A stretch of 63,932 nucleotides of DNA, counting the filler, from Nitrospinota bacterium (GTDB taxonomy: Bacteria > JAUXIQ01), in the NCBI GenBank assembly GCA_030620925.1. It is 13 parts of 13 records of this genome, joined end to end, with 100 filler letters (N's around TTAATTAATTAA, not from the genome) between each part and the next. Parts side by side here need not be neighbours in the genome. Positions count along the whole stretch, not along the records: positions 18,035 to 22,401 come from JAUXIQ010000226.1; 12 more parts are not named here. One strand, 5' to 3'. A program made the position numbers and the translations under genes. Below are positions 1-63,932 of the stretch, piece after piece. Positions within the stretch are counted from its first letter, which is position 1; every line of letters begins with the position of its first letter. Below the pieces are notes generated by a model. The model was not told where the DNA came from and made no database searches. It was given only the letters and a program-made list of their open reading frames with translations.

Positions 1-144
1 GATACCCATCTGCATCAGGCCGTGGGCCAGGCTGATGGCTCGGTCGTTAAACTGCTTGTAGGTTATCCTCTCTTCGCCGTAGACCATGGCCACTTTTTGC
101 GGCGTGTTTTTTGCGTGCAGTTTAAGCGAATCGCCTACGTTCAT
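1..144 (-). CDS. AMP-binding acyl-CoA synthetase, 5' part (runs off window start)
   Basis: Hand translation MNVGDSLKLHAKNTPQKVAMVYGEERITYKQFNDRAISLAHGLMQMGI matches the N-terminus of fatty-acid-CoA ligases; not in the ORF track. Confidence 0.8.
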   Translation of the reverse strand, partial: MNVGDSLKLHAKNTPQKVAMVYGEERITYKQFNDRAISLAHGLMQMGI

Positions 145-291
145 TCCCCCCCCCCGCCCTCAGCCTCGGGTGGAATGTTACGGGATGTCCCTTTGCGTAT
201 GATTTATGATACACGATGCGGGAGGCGCTATGCAAGATGCCGCGGTTTCTTTTTTCTTAAGAGATGACACGGGGTTTTGGGGGGACCGGTG

Positions 292-1989
292 CTAGATCTC
301 CAGGTAGGAGAGAGCTTTCAATCCCCGTTTCATGGGGATGACCACGGCGGCTATGTTCACTACCACCACCATCCCGTAGGAAATGATTATCTGAGCCATC
401 CCCCATGCTCCCAGCGTTTCCCAGCGTCCGCCGGCGGTTAACAACAGATATGTGGGCCAGGCCTGGAGCACCACCACCGCCGCCACGAAACCCATGCTGG
501 TGATCATGTAGACGATCCCCCCGTAGCTGGTGGTTATTTTGGTGATATTCTCAGCCTTGAACTTCGGATAAACAGCCCCCAGGCCGAGGCCCATAGCCAC
601 TATGCCGAAAGTCATGGCCAGAACGGTGAAAGAGGATAGGTATCTCAGGAAGAGGCTGGCGTGCAGCAGGTGGTTGCTTACTATGATGAGCAGCTGGGAG
701 AGGGCGGCCAGGGGAATGAAAGCTATCCAGAATTTGCTCCATAAGAGGCGTTTCATGTTCAGGGGGGAGCTTTTGAGGAGCCAGAGGTATTCCCCCTCCA
801 GGCTCAACACGGGAAAGACAAACCTGGCGGCGATGGCGGAGATGACGAATCCCGCCAGGCCCATATTGAGGAAGGAGAAGAGGTTCTCCATAAAGAATCT
901 GGCGAAGGGGGCCTGGTCCAGGGGAAGCACGCTGTAGTTATACATGTATACAGCTACCAGGGCCGCCAGCAGTAAAAGCTGCGACCACTGGGCGGTATCC
1001 CGGAAGAAAGCCTTGATGTCTTTGCTCATAATCGCCCGGGTGCTGGTGTGAAAGGGGAGGGTGAAGAAGTTTATGGCGCTTTCCAGGAGCCAGCTTTTGG
1101 ACAGCCTGACACGATGCGATTCCTGAGCTTTTGAAAAACCGTAGAAATAGATTTTTCGGGCTACCAGATTACCGACGGCGAGGAGACCCAGGGCGGTGCT
1201 CACCAGCATGAGGAGGTAGAAACCGCTGTTGCCGGAGCTCCTCTGCGCAAGGGGCGCCAGGGTTTCCGTGGCCCAGTGGCCGGGCATAAACTGTGCTTTG
1301 GGTGCGCGAAAGAGGGACAGGTATTCCACCAGGCTTGAAAACGCATCAGGGTCGACCAGTTTCTCCGGCTGAAGGAATCGGATGAGAAGATAAAGGATTA
1401 TAACCAGAATGATGACCATCAAAAACAGGATGTCCCTTATACGCCTGGCGGGGAACAAGTTAACCAGGAGCATGGTTACGATTACCCCCAGACCGGCCGG
1501 TATCATCAAGAAAGGCCCCATAATCGCCGCCAGGGCCAGGTAGTAAGTCCAGGGTGCGTGCATCACCGTGCCGTAGGAAATGAAAATGGGGAGGGTGAAG
1601 AAGGTCACCATCCAGGAGGATTCCAGCAAGGTGTCGGCATAACGGGTTATGAAAATTCTCTCCAGCGACACGGGAAAGGAGAAGACCAGGGGAAGGTCCT
1701 GGGACAGGTAGAAGGTGGAGAGAGCGGTGATTATGTTGCTGAACAGGAGTACGGAGAAGACGGTCAAAAAGATCATGAACAGCAGCTTTTCCGCCAGCAG
1801 TTCACCGAAGGTGTCCACGCTGCCGAAGTAGCCTATTAGCTTGGAGAAGAGGATATACGAGCCGACCCAGAACACCACGGCCATGGCTATCATCACCACC
1901 AGCTTGAGGACCGCTCTCCGCTCCCTTGCCCGGAGGCTGTTACGGAAAGTCCACCATCTGGGGAGCATTAATAGTTTGCACTGGTTCAT
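292..1989 (-). CDS. ABC-2 type exporter permease
   Basis: 565-aa polytopic membrane protein directly downstream of an ABC ATPase; motifs KDIKAFFRD and SLEG..WLL. Confidence 0.8.
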   Translation of the reverse strand: MNQCKLLMLPRWWTFRNSLRARERRAVLKLVVMIAMAVVFWVGSYILFSKLIGYFGSVDTFGELLAEKLLFMIFLTVFSVLLFSNIITALSTFYLSQDLPLVFSFPVSLERIFITRYADTLLESSWMVTFFTLPIFISYGTVMHAPWTYYLALAAIMGPFLMIPAGLGVIVTMLLVNLFPARRIRDILFLMVIILVIILYLLIRFLQPEKLVDPDAFSSLVEYLSLFRAPKAQFMPGHWATETLAPLAQRSSGNSGFYLLMLVSTALGLLAVGNLVARKIYFYGFSKAQESHRVRLSKSWLLESAINFFTLPFHTSTRAIMSKDIKAFFRDTAQWSQLLLLAALVAVYMYNYSVLPLDQAPFARFFMENLFSFLNMGLAGFVISAIAARFVFPVLSLEGEYLWLLKSSPLNMKRLLWSKFWIAFIPLAALSQLLIIVSNHLLHASLFLRYLSSFTVLAMTFGIVAMGLGLGAVYPKFKAENITKITTSYGGIVYMITSMGFVAAVVVLQAWPTYLLLTAGGRWETLGAWGMAQIIISYGMVVVVNIAAVVIPMKRGLKALSYLEI

Positions 1990-2119
1990 GGCTTGGACTC
2001 GAATTGATCCTTTAAAATCAGGTTGATGAAACCTTTTTGGTGAAAACCCCGCGTTACGCGGGGCTCAGGCTGCTTCCAGGAACTATCAGGCGTATAATCC
2101 TGGCCTGCACCGCTTTTCT

Positions 2120-2878
2120 TCATATCTGCAGGACGCGGATTATCTCTTTCATCTCCTCGCCGCCGGTAAGTTTAAGGAATATGGTCTCCAGACGGTCGTC
2201 CCCCGATACGGCTTCTTGCCGGAGTTCTTCCATGGTGCCCAGGGCGATGATTCCGCCCTCGTTTATGATACAGATGCGGTCTGCCATCTCCTGTGCGACT
2301 TCCATGGTGTGGGTGGACATGAAGATGGTGATGCCCGCTGCGCACATTTTCTTGAAGGCCTCCTTTACCAGGCGGGCGCTTTTGGGGTCCAGCCCCACCA
2401 TGGGTTCGTCCACGACTATTACTTTGGGCTTATGAACGATGGCGGAGGACATGACCAGCTTCTGCTTCATACCGTGGGAATAGCTCTCGATGAGCTCGCC
2501 GCCCCAGTCGGTCAGCTCAAAGAGGTCCAGCAGCTCCTCGATGCGGTGGTCGCAGTCTTCGCCGTCCATGTTATACAGTCCCGCCACGAATTTGAGGAAC
2601 TCTCTGCCGGTGAGCTTCTGGTAAAGAAAAGGTGCGTCGGGGATGTAGCCCAGGGCGCTCTTTGCTTTTTCCGGTTCCACGCTGATGTCGTGGCTGTCGA
2701 TGAACACTTTGCCCTCTGTGGGTTTCAGGATTCCCGCTATCATTTTGATGGTGGTGGTCTTGCCCGCCCCGTTGGGGCCCAGGAAAGCGAAAAGCTCGCC
2801 CCTGGAAACGTGAAGGGAAAGGCCCTTCACCGCCTGGAAGCCGTCGTATGATTTTGAAAGGTTCTCGATCCGTATCAT
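2120..2878 (-). CDS. ABC transporter ATP-binding protein
   Basis: Walker A GPNGAGKTT, signature YSHGMKQ, Walker B VVDEP, H-loop STH. Confidence 0.95.
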   Translation of the reverse strand: MIRIENLSKSYDGFQAVKGLSLHVSRGELFAFLGPNGAGKTTTIKMIAGILKPTEGKVFIDSHDISVEPEKAKSALGYIPDAPFLYQKLTGREFLKFVAGLYNMDGEDCDHRIEELLDLFELTDWGGELIESYSHGMKQKLVMSSAIVHKPKVIVVDEPMVGLDPKSARLVKEAFKKMCAAGITIFMSTHTMEVAQEMADRICIINEGGIIALGTMEELRQEAVSGDDRLETIFLKLTGGEEMKEIIRVLQI

Positions 2879-4359
2879 TTGTATTCCAGCACCTCTATTT
2901 TAAGGTTACCCATGGTTTGGACCAGTTGCACCTGTTTGTCCAGACCCCCTTCAACCAGTTTCAGGTGAGTGGCGTCGGCGGGGAACTGGTTCATCAGCGG
3001 GTCCACGGAGATCCATCCCCCCAGGTATACGTCGGCCCACGCATGATAGTAGAAGCTGCCCTGGTGGTAGACAAGCCCGGTGGAGATGCGGGTGGGAATA
3101 CCCGCGGCGCGGGCCAGGGCGGTGAAAAGTACGGTATGCTCGTTGCAATCCCCCGTCTTTATTTTGAGCACTTCCACTGCGGAGGGGATGCTGAAGGTAT
3201 ACTGTTTTTCCAGGTTGTTGTATACCCAGTTGGAAATTTTTGCCGCGGCTTCCATGGCGCTGGAGCCCTCGCTCACGATCTTGTCCGCAGCGGCGGTTAT
3301 CGAGGGGTGGTCGCTCTGGATCAGGAGAGTGGAAGACAGATAGGGTTTAAATTTCTTGTCGCTGTAGGGCAGCGGATAATCTGTTCTGCCTTGGAGGGCC
3401 TCACGCTTTATCTCCAGCACGTCCCCGGAAAGGCTCTGGCGCTGATCCGTAATATCAAAACTTTTATGGTCTATGCCGCTGAGCTTTACCTTGAGAAAGC
3501 TCGTGCCGCGGGGTTCTTCTATCTTCTTTCTAACCGGAATCGAGGTGGAGACCATTATGTCCGGGGGGGGAACGGTGGTTTTTGCGGCGGCGATGGCTTT
3601 GCCGCGCTCTTCTTTCACCATGAGGAGCCCCATGGGGCTCTCTTCCCTGAGTATCTCTCCCTCCTCGTCCAGCCAGGAGTTGACCACTATCCCCTTGAAT
3701 GTTTCTCTCAATTTGAACGCTTTAGTGGCCCTTCCATCAACTGTGAGCGTTTCGCTGCCCACCACCTCCACTATCATTTCGGCGCTGGAAAGGGTGGAGG
3801 GATCAAAAAGGAAGGTGCGATACTTCTTACCCTCTTCCAGACCGGAGGCGGCTATGAACGGCCGGAGGTTTGTCCAGAGGTAAGGGATGTCTTTCATGTG
3901 CAGGGTGCTCTGGTTCTCCTCCCCGCCGGTTATGACGTTGAGGTGCAGTTCGCGCCCCTGGAGTTTTCCCTGTACCCGAAAATCGACCAGACCTGAAGAT
4001 ATGTGGAAATCGAAGGATTTGAGCGCGAAGCCCTGATCCACGTAAGTGGTGGTGCGCGTTTTTATCTCATGGAGTGTGCCCAGGGTGTTCAGACGCATGA
4101 AAGACCGCTCGGCGATGAGGTAGCCTTCTCCCGCGGGCGTGGTGGAGGTAGTCGTGTAACCGATCTTCTCCCCCCGCATGTAAATCCCGTACCACCGCTC
4201 GCCGGAGACGTTTTCCGCGGGCGGGGCTTCTGCAAGCGCAATGTCGTAAACGCCGGGGAAATAGACGCGCTTTACCAGCAGCGCCCCCATAACCATCCAG
4301 AAACAGATGGCGGCTATACAGAGGGTCGTTAAACGGCTTTTTCCGAAAATGATCTTCAC
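2875..4359 (-). CDS. Membrane-anchored transglutaminase-like protein
   Basis: N-terminal TM segment; Cys-His-Asp motifs GDCNEH, YHAW, SVDP; stop overlaps the ATPase start. Confidence 0.85.
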   Translation of the reverse strand: MKIIFGKSRLTTLCIAAICFWMVMGALLVKRVYFPGVYDIALAEAPPAENVSGERWYGIYMRGEKIGYTTTSTTPAGEGYLIAERSFMRLNTLGTLHEIKTRTTTYVDQGFALKSFDFHISSGLVDFRVQGKLQGRELHLNVITGGEENQSTLHMKDIPYLWTNLRPFIAASGLEEGKKYRTFLFDPSTLSSAEMIVEVVGSETLTVDGRATKAFKLRETFKGIVVNSWLDEEGEILREESPMGLLMVKEERGKAIAAAKTTVPPPDIMVSTSIPVRKKIEEPRGTSFLKVKLSGIDHKSFDITDQRQSLSGDVLEIKREALQGRTDYPLPYSDKKFKPYLSSTLLIQSDHPSITAAADKIVSEGSSAMEAAAKISNWVYNNLEKQYTFSIPSAVEVLKIKTGDCNEHTVLFTALARAAGIPTRISTGLVYHQGSFYYHAWADVYLGGWISVDPLMNQFPADATHLKLVEGGLDKQVQLVQTMGNLKIEVLEYK

Positions 4360-4429
4360 GGCTGTCGCTTTCAGCCGGGCCGACCGGCACCCGGCGGATG
4401 GATGAACCGCTCCGGGGGGGCTTCAAGCA

Positions 4430-4942
4430 TCAGGTGATCCGGGCCCCCAGCACCTTTTCCATGTGTTTCAGGGCGTGCCTGTGCGCTTCTTCGTCGAAAG
4501 AGGCAACGCATCGCGCAGGCACTTCCACGCTGTAATCACGGTTGCGCAGATCGGCCACCGTGTAGTTCACGCATATATCCGTGCACACCCCCACCACGAT
4601 GACTTTTTCCGGCGCGACCTCTTCCAGCACCTGCCCCAGACGGCTGTTGTAAAACGCGCTGAACCGCGTCTTGGGCACTATCTCGCCGGGGAACTGTCTC
4701 AGCTCGTCGATAATCTCCGCCTCCTCTGTGCCTTTCACGCAATGTCTGGGAAACATCTCGAATTCGAGGTCGTCTTCACTGTGATTGTCGCAGACGTAAA
4801 TTATCTTTCTGTCCTTTGAATCAGACAACAGCGACACCACGCGGGGGATAATCTTCCTGGCCTCGTCTCCGCAGTAGAGAGGATACCCTTCCACCAGGAA
4901 ACCTTTCAGCATGTCCACCACGATGAAGGCCTCCCCAGCCAT
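4430..4942 (-). CDS. Isochorismatase/nicotinamidase-family cysteine hydrolase
   Basis: VVDM, DNH, PRHC, KTRFSAF, GVCTDICV. Confidence 0.9.
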   Translation of the reverse strand: MAGEAFIVVDMLKGFLVEGYPLYCGDEARKIIPRVVSLLSDSKDRKIIYVCDNHSEDDLEFEMFPRHCVKGTEEAEIIDELRQFPGEIVPKTRFSAFYNSRLGQVLEEVAPEKVIVVGVCTDICVNYTVADLRNRDYSVEVPARCVASFDEEAHRHALKHMEKVLGARIT

Positions 4943-5079
4943 GATTTATTTCACCTCCTCACATTTATCGGAAAATTTATCGGTAATTATGAGCATTAAC
5001 TCCTATTTTTGGGCATAAAAATACCCGATGAAGGCGCGCCTTCTTAACTAAAATAATACTCCCCCTGTCTTAATCAATA

Positions 5080-5493
5080 CTACTCAGGCAAAGGCTTGAA
5101 CCTGGGGAGGGCTATTTCATCGTTGATATCTTCGAAGACCACCTCAACGGGCATGCCTATACTTACCTTCTCGGGCTCGCACTCTACCACGTTGCTCATC
5201 ATGCGCACCCCTTCCTCTAACTCTATGTAGGCCAGGACGTAGGGCAGTTCATCGCGAAAACCTGCGCCCCTGTTCTGGTAGGTAACCGTAAAAGTATAAA
5301 TTTCGCCCCTGCCGCTGCATTTGACCCATTCCGTGTCGGATGAGAGGCAATTGCCGCAGAGCGCCCTGGGGTAGTAGCGGAGCGTGCCGCAGTCCCTGCA
5401 TTTCTGCATGTACAGCTCGTGCCGCTTGCAGGCCTCCCAGAAGGGTTTGGACTCCTCGTCTATCTGTGGTATCGGTTTCTGGTATCCGCTCAT
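5080..5493 (-). CDS. Zn-ribbon/OB-fold protein (DUF35, ChsH2-C-like)
   Basis: PFWEA, CRDC..CGNC, GEIYTFT, GMPVEVVF; follows a thiolase-like gene. Confidence 0.9.
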   Translation of the reverse strand: MSGYQKPIPQIDEESKPFWEACKRHELYMQKCRDCGTLRYYPRALCGNCLSSDTEWVKCSGRGEIYTFTVTYQNRGAGFRDELPYVLAYIELEEGVRMMSNVVECEPEKVSIGMPVEVVFEDINDEIALPRFKPLPE

Positions 5494-5543
5494 TTCATTT
5501 TCTCCCTGGGATAATTATAAATAAAGGCAGCCGGTGCAGGCGC

Positions 5544-6695
5544 TCATTCGCTGCCCAGGATAAGGGTTACTCCGCTGTGCCTGACGCCCAGCCATCCTCC
5601 CGTGCCGTGAACCAGGGCCAGCCTGGTCTCCTCCACCTGCCGGTTGCCGCATTCTCCCCGCAACTGTTTGGTGGCCTCGATGACCAGGAATATCCCCCGC
5701 ATGCCGGGGTGGTTGTTTGAGAGGCCGCCGCCTTCGGGGTTGATGGGCAGCTCGCCGCCCAACCCTATTCTTCCGTTGAGCACGAATTCGCCGCCCTCGC
5801 CCTTTTCGCAGAACCCCAGGTTCTCCAGCGTGGTGAGGACGGTTATGGTGAACGAATCGTAGATCATGCACATATCTATGTCGGAATGGGCGATTCCGGC
5901 CTGGGCGAAGGCCGTTTCTCCCGACCTTCGGGCGGCGATATCGGTTATATCCTGCGCGCCCATGCCGGTGTGAACGCACGATTCGCCGGCACCCAACACC
6001 CACACCGGCGGTTTTTTGAGGTCCTTCGCCCGTTCGGGTGTGGTCAACACCACTGCGCCGCCGCCGTCAGAGATGATGCAGCAGTCGAGCAGGTGCAGAG
6101 GTGCGGAGATGATGCGCGATTCCAGCACGTCTTCCACGGTTATGGTATCGCGGTACTTGGCCTGGGGATTGGCGGAGGCGTGCCTGCGCATGGTAACCGC
6201 TATTTCCGCAAGCTGCTCGCTGGTGGTGCCGTACTGGTGCATGTGCCTGTGTGCCACCATGGCGTAGGCGCCCACGGTGGTGGGGCCGTAAGGGGATTCG
6301 AATTGTTCCGGGGGCTCGCTGCCCAGGCGCAGGCCGGTGCCGATAGACATGCCCCTGGAGGAGGCGGTGCTGCCGTAGGTGATCAGTGCCACCTCGCACA
6401 ACCCCGCGGCCACCGCCGCGCAGGCGTGGTGGACGTGGGCGTCGAAAGAAGACCCGCCGATGGAGGTGGAATCCAGGAACTTGGGGTTGATGTTGAGGTG
6501 CTCGGCCATGAGTATGGGGGCCATGCCGGAGACACCGGAGGTGAAGTAGCCGTCGACATCGGATATTTTCAGGCCCGCATCCTCCAGCGCGCCGCGTGCG
6601 CTTTCGGCGTGGATTTGAAAAGCTGACTTATCAGGGGCCCACCGCGTCGGATGCTCGTAAACCCCGGCGATGGCCGCTTTTTTATACAGGTTCAT
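5544..6695 (-). CDS. SCP2/Ltp2-type thiolase-fold protein
   Basis: LDCCIISDGGGA, IYDSFT, NPEGGGLS..HPG; the catalytic Cys region reads IGGSS. Confidence 0.85.
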   Translation of the reverse strand: MNLYKKAAIAGVYEHPTRWAPDKSAFQIHAESARGALEDAGLKISDVDGYFTSGVSGMAPILMAEHLNINPKFLDSTSIGGSSFDAHVHHACAAVAAGLCEVALITYGSTASSRGMSIGTGLRLGSEPPEQFESPYGPTTVGAYAMVAHRHMHQYGTTSEQLAEIAVTMRRHASANPQAKYRDTITVEDVLESRIISAPLHLLDCCIISDGGGAVVLTTPERAKDLKKPPVWVLGAGESCVHTGMGAQDITDIAARRSGETAFAQAGIAHSDIDMCMIYDSFTITVLTTLENLGFCEKGEGGEFVLNGRIGLGGELPINPEGGGLSNNHPGMRGIFLVIEATKQLRGECGNRQVEETRLALVHGTGGWLGVRHSGVTLILGSE

Positions 6696-6753
6696 GCGTT
6701 TCTCCTCGTGGTTCCGCCTCTGTTCATGTGTGCGAACGGTTGAGTAAAGTGAG

Positions 6754-7560
6754 CTAAGACAGCGAGTCCAGGAATTCGACCACCGCTTTATCGAATTGCT
6801 CCTGTTTCTCGGAGGCCACCGCGTGCCCTGCGTCTTCTATGCGCACCAGTTTCGCTCCCGGGATGTTCTTTTCCGTGTATTCCGAGTATTTCAAGGGGGT
6901 GGCCAGGTCTTCCTCGCCGCAAATGATCAGGGCGGGGAGGTTTATGCCCGGCAGGTCGCTCATCCTGTTGAAAGCGTCGCAGGCCAGGAAATCGTAATAC
7001 CTTATGCGGGGGTCGGTCTTGGCGCTCTCTATCCATCCTTCCCGAACGATTTCCATGGACGTCTTCTGCGAGTAAGACCATCGATCGTACTGGACCGGTT
7101 CCTTGCCTTCCATCACCCGCTTCATCTGCTCCAGTCGTTCCGGCAGAACCTTCAGCTTGGCCCCGGTGCCCACCAGGATGATACCTTTAAGCTTCTCCGG
7201 ACGGGTGATGGCGTATTCGATGGTTATTGCCCCGCCCATGGAATGGCCCAGGATCACAAAGGGGCTCAAATTCAGGGCGTCTACGAATTTGTCCAGGAAA
7301 GTGCAGTAGTCGGTGATTGTCCTGGGGCTCTCCAGCCCGCCTGAGCGGCCGTGAGCGGGTAGATCGATGGACAAAGGGCTGTGTTTCTGACCGATGGCTT
7401 CCAGATGTTTTGAAAATGGGTGGCCGTTCCCCCCTGCACCGTGGCACGTGAGGAGGCGCTGCCCTTGGCTTAAATCGGGGAGGACGTCGGGCAGGATGGT
7501 CTGCCCGGCATGGAAATAGTTGATGGCCACATCATCGATATAGACATATTTTGAAGGCAT
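6754..7560 (-). CDS. Alpha/beta hydrolase
   Basis: HGAGG, DLPAHGRS, GHSMGG nucleophile elbow, DAGH. Confidence 0.9.
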   Translation of the reverse strand: MPSKYVYIDDVAINYFHAGQTILPDVLPDLSQGQRLLTCHGAGGNGHPFSKHLEAIGQKHSPLSIDLPAHGRSGGLESPRTITDYCTFLDKFVDALNLSPFVILGHSMGGAITIEYAITRPEKLKGIILVGTGAKLKVLPERLEQMKRVMEGKEPVQYDRWSYSQKTSMEIVREGWIESAKTDPRIRYYDFLACDAFNRMSDLPGINLPALIICGEEDLATPLKYSEYTEKNIPGAKLVRIEDAGHAVASEKQEQFDKAVVEFLDSLS

Positions 7561-7970
7561 CGTTTCTCCTCTGCAAAAGTATTAGCTGTCTTGACGAAAA
7601 GGAAGCGGAAACCTCATGGATTTTAACGTTCGACAAAACCCTCAAAATTTCCCGTGCCCTGACGGAGAATAGTCTCCTCGCTTCGAGCAAACTGATTTTA
7701 GCATACTTGCCCCTTTATATAGTTATTTAAAACAAAAAGGGGGACAAATTTCCTTTTCCCCTCATACTTACCGATGGTAGACTGCACGATGGTAAACGGA
7801 CGGATTATGCCCTGTCTGCCGGTGGACGTGCCGGAGCGCTTTGAAAACATGAACACCTCTCGGGTTTTCCCAAGATAAACGTTCCGCCGCAAGTGGCTTA
7901 CCGCCCCCCCGTGGGAACGCCTTCCAGGCGCGAGGAAGGAAAGGTACAAAAAGGTGCAAAATTAAAAACC

Positions 7971-8012
7971 GTAGAGACAATTCATGTCCCGCCTGCCGCG
8001 GGATGTCTCTAC
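7971..8012. repeat. GTAG-type REP palindrome GTAGAGACA...TGTCTCTAC with a nested CCCGC-N5-GCGGG hairpin
   Basis: Perfect 9-bp outer arms; inner tcccgc-ctgcc-gcggga at 7987-8003. Confidence 0.7.
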
Positions 8013-8099
8013 AAATTCTTAGGCCTTAAGTAAAACTTTTTTAGCAAGGGCAAGGTGCACCGCGCCCTTACTTTACAAATATCGGGAGACCGGACTGCG

Positions 8100-8729
8100 A
8101 TGAAGAGGAAAATGAAGAAACACAATGTCTACTTCGATCTGCTGGAGGCGATGGGTGCGAGTGGGTGCCCCATCTGCTCTCTCACCCGGCGGGCCTCGGC
8201 GCGATACCTGGCTGCCATCCTGAACGAAGGGGTGAACGATCCTCCGCTGCGAAGGAAACTGAGCGATTCCCTGGGCTTCTGCAACGCCCACGCCTGGGAG
8301 CTGCGGGATATCGGCGACAGCCTGGCGACGGCCATCATCTACAAGGACCTTGTTGATCTGTTGGCGGATAGACTGGAAAGCGGGCTTGAAGTAAGCGGGA
8401 AGTGCCCCGCCTGCGTTTCAACCGAGACTGCGGAGAAAGAATACCTGGCGTCCTTTAACAAGTTCATTAAAGAAAAGGAGTTCATGGATAGATACGATAC
8501 TTCCTGCGGGCTGTGCCACCAGCACCTTGCCGCTGTTTTGAAGATTGTCAAAGATGAGAGAAGCGCCGGGATTATCAAGGAGAAAGAAACAGGCAAGCTG
8601 AAAGAACTTTCCGGTCAACTGGCGGAATATATAAGGAAGAAGGACTACAGAAACGCCCACGAAAGCCCCGGCGAGGAGCGGGATTCCTGGATTCGGGCGG
8701 TGGAGAAGGTCTCCGGCGGGCGGCGTTAG
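8100..8729 (+). CDS. DUF6062-like putative Zn-binding protein
   Basis: Internally repeated CPxC...CxxH motifs (CPIC/FCNAH, CPAC/LCHQH); C-terminal KDYR..E.DSW; start codon uncertain. Confidence 0.7.
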   Translation: MKRKMKKHNVYFDLLEAMGASGCPICSLTRRASARYLAAILNEGVNDPPLRRKLSDSLGFCNAHAWELRDIGDSLATAIIYKDLVDLLADRLESGLEVSGKCPACVSTETAEKEYLASFNKFIKEKEFMDRYDTSCGLCHQHLAAVLKIVKDERSAGIIKEKETGKLKELSGQLAEYIRKKDYRNAHESPGEERDSWIRAVEKVSGGRR

Positions 8730-8747
8730 TTCAGCTCTGCCCCGTTC

Positions 8748-11030
8748 TTATTCTCCTTTTTCTTTGAGGGCGCTCAGTATCTTCTCCGGAGTTATGGGGA
8801 GCGATTTTATGCGCACGCCTATGGCGTCGTAGACGGCGTTGGCGATGGCCGCAGCGGTGGGCACGTTGGGCTGTTCACCGAGTCCCTTGGCGCCGTAAGG
8901 CCCGGGGCCGTTCCTGTTTTCGACGAAACAGCATTCCACTTCAGGCATGTCGGCGGCGGTGAGCATGCCGTAGTCCCTGAAGTGGGGGTTCAAAACCTCG
9001 CCCCCTTTTTCCTTTATATGTTCACTGAGGGCGAAGCCGATGCCCTGATGCACGCCTCCCAGCACCTGGTTTTCCGCGTTGGTGGGATTTATAAGGAGGC
9101 CCACGTCGTTTGCAGAGACCAGCTTGACCAGCTTGACCATCCCCGTCCCGGTGTCCACCTCCACCTCGGTGGCCTGTGCCACGAAGGCACGGTCCTCGCC
9201 CATATCGAAGACGAAGCCTTTCAGCGCGTTCTGGTCGAAGCTGCCCAGCTTACCGAAGTAGGTTCCCGTCCCCATAATGGGTCCATGAGCGAGGAAGTGG
9301 CTGCTCAGGGCCAGCCTCTTCATGCTTATCTGCTGTTCCGGAGCATGTTTGACCCTGATCACGCCCTCCTCCATCTCCAGGTGTTTCGGGTAGGTGTCGA
9401 GCTGTTGGGCGGCCATCTCCAGGAGCTTGGCTTTAAGGTCTCCGGCGGCGTTTCTCACCGCCTGTCCGATGCAGTGGGTTATGCGGCTTCCGCTGCTCAT
9501 TAAATCGAAAGGCGAATGGTCTGTGTCCTTGGGGGCCATCAGCATGCGGTCCAGGGGGAGCCCCAGCTCCTCGGCGGCCACCTGCAGGGCCATGATGTCG
9601 GTGCCCGTGGCGTCGGGTGCGCCGATGGAGAGGCTCACCGTGCCGTCCACGTTAAGTTTCATCGTAGCGCCCGATGCCCCCACGCCGCTGTACCAGTTGC
9701 CCACGGCGATGCCTTTACCCCTGTTAGGGCCGCTTCTCGCTTTCAGCTCTATCCCTTCAGCCGCCTTGAGAAGGACTTCCTCTATGCCCACCCCGAGGTA
9801 GCGGTCTCCGCACGGGCCGGTGTAGCCCTCCTCCACGGCGTTCTTCAGGCGCAGTTCCACCGGGTCCATTCCCAGTTTACGGGCAATGATGTCCATCTGT
9901 GACTCGAAGGCGAAGGTGGGTTGGGGGGCGCCGTGTGCCCGGCAGCAGTGCGCGCTCATCTTGTTGGTGTAGACGCAGTAGGAATCGACCTCCACGTTGG
10001 GTACCTTGTATGGGCCAACTGCCTGCTTGGCCCCTTCACCGGCCACCATGGGGCCTGCATCGGAAAATGCTCCGGTATCGTAGACCAGTTTCACCTTGCG
10101 GGCGGTGATTGTTCCGTCCTTTTTCACACCGGTCTTTATTTCTATTGTCGTGGAGTGCCTGGGGTTGAAAGAGGTGAACTCCTCCTCTCTGGAAGTCACT
10201 ATTTTCACCGGGTGCCCGCTCTTCTTGGAGAGCAGGATGCAGTAGGGCTCTATGCGAACAGCTTCTTTGGAACCGAAACTGCCCCCGATGGTCGTGGGGT
10301 AAACCGATATATGGTTGAGGGGAAGACCGAATATCTCCGAAAGCTGCCCTCTGAGATAGAAAGCGAGGGTGGTGGGCGTCCATACCTCGATCCTCCCCGT
10401 GGAGTGTACCCGGGCGATGGCAGCATGGGGCTCTATCTGTCCCTGAATAATGCTCTGGGTGTGGAAAACGTCCTCGAAGATGTGGTCGGCTTCCCTGAAC
10501 CCCTTTTCCACATCCCCACGTCTGATGCTGGTTTGAGAGCATACGTTCCCGGACTTCACTACAATTGAGCTTCCACTATATTCACCGCAGTGCTCGTGGA
10601 TGAGGATCGCCTCGGGGTCCATGGCTTCTATTGCATCGAACAGGCCGGGAAGCTTCTTATACTCCACCCTGATGCTCTCGATGGCCTCTTCCGCAAGCTC
10701 CGCAGTGGGCGCGGCGACAACGGCCACCGGCTCGCCGATGAATCGGACTTTTTCAGAAGCGAAAAAGGGCATGTCCTGCACTGCGCCGCCGATGAGTGCC
10801 TGCGGTGCGTCCTCGGCGGTGGCCACGTATTTTTTCCCTCCCAGCAGCTTTTCGGCCCTCGAGGTGTCGACACGCATTATTTCGGCGTGGGGGTGGGGGC
10901 TGCGCAGAATTTTGCCGTGCAGCATACCGGGCATTTTGATATCGGCGGCGTATTGAGTGGCGCCGGTAACTTTCTCTTTTATATCAAGCACCGGCAGGTG
11001 CTTACCTATATAGGAAAATTCTTCTTTCAT
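8748..11030 (-). CDS. Xanthine dehydrogenase-family molybdopterin-binding large subunit
   Basis: KVTG..Y..D, LRSPHPHA, GGSFGSK, AFESQMD, GPYGAKGLGE, LPITPEK. Confidence 0.93.
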   Translation of the reverse strand: MKEEFSYIGKHLPVLDIKEKVTGATQYAADIKMPGMLHGKILRSPHPHAEIMRVDTSRAEKLLGGKKYVATAEDAPQALIGGAVQDMPFFASEKVRFIGEPVAVVAAPTAELAEEAIESIRVEYKKLPGLFDAIEAMDPEAILIHEHCGEYSGSSIVVKSGNVCSQTSIRRGDVEKGFREADHIFEDVFHTQSIIQGQIEPHAAIARVHSTGRIEVWTPTTLAFYLRGQLSEIFGLPLNHISVYPTTIGGSFGSKEAVRIEPYCILLSKKSGHPVKIVTSREEEFTSFNPRHSTTIEIKTGVKKDGTITARKVKLVYDTGAFSDAGPMVAGEGAKQAVGPYKVPNVEVDSYCVYTNKMSAHCCRAHGAPQPTFAFESQMDIIARKLGMDPVELRLKNAVEEGYTGPCGDRYLGVGIEEVLLKAAEGIELKARSGPNRGKGIAVGNWYSGVGASGATMKLNVDGTVSLSIGAPDATGTDIMALQVAAEELGLPLDRMLMAPKDTDHSPFDLMSSGSRITHCIGQAVRNAAGDLKAKLLEMAAQQLDTYPKHLEMEEGVIRVKHAPEQQISMKRLALSSHFLAHGPIMGTGTYFGKLGSFDQNALKGFVFDMGEDRAFVAQATEVEVDTGTGMVKLVKLVSANDVGLLINPTNAENQVLGGVHQGIGFALSEHIKEKGGEVLNPHFRDYGMLTAADMPEVECCFVENRNGPGPYGAKGLGEQPNVPTAAAIANAVYDAIGVRIKSLPITPEKILSALKEKGE

Positions 11031-11174
11031 GAGCCGATCTCTCCTTTTTCTTTGAGGGCGCTGAGTATCTTCTCCGGGGTTATGGGGAGCGATTTTATGC
11101 GCACGCCTATGGCGTCGTAGACGGCGTTGGCGATGGCCGCAGCGGTGGGCACGTTGGGCTGTTCACCGAGTCCC
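11027..11174 (-). CDS. 3' end of a second, tandem Mo-hydroxylase large subunit (truncated by contig end)
   Basis: Near-identical to 8753-8886; encodes GLGEQPNVPTAAAIANAVYDAIGVRIKSLPITPEKILSALKEKGEIGS*; its stop overlaps the next ATG (ATGA). Confidence 0.85.
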
Positions 11175-11274
11175 NNNNNNNNNNNNNNNNNNNNNNNNNN
11201 NNNNNNNNNNNNNNNNNNTTAATTAATTAANNNNNNNNNNNNNNNNNNNNNNNNNNNNNNNNNNNNNNNNNNNN
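11175..11274. other. Artificial contig linker (N44-TTAATTAATTAA-N44). Others at 15287, 17935, 22402, 25842, 32836, 36157, 39456, 47370, 55264, 58319 and 60980, each 100 bp
   Basis: Identical spacer with stops in all six frames, repeated 12 times. Confidence 0.99.
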
Positions 11275-11543
11275 CAGTGCAGGTTGCAGTTAGTGAGGAA
11301 GATGGTCCCCGAACCCTGATAGCCCACCAGGGGAGGCTCTTCGCCGAAATGAGGAAATGCGGAGGAAATCATCACCTGGCTCTCGGCCCTGCAGACCCCC
11401 CGTTCTTTATCCAGACGATTCACCATGCATTTTCTGGGGCAGAGAGTGCAGCTCTCCAGAAAGGCCATAAGGGCTTCTCCCCTTCCGACCAGGTCGCCCT
11501 TTTCATGCAGGGATACGTAACAGGGATTGAAATTCAGTTTCAG
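11275..11543 (-). CDS. Radical SAM protein, PflX-like, 5' part
   Basis: CTLCPRKC..NR..G.C, PHFGEEPPLVG..GSGTIF..CNL; the ORF extends upstream of the tracked ATG to a possible CTG start. Confidence 0.85.
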
Positions 11544-11744
11544 CGTTCCTTTCTTCTTATTTGCCGTTGTCTATTCCGAAAACAACCCTTCACCACAGGT
11601 TATCCAAACCGAAGACCTGTTTTAAATTTGACAAATGACAGGAATGTGATAATTTAACTTAGAATCTTACAATAACCAGATACACAATAATATAATGTAC
11701 GACATCAAGTGCACACAAAAAATTCGTTAAGGATAAGGGGGAAA

Positions 11745-12398
11745 ATGTCGTCCAAAGAAGCGGGCCCATCCCCCGGCTGGCGCTTCGCTCTTTTGGCTGA
11801 CCCTTTTCCGCTTATAATGAGTGCGAAGCTGTGTCTCCATGCCTTTCACCTTTCTGATCAGGTCAATATCGCTGAACCCAGGGCAAAAGTAGAATTCCAG
11901 ATCATCCGAGAGGATTCAAAAGAGGTCAACGCGCTGTATGAGTTTACCGACCCCCGGCTGGTCCACTGGCGTTTCAGCCAGGGAGAAATCTGCTGGGTTG
12001 CAAAGGCGGAAGATGAGATAGTCTCCTACGTTTGGGCGGCCTTAAAGAAAGAGCGGGTGGAAGAGCTCTGCAAAGCCATAGAACTTCAGGAGGGAGAGAT
12101 ATACCTTTACGATGCCTTCACTCTCGAGGAATGGAGGGGAAAGGCCCTTTACCCGGCTATTTTAAGCCGACAGCTCGAATATTTCAAAAACGAAGGGTTC
12201 GTAAGGGCGCTGATTTTCACCGTGGAAGGAAACATCGCTTCGAGGAGAGGAATACTGAGGGCCGGTTTCTACCATTTCCAGACCATTGAGATAACCAAAA
12301 TACTCAACTTCGCCCTATATAATTACAGTGAAAAGATGCCCACCAATGAAGTCGACGTAACCTTCGTCCCCTGGAAAACGCCACCCGACATTCACTGA
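11745..12398 (+). CDS. GNAT family N-acetyltransferase
   Basis: YLYDAFT..EWRGK.LY, N.AS...AGF; start codon uncertain. Confidence 0.75.
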   Translation: MSSKEAGPSPGWRFALLADPFPLIMSAKLCLHAFHLSDQVNIAEPRAKVEFQIIREDSKEVNALYEFTDPRLVHWRFSQGEICWVAKAEDEIVSYVWAALKKERVEELCKAIELQEGEIYLYDAFTLEEWRGKALYPAILSRQLEYFKNEGFVRALIFTVEGNIASRRGILRAGFYHFQTIEITKILNFALYNYSEKMPTNEVDVTFVPWKTPPDIH

Positions 12399-12447
12399 AA
12401 AAAGTGGCGGTTTCCCCCGGATGTCAATGATAAAGGTTTAAAGGGTA

Positions 12448-13458
12448 GTGGAAATAGATTGCTACACCGATAGCACAGGATTCCAGAAGCTTGAGCAAGG
12501 ATGGGAAGCCCTGCTCGATAATAATAAGAGAGCTACTATTTTCCAGACCCCCGAATGGAACCGCATCTGGTGGGAAAACTTCAGATCCGGGAAGGAGCTT
12601 ATGCTGCTGGCCTTTGCCGGAGAGGGCGTCTCCCCTGTAGGAATAGCGCCCCTCTATTCCACGCAGTCCACCGAAGGGCAGCGGGTGCTCCGTATAGTGG
12701 GCGGTATAGACCTCAGCGACTATCTGGACCTCATTTATCATGCCGGCCATGAAGAACCGCTTTGCAAGGCATTGCTCAGCTATTTACGAGAAAACCGCGG
12801 GGAGTGGGACGCTCTCGAGCTGCACAACGTCCCTGCCGACTCCCCTACACTTACAGTTCTCAAAAAGGCGGCTAACGAAATGGGCTTTCAGACAACCGCC
12901 GAAGAAGAAGAAGTATGCCCCTACATCCCCCTGCCTTCCACCTGGGATGACTACCTGTCCACGTTAAGCAAGAAGGACCGCCACGAACTGCGCAGAAAGA
13001 TGCGCAAGGCGGGCAGCGAGGGCGGCGATAAGAGATACGTGGTGGGCGGCGAAAACAACTTGAGTATGGAGTTAGATGAATTCTTCCGGTTGCACCGAAA
13101 GAGCGGGGAAGATAAAAAGGAGTTCATGGAGGACGGCATAGAAAAATTTTTTCATGATTTCAGCGCACAATTTCACGAGAGAGGGTGGCTCGATCTCTCT
13201 TTCCTGGAGATCAATGAGCAAAGGGCCGCCTCGCTGCTGAGCTTTAAGTACCGGGGAAGCATCTATCTATACAACAGCGGCTTCGACCCCGCCTTCTCAT
13301 CCTACAGCGCCGGGATTGCCCTCATGGGGCAGTCGATAAAGGACGCCAGTGAAGAGGGTTATCAGAAATACGATTTCTTAAGGGGCAGCGAAGGCTCTAA
13401 ATACCGGTTGGGCGCGCAGGATGTTCCGGTATATAAGATGAATATATATTCCGGGTAG
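12448..13458 (+). CDS. GNAT family acetyltransferase (CelD/BcsL, Acetyltransf_6 type)
   Basis: FQTPEW..WW, SDYLD, YLYNSGFDP, YDFLRG. Confidence 0.85.
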   Translation: MEIDCYTDSTGFQKLEQGWEALLDNNKRATIFQTPEWNRIWWENFRSGKELMLLAFAGEGVSPVGIAPLYSTQSTEGQRVLRIVGGIDLSDYLDLIYHAGHEEPLCKALLSYLRENRGEWDALELHNVPADSPTLTVLKKAANEMGFQTTAEEEEVCPYIPLPSTWDDYLSTLSKKDRHELRRKMRKAGSEGGDKRYVVGGENNLSMELDEFFRLHRKSGEDKKEFMEDGIEKFFHDFSAQFHERGWLDLSFLEINEQRAASLLSFKYRGSIYLYNSGFDPAFSSYSAGIALMGQSIKDASEEGYQKYDFLRGSEGSKYRLGAQDVPVYKMNIYSG

Positions 13459-13604
13459 CAGGATGGCCGCCTCAGGTATGCCCGTTCAGCAGCCGAGGGG
13501 AAATAAAAACAGTGCTAAGGTTTGATAGATAAGTTCAATTGTTGTTTAATAAGGAGTCTTTTTTATATAACAGACTAACCGGATTTAAGGAAGTCGAACA
13601 AATC

Positions 13605-14912
13605 ATGACCAGAATCGCCATCATCAGCATACACAGTTGCCCTCTGGCCCCCTTGGGGGGTGAGGAAAGGGGGGGCATGAACGTCTACGTGCGCGAGGTC
13701 AGCAAAGAGTTGGGGCGAAGGGGCATCGGCGTGGACGTCTTCACCAGGGCCAAGAGCCCCGACCTCCCGAAAGTGGTGCACCTGCCCGAAAACGTGAGAG
13801 TCGTGCACCTCCCCGCCGGAAAGGTGGAGCCCTATGCCAAAGAACTTGTGGCGAACCACATAAACGAGTTTACCCGGGGTGTTTTACGGTTCGCAGCTTC
13901 ACAAGAAATATACTACGACCTGCTTCACGGCCACTACTGGCTGTCGGGGTTGGTGGCCGATAAACTCAGGGAAACATGGGGGATTCCCTTTATCCAGATG
14001 TTTCATACCCTGAGCAAGCTGAAAAACATCGCCTCCAGGGGGAGGCTGGAAAAAGAACCGAGGCGGCGAGTCAAGGCCGAGCAGGAAATAATCAAGCGGG
14101 CGGACCTGGTGGTTGCCGCCAGCGCGCTTGAACGAATACAGATGAACCGGTTCTATGGGGCGTCGATGGAAAAAATACGGGTTATTCCCTGCGGGGTGGA
14201 CGTCAACCTGTTCAGACCCATACCCCAGGAAAAAGCCAGAGAATCCCTGAATTTAGACCATGAAAACATCCTCCTCTTCGTGGGAAGAATCGAACCCATC
14301 AAAGGGCTGGACACACTTATCAGGGCCTTAGCCATACTCAATAATGACCGGACGATGCAGAACCGGCCACCCAAGCTACTTGTGGTAGGAGGAGCCAACA
14401 GCGGCAACGGCGATCAGCCGGTCCCCAAAGAAGTGGCCAGGCTCAAGCGTATCGCCGGAGGATTGGGCATAGACAAACAGATAAAGTTCATGGGCCCTCT
14501 GGACCAGAAAGAGCTGCCCTATTATTATTCAGCGGCGGACGTCTGCGTTCTCCCCTCTTATTACGAATCCTTCGGGCTGGTCACCCTGGAAGCAATGGCT
14601 TGCGGCACCCCCATGATCGCCTCCAGGGTCGGGGGTCTCCCCTTCACCATAAAGGACGGCGAGAACGGCTACCTGGTTACCGAAGGGGAACCGGCTGAGC
14701 TCGCCGACAAAGTCAAGCTGGTTCTGACCGACGAAAAGGAAAAATTGAGACTGGGCGACATGGGCGTAAACACCACCAAGGAGTACGGCTGGGAAACCAT
14801 CACCTCCAGGCTGCTCTCCGTCTACAGCGAACTCATAGAATTGCAGCCGGGCGGGCGGGAGCTCGAAGAGGAACCGGAGGAAAAAATCATTCATGAGCAC
14901 GCCAAACAATAG
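13605..14912 (+). CDS. GT4 glycosyltransferase, MshA-like
   Basis: HSCPL..GGMNVY, HYWLSG, FHTL, VGRIEPIKG, PSYYESFGLVTLEA. Confidence 0.85.
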   Translation: MTRIAIISIHSCPLAPLGGEERGGMNVYVREVSKELGRRGIGVDVFTRAKSPDLPKVVHLPENVRVVHLPAGKVEPYAKELVANHINEFTRGVLRFAASQEIYYDLLHGHYWLSGLVADKLRETWGIPFIQMFHTLSKLKNIASRGRLEKEPRRRVKAEQEIIKRADLVVAASALERIQMNRFYGASMEKIRVIPCGVDVNLFRPIPQEKARESLNLDHENILLFVGRIEPIKGLDTLIRALAILNNDRTMQNRPPKLLVVGGANSGNGDQPVPKEVARLKRIAGGLGIDKQIKFMGPLDQKELPYYYSAADVCVLPSYYESFGLVTLEAMACGTPMIASRVGGLPFTIKDGENGYLVTEGEPAELADKVKLVLTDEKEKLRLGDMGVNTTKEYGWETITSRLLSVYSELIELQPGGRELEEEPEEKIIHEHAKQ

Positions 14913-15286
14913 CACCTGCAAATACCTGCTGATAACCGCCCATCCGGATGACGCCGAGCTGAGTAGCGGCGGCTCCGTGGCCCGCTGGGTGCGCGAGGGC
15001 CATCAAGTCAACTACGTGGTGTGCACCACGGGCAACAAAGGCACCAAGGATTTCGACATGACCCCCCATCGACTGGCCGAGATACGCGAGAAAGAGCAGG
15101 AAGCGGCGGCCAAGGTGCTGGGAGTAAACAAAGTCGTCTTCCTTCGCCATCAGGACGGCGAACTGGAAGCCACCATCGCCTTCAGAAACGAGCTGGCGAT
15201 GCTCATCAGGAGTTTTCAGCCGGATGTAATCGTTACCCACGACCCCTGGCGGCACTACCTCATCCACCCCGATCACAGGGCGGTGG
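14893..15286 (+). CDS. PIG-L/LmbE family deacetylase (MshB/BshB-like), 3' truncated
   Basis: AHPDDAE, R..E...A..LG, HPDH. Confidence 0.9.
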
Positions 15287-15386
15287 NNNNNNNNNNNNNN
15301 NNNNNNNNNNNNNNNNNNNNNNNNNNNNNNTTAATTAATTAANNNNNNNNNNNNNNNNNNNNNNNNNNNNNNNNNNNNNNNNNNNN

Positions 15387-15794
15387 AAGCTGGGGTTGCG
15401 CAGGCCCTTCTTCTTCGTATTCGGAGCGGCGCTGGGGGCGCTGTTTCTCGTGTTACCTTTTATTACCTCATCCGTTGCGGCCGCCGTCTACGCCCTTGCC
15501 GTGGGCCTGAGTTTCGGGGCTATCAACCCCATGATCTTCGTTGTTTGCGCTGAATCGCAGGACATCGGACCGGAGCGCACCGGAAGTGCGACGGGGGTCA
15601 TGATCTGCTTTGCCAACATCGGTGCGTTGGTGATACCCACCATGGCGGGCTATATCCTGGGTACACTGAAGGGGGCGGCCATGGCCGATTACCGGTGGGT
15701 GTGGCTGTTGGTTGCGCTGGCCCTTATCATGATAACGCTTTTCACTTCCGGGTTGAAGGAAACGGGCGCCAGAGTGCGCAATCCCGCTTCTTAG
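15387..15794 (+). CDS. MFS transporter, 3' part
   Basis: GLRRPF loop, four hydrophobic helices, C-terminal LKET. Confidence 0.7.
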   Translation, partial: KLGLRRPFFFVFGAALGALFLVLPFITSSVAAAVYALAVGLSFGAINPMIFVVCAESQDIGPERTGSATGVMICFANIGALVIPTMAGYILGTLKGAAMADYRWVWLLVALALIMITLFTSGLKETGARVRNPAS

Positions 15795-15872
15795 TTCCGC
15801 CTTAGTCTGGATAGAAGCCGGCTTCGATGGCTATATTGTCCTGGTTCGTGAACTTTGTGTCCTGTATCCTGA

Positions 15873-17462
15873 TCAGGGGGGAGTTATAAGCTTGTCCTTG
15901 CTTTCTTCATCTGCAACAGTCAGGCTTCGCTTGACCAGGCTCGAGACAAAGGGGTGTTTGTGGGGCGGGAGGTTTTCGTCATCCAGCGCCAGGCCCGCTA
16001 CCAGGGCCAATTTCGCGTCATCCTGGTTTCCGAGTTTATAAAGTATATAAGCGTTTTCTTCGAGGCGACGACGGAAAATGCTTTTCAACTCAGCCTGAAA
16101 CAGCTCGTCGGCGGCCTGGTTGACAATATCTTCGATCCTTTCTTTTTGCGAGGTTTCGCTGAGCACGATGCGGCTTTCCTGGGCTTCTTGCAGCTTGAAA
16201 TTGTAGGGTTCCATATCTTCGGAGGGTATGATCCAACTCGCAAACCGTTCGTGTTCCAATAGTTTGGCTGAGGAAGTCAGGAGCAACTGGTTGGGGTATA
16301 TTTCGGTTTCGTTGAAATGGTCGTATATGAGGGGTTTGTCGAACGCTTTCTCCACCTCGCCGATTACCTGTTGTGCTTGCAGGTAGTCCTCAGGCAGCGA
16401 GGTGTCGGACTGTGCGTTAAGTTTTGCCGCTTCTTCTATTAGATGGCTACAGTAATCTGCATCTATTTCCACCGCCGAGTATTGTTCTGATATCAAGTCC
16501 GTGATTTCCTGATAATTTTTCTTATTGGTCTCATATACATGGCAATCGATTAAGCCTTTTCTGTCGTTCATCATGCAGTTGATCAGGTGAAGACCTCCCA
16601 GGGCTTTCGTGCGAGCCAGCCAGAGCATCCTGTTGCCCTCCCCGTCTATCAGGCTCGCACAGGCTCCGAAAAACTTGTATTCGGGGGTGCTCAGGATCGA
16701 CTGGTGTGTTCTCTCTATTTCTCCGATCTCTATACCAGACGCTCTGAGACGGTATATGGCCTTCTTTGCCGCTTTGTGCAGCTCGCCTTTGCTTTTGTCT
16801 CCGGCCGCCTCTAACAGCACTTCGATCAATTCGTCTGAAGGGGTGGAGCCCATGAGATCAACCAGATAAATGGAGAGCGGATTTTCTCCTTCCTGCAGTA
16901 TTTCTTTGGCCAGCGGAAGAGCGCTTCCTTCCACCTCCTGCACCACCTCCCTGAGGATTGATTTCGCTATGTCCGGGGGCAGGGAGAGAACGTCGGACAA
17001 TTTACCCTCACTCTCTCCAGCGTCTTCACCTTCCGTGAATTTAGAAATGAGAGCGGAAGAGAGCCCCTGGCTTTTGTTGACGGCTTCTACGATCTCCTGG
17101 TCGAGGGGATGGCCCCTTTCGGAGAGAAGCTCAGCCACCTCTTTTTTGACTTCAGAGAATATTTCCGGGCTCAAGACCAGCTCTTTCAGTGGTCTGGCCA
17201 TGATATCAAAATCACCCAGACAGGCCACCATACCGGCAAACCACCTCTGCCCGAGGCGGCTGCTCTTCTTAAACTCCCTGATAACCACGGAGGGCTAGAC
17301 TTTTGGATGTTCTTCTATCGGCTTAAGCCTTTCGTCTCCGCGGGTGATCCGATCCCAGGTTTGCACGGAACTCATCAGGGTATTGAGAGCTTCCTCCACA
17401 CCTGATTTAGAGGTGGAATTTGTTTTCAGCGCGTCTCTTTTTCTTTCTCTGCGTTTACCCAT
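15873..17462 (-). CDS. Conserved hypothetical protein with an in-frame TAG at 17295-17297 (read-through, pseudogene or sequence error)
   Basis: ATG at 17462 with AAGGA RBS; 55 codons, then TAG, then the same frame continues into the 471-aa ORF. Confidence 0.6.
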
Positions 17463-17662
17463 GGTCGTCCTTAATCCGAATTTATTTGTATATCATCCCC
17501 GGCGGTCGATTGTTTCATTAAAGTAGCACTGGGGAGCGGGGTTGTCAAGGATAGGAGCAGGAGGCGTTTATCACTCGCTGTTGGAGCGGGATGGGCGGTC
17601 ATTGCCCGCGATGAGGGCTGGTTCAAGTCCCTGGAATGATGCGTCTCGGGGAAGGGGTACAG

Positions 17663-17691
17663 TTGACAAACCTCGATATCTCATCTAATAT
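17663..17691 (+). promoter_or_regulatory. Putative sigma70 promoter
   Basis: TTGACA-N17-TAATAT upstream of the K+ channel gene. Confidence 0.55.
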
Positions 17692-17830
17692 CTTAAGAGG
17701 TTTACATAACCCTATTATGGTTCATGTATCCTGCCGGTTGGGCGGTTACATGAAGGATAAAAGGTGGTCGCAGCATGAGGAGAAGGATGTTCCTAACCGG
17801 TTGTTCTTATATTTCGGGGAGACTGAATGA

Positions 17831-17934
17831 GTGCCCTCTTTTCAGAAAAGAATTACTATAATAGTACTGCTCCTGGTAATTATAGTTTCGGCGGGCACCA
17901 TCGGCTACCGGATTATGGGATGGACTTTGCTGGA
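17831..17934 (+). CDS. Potassium channel (Kch/TrkA-type), 5' fragment
   Basis: VPSFQKRITIIVLLLVIIVSAGTIGYRIMGWTLL, the typical GTxGY...GW of M1/pore entry. Confidence 0.7.
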
Positions 17935-18034
17935 NNNNNNNNNNNNNNNNNNNNNNNNNNNNNNNNNNNNNNNNNNNNTTAATTAATTAANNNNNNNNNN
18001 NNNNNNNNNNNNNNNNNNNNNNNNNNNNNNNNNN

Positions 18035-19054
18035 CGCGGCTGGACGGACGGACTGCCCATCGTGCCCCCCACCAGGGAGAGGGTGGAGAAAATGCTGGAA
18101 TATGCCCGGGGTGAGCCGGGCGAGGTGGTAGCCGCCATTCCTCCCAAACAATGTGAAGCCACGATGGAGAAATTGGCGGTTAACGCGGTTATGGCCGGGT
18201 GCCTGCCTTCCTACTTCCCGGTGGTGGTCACCGCCATGGAAGCCCTCAAGGCGGAGGAATTCAACCTTTACGGTATTCAGACCACCACCCACGTGGCCTC
18301 ACCGTTAATTTTGGTGAACGGCCCTATGGCCGGGGAGCTGGATATAAACGCCGGCTACAACGTCTTCGGCCAGGGATGGATGGCTAACGCCACCATAGGG
18401 AGGGCGGTGAGGCTGGCGCTGTTCAACATCGGCGGAGCGAGCCCCGGTGTGTTAGACCGGGCCACCTTCGGTCACCCGGGGAAATATTCTTATTGTATAG
18501 CCGAAAACGAGGAAGCCAACCCCTGGGAACCTCTTCACGTCGAGCGGGGGCATGCGCCGGAAACCAGCACCGTCACCGTCATCGGCGCCGAAGCGCCGCA
18601 TAACATAAACGATCACGTAAGCACCACGGCGGAGGGGATTTTGATCACCGCCGCCTTCACCATGTGCGGGATGGGCACCAATTCCTCTTATCTGATGTCT
18701 GAAGCCATGCTCGTTCTGGGGCCGGAGCATACCGAGATAATCGCCGCAGAGGGTTGGAGCAAGAACGACGTGAAGCGATTCATCTTCGAGACGGCCCGGC
18801 ATCCTCGCGGAAGGCTTAAGAAAGGCGGTATGTGGGGGATGTTCGACTGGCCGGAGGAATACAACGTGGACGATGACGACATGATGTTGCCCATTTTACG
18901 CAAGCCGGAAGACTTGATGGTTATCGTAGCCGGCGGCTCGGGGCGCCATTCCGTTTTCGTGCCCACCTTCGGGATCACCAGGTCGGTTACCAGACCAATT
19001 GCGTTAGGCGACGGAAACCCTGCTTTTTCGGTCGAGGATTTTCGCCGTCATTGA
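18035..19054 (+). CDS. Conserved protein with a GWTDGLPIVPPT motif (partner of UGSC proteins), 5' truncated
   Basis: DGLPIVPPT, AVNAVMAGC, ANATIGRA, AENEE..PW, VAGG.G.HS. Confidence 0.8.
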   Translation, partial: RGWTDGLPIVPPTRERVEKMLEYARGEPGEVVAAIPPKQCEATMEKLAVNAVMAGCLPSYFPVVVTAMEALKAEEFNLYGIQTTTHVASPLILVNGPMAGELDINAGYNVFGQGWMANATIGRAVRLALFNIGGASPGVLDRATFGHPGKYSYCIAENEEANPWEPLHVERGHAPETSTVTVIGAEAPHNINDHVSTTAEGILITAAFTMCGMGTNSSYLMSEAMLVLGPEHTEIIAAEGWSKNDVKRFIFETARHPRGRLKKGGMWGMFDWPEEYNVDDDDMMLPILRKPEDLMVIVAGGSGRHSVFVPTFGITRSVTRPIALGDGNPAFSVEDFRRH

Positions 19055-19082
19055 GGCGAAAGATTACCTAGGGAGGGAGAAC

Positions 19083-19694
19083 ATGACAGAGAAACGTATC
19101 GAGCTGATGGTACCCGTGAGCCAGGCCAACGTCGAGGAATCGGCCATGGCCGATCGACCCGCTGGGATGGACGGCAAGGTGCTCGGCGTGCTGTGCAACC
19201 GTAAGCACAACGCCGACATACTCCTGTCGGGGCTGGTGGAACGGTTGAGCGGCAGGTACGACTTTTCCGAAACCGTCTACAGGGAGAAACAAGCCGCCTC
19301 GCCGACGCCGGAAAACACCCTGAACGAGCTGAAGGAGAAGTGTGATATTGTCCTGAACGCCATCGGCGACTGAGGATCGTGCACTTCGTGGAGTATCCAC
19401 GACGGGATCCTGCTGGAGAAAGAGGGTGTGTCCACGGCTTCCATCTGCACCGACGAGTTTGCGCCGCTGGGTCAGGCCGAGGCTGAAGCCCTGGGTATGT
19501 CTACGCTGCCCATAGTGGTAATACCGCATCCGTTGGCCGGCATCAAACCTGATGGAGTCGAGCGGAGGGTGGACGCGGTTCTGGATGAGGTGGTTTATGT
19601 TTTGACTACCGAGAGGCACAAATTGGCCGAGGAGTATAAAAGCAAATACCTGCGGGAGAAGAGACAGTTCAGGGCAAAATCCATTTTTGAATGA
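19083..19694 (+). CDS. UGSC-family selenoprotein (Sec97 encoded by TGA 19371-19373)
   Basis: ORFs 19083-19373 and 19428-19694 are in one frame; read-through gives AIGD-U-GSCTSWSIHDGILLEKEGV; SECIS-like hairpin follows. Confidence 0.9.
19373..19411 (+). promoter_or_regulatory. Bacterial SECIS-like hairpin
   Basis: Apical stem TCGTGGA/TCCACGA (19386-92/19396-402), GTA loop 19 nt after the UGA; lower stem AGGATC/GATCCT. Confidence 0.8.
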
Positions 19695-19707
19695 CGGGAG
19701 CGGAGAC

Positions 19708-20076
19708 ATGGAAGATAGCCGTGAAGACAGAGCGGAAAAATTGATCGCCAAAATGAAAGAGGCCAGGGGGTACATATACCCTCAGTGGGAGTTTATGGCC
19801 AGGCAGGACCCCGACTTCGCCGAACTCTACCAGCAGCTCTACGAGCGATGCTTCGGGGAAGGGGAGAACCTCCCCGCCAAATACAGGGAATTGGGGCCCA
19901 TAGCGCTTCTGGCTTACAAGGGGCACGTGGACGCCGTCTTCGAGCACATGAAACGCGCCATCCGGCTGGGGGCCACCAAGGGAGAGCTTTTCGATGCGGT
20001 CATAACCCTCCTCACACCCGGAGGCGCGCCCACCATGCACGCCGGGATGGCCGCCCTCATGAAACTCGAGGAGTAA
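19708..20076 (+). CDS. Carboxymuconolactone decarboxylase/AhpD-like protein
   Basis: LPAKYREL, HMKRAIRLGATKGEL; no CxxC motif. Confidence 0.8.
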   Translation: MEDSREDRAEKLIAKMKEARGYIYPQWEFMARQDPDFAELYQQLYERCFGEGENLPAKYRELGPIALLAYKGHVDAVFEHMKRAIRLGATKGELFDAVITLLTPGGAPTMHAGMAALMKLEE

Positions 20077-20191
20077 AGCGGCGATTAATGAGGGGTGAGG
20101 ATAAAGAAAATCGACCCCGCTGGCAATTTCAATTGCGGGGTGGCATAATAATATTGAAAGATAAATTCAATAGTACCTCCGGGAGGGTTGA

Positions 20192-20668
20192 ATGAGAGTT
20201 AAGCTTGGCGTTGTCTTATGGGCGGTTGTGGTTTCCCTTTTCGCCTTCTCAACCATCGGGGAGGCCAGAGAGCTTACCTGGCAGGAGGTTGCATTGGAAC
20301 TGATGAGTCCGGCTTGCCCCGGGAGAACGGTATTGGATTGTCCCAGCGGCGAGGGAAATCAGCTAAGGACGCTCGTCAAACAGAAGGTGGCTGAAGGCTG
20401 GACCAAGAAACAGATAATAGATTATTTCGTTAGTATTTACGGTGAGGAATACCGGGCTTCACCGCCCGCAAAAGGCTTCTACCTGCTGGCATGGATAGTG
20501 CCCTTTATGGCGATAGGTGTGGGGGCGGTGGTAGTGCTCCTGGTTATGCGTGTGTGGAGAAAAAAAGGAAAAATAGCAGACGAGACCGAATCGGAGGGTA
20601 TTCCCGAGGAGAATATAAGCGCTCTCTCGGAAAAATTGGATGAAGAGCTCAAGAAGTTCGATTACTGA
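20192..20668 (+). CDS. ccmH: Cytochrome c biogenesis protein CcmH
   Basis: Signal peptide, LMSPACPG...DC, YFV..YGE, LAWIVP transmembrane helix. Confidence 0.8.
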   Translation: MRVKLGVVLWAVVVSLFAFSTIGEARELTWQEVALELMSPACPGRTVLDCPSGEGNQLRTLVKQKVAEGWTKKQIIDYFVSIYGEEYRASPPAKGFYLLAWIVPFMAIGVGAVVVLLVMRVWRKKGKIADETESEGIPEENISALSEKLDEELKKFDY

Positions 20669-20687
20669 GAAGAGCGGAGGAGCGGTT

Positions 20688-21014
20688 TCAGGTCTTCGCT
20701 CGTTTCTTTATTTCTTCTATCTTCCCTTCCTTCTCATCCTCGAGGGATTTTTTCTCTTCATTGAACTTCTCCGTGAGGGCGGCGGCCATCAGCTCGGCTT
20801 CCGGGGGAGGATATGATAGAGGGAGCTTACCCACCTCAGCTTTCAGCATGATGTCTTTCTCTGCTATCTTTGCCTGGTACTCCTTCTCTATTTCTTCTAT
20901 CTCTTTTCTCATCTCCTCCGTGAGGGGGACCTGCTCGGCCCTGGCCTGCTTCCCCAGGAGCTCGGTTTTCTCCAGTGCCAATTCGACAGCGCTTTTTATT
21001 TTCTCTTCGTTCAT
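20688..21014 (-). CDS. Coiled-coil hypothetical protein
   Basis: IKSAVELALEK N-terminus, E/K-rich, GAGGAAGG RBS. Confidence 0.6.
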   Translation of the reverse strand: MNEEKIKSAVELALEKTELLGKQARAEQVPLTEEMRKEIEEIEKEYQAKIAEKDIMLKAEVGKLPLSYPPPEAELMAAALTEKFNEEKKSLEDEKEGKIEEIKKRAKT

Positions 21015-21213
21015 CGTGCCCTTCCTCGTATTATAAGGAGATTTTATGTGCCGCACCCTGAACCTGCCTTCCAACAGATAATATACCAGAATTGAGGATC
21101 ATTTCATCACATTTTTCGCGCTTCCTTCCCCCGGCCCCTTGTAAGTGTTATAATCTTTGGGGAAAAGATGGATATACAGTCGATACTTAACCCGAACTCT
21201 GCGGAATTTTTTC

Positions 21214-22185
21214 ATGGATGAGGAAAGGACCAGAAAACTCAAAGAGGTGACGGAGCGGACGGGGAGGGTCGTCCCGGAGATGGTCGCCATCAGGCCGCCC
21301 AGCGAGGCGAAGAGCCTCCTGATACGCGCCACCAGAGGCTGCTCATGGAAAAGGTGCGTATACTGTTCGGCATACATGGGCGGCGATTTCAGCGTCCGCA
21401 CGGTCGATGAGATAAAGGCGGACGTCGAGCTCTCGCTTCTCTATTACGGCCCGGACGCGCAAAGCATCTTCCTGGGCGACGGGGACGCGCTGGAGCTGGG
21501 TATAGACCCCCTCATTGAAGTACTCCGGTTTATCCATTCATGTTTCCCGCGGCTCGAGCGTGTCACCAGTTATTCCACCCCCCTTACTCTGAACCATACT
21601 CCTGCCGCTGATCTGAAACGGATAAAGGAGGCGGGGCTTTCCAGGTTGCACGTGGGGATGGAGTCGGGCGATGACGAAGTTCTCCACCTCATGCAGAAAG
21701 GCGTTGGTGGGGAAGCCCAGGTGGAAGCGGGACGCAGAGTGATGGAGTCGGGCATGGAGCTTTCGGAATACATCATGCTGGGTCTCGGCGGGGAGGAGCG
21801 GTGGGAGCAGCACATTGAGAACAGCGCCAGAGTTCTGAACGCCATCAACCCCCACTTCTTGAGGGTGCGCACGCTGGCTTACGCCCAGGGCGCTCCCACC
21901 TTCGAAGAGTTCGACGTGCGGGGAGGGAAGTTGAAGCTGAAACTGTTTCCCGAGGGTTACGCTCAATTGCAGACCCCGGAGGGCATCTTGCTGGAGCTGA
22001 GGACGCTGCTGAAAAAGCTGGAGGTTTCAACCGTTGTGACCAGCGACCACAGCTCAAACTACTTCCCGGAGGTGAGAGGGAAACTGCCGGAGGACAGGGA
22101 GGCCATGCTCTCCGTCCTGGATGAATATGAGAAAGGGATGGCCGACGGCACGATCAAGCTGCCCCGGGTGAAGCTGTTTACCTGA
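21214..22185 (+). CDS. Radical SAM protein
   Basis: RPPSEA.SLL, CSWKRCVYC, FLGDGD, GMESG, SDH.SN. Confidence 0.9.
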   Translation: MDEERTRKLKEVTERTGRVVPEMVAIRPPSEAKSLLIRATRGCSWKRCVYCSAYMGGDFSVRTVDEIKADVELSLLYYGPDAQSIFLGDGDALELGIDPLIEVLRFIHSCFPRLERVTSYSTPLTLNHTPAADLKRIKEAGLSRLHVGMESGDDEVLHLMQKGVGGEAQVEAGRRVMESGMELSEYIMLGLGGEERWEQHIENSARVLNAINPHFLRVRTLAYAQGAPTFEEFDVRGGKLKLKLFPEGYAQLQTPEGILLELRTLLKKLEVSTVVTSDHSSNYFPEVRGKLPEDREAMLSVLDEYEKGMADGTIKLPRVKLFT

Positions 22186-22501
22186 TATTAATGACAAAGA
22201 TGGAATAAAAGTTTTGAGGGAACCTTTTTCAGAAAACCCCAGCCTTACCCCACCTCAAACTACTCCGAAAATAGAATATATCTCCAATCGCGCCGGGTAG
22301 GCGCACCAAAGAGTTTATTGGAGTGGCATACCGCGGGGTGGGGGGGTTATCACAAACGGTGGAGCGCCGTACAGGCGCCAATTTAATTAGGGTAACAACC
22401 CNNNNNNNNNNNNNNNNNNNNNNNNNNNNNNNNNNNNNNNNNNNNTTAATTAATTAANNNNNNNNNNNNNNNNNNNNNNNNNNNNNNNNNNNNNNNNNNN
22501 N

Positions 22502-25500
22502 CCTCGTTCCTGGCCTGGAACTCCTGCTTGGCCACATGCTCATGAACCATGAAGTCGGTATCTCCGGGGTCATCCACGCTGACCCTGCGCATCATCTGCC
22601 GAACCACCGTTTCGATATGTTTGTCGTTTATGTGTACTCCCTGCAGCCGGTAGACTTCCTGGACTTCGTTCACCAGATAGCTCTGCAACGCCTCCTCGCC
22701 GAGCACGTGGAGGATGTCATGGGGGTTGGGGGCGCCTTCTATGAGCGGTTCTCCCGCTTTCATCCTGTCGCCGTCCCGCACGGTAATGTGTTTCCCCCTG
22801 GGCATACCGTAAGACTTGTATATACCGTCATTTCCTATAATTTCTATCTTTTCCGACTCGACCGCCCGCACCATCTCTTTCACCTGCACCTCATCCTTCG
22901 ATTTGACGTTCTCCCGGGGCACTCTGACCAGCACGTCCCCGGCCGATACAGTCTGCTTATCGTTCACCAGTATATGAGCACCGACGGGGAGCGTGCATAT
23001 ACCTACGGTTTTTTTGTTTGTTTCATCGCTAATAACCAATGCCGGCAATTTCTGAGAGCGGACGATTTCCTCAACTTTATCAAGACTATTCTTTTCAAAA
23101 AAATCGACTGCTGGAAAAGACACATCGCTGGGGTAACCGGTCACAACCTTTCTCTGCAAACCCGTCTGCTTATCGAGCTCATCCTTTATGTTCGCTCCTT
23201 TCAGGTTGAGCAGGGATACTTTCCCCTTCTTTCCCGTATAAACGGTTACGTTCAGGGGCTCCCATATGCGCACCACGCCGTCGATCTCCGAGATTATGGC
23301 CTGCTCCTTCGGTTTGCGAGCCTCGAACAACTCGGCCACCCTGGGGAGACCTCCGGTGATGTCCTTTGTCTTAGCCGTCTCGCGCGGTATCCTGGCTATG
23401 ACGTCCCCCTTGGAAAGCGGTTTCTCTTCGTTCACCATAAGGTAGGCGCCGGCGGGTATCAGGTATCTCCCGATGGTCTTTTTGGTCTCCGCATCGGTTA
23501 TGGCCACCGCCGGCTGCAATTTATCATCAGGAGACTCCACGATGACTCTCCTGGAGAGCCCGGTATGCTCGTCGAGCTCTTCCCTCATGGTCACCCCTTC
23601 CACTATGCCGGAAAAAGCCACAATTCCTTCCTCTTCGGTGAGGATGGACATGGTAAAGGGGTCCCATTCCACGAGTTTGTCGCCGCTGTTGACGTTCTGC
23701 CCATCCTTTACCAGGAGGCGTGCTCCATAGACTACGGGATAGCGCTCCTTTTCACGTCCCTCTTCATCCTGGATGGCCAGAGCGCCGTTCCTGTTCATGA
23801 CCACTATCCGTTCATCTTTTGTCTTAACTATACGCAGGTTGTGATAGCGAACGGTGCCCGGGTTCTTGGCCTCATGGGCGGTCTGTTCTCCCACCCTGCT
23901 GGCCGTCCCTCCGATATGGAAGGTTCTCATGGTGAGCTGTGTGCCGGGCTCTCCGATGGACTGGGCGGCGATTATGCCCACCGCTTCCCCTATTTCCACC
24001 GGGCCGCCGGTGGCCATGTTGCGCCCGTAACAGGTGCCGCAAACGCCGACTTTCGCCTCGCAGGTGAGCACCGACCTCACTTTGACCTTCTCCACACCGG
24101 CGTCTTCTACAAGCTCAACCTTTTTCTCGTCGATCTCTTCATTCGCTTTGACCAGTTTCTTACCCGAGAAGGGATCGAGCACGCTCTCCGAAGCGACGCG
24201 GCCCAGGATTCTATCCCCCAGGGGTTCCACTATTTCGCCGCTTTCCACCAGCTCTCTGACTGTAATGCCTTTTGTCGTCTGGCAGTCGATTTCGGTTACT
24301 ATGATATCCTGGGTCACATCTATGAGACGCCTGGTCAGATAACCGGAATTGGCGGTTTTCAGGGCGGTATCCGCCAAGCCTTTCCTGGCCCCGTGGGTTG
24401 AAATAAAATATTGCATCACGGTGAGCCCTTCCCGGAAGTTGGCGGTGATCGGTGTCTCCATGATCTCTCCCGAAGGCTTGGCCATGAGTCCCCGCATGCC
24501 TGCCAGTTGTCGTATCTGCTGAGACCCTCCCCTGGCTCCGGAATCCGCCATGGTGAATACGGAGTTGAAGTCTTGATTCTTATCAGCCAGACCTTTCTGT
24601 ATCAGCTCGTCCTCTGTGTCCAACTCACTGAACATCTCCTTGGAGACCTGTTCAGTAACGGTGGCCCAGACATCTATTATCTTGTTGTAGCGCTCGCCGT
24701 CGGTGATCAAGCCTTCTCGATACTGCTTGGTTACCGCGATGACCTCCTGGCGGGCTTTTTCCACCAGAGCCTCTTTACTCTTAGGTATTTTCATGTCGTC
24801 TACGGATATGGATATCCCGGCGTACGTGGCATATTTGAAACCCAGTTCTTTAAGCTTTTCGAGAAGGACTACTGTAGCGTCCCTTCCGAAGTCGAGGTAG
24901 CACTGCGAAACCAGTGAGCCAACGCTGTCCTTATCCATCAGCTTGTCAATAACCTGGAATGGTAGACCAGCAGGGATAACGTTGTACAACAATACTCTCC
25001 CCACAGTGGTGGTGATCAATTCACCTTTTATCCTCACTTTAATCCTTGCCTGAAGGCCCACTGCACCCAGGTCGTGAGCGAGGATAACCTCGTCTATGTT
25101 GGAAAAAACCTTATCCTCTCCCTTGGAACCGCCGCGCACCTTGGTCAGGTAATAGAGGCCCAGCACGATATCCTGGCTGGGCACCGCCAGCGGCTTGCCG
25201 TTGGCGGGGGAAAGGATGTTATTGGTGGACATCATTAAAAGCTTGGCTTCTATTTGAGCTTCGACTGAGAGAGGCACGTGAACGGCCATCTGGTCTCCGT
25301 CGAAATCTGCATTGAATGCGGAACAGACCAGGGGATGGATGCGGATTGCTTTCCCCTCCACAAGGACGGGTTGGAAAGCCTGAATGCCTAGCCTGTGAAG
25401 CGTGGGGGCTCTGTTGAGGAGGACGGGATGATCATTTATAACCTCGTCCAGGGCATCCCAAACTTCGGGCTTCTCCTGTTCCACCATCTTTTTGGCGCTC

Positions 25501-25841
25501 TTAAGCGTGGTCGCGTGTCCTTTATGCTCCAGCTTATGGTAAATGAACGGTTTGAACAGCTCAAGGGCCATCTTCTTGGGCAGACCGCACTGGTGGAATT
25601 TCAACTCGGGGTCCACCACTATAACTGAACGGCCGGAGTAATCGACTCTCTTGCCGAGCAGGTTCTGCCTGAACCTTCCCTGCTTGCCTTTAAGCATATC
25701 GCTGAGCGATTTGAGCGGTCTCTTGTTGGGTCCGCGAATGACGCGGCCCCGGCGGCCGTTATCAAAAAGAGCGTCCACCGCCTCTTGCAGCATCCGTTTC
25801 TCGTTGCGTACGATTATATCCGGCGCCCTCAGCTCCTGGAG
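22502..25841 (-). CDS. rpoC: DNA-directed RNA polymerase beta' subunit (internal fragment)
   Basis: [38 protein letters not shown]. Confidence 0.99.
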
Positions 25842-25998
25842 NNNNNNNNNNNNNNNNNNNNNNNNNNNNNNNNNNNNNNNNNNNNTTAATTAATTAANNN
25901 NNNNNNNNNNNNNNNNNNNNNNNNNNNNNNNNNNNNNNNNNCAGCACACTTGAAACCATTCCAGTCAGCTGTATTTAAGGTGTTTTTTCCGGCGTTAA

Positions 25999-26361
25999 AT
26001 GGAAACGGAGATAGCGTTAATGGAAGGTAATAGGAGGCGATTCTTCAGGATAAAATATGGAGACAGGTTCAGGCCTATATTAGAAGCCAGGGTGAAGGAA
26101 GGTGAAGCTGAGCTCGAGTGGAAGGAATATAAAGTAATTGATATCAGTGAAAGAGGAATGAGATTTTCAGGAGAAGAAGTGAGCGAATTTCGACTGAAAT
26201 CAAAAATGGAAGCAGAAGTAACCTTTTCTGATGGTGAAACGTTTCATACAGAAGGAGAAGTATTGAGGATTACAGGCACTCAGGTAGCCATAGGTTTTTC
26301 CGAGGGCGTTCCTTTTTCAAGAATTATTAACGAGTTGAAACTGAATTTACGCAAGTTTTGA
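25999..26361 (+). CDS. PilZ domain protein
   Basis: RRRFFR and DISERG c-di-GMP-binding motifs. Confidence 0.85.
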   Translation: METEIALMEGNRRRFFRIKYGDRFRPILEARVKEGEAELEWKEYKVIDISERGMRFSGEEVSEFRLKSKMEAEVTFSDGETFHTEGEVLRITGTQVAIGFSEGVPFSRIINELKLNLRKF

Positions 26362-26785
26362 TTTTCTTTGAGAAGGTTCGATACAGCTATTTCTGATCAC
26401 TCATAATCTTGCCCGCCCGCCGGTACTATTTTCTGCCAGAAGGTTTAGACGATTCTATCGCAGTAACAAATTTATTACTCCGCCAACCCTGCTTTGATAA
26501 TCTTTTCTTCCACCACAGCGATTAATCGCTGTACTTCCGGCCGTCATCGGGGATTTACAAAGAGCAAATATTCCATATAAATAATTAAGTAGTTTAAAAT
26601 AATGGTTAAGATTTCGACAATTTTTTACGAACTATAGGGAGAAAGGATTAATTTAGGGCCTAAATTCAATAGATTAAACTCAAACCGAGGTTCTGAAAAA
26701 GAGCGTAAATTTTTTTTCATATATGCAATAACCATGCTTGGGCGCATGAGCTCGGGCGGCACAGACAAGAGCGGGAACAAGCAAA

Positions 26786-27082
26786 ATGATTAAAAAAGAC
26801 ATCGTAAACAAGGTAGCCGGCATGATGAACCTCTCTTTAAGCGAAGCCGAGGAGGTTGTAGAGTCCGTCTTCACGGTGGTGAAAAACGCCCTGGTCTCCG
26901 GCGAGAAAGTCGGTTTACACGGTTTCGGCAACTTCCGTGTAGTCAAAAAAAACTCACGTCCGGGCAGGAACCCGAAGACGGGCGAGGAGATCATGATTGC
27001 CGCCAGGAAGGTGATCACTTTCAAGGCCAGTGACAAGCTTAAACAGGCGGTAAACCATCTACCACCTGAGCAGGATGAATAA
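26786..27082 (+). CDS. HU/IHF DNA-binding protein
   Basis: GFGNF, RPGRNPKTGE, FKAS..LK. Confidence 0.95.
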   Translation: MIKKDIVNKVAGMMNLSLSEAEEVVESVFTVVKNALVSGEKVGLHGFGNFRVVKKNSRPGRNPKTGEEIMIAARKVITFKASDKLKQAVNHLPPEQDE

Positions 27083-27160
27083 TTATTTCTTTTATCACCT
27101 GTTTTGACACCCCCTACCCTCTTATTGATACCCATGCTTTTTCAGGGAAGGTAGAATGTC

Positions 27161-27415
27161 GTGGAATGGGAAGAACTAAAAGCATTTTTTGAGAAGCACC
27201 CCCACCTTAAAGAAAAGAAGTCGGGGCTACATAAATTTTTGCTGGACCCCTACCTGCGAGAAAAGTATCAGGTCAGCCTGGACGAGGCTGAATACCTGGC
27301 CGGGGTTGAGGTTAAAGAACAAGAAAACGCCAGCTCCTTCGCCTGGGCGCGAGAGCTGGTACGTTATCGGAGAAAAAGAGGACTAAACATTTCACCTGCT
27401 AAGTCGTCTTACTAA
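27161..27415 (+). CDS. Hypothetical protein
   Basis: 84-aa ORF with GGAAGG RBS; no recognisable motif. Confidence 0.5.
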   Translation: MEWEELKAFFEKHPHLKEKKSGLHKFLLDPYLREKYQVSLDEAEYLAGVEVKEQENASSFAWARELVRYRRKRGLNISPAKSSY

Positions 27416-27600
27416 TACTTCTTCCCGCCATAGCTTTCCCTGCTACCCGGACAACCCTGCGCCCGGCACGACAGGAGAGCATCACTATTTAAACGGTCCA
27501 ACCCATAAAGCCTGCCTAAATATATGTCGATAATAAATACGAGTCATGTCAGTGGGGGAAATACTAATTAACGGATTTATGAGCGACAAAGGAGCAGGTC

Positions 27601-28116
27601 ATGGAAATGAACAACTCTAATAACAGCAGGAAGACACTATCAAAAGCTTTCTATTTAATCTCATTCATCGCAGCTTCCGGTTTATTGCTGGCCCTATCAA
27701 TTATGCAAAAGACCGATGGTGCTGGTATTGTAAATATTTTTCTTCCAGCCCTCTACTTGATCATCGTATTTTGCATATTTCTTTACAAGGTATGGTCAGC
27801 GATTCAAGACGGCAAGGCGCGAACCACACCCGGTAAAGCCGTTGGGTTCCTGTTTATCCCAATTTATAACATCTATTGGATGTTTCAAGCCATTTTGGGA
27901 TTTGCGAAGGACTATAACGCATACATCGAACGGCACGGAATCAGGGCCCCCAAACTTTCCGAGGGATTGTTCCTGGCTCTCTGCATTTTTAATCTCGTGG
28001 AAGGTGCTGCTCAAAGCATGCCCGTTGCAATTGGAATCTCTGTTTTGATCGTCACATTCATTCTCGGGTTAATGACCATCAACAGTGCCTGCAACGCGGT
28101 CAATAGATTACCATAA
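27601..28116 (+). CDS. Membrane protein (DUF4328-like)
   Basis: PGKAVGFLFIPIYNIYW motif, four TM segments; lower GC than its neighbours. Confidence 0.65.
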   Translation: MEMNNSNNSRKTLSKAFYLISFIAASGLLLALSIMQKTDGAGIVNIFLPALYLIIVFCIFLYKVWSAIQDGKARTTPGKAVGFLFIPIYNIYWMFQAILGFAKDYNAYIERHGIRAPKLSEGLFLALCIFNLVEGAAQSMPVAIGISVLIVTFILGLMTINSACNAVNRLP

Positions 28117-28171
28117 TTTCTTTGTGCCGTAACACAGGTATTTACGGCCATTTATAAGGGACAGGGCCGCT

Positions 28172-29449
28172 TCAAAGGCTCCCCATGAGCCTTTCGTATT
28201 CTTCCCTTATCTGATCCCTGAAATCGGGGGGGGCTATTTTAAGGAGAGAGTGAGCGCGTTCCTTGAGCGTCTTGCCGCGAAGGTCGGCGTGCCCGTATTC
28301 AGTCACCACGAACTGAACGTCGTGCCGGGGGGTGGTGATGGTGGTGCCCTGCCTGGGTGCGGCGACGATTCGGGAGTGCTTACCGTTGGGTGAAGTGGAG
28401 GTCATAGCGGTGATGGCCATGCCCCCGGGTGAATGCTCGGCGGCGCGGACGAAATCCAGTTGCCCCCCCACGCCGGAAATCTGCTGCGTACCAATCGACT
28501 CGGCGTTTATCTGCCCCCGAAGGTCCACCTCTATGGCCGAGTTGATTCCCACAAAGTCAGGTATTTGCCCCAGTACGTCTATGTTATGCGTGCGCTCCAC
28601 GGAGTCCACCAATATCCTGGGGTTATTGTCCGCATAACGGTAGAGGACCTGGGTGCCCATCAAGCCGGCGGTGATGGAGACCCCGTGGTCGAAGGGTTTG
28701 CGGGTGTTGGTGACCACCCCTCTTTCTATCAGGTCTATGATGCCGTCGGTCAGCATGCCGGAGTGGATTCCGATCTCCTTCTTATCCACCAGGAAGCGCT
28801 GTATCATGTCCGGAACGGCCCCCAGGCCGAGTTGGAGGCATGCCCCGTCGGGTACGAGGTCGGCCACGTTCTCGGCCACCTTCTTCTCCACCTCACCTAT
28901 CTCGCCGGTGGGCATCTCCAGAAGCTGCTTAGTGACTTCTGCGGCGAGTTCTATCTCCGATTCGTGGATGAGGGTCGGCTCCCCGGTGCGGGGAACATTT
29001 TCGTTTATCTGGGCAATGACTGTCTTCGCCACCCGGGCGACGATAAGAGCTATCCCCAAAGAGATGCCGGTGCTCATGTACCCCCTTTCGTCCGGGGGAC
29101 TTAGCTGAAGCACGGCCGTATCTACAGTGATGATGCCTTCCCTGAACAGCTTGGGCATAAAGGATATGTTCGAGGGGATATACTCCGCACGGCCCTCCCG
29201 CAGCGCTTCCCTTGATGGGGGGCTGCCCAGGAAGGTGAGCAGCTTGAAGCTGCCGTCCATCTCAGGTTCGAGGTACTTGCATCGGCTGGGGTGGTGCAGG
29301 CCGTTGATAATCTTCACATCCCGCAGTTCATCTTTACGGGCCACGAGCGCATCCACCAGTGCCACAGGCTCGTTGCAGGCGTGGCTCACAAACACCGTCT
29401 GGCCCGATTTTATCACCGAAACCGCTTCTTCCGGAGAAACGATTTTCAT
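28172..29449 (-). CDS. 4-hydroxybutyrate CoA-transferase / acetyl-CoA hydrolase family
   Basis: LQLGLG.VP, HSGM, INSAIEVDL.GQ, SGVGGQLDF, VTEYG.ADL.GK. Confidence 0.92.
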   Translation of the reverse strand: MKIVSPEEAVSVIKSGQTVFVSHACNEPVALVDALVARKDELRDVKIINGLHHPSRCKYLEPEMDGSFKLLTFLGSPPSREALREGRAEYIPSNISFMPKLFREGIITVDTAVLQLSPPDERGYMSTGISLGIALIVARVAKTVIAQINENVPRTGEPTLIHESEIELAAEVTKQLLEMPTGEIGEVEKKVAENVADLVPDGACLQLGLGAVPDMIQRFLVDKKEIGIHSGMLTDGIIDLIERGVVTNTRKPFDHGVSITAGLMGTQVLYRYADNNPRILVDSVERTHNIDVLGQIPDFVGINSAIEVDLRGQINAESIGTQQISGVGGQLDFVRAAEHSPGGMAITAMTSTSPNGKHSRIVAAPRQGTTITTPRHDVQFVVTEYGHADLRGKTLKERAHSLLKIAPPDFRDQIREEYERLMGSL

Positions 29450-29690
29450 ATCCTCAAATCCTCTTTTTTTGGTGGGGATTTCGATCAATCCTGAACTATA
29501 GCATAACTCGACGTCATCTCAAAAATAAAGAAGAGAGTATGACATTCACAAAAGTTTTGGAAGGGAGTCTGAGGGCCCCGCCGCAGGCGGGACTCAGAAT
29601 GACAATTGAGGCGTTTCAGCGGCAGTTCGATCACTGTATCATTAAGAGAAGCGGGATTTCTATCAAAGCGGTTCTCTCAGTCGAAGGATA

Positions 29691-29719
29691 TTGACACAAT
29701 TAGATTCAATCTGTAACAT
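29691..29719 (+). promoter_or_regulatory. Putative sigma70 promoter
   Basis: TTGACA-N17-TAACAT upstream of the B12-binding subunit gene. Confidence 0.55.
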
Positions 29720-29788
29720 AATCATCACCGATAGCTTTTCAGGATTCGAATTCAATGCCGTGCTGCATAAAACCAACCGGGAGGAATA

Positions 29789-30193
29789 ATGGCAGAAACC
29801 GGACTCAAAGTAATCATGGCCAAGCTGGGCCTCGACGGGCACGACAGGGGCATACTGCTGGTGAGCCAGTGGCTCAGGGACGCAGGCCTCGAGGTCATCT
29901 ACCTGGGCGGATACCAGACGCCTGATAACGTGATCAACGCCGCAATCCAGGAGGACGCCAAAGTAATCGGCCTCAGCTTCGCCGGCGGAGACCACCTGTT
30001 CCACACCGCAAAGATGGTGGAAAAGCTAAAAGAAAAAGGGTTGGGGGATACAATCCTTATAGCAGGCGGAGTCTTCCCCGATCAGGATATACCAAAGCTG
30101 AAAGAGCTGGGGGCGCAGGAGGTTTTCGTAGCCGGAACGCCCATGCAAACCATAGCGGACTACATGACGGGCCTCAAAGAGAGCGTATCCTGA
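29789..30193 (+). CDS. Cobalamin-binding subunit of an acyl-CoA mutase
   Basis: KLGLDGHDRG (DxHxxG), GLS, GG. Confidence 0.93.
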   Translation: MAETGLKVIMAKLGLDGHDRGILLVSQWLRDAGLEVIYLGGYQTPDNVINAAIQEDAKVIGLSFAGGDHLFHTAKMVEKLKEKGLGDTILIAGGVFPDQDIPKLKELGAQEVFVAGTPMQTIADYMTGLKESVS

Positions 30194-30254
30194 ATCAGCC
30201 AGCCGGTCCCCTCTGCCCCTGCGTAAAAAGTCCCGGAAAGGGTAAACGGTGCTG

Positions 30255-30656
30255 CTACTCCTCTTCCCACTCCCCTCTCTTCTCGAGCACTTCTTTCAGG
30301 GCGAACATGCCCTCCACCATGGTGGGCATCCCACCGTAAACGGCCATCTGGAAGATGACCTCCGCCACCTCTTTGGGCTCTGCGCCCACGTTCAGCGCGG
30401 CGTCGATGTGCATCTTAAGCTCGTTGTTGCGGTCCAGCACGGTGAGGGCGCCCACCGCACAGAGCTCCCGCTCACGCTGGGTCAATACCTCCCTGGAATA
30501 GAGGCGCCCGATCGTAAACATCGAGAACTGCTTGGCCAGGTCCTTATCGAACTTACGCCAGATGTCATAGGGCCCCTCGCCCCTTGTCTGTTTCCCGAAC
30601 AACATATCCGTAGTCTTCCTGGTGAGCTCTTTGAGTTCATTGATATCGTCGGTCAT
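30255..30656 (-). CDS. Carboxymuconolactone decarboxylase family protein, copy A
   Basis: YSR..L..RERELC, HIDAALNVG, QMAVYGG.P. Confidence 0.9.
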   Translation of the reverse strand: MTDDINELKELTRKTTDMLFGKQTRGEGPYDIWRKFDKDLAKQFSMFTIGRLYSREVLTQRERELCAVGALTVLDRNNELKMHIDAALNVGAEPKEVAEVIFQMAVYGGMPTMVEGMFALKEVLEKRGEWEEE

Positions 30657-30802
30657 CGCTGCCTCCTTTTTCAGTATGCCTGATAACTAATCTTTCATCC
30701 CAAACCGGGGTGGACTCAAAAAACAGGGGGTATTATATCAGGAAAACGGGAAGTAAGTGTCTAAGACCGGCTTTTTCCGTCTGAGGCTAATTAGAGGCGG
30801 TT

Positions 30803-30928
30803 ACGGAATTTTCCCCGATCAGGATATACCCAGGCAAAAAGCTTGGGGCGCAGGAGGTTTTCGTAGCCGGAACGCCCATGCAGACCATAGTGAACTACAT
30901 GACTGGCCTCAAAGAGAAGGTATCCTGA
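30803..30928 (+). pseudogene. Duplicated, frameshifted 3' remnant of the cobalamin-binding gene
   Basis: Close match to about 30067-30193 with an indel after GATATACC. Confidence 0.8.
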
Positions 30929-30996
30929 ATCGGCCGGCCGGTCCCCCCTGCCCCTGTGTAAAAAGCCCCGGAAAGGGTTGTCTCCATCGAGCGATG

Positions 30997-31398
30997 CTAC
31001 TCCTCTTCCCACTCCCCCCTCTTCTCGAGAACTTCTTTCAGGGCGAACATACCCTCCACCATGGTGGGCATGCCACCGTAAGCGGCCATCTGGAAGATTA
31101 CCTCCGCCACTTCCTTCGGCTCTGCGCCAACGTTGAGCGCGGCGTCGATGTGCATCTTAAGCTCGCGGTGGCGGTCCAGCACGGTGAGGGCGCCCACCGC
31201 ACAGAGCTCCCGCTCACGCTGGGTTATAACCTCCCTGGAATAGAGACGCCCACCCCAAAACATCGAGAACTGCTTGGCCAGGTCCTTATCGAACTTACGC
31301 CAGATGTTATAGGGCCTCTCGCCTCTGGTTTCCTCCCCGAATAACATATCCGAAGTCTTCCTGGTGAGCTCTTTGAGTTCATTGATATCGTCGGTCAT
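30997..31398 (-). CDS. Carboxymuconolactone decarboxylase family protein, copy B
   Basis: 122 of 133 residues identical to copy A. Confidence 0.9.
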   Translation of the reverse strand: MTDDINELKELTRKTSDMLFGEETRGERPYNIWRKFDKDLAKQFSMFWGGRLYSREVITQRERELCAVGALTVLDRHRELKMHIDAALNVGAEPKEVAEVIFQMAAYGGMPTMVEGMFALKEVLEKRGEWEEE

Positions 31399-31536
31399 CG
31401 CTGCCTCCTTTTTCGGTATGCCTGATAACTAATCTTTCATCCCAAACCGGGGTGGACACAAAAAAAACAGGCGCATTATATCACAAAAACCGAGGTTGGG
31501 CGGGTGATGGCGGCCTTTTTCACGCCGCTGCCCCTG

Positions 31537-32283
31537 CTACATGCGCTCTAGGAGCCAGGAGGGCGTCCAGCCGGCGGCGATACCGGCCAGGAGGGTGAAG
31601 TAGTTGGTTATGAGTAGGAGGCCCACTATCACCAGCAGTATCCCGCCGATGACGTGGAAGACCTTAATATATTTTCTGAACCGGGCGTAGAACTTCATGA
31701 ACGAGCCCAGTGCGAAAGAGCTCACCAGGAAGGGAACGGCCAGCCCCAGGGAATATGCGGACAACAGGCTCACGCCGGAAGAGACCTTCCCCGAAGTGGT
31801 GGCCAGCATGAGGACGGAGCCCAATATGGGCCCCACGCATGGGGTCCAGCCCGCAGCGAAGACGGCGCCCACCACTGCGGAGCCCGCGTAACCGGCGGGC
31901 TTGTTCTTCAACTGAATCTGTTTGTACTGCATGAAAACAGGAATTTTGAGTATGCCTATTAAATAAAGCCCGAAAACAACGATAATCACCCCGCCCACCC
32001 TGGAAATGATGGTCTGATAGTTCAAAAAGGTCTGCCCCAGCAGGCTGAAAGAGGCCCCCAGGCTTATGAAAACGAAGGAGAACCCCAGGATGAACAACAC
32101 AGAGTTGAGCATGACCACCCTCCTCGACCCCGGGTTCAATCCGCCGCCGTCGAGCTCGTCGAAGCTGATCCCTGTGATGAAAGAGAGATAGGAGGGGAAC
32201 AGCGGCAGCACACAGGGGGAAAGGAAAGATAGCAGACCCGCCGCCATGGCCACCATGATGTTGAGGTTCTCAGCACCTTGCAC
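31537..32283 (-). CDS. ccdA: Cytochrome c biogenesis protein CcdA
   Basis: SFLSPCVLPL and GWTPCVGPILG; GTG start inferred from RBS. Confidence 0.92.
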   Translation of the reverse strand: MQGAENLNIMVAMAAGLLSFLSPCVLPLFPSYLSFITGISFDELDGGGLNPGSRRVVMLNSVLFILGFSFVFISLGASFSLLGQTFLNYQTIISRVGGVIIVVFGLYLIGILKIPVFMQYKQIQLKNKPAGYAGSAVVGAVFAAGWTPCVGPILGSVLMLATTSGKVSSGVSLLSAYSLGLAVPFLVSSFALGSFMKFYARFRKYIKVFHVIGGILLVIVGLLLITNYFTLLAGIAAGWTPSWLLERM

Positions 32284-32371
32284 GTTCAGTCTTCTCCACA
32301 ATCGGTCTTTATAAGATTTACTACTGGAAAATCTATTAGGCGGTCGGCGAAATGGCAAATTTTTTGGCGGG

Positions 32372-32835
32372 TTACCTCTTTTCCACCGCCTGCTCGTTTT
32401 CTTCGATCCAGTCGTGGCCGCAGCGAAGGGCCTGCTTGTTCATGGAGAAAAAGCCCTCCTTGCCGCTCTGCTGAAGGCTTTCACTCAGGGCCCCTTCCAG
32501 GGCTTCTATGGGCAGAGCGCCGGTAATCGCAGTGTAGGCGCCCAGCAGGACCAGGTTGAACACCCGGTTGGTCTCAATTTCCTGGGCCAGGTCGCTGGCG
32601 GGCAGGGCTACTACGTTGATATCGTCCCGGGTAACCTCGGCGGGATCGACCAGCGAGTTGTCGATGATTAGGGTGCCCCCGGGAACGAGGTCTTTTTCAT
32701 AAATCTTCAGAGCCGGGAGGTCGGCGATTATCATTACCTCCGGGACGGAAATGAGGGGGGATAGTATCTCCCTGTCGGACAGGACGACATAACAGGCCAC
32801 CCGCCCTCCCCTGCGAAAGGTATCGTAGGTCGGGA
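32372..32835 (-). CDS. 2-oxoacid:ferredoxin oxidoreductase gamma subunit, 5' truncated
   Basis: RRGG.VAC.VV.S...I.SP, N.V.LGA, N..AL..G. Confidence 0.85.
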
Positions 32836-32935
32836 NNNNNNNNNNNNNNNNNNNNNNNNNNNNNNNNNNNNNNNNNNNNTTAATTAATTAANNNNNNNNN
32901 NNNNNNNNNNNNNNNNNNNNNNNNNNNNNNNNNNN

Positions 32936-33822
32936 CCCCGGATGATAGATACGTCCGCTCCTGGGAAGAGCGTTTCGTCCTTTCCAAAGGTTACAGCACC
33001 GCGGTGGCTGAAGCGTGCAAAGGGCTGGCCACCAAAACAGGGCTTCAGCCGACAGATTTCAGCAAGCTGGTCCTTTACGGGCCCGATCCCCGCAGCCACG
33101 GCGGCATGGCCGGCGGCCTGGGCTTCGACGTGAAAACCCAGGTGCAGGACCCCCTCTTCCTCAGCGTGGGCAATACCGGCACAGCCAGCGCATTGTTGCA
33201 GCTTGTGGGAGCGCTCCAGGAAGCCAAACCGGGAGATAAGATATTACTGGTTAACTACGGCGACGGGGCCGATGCGATAGCCCTCACCGTTACCGAGGAA
33301 AACGAAAAGGCGAAAAAACAGTCCCGCGGTCTCAAGGGTAACCTCGAATCGAAGCAGGAGCTCAACAGCTACGGCCGTTACATGAAGTGGCGGGAGATGA
33401 TCCAGTTGGAACCCGCCAGACGGCCGGAACAGAGGATGCCCGCAGTCCCCGCGATATGGAGAGAACAGAAAAGCATACTGGCCCTCTACGGGCAGAAGTG
33501 CAACGTCTGCGGCAAGCTTGAATATCCGCCCCAGCGCATCTGCGTATGGTGCCAGGCCAAGGACCAGTTCGAGGACGTCAGGCTCTCCGATCAGAAAGCC
33601 ACCATCTTCACCTTCACCCAGGACAACCTGGCGCCTAGCGTCGATCCCCCCACAGTGGTGACGGTTATAGATTTCGACGGGGGCGGCAGGATGGTTTGCG
33701 AGTTAACCGACAGGGAACCCTCAGCAGTAAAGGTGGGAATGCCCGTCGAGATGACTTTCAGGAAACTTTACCAGATTAGAGGACTCACGAACTATTTCTG
33801 GAAATCGAGACCCATTCGTTAA
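32936..33822 (+). CDS. HMG-CoA-synthase-like/DUF35 (Zn-ribbon OB-fold) fusion, 5' truncated
   Basis: VGNTGTA, NYGDGADA, then CNVC..YPPQRICVWC..GMPVEMTFRK..YFWK. Confidence 0.85.
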
Positions 33823-33835
33823 GGAGGGTGAATTT

Positions 33836-35008
33836 ATGGAAAGTATCAAGGACAAAGTGGCAATCATAGGGATGGGCTGCACCAAGTTCGGCGAGAACTG
33901 GGACAAAAGCAGTAACGACATGCTGGTGGAGTCCGCCTACGAAGCCTTCGAGGACGCCGGTGTTGAGCCCAAAGACATCCAGGCGGCATGGGTGGGCACG
34001 CTCGCTTCCGGAGGCACCGGCCAGAGCCTTTCCGCCCCGCTGAAGCTGCAGTATATCCCCGTGACCAGGGTGGAAAACGCCTGCGCCACGGGCTCGGAAG
34101 CGATCAGAAACGCCTGCTACTCGGTGGCCGCCGGGGTATATGACATCGTCCTGGCCGCGGGTTTCGAAAAGCTGAAGGACAACGGCTTCTCGGGCCTTCC
34201 CGAAGTAATCTGGGGCGATACTTCAGGCGTGGAATCACTGACCACGGCCCCCGGCATGTTCGCCATGCTGGGCTCGAAATATTTCGACCACTACGGTCTG
34301 GACCCCGATGAGGGCAGGGAGCTTCTGGCCAAAATCGCCGTCAAAAACCACCACAACGGCAGCCTCAACCCCAAGGCCCACTTCCAGAAAGAAATAACCA
34401 TCGATCAGGCTCTGAAAGCCCCCATCATCGCCTGGCCGCTGGGCCTCTTCGACTGCTGCGGGGTGAGCGACGGCGCGGCCGCCGCCATCATCTGCCGCGC
34501 CGACATGGCCAAGAAGTTCCGCGACGACCCCATTTTCGTCAAGGCGCTGGCCATCGTGTGCGGTCCTCAGGAAGGCGGCATGCGCTCCGACTACGACTAC
34601 CTCCACTTCGAGGAAAACGTGCGGGCGGCGAAGATGGCCTACGACGAGGCGGGTATCTCCGACCCCTTCAAAGAGATCAGCATGGCCGAGGTGCACGACT
34701 GCTTCACCATCACCGAGATGGTGGTCTACGAGGACATGGGCTGGTGCCCCAGGGGTGAAGCCAAGGATTATATAGAGAGCGGAGCCTTCACCCTGGAGGG
34801 TGAGCTCCCGGTGAACCCCGACGGCGGCCTCAAATGCTTCGGCCACCCCATCGGCGCCAGCGGGCTTCGGATGATGTACGAAATGTATAAACAGCTCCAG
34901 GGCAAGGCGGGCGACAGGCAGATAAGGAACCCCGAGCTGGGCATGACCCACAACCTGGGCGGCGATCCCCGGGGCTGCACGGTGAGCAGCTTCATAGTAG
35001 GCCGGTAG
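33836..35008 (+). CDS. Acetyl-CoA acetyltransferase (SCP2-type thiolase)
   Basis: ENACATG, DCC.VSDG, EVHDCF, GHPIGASG, HNLGG. Confidence 0.93.
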   Translation: MESIKDKVAIIGMGCTKFGENWDKSSNDMLVESAYEAFEDAGVEPKDIQAAWVGTLASGGTGQSLSAPLKLQYIPVTRVENACATGSEAIRNACYSVAAGVYDIVLAAGFEKLKDNGFSGLPEVIWGDTSGVESLTTAPGMFAMLGSKYFDHYGLDPDEGRELLAKIAVKNHHNGSLNPKAHFQKEITIDQALKAPIIAWPLGLFDCCGVSDGAAAAIICRADMAKKFRDDPIFVKALAIVCGPQEGGMRSDYDYLHFEENVRAAKMAYDEAGISDPFKEISMAEVHDCFTITEMVVYEDMGWCPRGEAKDYIESGAFTLEGELPVNPDGGLKCFGHPIGASGLRMMYEMYKQLQGKAGDRQIRNPELGMTHNLGGDPRGCTVSSFIVGR

Positions 35009-35115
35009 CCGACATTGAGAAGCTGATTTGAAACCAAAGGGGAGGTTCCTCGACCTCCCCTTTTCCAATCCCAAAGTTTCTCGTCGACCCTTTAGATTCT
35101 GCGGCGGTATCATAG

Positions 35116-35382
35116 ATGGAACAGGAAGACATAATAGAGGTAGCCAGGGTGGAACCCATCCTGCTGAATCTCGGAAACGAGATAATTGAAACCCCCGACT
35201 GGGATTCGGTGGAGAATGTAGTAGCGGAGCGCTACGACGTCGATGTGGACAGTTTCGACGTCACCGAGCTGAAACCCATCGGTAAGAAGGTGAAGCGGAA
35301 GTCGGACGGCAAGACGGTGCTGCTGGCGGCGCAGAAAGAGCCCGGCGGGGTGGTTAACATTTACGAGTATAATTATGAATGA
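35116..35382 (+). CDS. Acidic hypothetical protein
   Basis: 88-aa ORF with coding-like GC3 bias. Confidence 0.55.
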   Translation: MEQEDIIEVARVEPILLNLGNEIIETPDWDSVENVVAERYDVDVDSFDVTELKPIGKKVKRKSDGKTVLLAAQKEPGGVVNIYEYNYE

Positions 35383-35403
35383 CCAAACGAGGGGAGGCAC
35401 AAC

Positions 35404-35574
35404 ATGAGCGATGAAGGCAGGGTCGTAATAGAATGCAAGGGTGAGAACATAGCCGTGGGACATTACGTGGAGGAGCTGTGCATCAAGATAGTCTTCGCCC
35501 TCCTGTCCACCTTTAAGGGCGTGCAGATAGACGGTGATGAGCGGCTCTTAATCACCCTTAAAAAACCTTCTTGA
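35404..35574 (+). CDS. Small protein (56 aa) resembling the C-terminal domain of extended MobB proteins
   Basis: GGGGAGG RBS; MSDEGRVVIECKGENIAVGHYVEELCIKIVFALLSTFKG...; not in the ORF track. Confidence 0.55.
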   Translation: MSDEGRVVIECKGENIAVGHYVEELCIKIVFALLSTFKGVQIDGDERLLITLKKPS

Positions 35575-35589
35575 ACTCGAAAGAACCTT

Positions 35590-36156
35590 TTATTTCTTGC
35601 GGCGCACCTCGACGCAGGCCAAATCTTCGTAAAGGGTTATGAGGGCCGAATTGTCGTCCTTCTCCTGCCCTTTTGCCTTGAGGGCGTTGAACAATTCGTG
35701 CACCACCCCGGAAACGGGAATGGGCACGCTCAGCTCTTTGGCCATCTGCAGCGCCAGGCCCAGGTCTTTCTGATGCAGTTTAACGAAGAAACCGGGTTTG
35801 AAGTCCCCCTGTAAAATGGTGGGCCCTTTAATCTCCAGCACGGCGCTGCGACAGACCCCGGCCCCCACTACGTCGAGTATGAGCTGCGGATCGAGGCCGG
35901 CTTTTGTGCCCAGCACAAGCCCCTCGGATACGGCCGCCAGGAAAATGCCGATGATGACCTGGTTCACCAACTTGACCGACTGCCCGGACCCGTTGGGGCC
36001 CATATAAACGATTTTTTTGCCCAGTACCTCGAATATGGGGAGGCACCGCTCGAAAACCTTCTCTTTTCCGCCCACCATGATGGCCAGGGTGCCCTCTTTG
36101 GCGCCTATGTCTCCGCCGCTCACCGGGGCGTCCAGCATCTCCACGCCCTTTTTGGC
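35590..36156 (-). CDS. Beta-hydroxyacid dehydrogenase (tartronate semialdehyde reductase / 3-HIBADH family), 5' truncated
   Basis: DAPVSGG, GSGQ.VKLVNQ, F.PGF...L..KDL. Confidence 0.92.
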   Translation of the reverse strand, partial: AKKGVEMLDAPVSGGDIGAKEGTLAIMVGGKEKVFERCLPIFEVLGKKIVYMGPNGSGQSVKLVNQVIIGIFLAAVSEGLVLGTKAGLDPQLILDVVGAGVCRSAVLEIKGPTILQGDFKPGFFVKLHQKDLGLALQMAKELSVPIPVSGVVHELFNALKAKGQEKDDNSALITLYEDLACVEVRRKK

Positions 36157-36256
36157 NNNNNNNNNNNNNNNNNNNNNNNNNNNNNNNNNNNNNNNNNNNN
36201 TTAATTAATTAANNNNNNNNNNNNNNNNNNNNNNNNNNNNNNNNNNNNNNNNNNNN

Positions 36257-36385
36257 CTGCAGTACCTGGAGACACTGAAGACGGTGGGGGGGAGCCCGTC
36301 AACCAAGTTCATATTCCCCATGGAGTTCACCTCTCTCCTGCGCCCCTTCATTGCGGCAGGGGACGACGTCAATAAACATGAATAG
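36257..36385 (+). CDS. SPFH/band-7 protein, 3' end
   Basis: LQYLETLK.VG.SPSTKFIFPME. Confidence 0.8.
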   Translation: MQYLETLKTVGGSPSTKFIFPMEFTSLLRPFIAAGDDVNKHE

Positions 36386-36452
36386 GAGTGATGTGCTGTC
36401 AATCCTCTGAATATCAGGGCATAGAGGAGGCACCCCGGTATGAGGGAGATAG

Positions 36453-37175
36453 ATGTCTAAGAGGGAAAGGTTGGCGGCAAAGGCTTTTGAGGACTTTGCC
36501 GTCGATTACGATGAACAGATTGGCCGGGGCATGGCCCGGGATACGGGGGTGGAATACGGAGATTTCATCCTTAAATTCATAAAACTATGCGATTCCCCAC
36601 AAGAGTGCAACGTTCTGGACCTGGCTACAGGCACGGCCAGTGTGGCCCTGGCTCTTGCCCGGCGTGAGGATGGGGAATGCCGTATCGCAGCCGTCGATAT
36701 CACGCAAGGCATGCTCCGCCAGGCGAAGCGGAAGGTGGAAGAAGCGGGGTTGGGAAAATACATTTACGTATGCAACGGTTCGGGGAATGGCTTGCCCTTT
36801 GTCGATGGCTCATTTTCGCTGGTGACCTGCTCGCTGGCATTCCACCACATGCATGTGGCCGATGTCCTTGAAGAGCTGAAGAGGGTGCTGACTTCCCATG
36901 GAAGGTTGGTCATGGCCGACATGGGCGCGCCTCCGGCATGGCGAAAGCCCTGGGGCAGAGTCATAGTTCCCTTCTATCTCATGGTGAGAAGGCTGAGAGA
37001 CAGGAGGCCCATCCGAAGCGGTTCTAAAATGTATACCCTCCATGAATGGAAGAGCCTGCTTTCTCAGGCCGGCTTTTCCACCACGGAAGAAGTGTGCTTC
37101 TTTAAAGGAAACTGGCGCCCCAGGCTGATCCTCATATCCGCTGTACTCTCCGGAGGCGATTACGACCAGGGATGA
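36453..37175 (+). CDS. Class I SAM-dependent methyltransferase (UbiE-like)
   Basis: VLDLATGT, LPFVDGSF, RVL...GRL. Confidence 0.85.
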   Translation: MSKRERLAAKAFEDFAVDYDEQIGRGMARDTGVEYGDFILKFIKLCDSPQECNVLDLATGTASVALALARREDGECRIAAVDITQGMLRQAKRKVEEAGLGKYIYVCNGSGNGLPFVDGSFSLVTCSLAFHHMHVADVLEELKRVLTSHGRLVMADMGAPPAWRKPWGRVIVPFYLMVRRLRDRRPIRSGSKMYTLHEWKSLLSQAGFSTTEEVCFFKGNWRPRLILISAVLSGGDYDQG

Positions 37176-37310
37176 TGGAGCGCCGCGCGGAACCTGAGTT
37201 TTCAATGGCGCACTATCCCGTACATTGAATTTTCTGTTTTCCGACCTATGTTTTAATGAGGTAAAACTTTACATTTTTCGTGCAATTAATCGTAACAGTG
37301 AGGTAGTGAG

Positions 37311-38612
37311 ATGCAGACTCAGGTCGGAGATATCAATCTGTTCGAGACCGCCCTCAGCCAGATGGAGGAGGCGCTCAGGTATACCCGTGTAAGTGATGAT
37401 ACCATAGAGAAACTCAAGTGGCCCAAAGCCTCCCTGGAGGTATCCATTCCCGTGCGCATGGACGACGGCTCCCTGAAGGTATACAAAGGATACAGGGTCC
37501 GCTATGACGACTCGCGCGGCCCCACCAAAGGCGGCCTGCGCTACCACCCGCTTGTCACCATTGACGAGATGAAGGCCCTTTCCTTCTGGATGGCCATAAA
37601 GTGTGCGCTAGTGGATTTGCCATTCGGGGGAGCAAAGGGAGGGGTGGCGGTAAATCCCAAAGAGCTGTCGCGCTTCGAGCTGGAGCGCTTAAGCCGGGGC
37701 TATATAGACGCAGTAGCCGATTTCATCGGACCGGACGTGGATATTCCCGCTCCCGACGTGTACACCAACGCCGTCATCATGGGTTGGATGTCGGATCAGT
37801 TTAATATAATCAAGCGCAGGCAGGTACCGGCGACCATTACCGGAAAGCCCGTGGGCATGGGGGGAAGCCTGGGCCGCGAAGACGCCACCGGCCGGGGAGG
37901 GTATTATGTATTCCTGGAGGTGGCAAAACAGTTGGGCTTGAATCCGGGGGAAACCACGGTGGCCGTGCAGGGATTCGGGAACGTGGGGTTCCACTTCGGC
38001 AGGCTTCTCCACGAAGAGGGTTACAAAGTAGTGGCCATCGGCGATTCGCAGGGGGCCATTTACAGCGAGGCGGGACTCCATCCGCCGAGTATAAAAGAGG
38101 TGAAAGACCGCGAGAAGCGGCTGGACGCAGTCTATTGCCACGGAACGGTGTGCGACATGGTGGAGCACGAGCGGTTATCCAACGAGGAGCTGCTGGAATT
38201 GGACGTAGACGTCCTGATCCCCGCCGCCCTGGAGAACCAGATAACCGAAAGGAACGCTGACAAAGTGAAGGCCAGGGTAGTCCTCGAGCTGGCCAATGGA
38301 CCCTTGAGTCGAGAAGCCGACGCCATACTCAACAGCAGGAATGTTACCGTAGTGCCGGATATTCTTGCCAATGCGGGCGGTGTGGTGGTAAGCTACTTCG
38401 AGTGGGTGCAGAACCGTGCCGGCTACTACTGGACGATTAATGAAGTACGTGAGCGGTTGAAGGAGATAATGACCAGGGAGTATGGCCGGGTCTATGAGAT
38501 GTCGCAGGAGGCCAAGACCAGCATGCGCTGCGCCGCATACGTCCAGGCCCTTAACCGGATCGCTCATGCTTTCGAGTCCAGGGGCACCAAGGAATACTTC
38601 CGGCCCGCCTGA
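37311..38612 (+). CDS. gdhA: Glutamate dehydrogenase
   Basis: GPTKGGLRYHP, GGAKGG, PAPDV, ITGKP, QGFGNVG, VSYFEW. Confidence 0.93.
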   Translation: MQTQVGDINLFETALSQMEEALRYTRVSDDTIEKLKWPKASLEVSIPVRMDDGSLKVYKGYRVRYDDSRGPTKGGLRYHPLVTIDEMKALSFWMAIKCALVDLPFGGAKGGVAVNPKELSRFELERLSRGYIDAVADFIGPDVDIPAPDVYTNAVIMGWMSDQFNIIKRRQVPATITGKPVGMGGSLGREDATGRGGYYVFLEVAKQLGLNPGETTVAVQGFGNVGFHFGRLLHEEGYKVVAIGDSQGAIYSEAGLHPPSIKEVKDREKRLDAVYCHGTVCDMVEHERLSNEELLELDVDVLIPAALENQITERNADKVKARVVLELANGPLSREADAILNSRNVTVVPDILANAGGVVVSYFEWVQNRAGYYWTINEVRERLKEIMTREYGRVYEMSQEAKTSMRCAAYVQALNRIAHAFESRGTKEYFRPA

Positions 38613-38706
38613 ACAGGATAGATGATGAACGACCCATGGTGCATAAGAAATTATTAATTGTCATGAGCCATGCATCACTAATCCTGGATATTAAGAAAAG
38701 AAGTAG

Positions 38707-39420
38707 ATGCCCGAAGATGCAGTGCTCAGCGTGGTGGGTCTAAACAAAAGCTTCGGCGGCGTTAAGGCCATCAACCATTGCAGCCTGGAAGTGGAGCGAA
38801 ATTGCATCAGTGGTCTGATAGGGCCCAACGGTTCGGGAAAGACCACGCTGTTCAACTTGATCAGCGGCGCCCTCAAGCCTGACAGCGGCGCCGTATGGTT
38901 CGACGGCCACCGGATAGATAATCTCAAACCCTATCGTATTTCCCGCCTGGGTATGGGGAGGACCTTCCAGATAACCAGGGTGTTCAGGGAGATGCCGTCC
39001 CTGGATAATCTGATGGCTGTGGCCCACCACGGAGACTATGACCGGATGCGGAAACGAGCCCTGGAGTTGCTGGGGTTTGTGGGCCTGGATTAGCTTAGAG
39101 ACGAATATGCGGGCAACCTATCCTTCGGCCAGCAGAAACTCCTCGAGTTCGCGCGGGTGCTGATGCTGGACCCTCAGCTTATTTTGCTCGATGAACCGTC
39201 GCTGGGATTATCCCCCCTTTTCGTCATGACCATATTCGAAAAAATCTTGGAGCTGAGCGGTTTGGGCATGACCCTGGTGCTGGTGGAACAGAACGCCGCC
39301 CGGGCGCTGGAGGTTTCCCATCGCGGTTACGTTCTGGAATTGGGTCGCAACCGTTTCTAAGATACCGGCCAGGGGCTCTTAAATAATGACGAAGTCAAGC
39401 GCCTCTATCTGGGGGGCTGA
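38707..39420 (+). pseudogene. Chimeric livG/livF ABC ATPase pseudogene
   Basis: One frame with premature stops TAG 39091-93 and TAA 39358-60; LivG-like N-half (RTFQ, LSFGQQK) and LivF-like C-half (DEPSLGLSP, VEQN, YLGG). Confidence 0.85.
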
Positions 39421-39555
39421 GAATTGAGGAACCCTTTTTGTAAAAAGTGTTCCTCNNNNNNNNNNNNNNNNNNNNNNNNNNNNNNNNNNNNNNNNNNNNT
39501 TAATTAATTAANNNNNNNNNNNNNNNNNNNNNNNNNNNNNNNNNNNNNNNNNNNN

Positions 39556-39700
39556 CGGAGTGAAGAATCTCGCTTACCCTGGTAAACCCGCTTTCTTTGA
39601 GGTTTTTGCTTACCCCCTTTCCCTTCTCGCAGGCGTTTTTTCGGGGAGAGAAACCGGATAGCTCAGATGAGCGAGATTCTTCGCTTCGCTCAGAATGACA
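39556..39700. repeat. REPIN/MITE-like element, copy 1 (left arm cut by contig end)
   Basis: GAAGAATCTCGC...GCGAGATTCTTCGCTTCGCTCAGAATGACA; the last 30 bp are identical to 44408-44437. Confidence 0.8.
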
Positions 39701-39712
39701 CGATGCGCTGTC

Positions 39713-39824
39713 GTAGGGGCGGGTTTGAAACCCGCCCTAGTGGGGCGCATGTAATACGCCCCTACAATCGCGCCTGTCCCGCGTTCCGCGGGACTACCCC
39801 CAATGTAGGAACGGCATCCTGCCG
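39713..39824. repeat. Cluster of GTAG-family REP palindromes
   Basis: GTAGGGGCGGGTTTGAAACCCGCCCTA; GGGGCGCATGTAATACGCCCCTAC; GTAGGAACGGCATCCTGCCG. Confidence 0.75.
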
Positions 39825-40077
39825 CGATTCGAAAGATAAAAGCCTGCCTGCCACTGCTATTCTGAGCACACCCTCGAGCGAAGCAAAGGGTAGACATCAC
39901 GCCTGCCGCGTGACGTTCCGCTGATAAACCCTGATATTAAAATAAATCTCAGTGCTATTAATGTTTTAGTGGTTAATGGGCTTTCATCCGCGTGCATTTG
40001 TGTTAATCTGTGGTTAAATTATTAATAAATTTCTTGGTAGGGAAACGAAACTCTATGTCAACTATCTGGAGGCTGTT

Positions 40078-40782
40078 ATGAGCGGGGGGAAAATTGCCGT
40101 GGTTACCGGTGCGAACAAAGGGATCGGCTTCGAGACCGCCAGACTGCTGGCCGGGGAGGGAATAAAGGTCATCCTGACGGCGCGTGACGAGGCGAGAGGG
40201 AAGAAAGCCTGCGAAAAATTGAAGAAGGAGGGCGCGGACGTTCATTTCCACCGCCTGGAGGTTACCGATCAGGTGAGCATCGATGATCTTTATGAATACG
40301 TTCGGAAAGAGTTCGGAAGACTGGACATCCTGATCAACAATGCCGGGATCAATATCGACACGGATAAGAGCGGTATGGAAATGGACCTGGACACGATGAG
40401 AAAAACCATGGAAACCAACGTGAACGCCCCACTGGCGCTATGCCAGAAATTCATCCCGTTGATGAAGGAAAACGGCTACGGGAGGATAGTAAACGTCTCC
40501 AGCCAGATGGGGCAGCTATCGGGCATGAGCGGGGGGAACATGGCCTATCGAACATCCAAAACGGCGCTCAATGTTATCACACTATTATTGGCCCTCGAGC
40601 TGAACGACAGCAATATCCTGATAAACGCGGGCTCCCCCGGATGGACCAGGACGGACATGGGCGGCCCCAACGCACCTCGAAGCACGGAGGAAGGGGCGGA
40701 TACCATAGTCTGGCTGGCTACACTCCCCGACGGTGGGCCGACGGGAGGTTTTTTCCAGGACAGGAAACCGCTTGACTGGTGA
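40078..40782 (+). CDS. SDR oxidoreductase (carbonyl reductase-like)
   Basis: TGANKGIG, NNAG, YRTSK, PGWTRTDMGG. Confidence 0.92.
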   Translation: MSGGKIAVVTGANKGIGFETARLLAGEGIKVILTARDEARGKKACEKLKKEGADVHFHRLEVTDQVSIDDLYEYVRKEFGRLDILINNAGINIDTDKSGMEMDLDTMRKTMETNVNAPLALCQKFIPLMKENGYGRIVNVSSQMGQLSGMSGGNMAYRTSKTALNVITLLLALELNDSNILINAGSPGWTRTDMGGPNAPRSTEEGADTIVWLATLPDGGPTGGFFQDRKPLDW

Positions 40783-40791
40783 AAATTATTC

Positions 40792-41544
40792 TTAGCGGTC
40801 GCCACCGTTAACGAAAATTAGCTGACCGGTGACGTAGCTGGCCTTATCGGAAACCAAGAAGGCCGCCACTTCTGCGATTTCACTTGGCTGGCCCATGCGC
40901 TTCATGGGCATCCCCTCCATAAAGACCTTAACTTCCTCCTCGCTACGCCGGGCGATGCCCTCGCGGGCCATATCGGTCTCTATGAGTCCGGGACAGATTA
41001 TGTTTATGCGGATGTTGTTCACGGCCTCTTCCTTGGCGACTATCTGGGTAAACGTATTGAGGGCCGCCTTGGAAGTGGCGTAGACGGAACTGTTGGCCGG
41101 ATACCATTTGGTTATGTTGGAGGAGATGTTGATGATGTTCCCTCCGCCGCGCTGGCGCATGTGGGGCAGCACCGCCTTCATGGTGTAAAAAGGGCCGTTC
41201 ACGTTTACATTCATTACACGCTGCCACTCTTCGATGTCCGCATCGATGAATGCTCCGCTGGCCCCTATGCCGGCGTTGTTTATAAGGATGTCTATGCCGC
41301 CCAGCTCGCTTATGACCCTGTCCACCATGGCCGTCACCTGCTGGTTATCCGAGACGTCGGTCTGATGGTGGAACGAGCGCCTCCCCATTCCTTTTATTTC
41401 CGCAACCACCTCTTCGGCGGCCTGGGACGCCGCCTGATAGTTCACCGCCACATCCGCCCCCTGCCCGGCCAGAGCCAGGCAGACAGCGCGGCCGATACCC
41501 CTCGAGCCTCCGGTAACCAGCGCAGTCTTTCCCTGAAGGTCCAT
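40792..41544 (-). CDS. SDR oxidoreductase (FabG-like)
   Basis: TGGSRGIG, NNAG, YATSK, PG.IETDM. Confidence 0.92.
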   Translation of the reverse strand: MDLQGKTALVTGGSRGIGRAVCLALAGQGADVAVNYQAASQAAEEVVAEIKGMGRRSFHHQTDVSDNQQVTAMVDRVISELGGIDILINNAGIGASGAFIDADIEEWQRVMNVNVNGPFYTMKAVLPHMRQRGGGNIINISSNITKWYPANSSVYATSKAALNTFTQIVAKEEAVNNIRINIICPGLIETDMAREGIARRSEEEVKVFMEGMPMKRMGQPSEIAEVAAFLVSDKASYVTGQLIFVNGGDR

Positions 41545-41657
41545 CCTTTCTCCTCCCCCGTTAATAAAAGTAATAAACGGCCCAGGGATTACTCCTGGGC
41601 CTGGCGAATCAAAAAAACCGGGCGGGCGATCAGCCCCCCTGGGGAAAACCTCGGGTT

Positions 41658-42671
41658 TCACCCGGTCTCAAATAGATTTTCGGCTATTTGTATGGCGTTA
41701 AGCGCCGCTCCTTTGCGTATGTTATCGGACACCACCCACAAGTTCAGGGCGTTGGAGGAAAAGAGGTCCTCCCGGATTCGCCCTACGAAGACTTCGTCTT
41801 TGCCTGCGGCCTCCACGGCCAGCGGATACTCATTCTTCGACGGGTCGTCAACCACCTGTACGCCGGGGGCGTTGAGCAGCAGCTCCCGGGCTGTGTCGGC
41901 GGTGATCTTCTCTTCGGTCTCGATGTACACCGATTCGGAATGGGCGTAGAAGACGGGTACGCGCACCGTGGTGGCGGTAACCGCCATGTCGTCGTCTTCC
42001 ATGATCTTGCGGGTCTCGTTAATCATTTTTATCTCTTCGAAGGTGAAACCGTTGTCCTCGAATCGGTCTATGTGGGGGAGACAGTTGAAAGCTATCTGAT
42101 GCGGGTAGACGCTGCATTCGATCTCCTGCATGCTCATGAGGTTCTTCACCTGCGACTCCAATTCATGGACGGCCTTCTTGCCCGTCCCCGAAACGGACTG
42201 ATAGGTGGAGACGATGACCCGCTTGATGCGGGAATAGTCGTGCAGCGGCTTGAGGGCCACTACCATCTGTATGGTGGAGCAATTGGGGTTGGCGATGATG
42301 CCCTTATGCCCGGATATGGCGTGGGCATTCACTTCCGGCACCACCAGGGGCACTTCGGGCTCCATGCGAAAGGTGCTGCTGTTGTCCACCACCACCGCCC
42401 CGCTCTTGACCGCCGCCGGGGCGAACTGCTTGCTGCGCGCTCCTCCGGCGGAGAAGAGAGCGAGCTCTATACCTTCAAAAGAGTCCTCCTTGAGAACTTC
42501 CACCTTGATGCTTTCACCTGAAAACTCGAGCTTTTTCCCCTCAGAGCGCTCCGAAGCGAGGAACCTGATGTCGGCCACCGGAAACTTGCGCTCCTGCAAG
42601 ATACTTATGAACTCTTCCCCCACGGCTCCGGTGGCACCGGCGATTGCCACGTTTAAACCCTTGCCCGACAT
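41658..42671 (-). CDS. asd: Aspartate-semialdehyde dehydrogenase
   Basis: GATGAVG, IANPNCSTIQ, RVPVF.AHSE, DNIRKGAALNA. Confidence 0.97.
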   Translation of the reverse strand: MSGKGLNVAIAGATGAVGEEFISILQERKFPVADIRFLASERSEGKKLEFSGESIKVEVLKEDSFEGIELALFSAGGARSKQFAPAAVKSGAVVVDNSSTFRMEPEVPLVVPEVNAHAISGHKGIIANPNCSTIQMVVALKPLHDYSRIKRVIVSTYQSVSGTGKKAVHELESQVKNLMSMQEIECSVYPHQIAFNCLPHIDRFEDNGFTFEEIKMINETRKIMEDDDMAVTATTVRVPVFYAHSESVYIETEEKITADTARELLLNAPGVQVVDDPSKNEYPLAVEAAGKDEVFVGRIREDLFSSNALNLWVVSDNIRKGAALNAIQIAENLFETG

Positions 42672-42733
42672 TGTACGCTTCTCCTATTGGTTTACCACGG
42701 ACGCTGATTTATTCAAGCGGTCCCTTCTATTTT

Positions 42734-43822
42734 CTATCCGGCTTTTTCCACCTCTGCGATGATCAGCCTGCCCATCTCAGAGGTGCTCACCTGTTTGCAG
42801 CCCCCCGCCTCGCGGGGCATGATGTCCGGCGTCCGGTAGCCCTTATCCAACACGCTGGAGACGGCGTTCTCAATAACTTCCGCCTCGTTGGACAGGTTAA
42901 AAGAATATCGCAGCATCATGGCTACGGAATTGATCATGGCTATAGGGTTGGCCTTGCCCTGTCCCGCTATGTCGGGCGCCGTCCCGTGGACCGGCTCGTA
43001 GAGCCCTACGTCGCCGCCCAAACTGGCGGAAGGCAGCATGCCTATGGAGCCGGTGAGCATGGCCGCTTCGTCGCTGAGTATATCTCCGAACATGTTGCCG
43101 GTCACTATGACGTCGAACTGGCGGGGATCGCGGATCAACTGCATGGCACAGTTATCCACGTATAGATGGTTCACCTCAACTTCGGGAAATTCGGCGGAAA
43201 CGCCGTTAACCACCTTGCGCCACAGCTCGGATGATTCCAATATATTAGCCTTGTCCACCGAAGTCAACTTCTTACGCCTCTTCATGGCGATCTCGAAACC
43301 GGTGCGGGCTATGCGCTCGATTTCGGGGGTAGTATAGACTAGGGTATTCACTCCCCGCTGCCCGCCTTGATATTCTTCTATGCCTTTAGGCTCGCCGAAA
43401 TATATGCCTCCGGTGAGCTCCCGCAACACCATAATGTCCACGCCTTCTACGACTTCCCTCTTGAGCGTGGACGCATCGATCAGGGAGGGGTAGAGATGAG
43501 CCGGCCGCAGGTTGGCATAGAGGCCCAGCTCACCCCGGAGCCCGATGATGGCCCTTTCGGGGCGGACGGAGTAGTCCATCTCGTCCCACTTGGGGCCGCC
43601 CACCGCGCCCAGGAGAACGGCATCGCTCTTCTTGCACAGGTCGAGCGTTTCGGGCGGGAGGGGTTCACCACTGGCGTCAATTGCCGCGCCTCCTACCAGG
43701 GCCGTCTCCGTCTCCGCGTGATGGCCGAAAACGTTGCACACGGTCTCAAGGGTCTTGCCCCCTTCCTCCATGACTTCCACACCTATGCCGTCCCCCGGAA
43801 GGACGGCTATGTTCATCTTCAT
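42734..43822 (-). CDS. leuB: 3-isopropylmalate dehydrogenase
   Basis: [39 protein letters not shown]. Confidence 0.97.
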
Positions 43823-43957
43823 AAAACCCTCTCCTCGATAAAACCGTGAATTGCCCCCCGGCCGATCCCGCCTATCGTGGTACGGAGGCTCAGAACGACA
43901 ATTTTTCTGGCAGTTTGAGGGAACAATTATACCAGAAACGCGTGGTGAACATTCCTA

Positions 43958-44143
43958 TTATATTTTAATTTTCCATCCCAGGCGATAGCGCTGGTGGCAC
44001 TGGGGGCAGATCAGATATATCTCCGCCTGCTCTGCCTCTCTCTTCAGGGAGGTATGGAACCCATCCGTATAGCCGCAAACCTCGCACTGGTAGAACTCAC
44101 CCTCGACTTTTATTGCTATCACCTCTTTTTCAGCACCCATTTC
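43958..44143 (-). CDS. Small Zn-ribbon protein
   Basis: CEVCGY.DGFH...ICPQC; GAGGTG RBS; exact ATG uncertain. Confidence 0.65.
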   Translation of the reverse strand, partial: EMGAEKEVIAIKVEGEFYQCEVCGYTDGFHTSLKREAEQAEIYLICPQCHQRYRLGWKIKI

Positions 44144-44261
44144 CATGATCACTCACCTCAGGGCGAACAGGATCCGGCGAAGCGCGTGATCGCCCCTATA
44201 ATCTGATAAATGTTGGAGCTTCCCGCCGAGCCAATATTAAGAAAGAAAAACCGCTGCATTC

Positions 44262-44437
44262 TGTCATTCTGAGTTCCGCGACAAGCGGGAGGAAGAATTT
44301 CGCCTACCCGGGCAAACCCTCGTTATTTGAAGCTTTTTACAAATCCCTTCACTTTTTCCCCTGCAGCGATACGCCCTGTGGAAAGAGACAAGCGGTAGCC
44401 AAAATATGCGAGATTCTTCGCTTCGCTCAGAATGACA
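44262..44437. repeat. REPIN/MITE-like element, copy 2
   Basis: Terminal inverted repeats TGTCATTCTGAG / CTCAGAATGACA; spacer homologous to 39570-39670. Confidence 0.8.
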
Positions 44438-44518
44438 GTAGCCACCGGGTGTGTTTATCTTTCATGTTGCGGCAGGCGGGTCGCCACTGCGGACTATTTT
44501 CAGCGCCCATTTTCATTA

Positions 44519-45172
44519 TCATTTGACTCTCAGCCCCGCAGCCCTTCTATCGACTTCATCGTAAATGGCCTCAGCCAGGCTATCCCCCTCCAAGCCCTCT
44601 TTGAGCTTCTGTGCAACGAAGTGGCCCAAACCATCAAAATCTATCTGTTTATCTAAACCGTAAGCATAGGCTCTGGTAGCCTTCTCTATGCTATCGGTAA
44701 ATTCATCTTCTCTCACCATCCGCGCCACAAGGCCCGACGCCGCCTCCGGCGGCACCCCGCTCCTCGCCGCAATTTGCATGTAAAGCAAAGCTTCCTTGAG
44801 CTCCTTCCTGCTTAATTTACTTTTCTCGCTCGCTTTCTTGATTTTATCTTCAGCGCTTTTTAATTTCACTTTGAAGGCTTTGATCTTTCCTTTGTCCCTG
44901 CCTTTCTGGAGTCCGGGCGGCAGCATATCGCGCCAACCCTCCTTATGGCCCTTGCTCCACCCTGGAGGCTCGCCTTCAACGAAACCCCACTTTTCCCCCT
45001 TTGTTAAAGCGGGAGGGGGCGGGGGTTGCTTACCAGGTTTCTTCTTGGGAGGTTTCTGACCCTGCACCCCGCCGGTCTCCGCCTCAGAATAGCTCTGATA
45101 TACAATGGCTGAAAAGGCGAAAACCGAGAGCACCATAATTATCGTGAACTTGATTTTGATTTCCCGGAACAT
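44519..45172 (-). CDS. Secreted or membrane-anchored hypothetical protein with PPGW/PPGLQK motifs
   Basis: N-terminal hydrophobic helix, Pro/Lys linker, PPGWSKG...LPPGLQK. Confidence 0.65.
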   Translation of the reverse strand: MFREIKIKFTIIMVLSVFAFSAIVYQSYSEAETGGVQGQKPPKKKPGKQPPPPPALTKGEKWGFVEGEPPGWSKGHKEGWRDMLPPGLQKGRDKGKIKAFKVKLKSAEDKIKKASEKSKLSRKELKEALLYMQIAARSGVPPEAASGLVARMVREDEFTDSIEKATRAYAYGLDKQIDFDGLGHFVAQKLKEGLEGDSLAEAIYDEVDRRAAGLRVK

Positions 45173-45217
45173 TGCCCCTTCCTTCCTGCTAGTGGGGTAA
45201 TGAAAGATTTTACGCTT

Positions 45218-45808
45218 TTACTTAAGAAAATTGTAAACGCAGGGGGCCTGGGGATCGTCGGGGAATTCCATGGTGTACCAGGCCTTACCTTTTCTCTCCA
45301 TGGGGATTATCTCGCCGCCGATGGCGCAATGGGCGCAGTAGTAAGGAACACCGGCTCTTCCCCAGGACCAGGGATAACCCTTTTTGGTGACCCCCCGGTC
45401 CGTTGCCAGCATTTCCTTGCGCCGCATCAGCCCTCCGCTGCCGCAGGGGTCCAGGGTGAGGACGTAGCGGTCTTCCTTCTCTTCCACGCTCTTTATGGTG
45501 GACCCCAGAGAGTTATGCGAGCCGGCCAGCCTCTCCAACTGCCCCTTCGCCCCCAGTGCATCGAACCTTTCGAATCCGAAAGAAAGCCATTCCCTCCAGA
45601 GGTTCAGCACCTCTTCCTCGCCCGTTTTATCGGCTATGAGGGCCAGGGCGTCGTTGATCCATAAGGTGCGGACGGGCGCCAGGCTGCGCTGGGCGCTCCT
45701 GTGCAGCTCGATTTGCTCGGACATCTTTTGATGATCGCCTTCTCCGGCGGCGGCCATGGCCTGATCCAGAAAAAGCGTTCCTAACCTGCTGGCTATGTCG
45801 CTGTCCAT
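45218..45808 (-). CDS. Conserved PCGSGG/YCAHC protein of unknown function
   Basis: DPCGSGG, PYYCAHC, C-terminal Cys; paralog of 61884-62561. Confidence 0.75.
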   Translation of the reverse strand: MDSDIASRLGTLFLDQAMAAAGEGDHQKMSEQIELHRSAQRSLAPVRTLWINDALALIADKTGEEEVLNLWREWLSFGFERFDALGAKGQLERLAGSHNSLGSTIKSVEEKEDRYVLTLDPCGSGGLMRRKEMLATDRGVTKKGYPWSWGRAGVPYYCAHCAIGGEIIPMERKGKAWYTMEFPDDPQAPCVYNFLK

Positions 45809-45847
45809 ACTAATTTCTCCTTGAAAAAGGGGATTCCCGATTTGCTG

Positions 45848-47164
45848 CTATTTCACGCCATCCGACATGAGCAAATCTATAATCAAAGCGGCGGACCAGG
45901 AGAAATCACCGGCCCCGTGGCCGTCGCCGGTGAAGGGGTCGTAATACTCCCTGAAGCCGCTCTCTTCGGCCAACTGGAAGAGAGACTGCTTTATCTCCTC
46001 GCACTTTTCTATCATATCATACTCGATCAGGCCCTTGATGATGAGCCAGTTCATATTTATCCAGACCGGCCCCCGCCAGTAGGTGACGGACTGAAAATCG
46101 GGCTCTTCCACGCCGCTGCTGGGAACGAAGGGATATTTACAATTACAGTCTCCGCAAAAATTGGAGTGGTTGAGCCATTCCAATAGGCGCCGGGCGTCTG
46201 TTTTCTCCAGAACTCCCGTGCTGAGCGGAATGAGAGAGGAAATGGTTCTCTTGCGTATGTGGCCCGGGCGGCGGAGATCATAGCTGTAAAACAGTCCGTC
46301 CTCGGGGTCCCACAATCTTTCGAGAAGCCCTTCCCGTAATTTTTCCAGCCAGCCCTCTATCTCTCTGGTATCCCGGTTCAACAGGCGGGCCATCTCGTAA
46401 AGGCTCCGGGTCGAGAGGTGGAGGATAGTGTTCATGCAAAGGTCTTTAATCAGGAAGGGCATTATGGGGTATGCGGCCTCATCGTCGTATCGGGCTGATT
46501 TAAGAACCTCTACAATGTGAATGTATCGATCGTAATCCTCATCCGAGGGCCGCTCCTCTTGGCTGCCCACTCGTTCCACGTCCACCCTCCGGTAGGAGGG
46601 AAGGTCGACGGGCATAACCCTGCTCAGGGGTTCGTCCCAGCAGGGGAGATTGTCCTGACCGCTCTCCCAGGGATGATAGATGGAAGCCAGGCCGCATCCT
46701 TCGGGGTCTCTCTTGGAGAATAGGTAACGATGAAGGTCCGTCAGACGGGGGAAGATTTCCTTCAGGAACGAGACCGCCCCGCTCTTATCCCGGGCGTTGC
46801 GGTAGATGTACCAGGCGGCCAGGGCGTGGACGGGCGGCTGTGTGAGGCCGGAGGTAAGGTACTCTTGCGGGGTCTGCGGGCAGAGTCCCTTGCAGTTCCA
46901 GTAGGAAGGGTCGGGGAAATAGGATCGCTCTTCAGGATTGAAAACGATGTGGGGTAGAAACCCGTTCCCCCATTGCGCCTCGAACAGGGTCAGCAGCTCT
47001 TTCTGGGCCCTTTCCTGATGGTAATGGGAGAGGCCTATGGCGATGAAGCCGGAATCCCAGCTCCACTGATGGGGGTATAGCCCGGGGGCGGGGATGGTGT
47101 GTGTCCCCCTCCAGTTGGCATCTAACACCCCTTTGGCTTGTTGCAGCAGTTCACTCGCATTCAA
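45848..47164 (-). CDS. GH63-like glycoside hydrolase (glucosylglycerate/mannosylglycerate hydrolase type)
   Basis: LYPHQWSWDS, HPWESG.DN, YWRGPVW, EYYDP..G...FSWSAA. Confidence 0.88.
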   Translation of the reverse strand: MNASELLQQAKGVLDANWRGTHTIPAPGLYPHQWSWDSGFIAIGLSHYHQERAQKELLTLFEAQWGNGFLPHIVFNPEERSYFPDPSYWNCKGLCPQTPQEYLTSGLTQPPVHALAAWYIYRNARDKSGAVSFLKEIFPRLTDLHRYLFSKRDPEGCGLASIYHPWESGQDNLPCWDEPLSRVMPVDLPSYRRVDVERVGSQEERPSDEDYDRYIHIVEVLKSARYDDEAAYPIMPFLIKDLCMNTILHLSTRSLYEMARLLNRDTREIEGWLEKLREGLLERLWDPEDGLFYSYDLRRPGHIRKRTISSLIPLSTGVLEKTDARRLLEWLNHSNFCGDCNCKYPFVPSSGVEEPDFQSVTYWRGPVWINMNWLIIKGLIEYDMIEKCEEIKQSLFQLAEESGFREYYDPFTGDGHGAGDFSWSAALIIDLLMSDGVK

Positions 47165-47260
47165 CCCGACACCCCGATAGTATCTATATTAAGCAATTCG
47201 TTTTTAGAGATAAGATATAACGAATTTAATTCATCGGGGTTGGAAACGCAACAAACTGCA

Positions 47261-47369
47261 TCATAATTCCATCTTTTCCTTTACATACTGCAGGAGCCCC
47301 CCCGCCGAAATGAGATCGCGCATGAACTCCGGAAAGGGCACGGCGTCGTACTGCTCGCCGGTAGTGAGA
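47261..47369 (-). CDS. leuD: 3-isopropylmalate dehydratase small subunit, 3' end
   Basis: LTTGEQYDAVPFPEFMRDLISAGGLLQYVKEKMEL*, the typical LeuD/HacB C-terminus. Confidence 0.75.
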
Positions 47370-47469
47370 NNNNNNNNNNNNNNNNNNNNNNNNNNNNNNN
47401 NNNNNNNNNNNNNTTAATTAATTAANNNNNNNNNNNNNNNNNNNNNNNNNNNNNNNNNNNNNNNNNNNN

Positions 47470-47667
47470 GAAGCGGACCGCAGGCACTTCGATCCGGATG
47501 CTACCCCCCACCACCATATAATCTGCTCCATCTGCCGCCGAATAGAGGATATCTCTGAAGAACTCCCTCAAATGACCGGTCTTCCCGGTTCGGTGAAGAA
47601 CAGGTACAGGCTGACAGGCTACAGCGTGGAATTCCACGGTGTGTGCAAAGACTGCGAGCGGAAATAA
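47470..47667 (+). CDS. Fur/PerR family regulator, 3' part
   Basis: Hand translation RHFD....HHHIICSIC..IED...FHGVCKDC; not in the ORF track. Confidence 0.88.
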   Translation, partial: EADRRHFDPDATPHHHIICSICRRIEDISEELPQMTGLPGSVKNRYRLTGYSVEFHGVCKDCERK

Positions 47668-47715
47668 TTTTACCTCAAGCGTAGTTGATATCCGTTATAA
47701 AGCAGGTCGATCTCC

Positions 47716-48201
47716 ATGGGCAGCAAGTTGAAATCGTTAGTGCTGGCAGGATGCTCCTTCCCATTGGTTTTCAGATACGCACAGGCCGCACATCTCACCG
47801 TCAGCGAAAAACCGGGCGAGCCTCTATCCCTCTACGTCATGGCGGGGGGCGGCCTGGCCCTCATATTTCCCGGGATTCTTTTCCTGCTGGGCGTCTTTCT
47901 GGCCAGAGGCGTCAAGAAGGGGTGGGGCTTGATTGCTTCAGGGGCGGCCCTTATTATAATCGGAGCGATAATTACCGCTGAGAGAGAAGAAGGGGGGGCG
48001 GCGATCGACCACCGCCTGTTTTCCCTGCCCCTCATACTGCTGCTGGTTTTTTTCGGCCTGGGGGTGTTCCTGCTGCTGTTCTGGGCTTACAGGACGGGCC
48101 AGTTTAAAGAAATGGAGGGAGTGAAACATAGAATGCTGGAGAGGGAACTCGGTTTCCTTTGCGATAACCGGGAGAAGGACGGAGGAGAGCCGGATGAGTG
48201 A
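47716..48201 (+). CDS. ccoS: Membrane protein with a C-terminal CcoS (cbb3 maturation) domain
   Basis: LLLFWAYRTGQFKEMEG.K.RML matches the CcoS motif; extra N-terminal TM helices. Confidence 0.7.
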   Translation: MGSKLKSLVLAGCSFPLVFRYAQAAHLTVSEKPGEPLSLYVMAGGGLALIFPGILFLLGVFLARGVKKGWGLIASGAALIIIGAIITAEREEGGAAIDHRLFSLPLILLLVFFGLGVFLLLFWAYRTGQFKEMEGVKHRMLERELGFLCDNREKDGGEPDE

Positions 48202-49552
48202 TACCCTGGTGGATACCAAACTGGTGAAGAATTTCCTCATATCGTCTTTAATATGGTTCATGGTGGCGATCGTGATCGGCCTGATCATCTCTTTAAAACT
48301 GCTCTACCCCGATTTCCTGGGACACATCTCATGGCTCTCCTACGGGAGGCTTCGGCTGGTGCACACAAACGGGATAGTCTTCGGCTGGCTGACCACCGCT
48401 TTCATCGGACTGGCCTACTACCTTACCCCCCGTCTTACCGGCGTCCCCATGTACAGCGACAGGCTGGCTAGGCTTACCCTCTGGATGTGGAACGGGATAA
48501 TAGTCATAGTCGTGGTTACCCTCCTGGCGGGCTACAACCAGGGGTTGGAATGGGCTGAAATTGCTTTCCCCGTGGATATTCTGGTGATGGCGGCGCTGAT
48601 CATAGTCACCGTCAACGTGTTCAAGACGGTGTTCCGGCGGAAGGAAAAACAGCTCTACGTGAGCCTGTGGTACCTGTGCGGGGCTCTGGTATGGACGATC
48701 ATGAATTACGCCGTGGGAAACACCATCCCCTACTATTTCGCCTCGGGCGTAAACGGCGCGGCCATCTCCGGTTTCTATATCCACAACGTGGTGGGCCTGT
48801 GGGTGACGCCGGTCGGTCTGGCCATCGCCTATTATCTATTCCCCGTCCTCACCCGTTCCCCCCTCTACAGCCATAAAATTTCCATACTCGGTTTCTGGAC
48901 GCTGGCCTTTTTGTATCCTTTCACCGGCGCCCACCATTTTATATACAGCGCCATACCCTCCTGGGTGCAGACGGTGGCCATCGTCACCAGCATGCTGCTC
49001 ATTCTTCCGGTGTGGACGGTGATGACCAACTTCCTGGGCACCATGAGAGGCAACTGGGAAAAAGCGATAGGAAACACCCCCTTGAAATTTCTCATCGCAG
49101 GCGCCCTGTTCTATCTGTTGACCTGTATACAGGGACCCGTTCAGGCGCTGGCGACGCTGCAGCCCATATTGCATTTCACCGACTGGGTAGTGGGGCATGC
49201 CCACATGGCGCTACTGGGCGTCTTCTCATTTTGGGTCATCGCCGCCATTTACGCCCTGCTCCCGGCACTCACCGGCAGACAGATATGGAGCAAAACCTTG
49301 AGCGAGGCCCATTACTGGCTCACGCTCATACCGGTGGCCGTCTTCTTGCTGACCCTCTGGGCGGTAGGCCTGATAGAAGGGACCATGTGGAGCGCCGGAG
49401 TCTCCTTCTATACCCCTCTTCAGGCGGCCAAGCCTTACTGGTTGGTTAGGACCGCCGCCGGCTCGGTGATAATAGCCGCCCAGGTTCTCTTCGTTGTTAA
49501 CGTTTTTAAAACCATTACTTCGGGCAAACCGGTGACGGCCGAAACCTCATAG
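48194..49552 (+). CDS. ccoN: cbb3-type (family C) heme-copper oxidase subunit I
   Basis: RLRLVHTN, YIHNVVG, YPFTGAHH (helix VII Tyr), TDWVVGHAH. Confidence 0.9.
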   Translation: MSDTLVDTKLVKNFLISSLIWFMVAIVIGLIISLKLLYPDFLGHISWLSYGRLRLVHTNGIVFGWLTTAFIGLAYYLTPRLTGVPMYSDRLARLTLWMWNGIIVIVVVTLLAGYNQGLEWAEIAFPVDILVMAALIIVTVNVFKTVFRRKEKQLYVSLWYLCGALVWTIMNYAVGNTIPYYFASGVNGAAISGFYIHNVVGLWVTPVGLAIAYYLFPVLTRSPLYSHKISILGFWTLAFLYPFTGAHHFIYSAIPSWVQTVAIVTSMLLILPVWTVMTNFLGTMRGNWEKAIGNTPLKFLIAGALFYLLTCIQGPVQALATLQPILHFTDWVVGHAHMALLGVFSFWVIAAIYALLPALTGRQIWSKTLSEAHYWLTLIPVAVFLLTLWAVGLIEGTMWSAGVSFYTPLQAAKPYWLVRTAAGSVIIAAQVLFVVNVFKTITSGKPVTAETS

Positions 49553-49615
49553 CGCGCGGAATAAAGGGCAATGCTTCAGCGTCATAGATATATTGATACC
49601 CTGAAGGAGTAATCG

Positions 49616-50443
49616 ATGAGATTGAATAATCTGATATTTATAGCCGGCTTGGGGTTTTTCATGATCTCGTTCTTCATAGTGGGGATCCTGCCCTGGATTC
49701 AGGGCGCCGACTTAAAGCCCGCGCCTTACCTCACCGACTATAACGAAATTGAGAGCCTGGGACGCAAAATTTATATCCGGGAAGTATGCTGGCACTGCCA
49801 TACCCAGTTTGTCAGGCCGGTGGGAGGCGAAAGCGAGAGGTACGGGCCCGTCTCCTCGATCAACGAGTACGTTTACGACAAACCGCAACTGTTCGGCACC
49901 AGGAGGATCGGCCCCGATCTGGCCCGGGAAGGGGGCAAGAGGACGGACGGGTGGCATACGGCGCATCTGAAAAACCCCCAGGCGCTGGTCTCCGCATCGG
50001 TGATGCCCAAATATACATGGCTGACCGATGAGGAAGTAAAAGCGCTCACAGCCTATCTGCAGAAGCTGGGCACGGGGATAGGCGATTGGCGCGCCGCCAG
50101 GGCGGCTGAAGCGGCGCCCAAAGAAGAGGAGAAAGGGGTCGATAAGGCTCCAGTGGCGGTTTCGGCGGAATTGCTGGCCAAGGGGAAACAGGTCTATCAG
50201 CAGCTCTGCGTCGGCTGCCACGGCCCCAATGGAGACGGCAAAGGCCCGGTGGCCGCAGCACTCACGCCCAAACCGGCGGATTTCACGGACGACGAATGGA
50301 AACAGGGTGGAACCGACCGGGAAGTTTTCAACACCATCACCAGGGGCGTCCCCGGCACGGCCATGCCCCCCTTCGGGGCGCAGCTCAGCGAGGGAGACCG
50401 CCGGGGTCTCGTATTTTACGTTAAATCATTTTCCGAAAAGTGA
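49616..50443 (+). CDS. ccoO: cbb3-type oxidase subunit II fused to an extra cytochrome c domain
   Basis: CWHCHTQFVRP, GTRRIGPDL, S.MP; second heme site CVGCH with distal Met (TAMP). Confidence 0.9.
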   Translation: MRLNNLIFIAGLGFFMISFFIVGILPWIQGADLKPAPYLTDYNEIESLGRKIYIREVCWHCHTQFVRPVGGESERYGPVSSINEYVYDKPQLFGTRRIGPDLAREGGKRTDGWHTAHLKNPQALVSASVMPKYTWLTDEEVKALTAYLQKLGTGIGDWRAARAAEAAPKEEEKGVDKAPVAVSAELLAKGKQVYQQLCVGCHGPNGDGKGPVAAALTPKPADFTDDEWKQGGTDREVFNTITRGVPGTAMPPFGAQLSEGDRRGLVFYVKSFSEK

Positions 50444-50496
50444 GCAATCGAACCAGAGGAGTAATAAATTAATTAGAAACGGGGAGTCGATTTAAA

Positions 50497-50628
50497 ATGA
50501 CAGACCATAAATACGAACATTTCGACATCGAAGAGAAAGAAGGTAAGGTTCCCGGCTGGCTCAAGGTGGTATACGTGATAATGATCGTATGGGCCGGCAT
50601 CTATTTAGCCCTCTATCTGCGACCCTGA
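50497..50628 (+). CDS. 43-aa membrane peptide resembling the CcoP N-terminal anchor
   Basis: GGGGAG RBS; MTDHKYEHFDIEEKEGKVPGWLKVVYVIMIVWAGIYLALYLRP; not in the ORF track. Confidence 0.7.
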   Translation: MTDHKYEHFDIEEKEGKVPGWLKVVYVIMIVWAGIYLALYLRP

Positions 50629-50850
50629 ACGGCGGCCAAGGTGTACAGAGTCGTATATACTACATTCATCTTCATTTATTGATTTATATCCTTCCTTTTG
50701 ATAACCTATTTCAACTTGTAAAGCAGGCGGCTCACTCTGAAACCCGACTGCGGCGGGTTGTTCAGAAAGATTTTTCGAGCAGATATGTTCGCAGTAAAAA
50801 AATTATCCGCTTCATGAAATCGAGCGGGTAAATTTCAAGAGGAGGTTGAG

Positions 50851-51276
50851 ATGACATCGAGCGGAATTCGCTGGGCGGCTGGACTGGGGGTGATTGCAGC
50901 CTTCCTTCTGGTCGGCACAACACAATGGATAGAAAACGCAAACACCGGGTTGATGAACCCCTTAGTCGAAAAGGCTTACGCCGATGAAAAAAAAGCCACT
51001 CCGGAAATGATAGAGAAGGGTAAAAGTATCTACGCCACACTCTGCGTAAGCTGCCACGGCCTCAACGGCGACGGCAAGGGTCCGGTGGCTGCTGCGTTGA
51101 CACCCAAACCCGCGGATTTCAACAGCGGTCAATGGAAATACGGGGGCAGCCCCCAGAAGATATACGATACGATCACTAAAGGTATTCCTGGAACGACTAT
51201 GGTCCCCTTCGGCGGCCAGATGGGCGAGGACGACCGGTGGGCGGTGGTGTTTTACGTCAAGTCCTTCTCAAAGTAG
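50851..51276 (+). CDS. Monoheme cytochrome c
   Basis: Signal/TM segment, CVSCH, GTTM; paralog of the CcoO C-terminal domain. Confidence 0.9.
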   Translation: MTSSGIRWAAGLGVIAAFLLVGTTQWIENANTGLMNPLVEKAYADEKKATPEMIEKGKSIYATLCVSCHGLNGDGKGPVAAALTPKPADFNSGQWKYGGSPQKIYDTITKGIPGTTMVPFGGQMGEDDRWAVVFYVKSFSK

Positions 51277-51390
51277 GGTCGGCTTCGCCTGCCGCGGGGC
51301 GATCGCTCCTGCTCACCCTCTCGTTTGTGAAGACCGGGGCCGGGTGAGTGTGGCATCAGTCGATCCCCGAGGTGGATACTGTGAATAATC

Positions 51391-52401
51391 ATGCAGGGTG
51401 AAATAGCCAAACTGGTTGACGGACGGAACCTCACGGAGGAAGAAGCGCGTTGCGCCATGGAGGCCATCATGGACGGTGAAGCTACACCGGCCCAGATCGC
51501 CGCCTTCATGGTGGCCCTCAAGATGAAAGGGGAAACGCCGGACGAGATAGCAGGGTGTGCTAAAGCCATGCGGGCCAGGGCCTCGGTTATAGAGGTCGAT
51601 GCACCCCTCCTGGTAGATACCTGCGGGACAGGCGGTGACGGCGCCCACACCTTCAACATCTCCACCACCGCCGCCTTCGTAGTGGCCGGTGCGGGGGTAT
51701 ACGTGGCCAAACACGGAAACCGGGGCGTCTCCAGCAAGTGTGGCAGCGCCGATCTGCTGGAAGCGCTTGATGTTAAGATCGATTTGGAGCCCCTGCGGGT
51801 CAAAGCCTGCATAGAGGAGGTGGGTATCGGCTTTATGTTCGCCCCCGTCTTTCACCAGGCCATGAAACACGCCGCCGGACCCAGAAAAGAGGTGGGCCAG
51901 CGCACCATTTTTAACCTCCTGGGCCCCCTCACCAATCCCGCAGGCGCCTCCTGCCAGATAATCGGGGTATACGCCCCGGGACTCACCGGTCTCCTGGCGG
52001 AGGTGTTGAAAAAGTTAGGGCATAGCAGAGGCTTCGTGGTCCACGGCATGGAGGGACTGGACGAAATCTCCAACACCGGTGAGACGCTGATAGCGGAGCT
52101 GCGCGACGGGGTGGTTAAAACCTATTCCCTTCACCCCCGGGAACTGGGCATAGACGTCGCCGGCCTGGATGATCTCGCCGGCGGCACGGCGCGGGATAAC
52201 GCGAATATAACCCTTAATATATTAAAGGGAGAAAGAGGGCATCGCACCGATGTGGTGCTCATCAACGCCGCCGCGGCACTCGTCGCGGCGGAGGCGGCTC
52301 CTTCCCTCAAAGAGGGCGTATCCGTGGCCAGGGAATCCCTGGAATCGGGGGCCGCGCTGGGGAAACTTGATGCGCTGAGAGAGTTTTGCAGCGGAGGGTG
52401 A
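51391..52401 (+). CDS. trpD: Anthranilate phosphoribosyltransferase
   Basis: DTCGTGGD, FNIST, KHGNR, RTIFNLLGPL.NP. Confidence 0.97.
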   Translation: MQGEIAKLVDGRNLTEEEARCAMEAIMDGEATPAQIAAFMVALKMKGETPDEIAGCAKAMRARASVIEVDAPLLVDTCGTGGDGAHTFNISTTAAFVVAGAGVYVAKHGNRGVSSKCGSADLLEALDVKIDLEPLRVKACIEEVGIGFMFAPVFHQAMKHAAGPRKEVGQRTIFNLLGPLTNPAGASCQIIGVYAPGLTGLLAEVLKKLGHSRGFVVHGMEGLDEISNTGETLIAELRDGVVKTYSLHPRELGIDVAGLDDLAGGTARDNANITLNILKGERGHRTDVVLINAAAALVAAEAAPSLKEGVSVARESLESGAALGKLDALREFCSGG

Positions 52402-52403
52402 AA

Positions 52404-53216
52404 ATGCTGCGCCGAATAGTCAACGATAAGTTGGAAGAGCTGGCGCTGGCCAAAACCAGGCAACCGCTTAATGAAGTCAAGGCCAGGGCAGTAGATGCGC
52501 CTCCGGTGAGGTGCCTGTTGCAGTGCCTGGGAAGCGCCCCCGAAGAGTATATGCCGATTTACAAAATCATCGCCGAGATAAAAAAAGCATCCCCATCGCG
52601 TGGCGTTATAAAGGAGGATATGAACCACTGCGACATTGCCGCACAGTATCAGGAATGCGGCGCCGCGGCCATATCCGTTCTCACCGAACGAAAATATTTC
52701 GGAGGCGAGCCGGAGCATATCCAGTCCATAAGGGAGACGTGCGGCATACCTATTCTGAGAAAAGATTTCATCTTCGATATGTACCAGCTATACGAGGCCC
52801 GGGCCTGGGGTGCGGACTCCGTTCTGCTCATCGCGGCGATACTGGATGTGGAGCAGATAGTGGACCTCTTCTTCGAGGCCACCGAGTTAGGAATGCACCC
52901 CTTGATCGAGATACATGATGAGGAGGATATGGAAAAGGCACTTGCCGTGCCCTGCAGGCTGCTGGGTATAAACAACAGGGACCTCAAGACTTTCAAAACA
53001 GATATCACCAACACACTGAGGCTTATTAACCACGTTCCCGACGACAGGCTGGTGGTGAGTGAGAGCGGCATTAAGAGCCTGGATGACTTGAAGGAGCTAA
53101 GTGCGGCCGGTGTGCGCGGTTTCCTCATCGGTGAGCTTTTCATGGCAGAGGAAAGGCCCGGGGATAAACTGAGGGAGCTGCTGGGATTGCAAAGGCCCGC
53201 CTCCGGCGAAAAGTGA
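52404..53216 (+). CDS. trpC: Indole-3-glycerol phosphate synthase
   Basis: IAEIKKASPSRG, LRKDFI, GINNRDL, SESGI. Confidence 0.97.
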   Translation: MLRRIVNDKLEELALAKTRQPLNEVKARAVDAPPVRCLLQCLGSAPEEYMPIYKIIAEIKKASPSRGVIKEDMNHCDIAAQYQECGAAAISVLTERKYFGGEPEHIQSIRETCGIPILRKDFIFDMYQLYEARAWGADSVLLIAAILDVEQIVDLFFEATELGMHPLIEIHDEEDMEKALAVPCRLLGINNRDLKTFKTDITNTLRLINHVPDDRLVVSESGIKSLDDLKELSAAGVRGFLIGELFMAEERPGDKLRELLGLQRPASGEK

Positions 53217-53836
53217 TGGTTAAGGTCAAAATCTGCGGAATCACGACAGAAGATGATGCCCGGGCCGCCGTTGAAGCTGGAGCGGACGCCGTGGGGTTTG
53301 TGCTCTATCCCGAAAGCCCCAGGTATATCACCGTCGGTGATGCCGGCAGGATAGCCCGCTCGCTGCCCCCCTTCATAACCACGGTGGGTCTCTTCGTGAA
53401 TGAGGACCCATTGACGGTTAATAAGTATATGGATGAGGCGGGTCTCGGCGTGGCTCAGCTCCACGGCGACGAGACGGCCCCCATGTGTGAAGAAGTCCGC
53501 AGGCCGGTGATTAAAGCGGTTCGCGCTGCGAGTGAAGAAGACCTGAGTGAGATGGGGTCGTACCAAGTGGTGGCTTTTCTTCTGGATGCCAGGGTCGAGG
53601 GCCTGTACGGTGGGACGGGCAGGACCTCCTCCTGGGAGGTGGCCGTCCGGGCCAGGGAATACGGGAGGATAATACTGGCCGGAGGATTGTCGTCTGAGAA
53701 CGTTGCCCGGGCGGTCAGCCACGTGCGGCCTTATGGTGTGGATGTGAGCACGGGTGTGGAGTCCTCCCCCGGCCGGAAAGACCATCGTAAAATCGAGGAG
53801 TTCATCCGGGAAGCCAAAAACGCCGTAACAGATTGA
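53216..53836 (+). CDS. trpF: Phosphoribosylanthranilate isomerase
   Basis: KICGIT, QLHGDE, GGTG, LAGGL, DVSTGVE. Confidence 0.97.
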
Positions 53837-53849
53837 GAGAGAACGGAAA

Positions 53850-55049
53850 ATGGAAAGCAGAGGGTTACCCGATGCCCGGGGATATTTCGAGGCCTTCGGG
53901 GGCAGGTTCGTCCCCGAGACGGTGATAACCGCCCTCGAGGAATTGGAGCGCGCCTACAGGGACGCCCAAGGGGATTCCTCCTTCCAGGCCCGGCTGGATG
54001 ACTGCCTCCGCCAGTATGCCGGACGCCCCACGCCGCTCTATCGCGCCGACAACCTCACCCGTCTGTGGGGCGGCGCCAGTGTCTATCTCAAGCGCGAGGA
54101 CCTCTGCCACACCGGCGCCCATAAGATAAATAACACCCTGGGCCAGGCCCTCCTGACCATGCACATGGGCAAAAAGCGGGTCATAGCGGAGACGGGCGCC
54201 GGACAACACGGCGTGGCCACCGCCACGGTCGCCGCCCTGTTCGGCCTCGAATGCGAGATATACATGGGCGAGGAGGACATCAGGCGGCAATCCCTCAACG
54301 TGTTCAAGATGAAGCTGCTGGGAGGGGTGGTGATCCCCGTTTCTTCAGGGAGCCGCACGCTCAAGGACGCCGTCAACGAGGCCATGCGTGATTGGGTCAC
54401 CAACATAGAGACCACCCATTACATCCTGGGCTCGGTGGTCGGGCCGCATCCCTATCCCTTGATGGTGAGGGATTTCCAGGCGGTCATAGGGCGGGAGACC
54501 ATCGAGCAGATGAATCATGCCGAGGGAAAGCTCCCCGACTGCTGCCTTGCCTGCGTGGGAGGCGGAAGCAACGCCATGGGTATGTTCCACCCCTTTTTGT
54601 CGCACGAGGAGGTGAAGCTGATAGGCGTGGAGGCGGCGGGGTACGGCCTGGATACCGACAAGCACGCCGCCCCCCTGGCGGTGGGTACGCCGGGGGTCCT
54701 CCACGGCAGCATGAGCTACCTGATGCAAGATGAAAACGGCCTCATAACGGTTCCCCATTCGGTTTCCGCGGGGTTGGACTACCCCGGTGTGGGCCCCGAG
54801 CACAGCTACCTCAAAGCCAGCGGGAGGGTTGAATATACCTCCGCCTCGGATAGGGAAGCGCTGGAGGCATTCAAGCTGTTGGCCGAGCAGGAGGGCATAA
54901 TCCCCGCCCTGGAGCCCGCACATGCCCTGGCCCGCGCTCCCGAGATCGCCGCCGAGCTGGGCGAGGGGAAAATACTGGTGATATGTCTTTCCGGCAGAGG
55001 CGATAAGGATATGGGGATCATAGCGGAGGAAATGGGGGTGAGCCTTTGA
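53850..55049 (+). CDS. trpB: Tryptophan synthase beta chain
   Basis: [33 protein letters not shown]. Confidence 0.98.
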
Positions 55050-55263
55050 GCAGGATAGGAGAGGTATTCCAGGAGCTCAAGAGGCGGGATGAAAAGGCCC
55101 TCATCCCCTATATCACCGCCGGAGACCCCGATCTGGAGACCACGGTCAAGCTAGTGAAGACGCTCGAAGAGAACGGGGCGGATATAGTGGAGCTGGGCAT
55201 TCCCTTCTCCGACCCCATGGCCGACGGCGCCACCATACAGCGCGCCTCGGTGCGGGCGCTGGA
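55046..55263 (+). CDS. trpA: Tryptophan synthase alpha chain, 3' truncated
   Basis: [20 protein letters not shown]. Confidence 0.95.
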
Positions 55264-55415
55264 NNNNNNNNNNNNNNNNNNNNNNNNNNNNNNNNNNNNN
55301 NNNNNNNTTAATTAATTAANNNNNNNNNNNNNNNNNNNNNNNNNNNNNNNNNNNNNNNNNNNNATATTTATTCAACTATAAATAAGCCTCAAGGAAGCCT
55401 CTTTTCCTCTTTACG

Positions 55416-55444
55416 TTGACCACCCCCTCAACGCATGATAAAAT
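55416..55444 (+). promoter_or_regulatory. Putative sigma70 promoter with extended -10
   Basis: TTGACC-N17-TAAAAT with TG in the extended -10 position. Confidence 0.55.
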
Positions 55445-55529
55445 TAAAAAAGAGAGCGGATTTTAAATTTAAGTATATGTATATTACCCATCTAATAGGG
55501 TTTTATGGTATCTAGTGAAAAGGAAAACA

Positions 55530-56900
55530 ATGGAAATTAATCCTCAAATTTTCAGGGAATATGATATCCGGGGTGTGGTGGATGAAGACCTCACCCCTGA
55601 AATGGCCGGACATATAGGATCGGGCTTCGGAACTTATATGCGGCGATTGGGCTGCAGGCGGCTCTCCGTGGGAAGGGACTGCCGGCTCAGCTCCCCCTGG
55701 CTCAAGGACTCACTAGTAGAGGGCCTTATTTCCACCGGATGCGATGTCCTCGACCTGGGGATGGTAACCACGCCCCTGCTCTACTTTTCCCTCCACAACT
55801 CGAACGTGGAGGGAGGGGTTATGATAACCGGCAGCCACAATCCCCCCGATTATAATGGTTTCAAGCTGTGTCAGGGCATAGATTCACTCCACGGAGACGA
55901 CATCCAGAAGGTCAGAAAAATCATCGAAAGCAAAGACTACGAAGAAGGAACCGGAAACTGCGGCAGAGAGGACGTCCTCAACCCTTATATAAGCTACATC
56001 AACCAGAACGTCAAGCTGAACAGGTCTGTTAGGGTAGCCGTGGATTGCGGCAACGGCATGGCAGGTATCGTAGCGCCCCGCCTGTTCCGCGACCTGGGCT
56101 GCAAGGTCACGGAACTATACAGTGAGCCAGACGGAAACTTCCCCAATCACCACCCCGACCCCACAGTCCCCGAATACCTGGAAGACCTTGTAAAAACAGT
56201 GCGTTCCGGCGACGCCGAAGTGGGCATCGCTTTCGATGGCGACGCCGATAGAATCGGAGTGCTGGATCAGGACGGAAAGATAATCTGGGGAGACAAGCTG
56301 CTGCTTTTGCTCGGCAGGGACCTGCTCAAGAGACGACCGGGAGCCAAGATAATCTTCGACGTGAAATGCTCACAGACCCTCGAGGAGGATATTAAAAGGC
56401 ACGGCGGCGTGCCCATAATGTGGAAGAGCGGGCACTCCCTGGTAAAAGCCAAGATGCGCGAGGAGAAGGCACTGCTGGCGGGAGAGATGAGCGGCCATAT
56501 CTTTATGGCAGACGGATACTTCGGCTACGACGACGCCGTATATTCAGCCTGCAGGGTGCTGCGCATGCTCTCAGAGTCCGATAAAAGCATTTCCGAGATG
56601 TTGGCCGACGTGCCCGAGACCTTCTCGACCCCCGAAATAAGGATCGAATGTCCCGATGACGTCAAGTTCGAGCTGATCAGAGAAATATCCGCACATTTTA
56701 AAAAAGAATACAGGACCATAGACATAGACGGCGTACGCATCGTTTTCGAAGACGGTTGGGGCCTCATCCGGGCTTCTAATACCCAGCCGGCACTGGTACT
56801 GAGATTTGAATCCAGGAGTAAAGAGGGACTGGAGAGGATACAGGGACTTATCTACGACTATCTCCGAAGCTTCTCCCAGCTAAAGGACGTCATTCCCTGA
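55530..56900 (+). CDS. Phosphomannomutase/phosphoglucomutase (AlgC-like)
   Basis: FREYDIRG, ITGSHNP, FDGDADR, GEMSGH, RASNT. Confidence 0.95.
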   Translation: MEINPQIFREYDIRGVVDEDLTPEMAGHIGSGFGTYMRRLGCRRLSVGRDCRLSSPWLKDSLVEGLISTGCDVLDLGMVTTPLLYFSLHNSNVEGGVMITGSHNPPDYNGFKLCQGIDSLHGDDIQKVRKIIESKDYEEGTGNCGREDVLNPYISYINQNVKLNRSVRVAVDCGNGMAGIVAPRLFRDLGCKVTELYSEPDGNFPNHHPDPTVPEYLEDLVKTVRSGDAEVGIAFDGDADRIGVLDQDGKIIWGDKLLLLLGRDLLKRRPGAKIIFDVKCSQTLEEDIKRHGGVPIMWKSGHSLVKAKMREEKALLAGEMSGHIFMADGYFGYDDAVYSACRVLRMLSESDKSISEMLADVPETFSTPEIRIECPDDVKFELIREISAHFKKEYRTIDIDGVRIVFEDGWGLIRASNTQPALVLRFESRSKEGLERIQGLIYDYLRSFSQLKDVIP

Positions 56901-56957
56901 TCAACAGCGCTCCCATCCATATCAACGTTTTCTCCTGTGTAAATATGCGGAGGTGTT

Positions 56958-57539
56958 GTGCTTAAAAGACTGTACGACTGGGTGCTGCATTGGGCCGAAA
57001 CTCCTTACGGCGTATGGGCGCTGCTGGTGCTGGCCTTCAGCGAATCCTCCTTCTTTCCCATACCCCCAGATGTCCTCCTCATAGCTCTGGCCATCTCCAT
57101 TCCCCGCAAATCACTCAACTACGCATTGGTCTGCACGGCGGGGAGCGTCGCGGGAGGGGCATTCGGCTACTTCCTCGGTCTGAAGCTTATGGAGTCCGTG
57201 GGCATACCGATCATCAACTTCTACGGTGCCATGGAACAGTATGAAAAACTAAAGATTCTGTATCACCAGTATGATGTATGGGTAGTGGCCACCGCGGGCT
57301 TTACCATAATACCCTACAAACTGATAACGATAACCGCGGGGGCGGTTAACCTGGACTTCAGTAATTTCATCATTACTTCAGCAGCCAGCAGGGCGGCCAG
57401 ATTTTTCCTGGTGGCCGCGCTGATATTTCGTTACGGCGAGCCCATTAAGGCTTTCATAGAGAAGTATTTCAATATCCTCTCGGTGCTGTTCATTATACTG
57501 CTGGTTGGTGGTTTCCTATTGATCAAATTCTTTTTTTAA
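56958..57539 (+). CDS. YqaA/DedA family membrane protein
   Basis: ESSFFPIPPD, IPYK, RFFL. Confidence 0.9.
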   Translation: MLKRLYDWVLHWAETPYGVWALLVLAFSESSFFPIPPDVLLIALAISIPRKSLNYALVCTAGSVAGGAFGYFLGLKLMESVGIPIINFYGAMEQYEKLKILYHQYDVWVVATAGFTIIPYKLITITAGAVNLDFSNFIITSAASRAARFFLVAALIFRYGEPIKAFIEKYFNILSVLFIILLVGGFLLIKFFF

Positions 57540-57602
57540 TTGGAAAGAGCTTTTTTGAGTCGGGGTATCACAGAAAAGTTTCCACATGAGGAGGTGCTCC
57601 AG

Positions 57603-58318
57603 ATGTATGCGGTGATAATGGCCGGCGGCGCGGGCAGGCGGTTCTGGCCGCTGAGCAGGAGCAAACGGCCCAAACAATTTTTAAACATTCTGGGCGAAGA
57701 CACCCTTTTGAATCAGACCGCCGAACGCCTGCTCCCGCTGATCGACCGGCAAAAGACCATCGTGCTGACGGGCATGGAGCACTACAAGGAGGCGCTCAAT
57801 GAGCTGCCTCAGATACCCGGGGAAAACGTGATAGCCGAACCGGAAGGCAAGAACACCGCCGCCTGCATGGCTCTGGGCGCGGTTGCGGTAAAAATGCGTG
57901 ATCCGGACGGGGTGATGGCCCTCCTTCCCGCGGACCACTATATAAGGGACACCGAGAGCTTCAGGAAGGCGCTCGAAGCGGCGGGAGAAATAGCGCTCCT
58001 GGGTGAGCATCTTGTTACCCTGGGCGTGGAGCCCACTCATCCGGAAACGGGATACGGCTACATCGCCAAGGAGAAGCGGGCTTATACCGAGGGAGAGTTC
58101 GAGGTTTACAAGGCCGTCCGCTTTGAGGAAAAACCGGATGCCAGGCGGGCGAAGCAGTTCCTCCGGGATCGCAAGCATCTCTGGAACAGCGGGATGTTCG
58201 TACTCTCCGTCAAAACCGCCTACAAACTACTGGAACGCCACATGCCCCGTCTCTATAAGGAAATGTTGAAATTAGAGGACGCCGCGGCCCGAGGCGCTTT
58301 TGAGAAGGTTATCTCCGA
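57603..58318 (+). CDS. manC: Mannose-1-phosphate guanylyltransferase, 3' truncated
   Basis: MAGG.G.RFWPLSR..PKQFL, PADH, TGYGYI, EKP, WNSGMF. Confidence 0.92.
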
Positions 58319-58418
58319 NNNNNNNNNNNNNNNNNNNNNNNNNNNNNNNNNNNNNNNNNNNNTTAATTAATTAANNNNNNNNNNNNNNNNNNNNNNNNNN
58401 NNNNNNNNNNNNNNNNNN

Positions 58419-58577
58419 AACGGCGACGCCCATCTCAAGCGGCAGGTAATGGGGCGGGAAGTGGTGGTGGCCATAACCGAAGGACGGCTCGACTTCGGGC
58501 CCTGGGAGCAGATTTTTTACGGTGAGTTCGACGGCGGCAGGCGCAAGAGGGCGCTCATAAAGATCATCGGCGAATAA
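58419..58577 (+). CDS. YjbQ/UPF0047 family protein, 3' end
   Basis: NGDAHLK...[13 protein letters not shown]. Confidence 0.88.
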
Positions 58578-58667
58578 CTCCCTGGCAGATGGGTGTGGAA
58601 CGCAACTCGGCGGGCAAGGAACAGTATATAAATCTTTGGATTTTGATATCAGAATGGTTGGGCGACC

Positions 58668-59144
58668 ATGAGACGAGCGGAGAAAGCTATAACCGACAGG
58701 GCGGCGATGGATGAGTTGCTGGATAAAGCGGAAGTGGGGCGGATGGGGACGTGCGCCGATGGGGTTCCTTATATAACGCCGGTGAACTTCGCCCACCGGG
58801 GGGACAAAATATATATTCATTGTGCGTTGGAGGGGCGGAAGATAGATAACATCCGAGCTAACCCTCAGGTCTGCTTCGAGGTGGACGAGCCGCTGGGAAC
58901 GGTGGTAACGGGGGAGAGCGGCTGTGAGGTGAGCTATTCCTATCGCAGCGCGATCATTCAGGGACGGGCGCGTATGGTGGAAGACGAGGCGGAAAAGAAA
59001 GAGGCCCTCGATATTCTGCTCCAGAAGTTTGAGCCGGGTAAAGTCGGCCTCGAATTCCAGCCGTCCATTTTCGGCAAGACCGCGGTCATAGAGATCAGTA
59101 TAGAGGAAATATCCGGGAAACAGTCGTTTCCGGAGCCGGCATGA
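58668..59144 (+). CDS. Pyridoxamine 5'-phosphate oxidase-family (NimA-like) flavin-binding protein
   Basis: PYITPVNF, IYIHC..EGRK, NPQVCFEV, YRS.I..G. Confidence 0.88.
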   Translation: MRRAEKAITDRAAMDELLDKAEVGRMGTCADGVPYITPVNFAHRGDKIYIHCALEGRKIDNIRANPQVCFEVDEPLGTVVTGESGCEVSYSYRSAIIQGRARMVEDEAEKKEALDILLQKFEPGKVGLEFQPSIFGKTAVIEISIEEISGKQSFPEPA

Positions 59145-59175
59145 AAAATTGTCTTGAAAGATACGGAGGTGGAAG

Positions 59176-60789
59176 ATGCTCAAGAAAGAGCTGAAAGATG
59201 AATTTCTCTCGGGTTCGGGTATACCGATAAAGAGGGTCTATACCGGAGAAGATATGGCGGATATCGATCCCGACCGCCACATAGGCCAACCCGGCGAGCC
59301 GCCTTTCACCAGGGGTATTTACCCCAGCATGTACCGCTCCAGGCTGTGGACAATCCGCCGCTATTCCGGCCACGGGACGCCGGAGGAGACCAACGAGCTG
59401 TACAAGCGGGAATACGAGCTGGGGCAGACCGGTTTTTCCATCGCCTTCGATCCCCCCACCGAAGGCGGCCTCGATTCGGACGATCATCGTGTGGCGGCGG
59501 ACGTGGGCGCATCGGGTGTCTCGGTGGACTCTCTGCTGGACATGGAGCTAATGTTCGAGGGGCTCCCCATAGACAAGGCGGCTACGGCCATCATCTCCAC
59601 CATGATGACCAGCCCCGCTCTGCACGCCATGTACTTCGTCATGGCCGAGAAACGGGGCCTCAAATTCGAGGAGCTGGACGGCACCACCCAGACCGACATC
59701 ATGACCTCCCTGGGCTGCCTTTATCTTGCCGACCAGGTGGCGCCCCGCCATCAGTTGCGCTTCGGCATAGACCTCATAGAATGGTGCATAGAGAACGCTC
59801 CCCGCTGGCATCCGGTGAGCGTTGATTCATACAGCTATCGTGAACAAGGCATCGACGCCGTTCAGGAGTTGGGCCTGCTGCTGGCTACCGCCATAAGCTA
59901 CCTGGAAGAGGAGCGCAGCCGAGGCCGTGTTTCCATGGATAATTTCTGCCGTCCCTTTACCTTCGACATGGGGTGCCACAACGACTTCTTTGAAGAAATC
60001 GCCAAGTTCCGCGCCGGTCGCCGCATGTGGCACACCATTACCAAGGAACGCTACGGAGTCACCGACCCCAAGGCCATGCAGTTCAGGTTCCATGCCCAAA
60101 CTGCAGGCTGTACCCACACTTACCAGCAGCCCCTCAATAACCTGGTGCGAATCGCTTTCCAGACCCTGGCCTGTGCCCTGGGTGGTGCGCAGTCGGTGCA
60201 TGCCAACGGCTACGACGAGGGCATCTGCCTGCCCACCGAGCAGAGCATGCTGCTCTCCATCCGCACCGAGCAGTTGCTGCAAATGGAGACCAACATCTGC
60301 AATACGGTGGACCCCCTGGGCGGCTCCTACTATATGGAATGTCTCACCAGCGAGTTGGAGAAACGCACCTGGGAGTACATCCAGAAGATAGAAGACATGG
60401 GCGGCATCGTTCCCGCGCTGGAATCGGGCTGGGTGCACCGTGAGTTCATGATAGCCATGGAAGAGCATGAGAAGAAGGTTAACCGGGGGGAGATACCGGT
60501 GGTGGGCGTCAACTGTCACCAGGTGGAAGAAGAGCCTTACCAGTTCCCCTTGTTCCGCCCCAATCCGAGGGCGGCGGAGATACAGACGGAGAAGATTGAG
60601 AAAGTCAAGCGGGAGAGGGACAACGCCCGCGTGGAGCGCGCTCTTAAAGATTTGAGCGAGGTGACTCAGACGGATGAAAACATCATGCCCGCGGTCATAG
60701 AGGCGGTGCGGGCATACGCCACGCTGGGCGAAATCTGCAACGTCTGGCGCGATATCTACGGGCTGTGGAGGATACCCTTCGGAGGCTGA
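59176..60789 (+). CDS. B12-dependent acyl-CoA mutase large (substrate-binding) subunit
   Basis: PGEPPFTRG, AFD.PT, FFEEIAKFRA, HAQTAG, DPLGGS, ATLGEI; no B12-binding domain. Confidence 0.92.
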   Translation: MLKKELKDEFLSGSGIPIKRVYTGEDMADIDPDRHIGQPGEPPFTRGIYPSMYRSRLWTIRRYSGHGTPEETNELYKREYELGQTGFSIAFDPPTEGGLDSDDHRVAADVGASGVSVDSLLDMELMFEGLPIDKAATAIISTMMTSPALHAMYFVMAEKRGLKFEELDGTTQTDIMTSLGCLYLADQVAPRHQLRFGIDLIEWCIENAPRWHPVSVDSYSYREQGIDAVQELGLLLATAISYLEEERSRGRVSMDNFCRPFTFDMGCHNDFFEEIAKFRAGRRMWHTITKERYGVTDPKAMQFRFHAQTAGCTHTYQQPLNNLVRIAFQTLACALGGAQSVHANGYDEGICLPTEQSMLLSIRTEQLLQMETNICNTVDPLGGSYYMECLTSELEKRTWEYIQKIEDMGGIVPALESGWVHREFMIAMEEHEKKVNRGEIPVVGVNCHQVEEEPYQFPLFRPNPRAAEIQTEKIEKVKRERDNARVERALKDLSEVTQTDENIMPAVIEAVRAYATLGEICNVWRDIYGLWRIPFGG

Positions 60790-60797
60790 GTTTTTTA

Positions 60798-60929
60798 GGG
60801 GGAAACCCTTTTGGACCCCGCGTGGCGCGGGGCCACCTTGCCCCCTTCCCAAAACTTTTATTCAAGCGCCTTGAATGAAAGTTTTGGGAGAGAGTCTGAG
60901 AGAAACTTTTTTCAAAAAGGTTCTCTCAG
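60798..60929. repeat. Composite intergenic palindromic repeat (AAAGTTTTG...GAGAGAAACTTTTT/AAAAAGGTTCTCTC family)
   Basis: Related partial copies near 2028, 22208, 29551 and 39427. Confidence 0.65.
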
Positions 60930-61079
60930 TGTCTTGAATTTCCAACCATAAAAGGGGAACAGGATGGCTGAAAGCGGCGNNNNNNNNNNNNNNNNNNNNN
61001 NNNNNNNNNNNNNNNNNNNNNNNTTAATTAATTAANNNNNNNNNNNNNNNNNNNNNNNNNNNNNNNNNNNNNNNNNNNN

Positions 61080-61834
61080 AGATCGATCCCCGGCACATAA
61101 CCAAATATCTCATACTGCATTCCCACTTCGATCACTGCGGTGCAGTACCTCCCATCAAGCGCAGGTTTCCATGGATAGAGGTTGTGGCTTCACACCGCAC
61201 CAAGGAACTTTACGCCAAGGAGAAGGTAAAAAAATTCATCCGCGATAGAAATTGGGATATGATAAAAGCTCAAGGCATGGAACAGACGGCCCTGGAGATG
61301 GAACTCGATTTCGACGACCTGCAGGTGGACATACCACTCGGGGAAGGAGACGTTATGGACCTTGGGGATGGAGTCACCGTTGAAATCATCGAAGTGCCCG
61401 GCCACAGCACCTGCTCCATCGCCGCATACGTCCTCCCTGACAAAGCGCTGTTTGCATCCGATGCAGGCGGCATACCAAATTACGAAGACGTGATCTACCC
61501 TTCCGGCAACGAGGATTTTATTCTCTACCAGCTCTCGCTGGAGAAGATGCGTAAATATCCGGTAAAAGTTCACTGCGCGGCGCGATACGGAGCGTATACC
61601 GGAGACGAGGGCAAAGCCTATATGGACAGGGCAATAAAGGCCGCCGAAGAATTTCGGTTGCGCGCCATTGACATGGCGGAAGAAGAAGGTCTTGAGAACG
61701 CAGTCGAACGGATATTTCGGGAACATATTCAAACAGCGGGAACCTCCGACGTTCCCGCCGAGATCATGAAGGCGCTTATCGATAACATGGTTAAAGTGAT
61801 CATGGAAGACCATGAGAAGAGGATGGGAACGTGA
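61080..61834 (+). CDS. MBL-fold metallo-hydrolase, 5' truncated
   Basis: HSHFDH upstream of the tracked ORF, VPGHS, LFASD. Confidence 0.85.
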
Positions 61835-61883
61835 CGTTCCTCTTTTTATAATTCTGAGGCGTCAATAGCATAGGAGGTGCAAA

Positions 61884-62561
61884 ATGGCAGGAGAGAGACT
61901 TTTCACAAGGGAAGAACTGGATTGGATGGCGAAGACCACCAGGGAAAAGGCGGCGAAAGCCATTGATGCAGACGATAAGGAGGAAGCCAAAAACTTTTGC
62001 GATATCATGTATAAAGAGTTGCTCTGGATACATGATGGATACAGGAACTGGATCACCTCACTGCTCACCTACATAGGTAAGAATTTCGGAGACGAAACGC
62101 TTGAGGATGCGCTGCGCGAAACCTGCACTACCTGGCAGAAACCGCTCTACGAAAAATCGAAGCGGGCGGACTTGAAGAAACGCATTCAGTTCATGGCCAG
62201 AATGTGGCATTCACACGCCTTCCCCTTTCATATAGAAGAGGACGACGAGAAGTTTATCTTCACCAATACGCCCTGCGGGAGCGGCGGAAGGCTGATAAAC
62301 GACGGTTTTTACGATGAGCCCTTCAACTTCCTGAAGGTTGAAAAGGCTCAACCCATGACCTACGGCAAGGAGAACTTTCCCGTCTATTGCGCCCACTGTG
62401 CAGTGGCTGAGGAGATGCTGACCATCGAGTGGGGCGGTTATCCCGCGGCGGTTACGTTTCCTCCGGAGAAGCCCGGGAACGATTGCGTTCACTATATATA
62501 TAAGAACCCTGAAGACATTCCGGAAGAATATTACACGAGGGTGGGAAAAGAGAAGAAATAG
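61884..62561 (+). CDS. Conserved PCGSGG/YCAHC protein of unknown function
   Basis: TPCGSGG, PVYCAHC, C.HYIYK; AGGAGGT RBS. Confidence 0.8.
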   Translation: MAGERLFTREELDWMAKTTREKAAKAIDADDKEEAKNFCDIMYKELLWIHDGYRNWITSLLTYIGKNFGDETLEDALRETCTTWQKPLYEKSKRADLKKRIQFMARMWHSHAFPFHIEEDDEKFIFTNTPCGSGGRLINDGFYDEPFNFLKVEKAQPMTYGKENFPVYCAHCAVAEEMLTIEWGGYPAAVTFPPEKPGNDCVHYIYKNPEDIPEEYYTRVGKEKK

Positions 62562-62577
62562 ATCGGCGGGATAATAT

Positions 62578-63744
62578 CTATTCCCGTCTTCCTCCGACGG
62601 CCGCAGGGACGCCATCCCCTTCGGGCAGGAAGAGCGCGAATAAGAAAGCCGCAATGGGGAGGAAAGACAAGACGGCCATCGCCGAAGTAATGCCCCACTT
62701 CTCCGCCGCCATGCCGAAAACAACCACCAGCATGCCGCCCACCCCCCAGGCCAGACCCATGACTATGCTGGAGGCGGTGCCCGCGTTTTCGGGGATGAGT
62801 TCCTGGGCCATGGCGATCACCACCGAACTACTGGCCATGAGGGTCGTCCCCGCCAGGGCCAGAAGGACCACCGAGAGGGGTCCGCTGGTCTTGACGAACC
62901 CGTATAAAAAGGGCACCGAGATTATTAATCCGATGAGTATGACCGCCTTTCGTCCTACGCGGTCCGAGAGGTACCCTCCCACAAGACCCCCCGCCGCACC
63001 GGTAATGGCGAAGACGGTGATTATCAAGCCCCCTGAAATTAGTGAGAAGCCCTGTTCGGCATAGAGTATGGGCAGGAGGGCGATGAAACCCATCCTCACT
63101 GCAGTCCATAGAACCACGATCACGTATAACAGGCCGATGGCTTTTGCCTGCGGCATGATAGACTTGGCCAGGCTGAACTCACGATTTTTAACTTCCAGTC
63201 TCTCTCGCAGCACACCGCCTCTCAAGAGGAATGCCACGAACAACAGCCCGGGAATGGCCGCCAGATAACTCTTCTCCAGACCCATCACCATTACCAGGTA
63301 TACGAACCATAGCGGCCCCAGGGAGTAGCCCACCGTGCCGCCGGAGATAAATATGGAGACCCCCAACCCCCTTCGCTCCCCGCTGGCGTACCCTGCTAAT
63401 GCCACAGTCTGGGGATGGAAGGCGGCTATCCCCAGGCCGCCCAACATGAGCAAGACGGCCAGTGCAGTGTAGCTGGGAGCCACTCCTATACAGCTCATGA
63501 ACGCTGCGGAAAGCGCCGGACCCAGAACCACAAAGTATCTACGCGTTACGAGATCCGCCAGGTAACCGAAAACAGGCTGAGTTATCGATGAAGAAAAGGT
63601 AAAAACGGATACCAGAAAAGTGGCGGAAGTGATGGAAAGATCCATTCTCAGGATCAACAGCGGCAGAAGCGGCGGGAGGAAACTGGCGTAGGAGTCGTTA
63701 AAAAAATGGACCGTAGTTAGAAGCGAAAGTTTCTTTTTTTCCAT
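62578..63744 (-). CDS. MFS transporter (Fsr-like)
   Basis: HFFND, QPVFG.LAD, AAFHP, SDRVGRK. Confidence 0.9.
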   Translation of the reverse strand: MEKKKLSLLTTVHFFNDSYASFLPPLLPLLILRMDLSITSATFLVSVFTFSSSITQPVFGYLADLVTRRYFVVLGPALSAAFMSCIGVAPSYTALAVLLMLGGLGIAAFHPQTVALAGYASGERRGLGVSIFISGGTVGYSLGPLWFVYLVMVMGLEKSYLAAIPGLLFVAFLLRGGVLRERLEVKNREFSLAKSIMPQAKAIGLLYVIVVLWTAVRMGFIALLPILYAEQGFSLISGGLIITVFAITGAAGGLVGGYLSDRVGRKAVILIGLIISVPFLYGFVKTSGPLSVVLLALAGTTLMASSSVVIAMAQELIPENAGTASSIVMGLAWGVGGMLVVVFGMAAEKWGITSAMAVLSFLPIAAFLFALFLPEGDGVPAAVGGRRE

Positions 63745-63825
63745 GAAGCCCCCTGCCCTGCCTCACACTCGTTAAAAAAAGTTAGCTACCCACGGTCAAC
63801 ACAATGTATGGGCTTCGGATAATAT

Positions 63826-63932
63826 CTATTCTCGTCTTTCCCTGACGGCCGCAGCGACGCCATACCCCCCCGGCAAAAAGAGTGCGAATAAGAAAGCCGC
63901 AATCGGGAGGAAAGACAGGGCGGCCATCGCCG
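63826..63932 (-). CDS. 3' end of a tandem paralogous MFS transporter
   Basis: AMAALSFLPIAAFLFALFLPGGYGVAAAVRERRE* versus AMAVLSFLPIAAFLFALFLPEGDGVPAAVGGRRE*. Confidence 0.85.
   Translation of the reverse strand, partial: AMAALSFLPIAAFLFALFLPGGYGVAAAVRERRE

Follow-up and report, generated by a model that had tools for sequence, protein, structure and literature searches.

A predicted UGSC family selenoprotein with a covarying SECIS hairpin, and its paired 'Unknown_1' gene, in a Nitrospinota draft genome

Two short open reading frames on a contig of a Nitrospinota bacterium are separated by a TGA codon, and the locus raises the question whether they are two genes or the two parts of a single selenoprotein gene. 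The window, the whole stretch of DNA that was analysed, comprises 63,932 nucleotides with filler included and consists of contigs from a draft genome (2.5 Mb, 445 contigs, 89.5% complete). The contig of interest, C251, occupies positions 18035-22401. Between the contigs lie spacers made up of 12 bases flanked by 44 N on each side (11175-11274, 15287-15386, 17935-18034, 22402-22501 and nine more), and ORFs that cross a spacer, such as 17827-17982, are therefore artefacts. One other genome is related to the organism at family rank and 59 further ones at the domain level only, which places it in a very sparsely sampled lineage. Its selA gene and a SECIS within the coding region indicate a member of the Bacteria.

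Under translation table 11, the two ORFs (19083-19373, 96 aa, and 19428-19694, 88 aa) lie in a common frame whose sole break is the TGA at 19371-19373. Reading through this codon yields a plus-strand gene at 19083-19694 with 203 codons and a terminal TGA, preceded by a Shine-Dalgarno-like AGGGAGGGAG (19070-19079) that was read from the sequence 3 nt ahead of the ATG. The product of 203 amino acid residues contains the stretch LNAIGD-U-GSC-TSWSIHD with U at residue 97. This position aligns with a Cys codon or a TGA in all homologs examined and is predicted to be selenocysteine (Sec). The codon of Cys100 (19380-19382), the probable resolving Cys of the UxxC motif, is invariant in 31 of 31 aligned sequences. 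The Pfam family PF24696 ('UGSC family') matched the read-through product with 179.9 bits (cut-off 25; E 6.3e-53) over profile positions 2-171 of 172, corresponding to residues 8-175 without interruption at the internal TGA. The NCBIfam equivalog NF041046 ('UGSC family (seleno)protein') also spans the TGA, with 153.3 bits against a curated cut-off of 125 and coverage of profile positions 2-147 of 147. The initial annotation had read the two short ORFs as one frame broken by a single TGA, with an IGD-U-GSCTSWSIHD motif of the UxxC type and a 203-residue UGSC selenoprotein as its product; the frame and the motif were confirmed, and the full-length matches to both profiles, above their curated cut-offs, agree with the proposed identity.

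The UGSC family is already catalogued and was published in 2008; the present gene is a further member. The original description reports 255 Sec and 21 Cys forms of a 'UGSC-containing' family in the GOS data, a suggested Trx-like fold, a proposed redox role, and a fusion to a conserved domain named 'Unknown_1' (Zhang and Gladyshev, PLoS Genet 2008, PMC2398784). The gene shares with the family, as defined by PF24696, NF041046 and PMC2398784, the full-length profile match, the invariant [U/C]GSC motif, the in-frame TGA followed by a hairpin and the link with Unknown_1, and nothing essential differs. The partner is here a separate upstream gene, whereas the 2008 supplement shows a C-terminal fusion. 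A review from 2026 (PMC13188914) lists the family under NF041046 and counts it among those whose functions 'remain largely uncharacterized', in line with the initial annotation, which had called the family poorly characterised.

Members of the family were found in three of 61 sampled genomes, with eight matches in total. Seven of these cover the site, and all seven carry TGA there; the eighth (L028), at the start of a contig, comprises a C-terminal fragment. The genome studied here has three UGSC genes, on contigs C251, C223 and C416, each with TGA at GD*GSC, and the four copies in the two other genomes likewise have TGA at GD*GSC. The paralogs on C223 (L023:1483-2034, minus strand) and C416 (L024:1495-1929, plus strand) each adjoin their own partner-family gene, downstream of UGSC in the former and upstream in the latter, and the genome thus holds three pairs. 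A search of the phylum of genome G054 returned G054 alone.

A Cys residue at the aligned U position, by which the initial annotation had proposed to check its reading, was encoded by TGC or TGT in all 23 Cys-form loci recovered by a scan of genome contigs. These loci belong to Archaeoglobi, haloarchaea, Methanobacteriaceae, Actinomycetota, Burkholderiales, Dehalococcoidia and others. The scan was driven by a Cys-coded motif and returns Cys forms only, whereas the scan of metagenome contigs was TGA-specific; since both scans are codon-specific, no Sec:Cys ratio can be drawn from the data. A word-index protein search returned three full-length UGSC proteins (P0002-P0004), all with GDCGSC, Sec forms being split in the databases. 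In the alignment of 31 sequences, G95, D96, U/C97, G98, S99 and C100 are invariant.

Bacterial SECIS elements, for instance that of Escherichia coli fdhF and those described by the bSECISearch model, are hairpins within the coding region soon after the UGA, with a G at the start of the apical loop. Downstream of the TGA at 19371, a 7-bp upper stem of TCGTGGA (19386-19392) and TCCACGA (19396-19402) encloses the loop GUA (19393-19395), which is separated from the UGA by 19 nt. Its location inside the coding region just past the UGA and its loop starting with GU resemble the bacterial elements, but with 3 nt, or 5 should the closing A-U pair open, the loop is very small, and no bulged U is evident. 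In the minimum free energy fold of the window copy, and in this copy only, a lower stem (19373-19411) is added, composed of AGGATC/GATCCT (19373-19378/19406-19411) and two more pairs. The hairpin expected downstream of the TGA forms on folding: the region 19371-19420 yields -19.6 kcal/mol with a z of -2.48, and three of 200 shuffled sequences fold equally well. A longer stretch gave a z of -1.56, with 16 of 200 shuffles equally good. By itself, the folding energy of the hairpin is modestly unusual and not striking. The terminal TGAs at 19692 and 19052, taken as internal controls on the same contig, have no comparable hairpin (-5.2 and -1.9 kcal/mol, respectively). A scan of 19000-19800 against Rfam gave two chance-level matches only (E 3.9 and 4.8) and no family for the element.

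The structure was examined by covariation. The TGA-specific pattern scan of metagenome contigs detected at least 121 stretches, 80 of which were taken; 72 of the 80 encode a UGSC-profile protein on read-through. The full stretch of 72 nt was obtained from 71 of these 72 loci, all distinct. Together with the seven genomic Sec-form copies, these stretches were aligned in codon register and without gaps, giving 78 sequences in total. In the upper helix (columns 25-31 with 35-41), 88.1% of cells are paired, and six of the seven pairs show changes on both sides; the tested structure was taken from the fold of the window copy, which favours the figure for paired cells and does not explain the changes on both sides. 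For the lower helix the corresponding values are 64.1% and none of eight pairs. The covariation score of the whole structure, 0.307, was not reached in any of 500 shuffles (0.167 +/- 0.007), and controls with the pairing partners slid by one to three columns scored at most 0.110. All seven upper pairs form in 43 of the 78 sequences, six in 20, and five or fewer in 15; these 15 homologs, with fewer than six pairs, fold as register-shifted or longer hairpins. The loop begins with GU in 63 of the 78. Because it is paired and covaries across the 78 Sec-form homologs, we accept the upper hairpin as the predicted SECIS element. The lower stem is probably a local feature outside the SECIS element, and we attribute it largely to the conserved U-G-S and D-G-I codons. 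Of the SECIS-like hairpin put forward in the initial annotation, the upper 7-bp stem with its GU loop thus stands, conserved with compensatory changes, while the lower stem is present in the window but is not conserved (0/8).

The genome encodes the machinery that recoding would use. The genes selB (415.5 bits) and selA (611 bits) adjoin each other on contig C407, and a tRNA-Sec was detected with Rfam (78.3 bits) and by ARAGORN, with anticodon TCA. Two selD genes (398 and 382.8 bits, on C134 and C51; L010 and L011, respectively) have one in-frame TGA each, which makes selenophosphate synthetase a predicted selenoprotein in this genome, present in duplicate; bin contamination (3.55%) could be an alternative source of the second copy. 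The search for selA, selB, selC and selD called for by the initial annotation hence found selA, selB, two selD genes and tRNA-Sec, all within the same genome.

Against this background, two other readings of the TGA at 19371 were weighed. It might be a true stop, leaving either a pair of short genes or the pseudogene of a UGSC gene that once contained Cys. Table 11 does return ORFs of 96 and 88 aa, and TGA serves as an ordinary stop elsewhere on the contig, both in the partner gene (19052) and at the end of UGSC (19692). A true stop is nevertheless very improbable, because the family profile is continuous across the TGA, conservation at the protein level continues past it, the same codon recurs in all seven site-covering genomic copies and in 72 homologs among the 80 metagenome stretches taken from at least 121, the downstream hairpin covaries, and the Sec machinery is complete. 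Should the organism instead read every TGA as an ordinary amino acid, the open frame would follow as well, but nothing else was found in favour of such an altered code. That both the partner gene and UGSC terminate at TGA contradicts it, Cys at the site in homologs fits Sec and not Trp or Gly, and selA, selB, selD and tRNA-Sec are present; we regard it as more improbable still than the true stop. From the sequence evidence, 19083-19694 is very probably one gene for a UGSC selenoprotein of 203 residues, in which the UGA at 19371 would be recoded to Sec by the SelB pathway with the hairpin at 19386-19402 as the SECIS element. The gene's terminal UGA, which has no hairpin, is the predicted stop of translation.

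The expectation that standard annotation would split such a gene held in part: generic gene callers split it and database proteins are cut at the TGA, but the family has an NCBI naming model.

A gene for a carboxymuconolactone decarboxylase (CMD, AhpD-like) of PF02627 (E 2.6e-10) follows on the plus strand at 19708-20076, 13 nt past the UGSC stop. It lacks a CxxC motif. In the sister genome G001, a CMD neighbour also follows UGSC (L028:325-690), with 81% identity, and the CMD/AhpD-like protein may be a third member of a UGSC/partner redox unit. Further downstream on the same strand, C251 carries a CcmH/NrfF-like gene for a thiol protein of cytochrome c maturation (20192-20668; PF03918, E 1.2e-19) and a radical-SAM gene (21157-22185). 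An ORF of 128 aa without family lies on the minus strand of the contig.

Upstream of UGSC, an open frame on the plus strand runs from the contig edge to a TGA stop at 19052-19054 (18035-19054). It has 339 codons, with its 5' end lost at the contig start (about 25 codons missing). Since it carries the motif AVNAVMAGC.P.Y.PV displayed in Fig. S1A of PMC2398784, it is assigned to 'Unknown_1', or the GWTDGLP family. Neither Pfam nor NCBIfam, even at permissive thresholds, returned a family for this partner protein. The partner family is large: an exhaustive search found 5250 clusters at 50% identity with E <= 0.001 and 1236 with E <= 1e-30, and a word-index search returned 6751 proteins, almost all of which bear the name 'hypothetical'. 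'Thioredoxin' is the name of one UniRef entry, and the ESM Atlas gave only unnamed clusters or clusters auto-named 'thioredoxin family' without a Pfam family. C56 and C154, numbered as in the window protein, are nearly invariant. Six members of the family of about 710-740 aa (P0125, P0130, P0132, P0136, P0141 and P0142) have two matched stretches and are tandem duplications of the partner domain.

The pairing of the two genes is frequent. Among the six other genomic loci that hold the Sec site, five (L023, L024, L026, L027 and L029) have the partner beside UGSC on the same strand, upstream in three and downstream in two; it was not found in L025, and the fragmentary locus L028 starts within UGSC. 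Of the 23 Cys-form loci, 22 have the partner (L034 does not), fused in two cases (L050 and L051). The partner was likewise seen in 55 of the 72 metagenomic Sec-form loci (among the 80 stretches taken from at least 121), located upstream in 24, downstream on the same strand in 30 and on the opposite strand in one. Half of the downstream partners (15 of 30) continue the UGSC frame as in-frame fusions. It was not seen in 17 of the 72 loci, most of which end at contig edges, though at L063 about 900 nt are available on either side. Pieces of the UGSC profile occur in 35 of the best 150 representatives of the partner family, and most of these pieces either start right after the Sec position or stop right before it, an indication that gene callers cut the Sec-form fusions at the TGA.

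The more interesting question concerns the role of the UGSC/partner pair. An AlphaFold2 model of the UGSC protein from an alignment of 31 rows (pLDDT 90.9, pTM 0.84) consists of alternating strand-helix units, with U97 opening the helix 98-113 after a strand at 89-93. Comparison with the PDB gave generic flavodoxin-, CheY- and Rossmann-like matches only (Foldseek TM at most 0.47; best Z 10.2 in a wide VIA search, with a flat list), and no thioredoxin was among the fold matches listed by Foldseek and VIA. This confident model points to a doubly wound fold of the flavodoxin/Rossmann type rather than to the Trx-like fold suggested in PMC2398784. The partner was modelled from 67 rows with a pLDDT of 95.9 and a pTM of 0.93. 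Its best Foldseek relatives, class I fumarate hydratases, were unconvincing (TM 0.31, rmsd 16 Å). A wide VIA search of the PDB with the partner gave no convincing relative (best Z 5.3, two chains with Z >= 5, none with Z >= 8), and the profiles of both proteins searched against PDB sequences gave no match at E <= 1.

A relation to known selenoproteins emerged from the glycine reductase family. A search of the 61 genomes with the Pfam model GRDB (PF07355) gave 12 matches (L174-L185) in six genomes, and each was read onward. All 12 run straight into an in-frame TGA, so PF07355 ends one residue before the Sec; the ORFs used to build the model had evidently been cut off at Sec, and a Sec module of about 90 residues is missing from it. 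The motif that follows is UGTC in one true GrdB and UPLC, UPAC or UPVC in small PrdB-like proteins. The genome studied here has two candidates for small PrdB-like GRDB selenoproteins with U-P-L-C, on C300 (L177:1501-2298) and on C8 (L182:863-1363, minus strand).

The true GrdB, from genome G042, reads AVILTST-U-GTC-TRCGATMVKELERAGLPTVHICT followed at some distance by IPHPLG, and the UGSC protein of the window reads IVLNAIGD-U-GSC-TSWSIHDGILLEKEGVSTASICT followed by IPHPLA. BLASTP aligned the two proteins with U on U and 35% identity over 57 residues (E 9e-6, as a single comparison). In hhalign, the UGSC alignment of 31 rows matched the 12 read-through GRDB-family sequences with a probability of 94.8% and an E of 5.1e-8 over 92 columns, UGSC 79-178 on GrdB 329-425, again with U on U. 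Common to both are a Sec after a hydrophobic beta strand, the motif U-G-[ST]-C or UxxC, and the subsequent patterns ..LE.xG.PT..ICT.. and ..IPHPLG..; the N-terminal parts, in contrast, are unrelated. At E <= 0.01 the Pfam GRDB model did not match UGSC, PF24696 alone being reported, and BLASTP showed no similarity between UGSC and the small GRDB-like selenoprotein of its own genome (E 1.7). Judged by these alignments, UGSC and the C-terminal part of GrdB/PrdB have remotely homologous Sec modules. UGSC is, on the same comparisons, not a member of the GrdB family, the Sec module being all that the two appear to have in common.

The partner was also compared with the other components of such reductases. 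Its alignment with GrdE/PrdA in hhalign had a probability of 0.07%, and that with the remainder of GrdB 1.0%; both were rejected. GrdE/PrdA (PF09338) had no match in the genome studied here (G000, 89.5% complete) or in the sister genome G001. As the partner is unlike GrdE/PrdA and no GrdE was found, the analogy with these reductases extends to the Sec module only.

In GrdB and PrdB, Sec is the catalytic nucleophile, and the mechanism considered here is drawn by analogy with them. Tentatively, UGSC may be the selenol/thiol redox subunit of a two-part enzyme formed with the adjacent Unknown_1 protein. Sec97 and Cys100 would constitute a selenol/thiol redox pair at the N-terminus of a helix. The Sec would attack a substrate bound to the partner, or a disulfide of the partner, possibly between the nearly invariant Cys56 and Cys154. 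The adduct would next be resolved by Cys100 to give a Se-S bond, which an external reductant, thioredoxin or a similar donor, would re-reduce. More broadly, and still as a tentative proposal, the pair might represent an undescribed, very widespread selenoenzyme of two subunits that are often fused, with UGSC as a Sec module derived from GrdB/PrdB and the partner as the catalytic or substrate-binding component, its predicted fold being without a solved relative; the three pairs in this genome might then act on three different substrates.

UGSC could also be a non-catalytic electron carrier of the selenol/thiol type, comparable to thioredoxin or to protein A of glycine reductase, that reduces the partner or other targets. 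A UxxC motif at the start of a helix is typical of dithiol and selenol-thiol carriers, and C56 and C154 of the partner could form the target disulfide; the redox role proposed in PMC2398784 would also suit a carrier. However, the homology that could be detected is with GrdB/PrdB, whose Sec is the catalytic nucleophile, and not with GrdA or thioredoxin, and the frequent fusion with the partner suits a subunit better than a diffusible carrier. A pure carrier is on balance rather unlikely, and we rate the two-subunit enzyme above it. If the two-subunit selenoenzyme exists, its enzymology alone would be new, as the fusion has been in print since 2008.

The significance of these findings for annotation, abundance, gene pairing and the GrdB/PrdB homology attaches to the family in general rather than to this window. 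Among environmental selenoprotein families, UGSC ranks with the most abundant, with 255 Sec forms in the GOS data according to the 2008 study (PMC2398784). Generic gene callers cut UGSC genes and their fusions at the TGA, and selenoproteomes are undercounted as a result. The steady pairing with a large partner family that has no profile model, together with the remote homology to the Sec module of GrdB/PrdB, provides a concrete and testable hypothesis for the role of the UGSC/partner pair.
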